Part shown: piece after piece, positions 1-5,705 of the stretch
How positions within the stretch are numbered: position 1 is the stretch's first letter
Layout: each line of letters starts with the position of its first letter
IMG/VR virus record: IMGVR_UViG_3300045988_008128
Span: 1-5,705 of that record
Strand: one strand, 5' to 3'
Length of the DNA: 5,705 bases
Origin: a virus
Notes under the pieces: generated by a model
Told to the model about the DNA's origin: nothing
Seen by the model: only the letters and a program-made list of their open reading frames with translations
Database searches by the model: none
Translations under genes and position numbers: made by a program

Positions 1-119
1 GACCGCACCAGAAGGAGGCTGGAAAGTGGGCACACTGGCTGACTACTTCGGAATCCCGACAGGCGTGAGCGGCCTGAAAGTGAACAGTCTGCCATTCAGA
101 GCATATGCAAAGGTGTGGA
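1..119. repeat. Terminal redundancy copy A, identical to 5587..5705. It marks a circular 5586-nt genome.
   Basis: A base-by-base comparison shows that 1..119 equals 5587..5705 exactly. The offset of 5586 is divisible by 3 and keeps the capsid reading frame continuous. Confidence 0.95.
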
Positions 120-1312
120 ACGAATGGTTCCGCGACGAAAATTTGCAGCAGCCTGTGACCCAGAGCATGGACGACACGACCACAACCGGCGTGAACACCG
201 GAACGAAACAATCAGACGCAGAAGCGGGCGGTCTGCCGCTGAAGGTCTGCAAATACAAGGACTACTTCACAAGCTGCCTCCCGTCTCCGCAGAAATCTGT
301 AGAACCGGTAACACTGCCAATGACAGGAAACGCACAGATTGTATGGCCAAACAGTGCAGAAATAATGGCAGACGGAAATATTTTCCAAAACGGTGGCGGA
401 AGCCTCGAAAACATTCCGATAAACACGAATATGAAAATCGCTGCATCAAAAAAGAACAACAAAAGCGGAAAATCGATTGTAATGTTCGGTGGACAAAAAA
501 GCGCAGGAGAAATCAATTACAGCTCAATGCAAGCAGACCTTAGCAACGTAACCGGCGCAACCATCAACGAACTGCGTCAGGCAATCGCAGTGCAGCACAT
601 CTTCGAGCGTGACGCAAGAACCGGCACCCGATACAAAGAAATCCTGAAAGGCGCATGGGGTGTGACAAGTCCGGATGCACGTCTTGACCGATCTGAGTAC
701 ATCGGCGGACACAGAATGCCAATCAACGTAAATCAGGTCATTCAGACCAGCAGCACCGACAGCACGTCGCCGCAGGGCAACACCGGAGCATACAGCATGA
801 CGACCTTGAGCAGAAACATGTGCACATACAGCGCAACAGAACATGGCTATGTTCTGGGTCTGGCAGCTATCCGCGTGGATCACAGCTATCAGCAGGGACT
901 TAGCAGACTGTGGACGCGCAGCACTCGATTCAGCTATTACGACCCGATGCTTGCAAACCTCGGTGAACAGGCAGTGCTAAATCAAGAGATTTATGCACAG
1001 GGCAAGGCGCAGGACGAAGAAGTTTTCGGCTATCAAGAAGCATGGGCCGATTACAGATACCGCACCAACATGGTAACAAGCGAAATGCGCAGCACCTACG
1101 CGCAAACGCTGGATGCATGGCACTATGCGGACAAGTACGGCGCACTTCCTACCCTATCCAGCAGCTGGATTAAAGAAGGAACAGAAAACATCGACCGAAC
1201 TCTTGCAGTACAGAGTTCCAACAGCCACCAGTTCATTTGCAACTTCTATTACAATCAGGCATGGACGCGACCGATGCCGATTTACAGCGTGCCAGGCATT
1301 GATACGATCTAA
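2..1312 (+). CDS. VP1: Major capsid protein VP1 (phiX174 F-like), C-terminal part. Its 5' end lies at 5249 on the circle.
   Basis: The frame is open from the window edge to TAA at 1310-1312. The GTG start at 26 in the ORF track is an artefact, because the same frame continues from the ATG at 5249 through the duplicated 119 nt. Microviridae capsid hallmarks are present: ADYFGIP, LPFRAYAKVWNEWFRDENLQ, ATINELRQAIAVQHIFERDARTGTRYKEILKGAWGV and a C-terminal RPMPIYS. The joined product is 549 aa, typical of gokushovirus-type VP1. Confidence 0.93.
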   Translation, partial: TAPEGGWKVGTLADYFGIPTGVSGLKVNSLPFRAYAKVWNEWFRDENLQQPVTQSMDDTTTTGVNTGTKQSDAEAGGLPLKVCKYKDYFTSCLPSPQKSVEPVTLPMTGNAQIVWPNSAEIMADGNIFQNGGGSLENIPINTNMKIAASKKNNKSGKSIVMFGGQKSAGEINYSSMQADLSNVTGATINELRQAIAVQHIFERDARTGTRYKEILKGAWGVTSPDARLDRSEYIGGHRMPINVNQVIQTSSTDSTSPQGNTGAYSMTTLSRNMCTYSATEHGYVLGLAAIRVDHSYQQGLSRLWTRSTRFSYYDPMLANLGEQAVLNQEIYAQGKAQDEEVFGYQEAWADYRYRTNMVTSEMRSTYAQTLDAWHYADKYGALPTLSSSWIKEGTENIDRTLAVQSSNSHQFICNFYYNQAWTRPMPIYSVPGIDTI

Positions 1313-1323
1313 GGGGGTGCAAA

Positions 1324-2256
1324 ATGGATCCTATTTTAGGAACATTATTGCAGTTTGGTTTGCCAGCACTCATAAACGTAGGCGGGCAACTGCTGCAAAC
1401 TGGTATCAAAAATATCAGCTCAGGCAGTGGACAACAGACGATGAGCGGTACAACAAACACAAGCAGCAACACAACCACAACGACCGAAGGAAGCACCACA
1501 GAAGCAGGAACCAGCGTAAAAACGGGCAGTATATCGGGCATCGTGGACGCACTAAAAACTGCAATGGGTACGCCAACAGGCAATAACGCAGCAGCGGCAG
1601 GAGCGTTCAACGCCGGACAAGCACAGACAGCAAACAACCTACAAAGCGGAATGTGGAGCATGGCAAACACCATGAACATGCTCTCAAACATAGCCGCAAA
1701 CGGCCTGAACCTTGCAAGTCAAACAAGCGCACAAAAATACAACTCTGCAGAAGCAGCAGCACAAAGAGCATGGCAAGAACAAATGTCAAACACCAGCTAT
1801 CAACGTGGCGTAAAAGACATGAAGGCAGCCGGATTAAACCCAGTACTTGCAGCATACAACGGCTTCGGCGCAGGTCTGGCACCGAGCGGAGGAACAGCAA
1901 GCAGCGGAATCCAAAGCTTTAGCCACACTCAGAGCGCAGCAATCCCAACAGCGCACACCGCAAACATGCAAGCTATGTATGACTACGGCAACAACACAGC
2001 CCAGTTCTTACAGAACGCAATGCAGACCATAAGCACAGCAAAAGAAACAAGTCAATACGGAATGGCAAGAACCATGGAGCAAATTGCAAACCAAGTTGGA
2101 ACAACATCTGCAAAGAGCGTACAAGACATCACGAAGAGCGAAAGCAGCACCAGCACACAAGACAGGCTCGGCGCACTGGACAAGCTACTACCGAGCGGAA
2201 ACAGCCACGGTGGTGGCGGAAACAGCCACGGTGGTGGCGGTGGTCGTGGAAGATAA
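1324..2256 (+). CDS. VP2: Minor capsid / DNA pilot protein VP2 (phiX174 H analogue).
   Basis: The SD-like GGGGG at 1313-1317 lies 6 nt before the ATG. The N-terminus is hydrophobic (MDPILGTLLQFGLPALINVGG) and is followed by Thr/Ser/Ala/Gln-rich low complexity. The motif QEQMSNTSYQRGVKDMKAAGLNPVLAAY matches my memory of the conserved VP2 core (MSNTAYQR..DMK.AGLNP.LAY). The gene sits directly after VP1, and the C-terminal tail is glycine-rich. Confidence 0.8.
   Translation: MDPILGTLLQFGLPALINVGGQLLQTGIKNISSGSGQQTMSGTTNTSSNTTTTTEGSTTEAGTSVKTGSISGIVDALKTAMGTPTGNNAAAAGAFNAGQAQTANNLQSGMWSMANTMNMLSNIAANGLNLASQTSAQKYNSAEAAAQRAWQEQMSNTSYQRGVKDMKAAGLNPVLAAYNGFGAGLAPSGGTASSGIQSFSHTQSAAIPTAHTANMQAMYDYGNNTAQFLQNAMQTISTAKETSQYGMARTMEQIANQVGTTSAKSVQDITKSESSTSTQDRLGALDKLLPSGNSHGGGGNSHGGGGGRGR
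2197..2238 (+). repeat. Perfect 21-nt tandem duplication (2 copies) inside the VP2 C-terminus, encoding GNSHGGG twice.
   Basis: GGAAACAGCCACGGTGGTGGC occurs at 2197-2217 and is repeated exactly at 2218-2238. The duplication is in frame and is followed by GGRGR and the stop. Confidence 0.95.
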
Positions 2257-2259
2257 CTA

Positions 2260-2297
2260 TTGACAAACACAGAAAAGAGGTGTATATTATGGGTGTA
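2260..2297 (+). promoter_or_regulatory. Promoter P1 (sigma70/sigmaA-type) with an overlapping GGTGTA-N7-GGTGTA direct repeat, a candidate operator.
   Basis: TTGACA lies at 2260-2265, followed by a 17-nt spacer and TATATT at 2283-2288. GGTGTA occurs at 2279-2284 and 2292-2297. The site lies in the VP2/RHH intergenic gap, about 40 nt upstream of the ATG at 2333, and shares the 13-nt core AAAGAGGTGTATA with P2. Confidence 0.6.
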
Positions 2298-2332
2298 CTA
2301 ATCACACACCTTACCTAGAAAGGGGTATAACC

Positions 2333-2542
2333 ATGAAAAACGTGACCAAAAGAATCAACATAAATCTGACAGACAGAGAAATCACAGCACTAGGAGCAAT
2401 CAAAGACGAAATGACACTCAGAGGGTGGAGCGGAAACACAAGCGACATCATCAGGGACGCAATAGCAGCTTACTGCACACAAGTAACAGGGTACACATTC
2501 GCAAACGAATGGAGCATTAAAACAACAAAAATCCATGATTAA
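2333..2542 (+). CDS. Small ribbon-helix-helix (CopG/Arc/MetJ-like) putative DNA-binding protein, 69 aa.
   Basis: The SD GAAAGGGG at 2318-2325 lies 7 nt before the ATG. The N-terminal pattern is KRININLTDRE (beta strand), ITALGAIKDEMTLRG (helix 1), a GNTS turn and DIIRDAIAAY (helix 2), which is the classic RHH layout. The ORF sits directly downstream of P1. The fold call is from pattern only. Confidence 0.6.
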   Translation: MKNVTKRININLTDREITALGAIKDEMTLRGWSGNTSDIIRDAIAAYCTQVTGYTFANEWSIKTTKIHD

Positions 2543-2550
2543 ATTGGACT

Positions 2551-2610
2551 TGACACGGAAAATTGTGTCAGTGGGCCCCAATAACATCAAGAAGGGTTAT
2601 TGGGGCCCAC
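2551..2610. repeat. Two abutting perfect stem-loops: a 6-bp stem at 2551-2570 and a 15-bp GC-rich stem at 2571-2610. They are candidate origin or RNA-structure elements.
   Basis: TGACAC (2551-2556) pairs with GTGTCA (2565-2570) around an 8-nt loop. GTGGGCCCCAATAAC (2571-2585) pairs perfectly with GTTATTGGGGCCCAC (2596-2610) around the 10-nt loop ATCAAGAAGG. No T-tract follows, so this is not a canonical intrinsic terminator. Confidence 0.85.
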
Positions 2611-2636
2611 TGAGGTGAAGAGGGTGAAACATCCAT

Positions 2637-3752
2637 ATGGGGTGCACAAGACCTTTGGTAAGATTCGCAGACGGCGAAATAACGACACTGAAAAAGTATC
2701 TACTGGCAGGAAAAAAACACAACAGTCAACTCAACATTGAAGGGCCATTCATGAATGAAAGCCTAGAAAAAAAGCTGCTGCGAAAGCTGAAAAGCGAAAA
2801 TGCACAAATACTGCCATGTGGACACTGTGCCGGCTGTAAAATGCAAAACGCAAGCAGCTGGGCAAACAGAATGGAGATGGAAATGCCATACCACGAAAAT
2901 GCGTGGTTTTTAACACTCACATACGACAATGAACACGTACCATGGTCTTACAATCAAGGTTTAGGCGTTAACAAAAAAACAGGCGAAATCATCATAGAAA
3001 ACTTAACACTGAACTATGAGGACATGCAAAAATTTTGGAAACGCCTAAGACGCTGGTTGGAATACCATGAAAGAAACACCGGGAAACTGATGTACTACCA
3101 AGCAGGCGAGTACGGCAGCCAGACACACAGGCCACATTATCATGCGATCGTGTACGATCTGCCGATAAAACCGGAAGAGCTGAAAATCTACAAACAGAAA
3201 AACGGCTTCAGATACTACAATGTTGAATGGCTAACAAAGCTGTGGGGTATGGGTCATGTAGTGGTAGCACCGGCAGAATGGAAAAACATGGCATACACCG
3301 CAAGATACACAACAAAAAAAATTTACGGCAAGGATTCAAAAAAATATTATGAAGAACTCGGAGTTTTACCAGAACGCTGCATGATGAGCAAAAATCCTGC
3401 AATCGGAATGCAGTACTATGAGGAACACAAAAATGAAATCTATGCAAAAGATGAAATCCAACTGAAAAACGGCAAGCGATGCAAACCGCCTAGATATTTC
3501 GATAAACTGTTTGACTTAGAGCATTCAAACAGTAAACCGCTATCTGAAGCAGAAAGTGAGACGATAGAAGACACAATAGTAAAAGCCGAATCTGAAGAAC
3601 TGAAAGCAATCAAAAGAGAACGCCGAAGAATCGCAAACGAAACGCTCTTTGCTCAGCTCAAGCAGACCGGCTTAACCATGCAAGAATATTATGACCTAAA
3701 AGATAAGAAAAATCAAGAAAAATTCAAAAAACTTATCCGAGAAGAAATTTAA
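2637..3752 (+). CDS. VP4: Replication initiation protein VP4 (HUH rolling-circle endonuclease, phiX174 A analogue).
   Basis: The N-terminus MGCTRPL fits the usual M.C..P start of microvirus Rep. A Cys cluster (CGHCAGC) is present, along with RCR motif 1 (FLTLTYD), motif 2 (HRPHYHAIVY, the HUH) and motif 3 (YTARYTTKK, tyrosine motif). The 371-aa size is typical. Confidence 0.92.
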   Translation: MGCTRPLVRFADGEITTLKKYLLAGKKHNSQLNIEGPFMNESLEKKLLRKLKSENAQILPCGHCAGCKMQNASSWANRMEMEMPYHENAWFLTLTYDNEHVPWSYNQGLGVNKKTGEIIIENLTLNYEDMQKFWKRLRRWLEYHERNTGKLMYYQAGEYGSQTHRPHYHAIVYDLPIKPEELKIYKQKNGFRYYNVEWLTKLWGMGHVVVAPAEWKNMAYTARYTTKKIYGKDSKKYYEELGVLPERCMMSKNPAIGMQYYEEHKNEIYAKDEIQLKNGKRCKPPRYFDKLFDLEHSNSKPLSEAESETIEDTIVKAESEELKAIKRERRRIANETLFAQLKQTGLTMQEYYDLKDKKNQEKFKKLIREEI

Positions 3753-3776
3753 AAGAACGGCTGAATAAAGGGAACT

Positions 3777-3814
3777 GGACGACGTGACACAAAAAAAAGT
3801 TACGTCGTCCTTTT
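3777..3814 (+). terminator. Rho-independent terminator after the Rep gene.
   Basis: GGACGACGTGAC (3777-3788) pairs with GTTACGTCGTCC (3799-3810), giving 12 bp with one G-U wobble. The loop is ACAAAAAAAA and the stem is followed by TTTT at 3811-3814. The structure begins 25 nt after the VP4 stop. Confidence 0.6.
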
Positions 3815-3816
3815 CA

Positions 3817-3834
3817 TGCGCGACCCAGCGCGCA
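3817..3834. repeat. Short GC-rich hairpin (6-bp stem, 6-nt loop) between the terminator and promoter P2.
   Basis: TGCGCG (3817-3822) pairs with CGCGCA (3829-3834) around the loop ACCCAG. GGACGAC recurs at 3777-3783 and 3837-3843, flanking the hairpin. Confidence 0.7.
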
Positions 3835-3861
3835 CCGGACGACCTCAAACAAAAATAGTGC

Positions 3862-3899
3862 TTGACAAGTGTATGAAAGAGGTGTATAATAAAGGTGTA
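3862..3899 (+). promoter_or_regulatory. Promoter P2, a perfect sigma70 consensus, with GTGTA repeats at 13-nt spacing (candidate operator).
   Basis: TTGACA lies at 3862-3867, followed by exactly 17 nt and TATAAT at 3885-3890. AGTGTA occurs at 3868-3873, GGTGTA at 3881-3886 and GGTGTA at 3894-3899, with starts 13 nt apart. About three quarters of a 38-nt alignment to P1 is identical by my manual count. Confidence 0.7.
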
Positions 3900-3917
3900 G
3901 AAAGGATGGTGCTCAAA

Positions 3918-4079
3918 ATGACACTGAAAAGTTACAGAGTTGAAATGACAAACATAAAAACAGGTAAAAAAGAAATCCGTCACACAGTAGCAGAAAGCAA
4001 GAAACTCGCAAAATGTCTCATCTGGGTAAGAGAAGATATCATAAGCCACTGGAAAATAAACAAAATAGAAGAAGAGTAA
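3918..4079 (+). CDS. Hypothetical small protein (53 aa from ATG 3918, or 57 aa from ATG 3906), with no recognisable family.
   Basis: The ORF track gives 3816..4079, but its first 70-plus nt run through promoter P2, so the start must be downstream of about 3897. The SD AAAGGA at 3901-3906 lies 11 nt before ATG 3918, and ATG 3906 is the alternative. The sequence MTLKSYRVEMTNIKTGKKEIRHTVAESKKLAKCLIWVREDIISHWKINKIEEE is charged and has no TM segment. Confidence 0.5.
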   Translation: MTLKSYRVEMTNIKTGKKEIRHTVAESKKLAKCLIWVREDIISHWKINKIEEE

Positions 4080-4117
4080 ACATTAAAAACGTGAGGTTGA
4101 CGAAAAACAGCCTTGCG

Positions 4118-4131
4118 TTTTTTTTTTTTTT
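4118..4131 (+). repeat. T14 homopolymer in the intergenic region.
   Basis: Fourteen consecutive T were counted directly. They are preceded by a weak AAAAAC/GTTTTT stem (4103-4108 with 4117-4122) and followed immediately by an extended -10-like element. Confidence 0.95.
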
Positions 4132-4139
4132 GGTAAAAT
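4131..4139 (+). promoter_or_regulatory. Possible extended -10 promoter (TGgTAAAAT) for the late/structural gene block.
   Basis: TG at 4131-4132 is followed by one base and then TAAAAT at 4134-4139. A T-rich tract lies upstream. Only a weak -35 is present (TTGCGT at 4113-4118, with a 15-nt spacer). The element lies 22 nt upstream of the strong SD and ATG at 4161. Confidence 0.35.
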
Positions 4140-4160
4140 GGAGAAAAAGGAGGTGGTATC

Positions 4161-4280
4161 ATGGCATACCGCAAGACCGTTAAACCGAAGGTAGACAAGA
4201 AAATTTTCACCAACACCGCAAAGAAAACCAAAAAGATCAACGTGAACCCGAAACCGAGCAGAGGGGGAATCAGGCTGTGA
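4161..4280 (+). CDS. Small basic DNA-binding/packaging protein (phiX174 J / gokushovirus VP8-ORF8 analogue), 39 aa. It is absent from the supplied ORF track.
   Basis: The strong SD AAGGAGGTGG at 4148-4157 lies 3 nt upstream of the ATG. The translation is MAYRKTVKPKVDKKIFTNTAKKTKKINVNPKPSRGGIRL, with 13 of 39 residues K or R and no acidic residues except one D. The ...KKIN...RGGIRL C-terminus is what I recall for microvirus small basic proteins. Confidence 0.8.
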   Translation: MAYRKTVKPKVDKKIFTNTAKKTKKINVNPKPSRGGIRL

Positions 4281-4480
4281 GCAAAAGACCGTATCACCAA
4301 AAAGAACCCGGTATGATGAAAGTAAGATATGCAATCAACATCGAAAACAACATGCTGAAAGAGATCGAGGACGTAAGCCAGACGCTGGAACTGCCCAGAT
4401 CAAAAGTAACGAGGGCACTGCTGCGCTACGGTCTCGATAACATCACCACGAAACAGATCTATGAACTGGGAAAGGAATAA
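4277..4480 (+). CDS. Second ribbon-helix-helix-like putative DNA-binding protein (67 aa from GTG 4277, or 55 aa from ATG 4313).
   Basis: GTG 4277 overlaps the TGA of the upstream ORF (GTGA) and has AGAGGGGGA at 4259-4267 as its SD. The RHH pattern is KVRYAINIENN (beta strand), MLKEIEDVSQTLE (helix 1), a LPRS turn and KVTRALLRYGL (helix 2). Confidence 0.6.
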   Translation: MSKRPYHQKEPGMMKVRYAINIENNMLKEIEDVSQTLELPRSKVTRALLRYGLDNITTKQIYELGKE

Positions 4481-4483
4481 GCC

Positions 4484-4759
4484 ATGATTCTGGAAATTGT
4501 CGCAATCAAAGATGAACTCGCAGGAACCTTCGGCAACTTGATGGTGGTCAACGAAAAAGTTGCACAGCGCACTTTCAAGTGGATGACAGCAGAAAGCGAA
4601 AAGCCGGACTGCGACGACAAACGCATCTACAAGCTGGGCATGTACGACACCGAAACCGGCCTGATCCAGAGCCAGACACCGGAGCTAGTCTATAACATGG
4701 AACAGGAAAAAAAGCAGATGGAAGAACCGAAGAGACCGGCACGAGGTAAGAAAGCATGA
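4484..4759 (+). CDS. Hypothetical 91-aa protein, possibly the conserved gokushovirus non-structural VP5-like protein.
   Basis: The SD GGGAAAGGA at 4468-4476 lies 7 nt upstream of the ATG. The stop overlaps the VP3 start (ATGA at 4756-4759). The N-terminal pattern ILEIVAIKDELAGTFGNLMVVNEKVAQRTF and the later YKLGMYDTETGLI resemble my recollection of small conserved microvirus ORFs. This is from memory and unverified. Confidence 0.55.
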   Translation: MILEIVAIKDELAGTFGNLMVVNEKVAQRTFKWMTAESEKPDCDDKRIYKLGMYDTETGLIQSQTPELVYNMEQEKKQMEEPKRPARGKKA

Positions 4760-5265
4760 AAATCTTCAAACCCTACGAAAAAGAAAAACCGGAAGTCCGC
4801 TGCAACTGCTGCGGGAACATCATGGAGCCGGAATACAAAGAACGGTACGACGAGTACGGGCACCCATATCTGGAAAAAGTAGGCGAAGTAAACACCTATG
4901 AAAAAATCCAGAGCTACCGCGACCAATGCGACGTGATGGCAATTCTCAGCCGATACGCAGCAGGCGACGAAAGCGCACTCGCAACGCCGGGTTACTACAT
5001 CGACACGACGAAACTGCCGAAAACCTACACCGAATACCTGAACATGATGAACGAGCAGCGCGAAAAGTTCGACATGTTGCCGCTGGAAATCAGACAGAAG
5101 TTCGGCATGAACTTCCAGAACTGGGCAGCGACCGCAGGGGAAACGGAATGGCTTGAAAAAATGGGCATTTCGACGAAAAACGATGCTGAAGCACAGGCTG
5201 ATCAGAACAGTGAAACCGTCAAAATGACGAAAAAAGAGGAAAGCGAAGATGAACAGAAACAGTGA
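4756..5265 (+). CDS. VP3: Internal scaffolding protein VP3.
   Basis: The SD GAGGT at 4742-4746 precedes the ATG. The motifs EVNTYEKIQSYRDQCDVMAILSRYAAGDESAL, KLPKTYTEYLNMMNEQREKFDMLPLEIRQKF and an acidic tail match the gokushovirus VP3 (Chlamydia-phage scaffold) pattern. The gene lies immediately upstream of VP1 and overlaps it by 17 nt. Confidence 0.8.
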   Translation: MKIFKPYEKEKPEVRCNCCGNIMEPEYKERYDEYGHPYLEKVGEVNTYEKIQSYRDQCDVMAILSRYAAGDESALATPGYYIDTTKLPKTYTEYLNMMNEQREKFDMLPLEIRQKFGMNFQNWAATAGETEWLEKMGISTKNDAEAQADQNSETVKMTKKEESEDEQKQ

Positions 5266-5705
5266 ACAACACTATGCACAGGTACCTCATGCAGAAATCA
5301 GGCGCGCAAAATTTCAGCGAGATTTTAATCTGCTGACCACGATGAACGAAGGCGATCTTGTACCGATCTACCTTGACGAGGTGCTACCTGCAGACACCTT
5401 CAAAATCAATCTGAACGCGCTGGTGCGTATGGCAACACCTTTGTATCCTGTAATGGATAACTGTTACATGGACTTCTATTTCTTTTTCGTGCCTGCACGC
5501 CTACTGTGGAAGCACTTTCAAAACCTGATGGGTCAGAACGATTCCACATTCTGGGCAGAAACAACCGAGTACACGACACCAGTAACGACCGCACCAGAAG
5601 GAGGCTGGAAAGTGGGCACACTGGCTGACTACTTCGGAATCCCGACAGGCGTGAGCGGCCTGAAAGTGAACAGTCTGCCATTCAGAGCATATGCAAAGGT
5701 GTGGA
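5249..5705 (+). CDS. VP1: Major capsid protein VP1, N-terminal part. It runs off the window and continues at position 2.
   Basis: The ATG at 5249 is preceded by AAGAGGA (5233-5239). The translation MNRNSEQHYAQVPHAEIRRAKFQRDFNLLTTMNEGDLVPIYLDEVLPADTFKINLNALVRMATPLYPVMDNCYMDFYFFFVPARLLW is the canonical microvirus capsid N-terminus. No stop occurs before the window end, which is why the ORF track omits it. Confidence 0.92.
   Translation, partial: MNRNSEQHYAQVPHAEIRRAKFQRDFNLLTTMNEGDLVPIYLDEVLPADTFKINLNALVRMATPLYPVMDNCYMDFYFFFVPARLLWKHFQNLMGQNDSTFWAETTEYTTPVTTAPEGGWKVGTLADYFGIPTGVSGLKVNSLPFRAYAKVW
5587..5705. repeat. Terminal redundancy copy B, identical to 1..119.
   Basis: Exact 119-nt identity with the window start. 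Confidence 0.95.

Follow-up and report, generated by a model that had tools for sequence, protein, structure and literature searches.

Introduction

In the CopG-RepB operon of pMV158-type rolling-circle plasmids, a small RHH protein is co-transcribed upstream of Rep, and the genes of RHH autorepressors usually directly follow the promoter that they control. In well-studied RHH operators the centre-to-centre spacing is about 7–11 bp. The CopG operator, a 13-bp pseudo-symmetric element around the -35 region, overlaps the promoter of its own operon and provides negative feedback on Rep dosage. The omega repressor of inc18 plasmids (e.g. pSM19035) acts on arrays of short direct or inverted repeats, made of contiguous 7-bp heptads, that cover several promoters, that of omega itself among them, so that separate operons are regulated together. 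Phage P22 encodes the RHH repressors Arc and Mnt, whose operators overlap promoters. In phiX174, a member of the same family as the virus described here, the promoters served by the host polymerase are constitutive, leaky terminators divide the transcription of one strand into units that overlap, and a transcription factor of the phage's own has not been described. As far as we know, the family Microviridae is presented in teaching as one whose transcription is constitutive and driven by the host. The searchable literature, which is incomplete and offers absence of evidence only, describes no RHH proteins, repressors or operators for this family, and thus holds no report contrary to the premise of the original prediction for this DNA that microviruses lack dedicated transcription factors.

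The DNA analysed here (IMG/VR record IMGVR_UViG_3300045988_008128, positions 1–5,705; hereafter the window) was found to carry a small RHH-like gene, orf69, and two promoters, P1 and P2, overlaid with GTGTA repeats. As in CopG-RepB, a small RHH-like gene (about 45–70 aa) lies immediately upstream of a rolling-circle (HUH-type) initiator, and the same feedback logic is proposed. The sites differ, being GTGTA pentamers 13 bp apart over the -10 region and the start, and they recur at P2, a promoter not linked to the first. There is no sign of an antisense RNA partner, the replicon belongs to an encapsidated ssDNA phage, and the homology between orf69 and CopG is below threshold. Compared with omega, which is carried by plasmids and has partition and toxin-antitoxin genes as its targets, the likeness lies in the arrangement, with 5-bp cores at 13-bp spacing in place of the heptads. 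Arc and Mnt come from a temperate dsDNA phage, and their palindromic operators of 17–21 bp are bound by a tetramer, whereas the sites of this ssDNA phage of roughly 5.6 kb are mainly direct repeats. The RHH-like gene and the operator-like repeats also set it apart from phiX174.

Results

Genome organisation

The window spans one full circle of a 5586-nt genome: its 5705 bases end in a 119-nt overlap, in which 5587–5705 repeat bases 1–119. The virus is a gokushovirus, its closest database relatives originate from pig and human faeces, and all genes of the genome are carried by the plus strand, as follows.

About 5249 through the origin to 1312, plus strand: VP1, major capsid protein (Phage_F, E 1e-126)
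1324–2256, plus strand: VP2, pilot protein
2333–2542, plus strand: orf69, 69 aa, RHH-like candidate repressor, first gene of the predicted P1 operon
2637–3752, plus strand: VP4, rolling-circle replication initiator (Rep; PF23343, E 1e-14; phrog_942, E 7e-98), second gene of the predicted P1 operon
3918–4079, plus strand: orf53, 53 aa, cargo gene of P2, with no recognisable family; relatives have unrelated small ORFs instead
4161–4280, plus strand: orf39, basic, 39 aa
4277 or 4313 to 4480, plus strand: orf67, 67 aa (from GTG 4277) or 55 aa (from ATG 4313), overlapping the orf39 stop codon
4484–4759, plus strand: VP5
4756–5265, plus strand: VP3, scaffold

The C-terminus of VP2 contains a repeated GNSHGGG, which stems from a perfect 21-nt tandem duplication (GCGGAAACAGCCACGGTGGTG twice, 2195–2236) located just 5' of P1.

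Anatomy of the P1 and P2 promoters

The two promoters and their repeats have the following components.

2260–2288, plus strand: P1 promoter; TTGACA (2260–2265), 17-nt spacer, TATATT (2283–2288); 11/12 match to consensus
2279–2284, plus strand: P1 subsite A, GGTGTA, at positions -16 to -11, partly within the -10 hexamer
2292–2297, plus strand: P1 subsite B, GGTGTA, over the expected start
2300–2310, plus strand: P1 downstream element AATC-NN-ACACC, whose ACACC (2306–2310) repeats GGTGT in inverted orientation, 13 nt downstream of subsite B
3862–3890, plus strand: P2 promoter; TTGACA (3862–3867), 17-nt spacer, TATAAT (3885–3890); 12/12 match, with 26 unique orthologous sequences
3868–3873, plus strand: P2 subsite 1, AGTGTA, directly adjoining the -35 hexamer
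3881–3886, plus strand: P2 subsite 2, GGTGTA, overlapping the -10 hexamer
3894–3899, plus strand: P2 subsite 3, GGTGTA, over the expected start and followed by the Shine-Dalgarno-like GAAAGGATGGTG

P1 and P2 are the best two sigma-70-type matches genome-wide, all remaining sites reaching 9/12 at most; shuffled genomes (1000) contained a mean of 0.05 sites at 11/12 or better, and none contained two. P1 starts 4 nt past the VP2 stop (2256) in the intergenic region before orf69, with which it is co-oriented, and the start codon of orf69 is preceded by the ribosome-binding site AAAGGGG. P2 lies between the terminator-like hairpin T1, described below, and orf53, again co-oriented, with GAAAGGATGGTG ahead of the gene, and both arrangements are the same in relatives. 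The two elements are very probably real promoters, from which, judging by the distance to the -10 hexamers, we infer transcription to start at about 2295–2297 (P1) and 3897–3899 (P2).

The original prediction had described these as twin promoters about 1.6 kb apart, sharing the -35 and -10 hexamers and the spacer length given above, an identical 13-nt block and a second GGTGTA 13 nt downstream, with a third GTGTA a further 13 nt upstream in P2. All of these features were recovered: the distance is 1602 nt, the block AAAGAGGTGTATA is found at 2274–2286 and 3876–3888, the paired GGTGTA copies begin at 2279 and 2292 in P1 and at 3881 and 3894 in P2, and the upstream copy of P2 is the AGTGTA at 3868. 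The 38-mers at 2260–2297 and 3862–3899 are identical at 29 of 38 positions and rank first among the direct repeats of the genome. Neighbouring subsites are 13 nt apart in both promoters, i.e. about 1.24 helical turns. The four consecutive transitions that had been pointed out between ACAC of P1 (2267–2270) and GTGT of P2 (3869–3872) are present, the two tetramers being also reverse complements; however, the ACAC of P1 is not conserved among relatives.

GGTGTA-N7-GGTGTA with up to two mismatches has 3 matches in the genome against 0.23 expected, while exact GTGTA-N8-GTGTA occurs 3 times, always within P1 or P2, against 0.009 expected (5000 shuffles, with a maximum of 1 per shuffle), so that the absence of the paired motif elsewhere, previously judged by eye, was supported by the count. 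Outside the promoters, GGTGTA was found as two isolated copies on the minus strand, within genes. An Rfam search at P1 and P2 gave no significant family.

Conservation of the repeats in related gokushoviruses

Relatives were collected in three sets: GenBank genomes, four with a VP4 about 62% identical and one at 58%; 37 IMG/VR contigs retrieved by the orf69 protein; and 43 microvirus contigs retrieved by the DNA motif alone. Pooled and freed of duplicates, they amount to about 58 distinct genomes, in which P1 keeps GGTGTATAnTATGrGTGTA. Across the 46 unique P1 sequences GGTGTATA-n-TATG-r-GTGTA is invariant, including GGTG (-16 to -13), which outdoes the -35 hexamer in conservation, and RGTGTA at the expected start. 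Downstream, AATC and ACAC are near-invariant with flanking 2-nt gaps that vary, and the first 11–13 bases of the spacer are free to vary. Many relatives also keep AGTGTAT-N5-AGGTGTATAATAAAGGTGTA in P2. In the 26 unique P2 sequences TTGACAAGTGTAT and AGGTGTATAATAAAGGTGTAGAAAGGA are conserved with five variable bases between them (GAAAG, GTTTT, AATTT, GCAAA and others), and the upstream subsite AGTGTA is kept in 24, followed by 5 nt that vary.

The invariant pentamers stand beside spacer positions saturated with changes, which indicates a position-specific constraint and not just shared recent ancestry, and the constrained pentamers include copies outside the positions contacted by the polymerase. 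The conservation beyond the hexamers that had been foreseen thus holds across about 58 diverged genomes, although the AAAGA part of the 13-nt identity between P1 and P2 is specific to the sub-lineage of the window. Judged from these alignments, the P1/P2 repeats are a real, conserved regulatory element.

A mini-ORF starting from the ATG at 2289 was considered for the conserved P1 segment and rejected, because conservation falls on the third codon position and variation on the first two, and because transcription is expected to start downstream of the ATG.

The same data bear on the possibility that P1 resembles P2 through a recent duplication or a gene conversion event, which would leave just two ordinary promoters. 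The P2 spacer GAAAGAGG in the sub-lineage of the window is closer to that of P1 than in other lineages, and one relative (L015, IMGVR_UViG_3300045988_010465, 5412–5460) carries the 13-nt unit of P2, GTGTATAATAAAA, in tandem, giving two overlapping TATAAT boxes. P1 and P2 nevertheless keep a class-specific consensus across genomes with VP4 about 60% identical, with variable positions adjoining invariant ones, and this origin is disfavoured by the comparative data to the point of being extremely improbable. The tandem copy in L015 suggests instead that an operator array may grow by duplication of the 13-nt unit.

In P1, the purine before the start-site GTGTA co-varies with the pyrimidine after ACAC (A-T 21, G-C 15, G-T 10, A-C 0; Fisher p 1e-5, without phylogenetic correction), a pattern that would fit either a symmetric protein site or base pairing. 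The latter would make the inverted repeat RGTGT-N9-ACACY a hairpin in the RNA or the viral single strand, acting in mRNA stability or priming. The stem would comprise just 5–6 bp and is energetically unremarkable (-5.8 kcal/mol, z -0.96), so that it was rejected as an RNA hairpin; the expected start lies inside the 5' arm, which the P1 mRNA would consequently lack, and the loop AATC is conserved in sequence. As the P2 of the window has no inverted copy and the direct repeats would be left unexplained, a role of the repeats as nucleic-acid structure appears very improbable.

The orf69 protein

Across the related genomes the first gene after P1 is an orf69 homologue (54–79 aa), followed by the Rep gene; the exception is MG945373, in which an extra ORF is inserted between P1 and the homologue. 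The position of orf69 directly after P1 is the usual one for an RHH autorepressor and counts in favour of orf69 as the regulator. The family comprises 237 clusters at E ≤ 1e-3, confined to contigs of about 5.5 kb, and none of these clusters has a precomputed Pfam domain.

The N-terminal strand of the protein, KR-x-N-x-N-L-T (KRININLT in the window), alternates polar with hydrophobic residues; N9, N11, L12 and T13 are invariant, K6 and R7 near-invariant, and the second helix begins with an invariant SDIIR. An AlphaFold2 monomer model (mean pLDDT 71), in which the strand cannot pair, shows residues 6–13 extended and helices at 14–29 and 36–52. Alignment and model together display the strand-helix-helix topology expected of the RHH superfamily. 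Pfam RHH_1 gave sub-threshold matches in 17 of 29 family members (best E 1e-3) and no match was obtained in a Pfam search with the orf69 of the window itself. By hhalign, the strand and both helices align with CopG, the RHH sequence chosen for comparison and entered by hand, at 55% probability and E 1e-4. The RHH domains of ParD2, PrpA and AtaR were among the top Foldseek matches (TM 0.54–0.69, E above 1), a profile search of the PDB with orf69 found nothing, and the JGI pipeline labels one family member an Arc/MetJ-type RHH regulator. Every RHH match of the family falls below curated thresholds, and orf69 is therefore described as a probable RHH protein on the strength of its sequence pattern and predicted fold.

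A conserved C-terminal extension (FANEW) is also present in the family. The 13-bp spacing of the subsites exceeds the 7–11 bp of RHH operators, which weakens the claim of P1 and P2 to be typical members of that class; binding would still be possible, as the FANEW extension could bridge orf69 dimers across 13 bp. Other traits of such operators are found, P1 being the promoter of an RHH-like gene with several short direct and inverted subsites that overlap its -10 region or start.

Searches of bacterial genomes for the orf69 protein found none, giving no prophage or host lead. One 48-kb contig (L205, 6174–11856; ENA ERZ27281030 k141_41694) joins a member of the clade to bacterial or plasmid-like genes (FtsX/ABC transporter, HTH_3, ParM-like). 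It ends in an Illumina adapter, and its viral part is about 90 nt short of the full 5756-nt circle; it was rejected as a case of integration and is probably an assembly chimera, not a prophage.

Co-occurrence of the motif and orf69

Retrieval by the orf69 protein yielded the P1 core at 37 of 37 loci, and the 43 microvirus contigs retrieved by the motif alone all contain the RHH gene. Overall, the core is present in 57 of the 58 genomes with an orf69 gene. The exception (L011) has the core with a 1-nt insertion, one extra base between the two GTGTA giving a subsite spacing of 14 bp. The core was found in none of the seven relatives that lack the orf69 gene, namely Dulem viruses 202, 205 and 206, with VP4 at 52% identity, and four genomes in which VP4 identity is about 35%; these have good promoters after VP4, and those promoters are free of GTGTA. 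Two ORFs of Dulem viruses were considered as RHH-like and dropped, being unsupported by Pfam and PHROGs. Since the carriers of the core form one clade, the co-occurrence is close to a single evolutionary event and a Fisher p value overstates the evidence. The motif and the orf69 strand are both invariant and thus show no co-variation between protein and DNA.

The repeats might alternatively be an operator for another protein, either a host factor, orf67, Rep (VP4) or the basic orf39. A host factor would fit the unrelated phages described below, which have the core and no orf69, and orf67 has weak Pfam matches to RHH_3 and HTH, its top Foldseek match being CopG (E 1.4). However, orf67 is restricted to the sub-lineage of the window, occurring in just 12 of the 58 motif-bearing genomes, and its predicted fold could be either RHH or HTH, which excludes it as a general partner of the motif. 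Homologues of Rep and orf39 are also found in the motif-free Dulem viruses, and among microviruses the motif tracks orf69 exactly, making an operator for one of these other proteins quite improbable. Of the RHH ORFs put forward in the original prediction as binding partners, orf69 is thus retained by its conservation with the motif, and orf67 is not.

The P2 cassette and neighbouring elements

The following elements were located around P2 and upstream of VP4.

2568–2613, plus strand: hairpin with a perfect 18-bp stem, between orf69 and VP4 on the predicted P1 transcript (region 2545–2620: -37.6 kcal/mol, z -6.9)
3772–3819, plus strand: T1, terminator-like hairpin followed by TTTTC, 3' of VP4 (-22.7 kcal/mol, z -5.0)
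4085–4130, plus strand: T2, intrinsic terminator with a 15-bp stem and a run of 14 T (-17.9 kcal/mol, z -4.2)
4131–4139, plus strand: P3, candidate third promoter with the extended -10 TGGTAAAAT and no GTGTA, 5' of orf39 and the structural genes

T1, P2, one small ORF and T2 form a self-contained cassette (3772–4130), of which the flanking terminators and the promoter are conserved. P2 is present in about 60% of the clade members and the cassette is missing from about 40%. Its cargo ORFs belong to at least nine unrelated small-protein families among the relatives, for which Pfam and PHROGs returned no function and no recognisable family. From these comparisons, the cassette behaves as a swap-in slot for accessory genes.

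The TGGTAAAAT element directly follows the T-run of T2, an arrangement conserved in several sub-lineages, and P3 is likely to be the promoter of orf39 and the structural genes. Because the two adjoin, the P2 transcript could end and the late transcript begin at one and the same element. From the order of promoters and terminators the genome would read as three units: P1-orf69-VP4-T1, P2-orf53-T2, and P3 with the late genes. In other sub-lineages (L004, about 1660–1765, and many relatives), a conserved peptide of ~34–52 aa (...IKDIKGIFNQLRKILAMLDKIYHAMGLDKEE) is encoded directly before orf39, apparently translationally coupled to it; the window does not have this gene.

The region before VP4 (2545–2620) contains two adjacent hairpins, the first formed by TGACAC/GTGTCA and the second being the 18-bp stem. 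This stem is kept throughout the clade and in the RHH-less Dulem viruses by means of many compensatory changes (GGGCCCCAATAAC, GGGGGGAATAGAC, CCTAGCCCCTATAAC); its loop CATCAAGA and the upstream AATTTTGTGTCA are conserved, and there is no T-tract after it. The stem may serve as a replication origin or nick site, or in the control of VP4 translation.

Occurrence of the core in unrelated phages

TTGACA-N13-GGTGTATAWT-N4-GTGTA was found at 17 loci in larger, unrelated phage contigs of about 11 families, whereas permuted control patterns gave 3 and 1 loci, i.e. were 5–15 times rarer. At two of the 17 loci the agreement with P1 extends to the unspecified ATGR. Carriers of the core among the unrelated phages include IMGVR_UViG_3300028591_001850 and 3300032282_002699. 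No orf69 homologue was found in the flanking DNA retrieved for 28 non-microvirus core loci, these 17 included, so that a portion of the shared sequence may belong to the promoter itself or be related to the host. Consensus promoters with the P1-like core GGTGTATAATATGRGTGTA occur at L148 (7863–7900), L170 (9663–9700) and L189 (minus strand, 3392 in the reversed locus), the last with a perfect GTGTACC-N5-GGTACAC palindrome at the start.

These loci raise the question of whether GGTG and the start-site GTGTA are simply an extended promoter consensus, read by the host RNA polymerase for strength or start selection with no phage regulator. The pyrimidine-purine steps that GTGTA would offer at the usual start distance agree with such a reading, and other phage early promoters have a long consensus too. 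On the other hand, the GTGTA that follows the -35 hexamer of P2 and the AATC-NN-ACAC of P1 (about +6 to +16) occupy positions that the polymerase is not known to read, and these outlying elements repeat the same pentamer in 13-nt phase. P1 does not conserve the position of the upstream GTGTA of P2, so that a promoter does not need it. GGTG cannot be read as an extended -10 element (TGn) either, being one base out of register with no TG before the -10 hexamer. P3 and the promoters of the sister clade do without GTGTA, which speaks against a mere consensus and for an orf69 operator. An extended consensus as the whole explanation is accordingly considered unlikely.

Proposed regulatory model

It seems, on balance of the sequence comparisons, somewhat probable that the P1/P2 repeats are the operator for orf69, an RHH autorepressor that would shut off both promoters. 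Host RNA polymerase would fire the strong P1 and P2 promoters from the double-stranded replicative form, P1 driving the two-gene operon orf69-VP4, which would end at T1, and P2 driving the single small accessory gene of the cassette bounded by T1 and T2. As dimers of orf69 accumulate, they would, we infer, bind the GTGTA subsites cooperatively and block RNA polymerase; each promoter would offer a subsite in the -10 region, one at the start and a third, which in P2 lies upstream and in P1 lies downstream in inverted orientation. The outcome would be negative autoregulation of the repressor-Rep operon and, with it, repression of the accessory gene; P3, which has no GTGTA, would be unaffected and the structural genes would stay expressed. 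The conserved, phased repeats agree with the operator that had originally been predicted; the dimer-of-dimers form that had been assumed for it is not upheld, as three or four subsites per promoter in mixed orientation suggest a cooperative multi-dimer array.

Discussion

RHH autorepressors are classic, and one placed ahead of a rolling-circle Rep is known from plasmids; what would be new here, going by our comparison with these systems, is the virus family. A wider proposal, which we hold more tentatively than the operator assignment and which stands close to an even balance, is that this gut gokushovirus clade encodes a dedicated RHH repressor, with feedback on Rep and a hypervariable accessory cassette gated through the same operator.

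If this is true, a genome as small as 5.6 kb devotes some of its coding capacity to transcriptional feedback, most likely in order to limit Rep dosage, as CopG does in rolling-circle plasmids. The repressor-promoter module would be very compact, pairing a ~70-aa protein with a ~40-bp operator, and since the genomes can be synthesised the pair of orf69 and operator is directly testable. The P2 cassette would be a regulated slot for unrelated small genes that are swapped in and out; its cargo genes are candidate host-takeover or anti-defence factors, and the slot is a place in which to seek microvirus accessory functions. The smallest DNA phages would thereby gain an early-to-late or dosage switch, possibly a carrier-state switch, contrary to the phiX174 paradigm.

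Follow-up and report, generated by a model that had tools for sequence, protein, structure and literature searches.

The stretch of DNA analyzed here (hereafter the window; 5,705 nt) possesses a terminal redundancy of 119 nt (positions 1-119 are 100% identical to positions 5587-5705), and therefore represents a circular genome of 5,586 nt. The window is the complete genome of a gokushovirus, a gut phage; its gokushovirus gene set is located entirely on the plus strand and matches the Pfam families Phage_F (E = 1e-126), Chlamy_scaf (1e-32), Phage_ORF5 (1e-9) and REP_ORF2-G2P (1e-14). Two small genes, named ORF1 and ORF2, were analyzed together with the following surrounding features:

2260..2288 (+): promoter P1 of the sigma-70/sigma-A type, TTGACA-17-TATATT, 11/12 to consensus; the sole promoter-like site 5' of ORF1 and Rep
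2279..2297 (+): GGTGTA-N7-GGTGTA pair over the -10 box and predicted start site of P1 (motif search)
2292..2310 (+): inverted repeat GGTGT-N9-ACACC, located at or 3' of the P1 start site; it probably forms a small hairpin in the 5' leader RNA or in ssDNA
2333..2542 (+): ORF1, 69 aa, predicted CopG/RHH_1 family (profiles, model, dN/dS)
2568..2613 (+): stem-loop with an 18-bp perfect stem and an ATCAAG loop, between ORF1 and Rep (covariation)
2637..3752 (+): Rep (VP4), HUH rolling-circle replication initiator (Pfam REP_ORF2-G2P, E = 1e-14)
3772..3815 (+): hairpin followed by TTTT, 3' of Rep, where the P1 unit probably terminates, as suggested by the inverted repeat and sequence
3862..3890 (+): P2, perfect consensus promoter (12/12) of an optional cassette
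3868..3899 (+): three RGTGTA copies, one every 13 nt, that span -35, -10 and +1 of P2
3906..4079 (+): small ORF (57 aa) carried as cargo under P2, with a hypervariable sequence among genomes
4085..4133 (+): intrinsic terminator, stem-loop and T13; the T-run is kept in nearly all relatives
4131..4139 (+): TGGTAAAAT, extended -10 element that may be a late promoter (P3)
4161..4280 (+): 39-aa basic protein, phrog_10695, 79-97% identity among relatives
4277..4480 (+): ORF2, 67 aa, predicted diverged CopG-like RHH protein

ORF1 starts with the ATG at 2333, stops at 2542 and has a Shine-Dalgarno sequence (AAAGGGG) 7 nt 5' of its start. ORF2 starts with a GTG at 4277, which overlaps the stop codon of the preceding 39-aa gene (GTGA), stops at 4480 and has a Shine-Dalgarno sequence (GAGGGGGA) 8 nt 5' of its start. 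A mini-ORF from the ATG at 2289 was dismissed, as it lacks a Shine-Dalgarno sequence and begins 5' of the position where transcription is predicted to start. Homologous clusters were identified for ORF1 (42) and ORF2 (67), nearly all from contigs of ~6 kb or smaller, and both ORFs are kept across dozens of related ~5.5-kb genomes. The dN/dS ratios are 0.06-0.37 for ORF1 and 0.07-0.24 for ORF2, with saturating dS. Both ORFs, whose positions and peptides were given correctly in an earlier note on this DNA, are real, conserved genes under purifying selection. The chance that they are random reading frames or gene-caller artefacts, as might be suspected from the short proteins (67-69 aa), the lack of a direct Pfam match for the window's ORF1 and the spurious 111-114-aa N-terminal extensions of some ORF2 database entries, is negligible, being already refuted by the selection analysis, and conservation extends down to ~30-40% identity with the frame, Shine-Dalgarno sequence and position all kept.

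ORF1 and the early transcription unit

The profile evidence strongly supports the assignment of ORF1 to the CopG/RHH_1 family of the CopG/Arc/MetJ superfamily, in agreement with the RHH signature that the earlier note had recognized in it. Direct scans of the window's own ORF1 detected no Pfam family at E <= 10 and nothing in NCBIfam. Pfam RHH_1 is matched by 13 of the 39 members of the ORF1 family, and a single relative, P0115 (E = 2e-14 to the ORF1 profile), exceeds the curated RHH_1 threshold (22.4 bits with a cutoff of 20.5, profile positions 3-39 of 39). Since its relatives match RHH_1 and the window's ORF1 has no direct match, its membership is assigned by transitive homology. The ORF1 family aligns in register with CopG (hhalign, E = 2.6e-4), and RHH proteins constitute four of its six best PDB sequence matches, all of them sub-threshold. 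Shallow family profiles of ORF1 and ORF2 (Neff ~1.5-1.9) were uninformative when compared with PDB and with each other.

The ORF1 protein has the beta-strand/helix A/N-cap/helix B layout, with a predicted strand at K6-T13 (KRININLT) of alternating polar and hydrophobic residues, helix A at 14-29, the loop GWSGN-TS between the helices, helix B at 36-52 (its N-cap is NTS) and a FANEW tail that is conserved at the C-terminus. R7, N9 and T13 do not vary at all among the relatives and N11 varies very little, although identity over the remainder of the protein drops to ~30%; these four residues fall on the strand face with which known RHH proteins read DNA. The AF2 monomer model consists of an extended unpaired N-terminus and two helices, which is what a monomer model of an RHH protein should show, and has no significant Foldseek match in PDB or BFVD. 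The family assignment suggests that ORF1 dimerizes and binds DNA. Several ORF1 alleles terminate in acidic tips of the LPF type (EEEDLPF, DDDDLPY and DDDDDLPF); the window's allele has no LPF tip.

ORF1 is always located between VP2 and Rep, ahead of the covarying hairpin, in 69 related microvirus genomes (a set of 40 genomes and a set of 29 further contigs). P1 precedes the ORF1 homolog by ~50 nt in most genomes of the first set and in 29/29 contigs of the second. The order P1 (2260-2288), ORF1 (2333-2542) and Rep (2637-3752) is the same in the window and its relatives, as the earlier placement of ORF1 right behind P1 and ahead of Rep had stated. A scan of the window revealed neither a second promoter-like site nor a T-run terminator between P1 and Rep. 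Thus, ORF1 is promoter-proximal and co-oriented with Rep in one transcription unit, which is the layout of a CopG-type circuit. The early transcription unit would consist of P1, ORF1, the structured hairpin and Rep, followed by the terminator. As to an antisense RNA, the promoter-like sites of the minus strand are all weak (9/12) and located inside Rep or VP2 (at 3165, 3716 and 2055), none of them faces the Rep start, and the Rfam scan gave no credible RNA family.

P1 and P2 have a 38-nt block in common. The GGTGTA hexamer occurs on the plus strand in four copies, all at these two promoters, and RGTGTA-N7-RGTGTA has three matches in the window versus 0.00 expected. The repeat common to P1 and P2, previously proposed to be a shared operator, is therefore real, but its role as an operator did not stand: in unrelated phages that have no ORF1 or ORF2, TATAAT-N4-GTGTA occurs ~5 times as often as in scrambled controls (42 vs 8-9 and 66 vs 12). 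Because the same arrangement is enriched at the promoters of unrelated phages, the GGTGTA repeats are no evidence of an operator; they are a generic promoter feature, and the GGTGTA pairs were rejected as evidence for an ORF1 operator after these control scans. As a methodological caution, repeats conserved at a promoter may reflect the promoter grammar of the host and need not be an operator. The inverted repeat at P1 is present in 39 of 41 genomes, with an outer pair of A.T in 20, G.C in 12, G.T in 7 and A.C in none. It was rejected as a protein-binding palindrome, since its covariation allows G.T wobbles but no A.C, and behaves as a base-paired nucleic-acid hairpin. No system-specific operator was found over P1, where the RGTGTA elements are the sole repeats, though P1 may nonetheless carry one. 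The strand variants P0115 (RVNVYLT) and P0116 (RVNVFLT), in which N11 is replaced by Y or F, provided an uninformative test, with essentially the same motif kept at their promoters.

The gene reality, family assignment, synteny and promoter positions are established. Because of its family and position, ORF1 may be an autoregulator of the ORF1-Rep operon: as the first gene of the early unit it would encode a CopG/RHH_1-type dimeric DNA-binding protein that binds P1 or its vicinity and keeps the transcription of its own gene and of Rep in check. Such copy-control-like negative autoregulation is the most likely role of ORF1 and is modelled on CopG for repB (pMV158) and ORF56 (pRN1); the operator location and repression by ORF1 are what we infer. 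To the whole reading, in which ORF1 is this CopG-like autoregulator and ORF2 is a second, diverged CopG-like protein of the late operon, we give about an even chance.

The stem-loop at 2568-2613, which has an invariant ATCAAG loop and compensatory double changes at 11 of 15 pairs, may be the origin of replication or the site at which Rep nicks, or else an element of the mRNA. Its location bears on a different reading, according to which ORF1 is not a repressor but a replication accessory factor near the origin that helps Rep to nick or recruits host replication proteins. TraY, NikA and TraM play such a part for HUH relaxases, the PDB matches of the related ORF2 slot family include TraM and ArtA, and ORF1 lies between P1 and this covarying hairpin, directly ahead of Rep. 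The acidic LPF tips of the ORF1 alleles resemble the C-terminal partner-binding hexapeptide of SSB, DDDIPF (PMC5872125), although the window's allele has no such tip. These partner-binding-like tails hint at roles beyond simple repression. However, the hairpin is only tentatively an origin, since the gokushovirus origin is unmapped, and many gokushoviruses, including integrated ones, replicate without an ORF1 homolog. Nor is any phiX-type initiator known to require DNA-binding accessory proteins. An accessory role in place of repression appears fairly unlikely.

ORF2 and the late operon

There is good profile evidence that ORF2 is a member of the CopG/Arc/MetJ (RHH) superfamily, probably a diverged CopG-like protein. 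Its RHH signal appears only after the diverged proteins of the same genomic slot are added to the profile. The ORF2-only profile matches the other slot proteins (95.5%, E = 1.5e-8), and the joint slot-family profile matches CopG (hhalign, 94.7%, E = 5.8e-8) and the ORF1 family (75.6%, E = 2.4e-5). When PDB sequences were searched with the slot-family profile (hmmsearch), the best matches were pRN1 ORF56 (E = 7.6e-4) and CopG (1.2e-3), followed by AvtR, ArtA and TraM. The Pfam matches of ORF2 to RHH_3, RHH_1 and RHH_9 are all under the curated cutoffs, and its direct scan gives sub-threshold RHH_3 and UBA. In the predicted layout, the strand RYAINIE is followed by helices A (24-37) and B (41-51), and residues 58-66 form an additional conserved helix at the C-terminus. 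Residues R17, I20, I22 and E23 of the strand region are invariant or nearly so and are in register with the CopG strand.

The earlier description of ORF2 as RHH-like is upheld by the match to CopG but not by the AF2 monomer model, a three-helix bundle (pLDDT 65.8, with residues 1-21 below 50). ORF2 could instead be a small three-helix protein of HTH or UBA type, or a structural or assembly adaptor that does not bind DNA. The modelled helices (24-37, 41-51 and 58-66) behind a poorly predicted N-terminus would fit such a protein, the model has no significant Foldseek match in PDB or BFVD and its weak ones are UBA domains and LacI-type headpieces, and Pfam UBA_ARI1 (24 of 30 members) and several HTH families are matched at E ~0.002-0.07. 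However, these UBA, HTH and LacI-headpiece matches are all non-significant, monomer models are unreliable for obligate intertwined dimers, the R17/I20/I22/E23 strand is conserved and aligns with that of CopG, and the CopG/ORF56 profile evidence (E = 6e-8, hhalign) is far above any HTH signal. We consider it quite unlikely that ORF2 lies outside the RHH superfamily.

The gene order bears out the location of ORF2 within the structural-gene block. ORF2 is found in 5 of 40 genomes and the wider slot family in 17 of 38, so that it is optional. Neither ORF2 nor the slot family shows any association with the P2 cassette among the related genomes, and a link between ORF2 and P2 is not supported. P2 itself is present in ~23 of 39 related genomes, and its 57-aa cargo ORF has only 39-57% nucleotide identity against backbones that are otherwise >90% identical. 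Downstream of the cassette, nearly all relatives carry TGnTAnAAT behind the T-run, and this candidate late promoter P3 may drive the 39-aa gene, ORF2, VP5, VP3, VP1 and VP2. The 39-aa basic protein is probably a J/VP8-like DNA-packaging protein. As a CopG-like protein, ORF2 would occupy an optional, swappable slot of this late (structural) operon, translationally coupled to the 39-aa protein, and it probably binds DNA late in infection.

Lysogeny, immunity and significance

The earlier note regarded the family as strictly lytic, which is outdated: gokushovirus prophages, as well as episomal carriage with superinfection immunity, have been documented (PMC7062461, PMC3091885). It also suggested an early/late or immunity-like switch or a carrier state, in which ORF1, alone or with ORF2, would act as a repressor silencing P1 and P2 in an episome or prophage and excluding superinfecting relatives. 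Several observations are in line with this suggestion: exchange affects only the ORF1 coding sequence, among backbones with 85-99% identity elsewhere, which gives a mosaic reminiscent of immunity regions; upstream and start-site sequence is common to P1 and P2; and gokushovirus EC6098 persists as circular DNA and gives superinfection immunity by an unnamed mechanism (PMC7062461). However, a prophage search with ORF1 gave no matches among 185,579 representative bacterial and archaeal genomes, the capsid search detected integrated relatives in Firmicutes (40-52% identity) in which ORF1 and the slot RHH genes are absent, and a genome scan for a dif/XerCD site found nothing above the shuffle null. 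The nearest relatives by capsid come from genomes of Oscillospiraceae, Clostridia and Phascolarctobacterium. The motif shared by P1 and P2 is generic. Moreover, the swapped ORF1 alleles have identical beta-strand residues and an identical P1, therefore their DNA specificity would not differ, and their swapping is not, as judged from the sequences, lambdoid-style heteroimmunity. Nothing in this analysis points to lysogeny, the switch proposed in the earlier note was not sustained and we find it very improbable.

A broader role can be imagined, in which this gut gokushovirus clade carries a modular regulatory layer that is new for Microviridae and the RHH protein is a DNA-anchored adaptor tethering either Rep or host proteins of replication or repair to the replicative form. 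The parts of this layer may be a fixed-strand RHH protein with C-terminal tails swapped among genomes that are identical elsewhere, some of the tails being SSB-tip-like ((D/E)n-LPF), a second swappable RHH slot and the P2 promoter-plus-cargo cassette. If true, RHH proteins would control replication mode, persistence or superinfection, beyond repression alone, yet we hold this reading to be speculative and rather improbable.

The usual picture of microviruses is that of minimal phages that possess no dedicated regulators. No paper linking Microviridae with RHH or CopG proteins was found in the literature searched, and such genes are apparently unreported in this family; the accessory genes in the main diversity survey are only methyltransferases, lysis peptidases and unassigned ~65-aa proteins (PMC9239249). 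By sequence, two anonymous small-protein families of microviruses can now be described as putative CopG-like DNA-binding proteins. The cop-rep position of ORF1 offers a testable handle on the Rep dose and RF copy number of gokushoviruses. These genes are also candidates for the episomal persistence and superinfection immunity of another gokushovirus (PMC7062461), a role that nothing here shows.

Comparison with known systems

The Arc and Mnt repressors of phage P22 immI and omega of pSM19035, the model of the earlier note, are small RHH repressors that act on promoter-overlapping repeats. Unlike in these systems, no specific repeat operator is assigned here and there is no significant direct sequence match. 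TraY, NikA, TraM and ArtA are RHH accessory proteins of relaxosomes, which act at a nick site alongside an HUH nuclease; TraM and ArtA are weak, non-significant PDB matches of the ORF2 slot family (E = 0.3-0.4).

The CopG-like copy-control repressor ORF56 of the Sulfolobus plasmid pRN1 (PDB 2k9i/3ft7), the best PDB sequence match of the ORF2 slot profile (E = 7.6e-4), is a small RHH protein whose gene lies 5' of the one for the replication protein and is transcribed together with it. In contrast to the window, ORF56 is located on an archaeal plasmid and its partner is a primase-polymerase and not an HUH Rep, whereas ORF2 is located away from Rep in the late operon.

CopG (RepA) of the streptococcal rolling-circle plasmid pMV158 (PDB 1b01/2cpg; Pfam RHH_1) is a 45-aa beta-alpha-alpha protein with which both families of the window align in register (E = 6e-8 with 94.7% for the ORF2 slot family and 2.6e-4 for the ORF1 family). 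Unlike in pMV158, the replicon here is a virus, a structured hairpin parts ORF1 from Rep, ORF1 carries a 17-aa conserved C-terminal tail (FANEW), and neither a 13-bp pseudosymmetric operator nor an antisense RNA partner (RNAII) is apparent in the window, where repression by ORF1 would be expected from family and position. Like ORF1, copG is promoter-proximal in an operon with an HUH rolling-circle Rep, and the ORF1-Rep layout thus ties the phage and plasmid rolling-circle modules together.

Genome organization and the two small genes

The first 119 nt of the window are identical to its last 119 nt, so the window represents a genome that is circular and 5,586 nt long. It is a gokushovirus-type microvirus with every gene on the plus strand. 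The four closest deposited genomes, from human and pig faeces, share its gene order, and in all four the ORF1 homolog is unannotated.

Genes of the window (coordinates, strand, description)
5249 across the junction to 1312, +, VP1 major capsid protein (Pfam Phage_F, E=1e-126)
1324-2256, +, VP2 pilot protein (PHROG pilot and minor tail families)
2333-2542, +, ORF1
2637-3752, +, Rep/VP4 (REP_ORF2-G2P, E=1e-14)
3906-4079, +, small ORF, the cargo of the P2 cassette
4161-4280, +, 39-aa basic protein (phrog_10695)
4277-4480, +, ORF2
4484-4759, +, VP5 (Phage_ORF5)
4756-5265, +, VP3 scaffold (Chlamy_scaf, E=1e-32)

At its 3' end, VP2 contains a 21-nt sequence repeated perfectly in tandem (2195-2236); the repeat encodes GNSHGGG twice, ahead of a Gly/Arg-rich C-terminus.

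ORF1 and ORF2 are real genes, as homologous clusters, Shine-Dalgarno sequences and dN/dS all agree. At 90% identity there are 42 homologous clusters for ORF1 and 67 for ORF2, on contigs that are nearly all at most ∼6 kb long. Both genes have good Shine-Dalgarno sequences, and their pairwise dN/dS against relatives is 0.06-0.37 (ORF1) and 0.07-0.24 (ORF2), with dS up to ∼1. The GTG start of ORF2, which is ATG in one relative, overlaps the stop codon of the 39-aa gene (GTGA), suggesting translational coupling. The 111-114-aa database versions of ORF2 were rejected as gene-caller N-terminal extensions in an alternative frame.

Ribbon-helix-helix similarity of ORF1 and ORF2

The window ORF1 matched no Pfam family, and a shallow profile of its family found nothing. 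An exhaustive HMMER search yielded 34 further, more distant representatives for alignment. Three residues of the strand KRININLT (R7, N9 and T13) never vary in this widened alignment; N11, L12 and the helix-B core (R41/A43/I44) hardly vary, and the remainder drops to ∼30% identity. The Pfam ribbon-helix-helix (RHH) family RHH_1 was matched individually by 13 of the 39 family members; the relative P0115 scores 22.4 bits, above the curated cutoff of 20.5 bits, with a match that spans essentially the whole profile. The ORF1 profile also aligns with CopG in register (E=2.6e-4). Among the six top matches of a PDB sequence search, all sub-threshold, four were RHH proteins (two CopG/Arc/MetJ-family antidotes and two ParD-family entries). 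In the AF2 monomer model (pLDDT 72.5), an extended N-terminal segment precedes two helices, at residues 14-29 and 36-52; Foldseek found no significant match to it, the top compact matches being the RHH antitoxins AtaR and ParD2 (E ∼9). The earlier note's assignment of ORF1 to the RHH proteins is upheld, and its membership in the CopG/RHH_1 group is well supported by transitive sequence homology. Separately, the ORF1 profile matched seven separate stretches of a 2,936-aa protein, P0128 (E=6e-8), which may carry repeated RHH-like modules.

Closely related genomes differ by precise replacement of the ORF1 coding sequence alone (window versus L026, L029, L032 and L033), with the β-strand residues and the promoter unchanged. 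In comparisons with L032, L029 and L026, the promoter P1 is 85-91% identical in nucleotide sequence; identity drops to 45-59% exactly over ORF1 and recovers to 92-99% over the following hairpin and Rep. The P2 cargo ORF shows the same kind of replacement. The strand and helix B are common to the ORF1 alleles, and helix A and the C-terminal tail differ. The window has a conserved tail reading ...GYTFANEW..., without an acidic LPF tip; other tails end in ...EEEDLPF, DDDDLPY or DDDDDLPF, and a third group has a short 54-aa form. Acidic tips with LPF or LPY occur in the homologs of L001, L002, L014, L015, L017, L020-L023 and L026, as well as in P0122, P0131, P0132, P0134, P0135 and P0143. Their resemblance to DDDIPF, the C-terminal partner-binding hexapeptide of SSB (PMC5872125), suggests that at least some ORF1 alleles bind partner proteins, and the pattern as a whole suggests RHH proteins whose protein-interaction tails can be exchanged.

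Members of the ORF2 family in the strict sense are at least 69% identical, and taken alone this narrow family gave weak signals: RHH_3 was matched below threshold by 10 of 30 members, at best with E=0.0015, alongside UBA_ARI1 matches and scattered weak matches to HTH families. The monomer model of ORF2 shows three helices packed in a bundle and a disordered N-terminus, and Foldseek returned weak matches for it to UBA domains and LacI headpieces. This model does not refute an RHH fold, because RHH proteins exist only as intertwined dimers. The ORF2 slot, flanked by the 39-aa gene and VP5, holds in 12 other genomes an ORF alike in size and layout but highly diverged, and the ORF2-only profile matches these slot proteins (95.5%, E=1.5e-8). 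A joint profile searched against 177k PDB sequences retrieved pRN1 ORF56 (7.6e-4) and CopG (1.2e-3), then AvtR, ArtA and TraM. In hhalign its match to CopG (94.7%, E=5.8e-8) begins with the first residue of the strand and runs to helix B, and it aligns with the ORF1 family in register (75.6%, E=2.4e-5). The CopG match is lost without the ORF2 sequences, so ORF2 contributes to it. The comparison with the slot proteins was decisive, and we consider it quite probable that ORF2 is a CopG-like RHH protein that has diverged and gained an additional conserved C-terminal helix. ORF2 is dispensable at the clade level.

Other occupants of the slot were also observed. A hydrophobic peptide of 27-30 aa (e.g. 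MNEVQLIIKIVTLSLLIADLYMIVKMIRRK), which may be a membrane or lysis peptide, replaces ORF2 in L001, L014 and L015, and in ∼16 genomes only a 16-nt gap separates the 39-aa gene from VP5.

Promoters, repeats and hairpins

Two predicted promoters, P1 (2260-2288) and P2 (3862-3890), have near-perfect TTGACA-17-TATAAT boxes, and no promoter-like site other than P1 lies ahead of ORF1 and Rep.

Regulatory features of the window (coordinates, description)
2568-2613, 18-bp stem-loop between ORF1 and Rep
3772-3815, 12-17-bp hairpin followed by TTTT, directly after the Rep stop codon
3862-4133, P2 cassette: perfect consensus promoter, hypervariable small cargo ORF and strong terminator (4085-4133)
4131-4139, extended -10 element TGGTAAAAT, directly 3' of the T13 run of the terminator

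The GGTGTA repeats at both promoters, proposed earlier as a shared operator, are real and non-random, and they are kept across genomes whose ORF1 proteins are just 40-50% identical. A motif scan found 29 additional microvirus contigs, all 29 encoding an ORF1-family protein ∼50 nt downstream. The scan also gave 42 matches outside the microviruses, in phage contigs that are unrelated, mostly large and devoid of ORF1 and slot-family genes; many of these matches are preceded by a correctly spaced TTGACA.

Occurrence of GTGTA downstream of -10 sequences
GGTG-TATAWT upstream (non-microvirus contigs): 42 with GTGTA, 9 and 8 with scrambled downstream sequences
TGg-TATAWT upstream (extended -10): 66 with GTGTA, 12 with the scrambled downstream sequence

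The consensus of the 66 sites is typical, with an A-tract, TTGACA and then TGTGGTATAAT-ATA-GGTGTA. GTGTA ∼4 nt 3' of the TATAAT box is thus enriched ∼5-fold over scrambled controls in the consensus promoters of many unrelated phages lacking ORF1 (IMG/VR loci L044-L114 and L132-L197), which argues for a generic promoter/start-site grammar, probably of Firmicutes-type hosts, instead of an ORF1-specific operator. In the same loci, ACAC partners often lie downstream of GTGTA; the two could form a 5'-terminal hairpin, apparently as part of a generic promoter/leader grammar. At P1, the outer pair of the inverted repeat RGTGT-N9-ACACY is A.T in 20 cases, G.C in 12, G.T in seven and A.C in none, and T.G occurs at an inner pair. 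This tolerance of wobble pairs, with A.C absent, points to base pairing and not to a palindrome read by protein. With the repeats apparently generic and the inverted repeat behaving like a hairpin, the search for a specific ORF1 operator in these elements was negative.

Among 16 diverse relatives, the stem at 2568-2613 shows compensatory double changes in 11 of 15 pairs, and whole stems are replaced; its loop ATCAAG (longer form ATCAAG(A/G)G) is invariant and the upstream AAATTTTGTGTCA (2555-2567) is conserved. It is not a terminator, because no T-run follows the stem, and is a good candidate for an origin/Rep nick site or an mRNA element (processing or attenuation). Transcription of the P1 (ORF1-Rep) unit probably terminates at the hairpin at 3772-3815, which the automatic scan missed because of its 10-nt loop.

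The P2 cassette is present in ∼23 of 39 related genomes and therefore looks like a moron-like module; its cargo ORF encodes 57 aa in the window and unrelated sequences in relatives. MG945186 carries a cassette 87% identical to that of the window in an otherwise divergent genome. The TGnTAnAAT following the T-run is kept in nearly all relatives and sometimes duplicated. It probably serves the 39-aa gene, ORF2, VP5, VP3, VP1 and VP2 as their late promoter, from which ORF2 would be expressed together with the late genes. Between Rep and the 39-aa gene, L008, L024, L027 and L028 have, after a terminator and extended -10, an ORF of ∼120-135 aa with …YHxxGxAADI…, which we take to resemble Peptidase_M15/VanY and which is likely a lysis enzyme.

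A proposed cop-like module and its alternatives

Of the readings considered, a cop-like module has the best support: ORF1 would act as an RHH dimer limiting transcription from P1 and, through it, the Rep dose. Gene layout and family membership are observed; binding, operator and repression are predicted from them. The main rival holds that ORF1 is an origin-accessory or adaptor protein, and is favoured by the position of the 2568-2613 hairpin and by the C-terminal tail modules.

The more ambitious idea of an immunity-like or lysogeny switch is unsupported: no ORF1 relative occurs among 185,579 representative genomes, ORF1 and slot-family genes are absent from the integrated capsid relatives recovered from Firmicutes, and no dif-like site in the window exceeds the shuffle null. 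The capsid proteins of these relatives are 40-52% identical to that of the window. Seven loci with capsids at 40-51% (L212, L215, L217, L218, L221, L227 and L234) lie in Firmicutes contigs of 76-797 kb, three of which come from cultured organisms (Oscillibacter sp. PC13, Phascolarctobacterium faecium DSM 14760 and Muriventricola aceti); the embedded gokushovirus gene sets are apparent prophages. An eLife gokushovirus study described episomal persistence and superinfection immunity, naming no regulator (PMC7062461). Based on the style of its promoters and Shine-Dalgarno sequences and on its nearest integrated relatives, the host of the window virus is probably a Firmicute.

Our search of the accessible literature found no paper connecting Microviridae with RHH or CopG proteins or repressors. 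Both RHH repressors and the cop-rep arrangement are thoroughly familiar, and what is new here is their viral context. For the preferred cop-like reading, the proposed likeness is to pMV158, where CopG limits repB as ORF1 would limit the Rep dose, and to pRN1, where ORF56 plays the CopG-like limiting role that ORF1 would have at P1.
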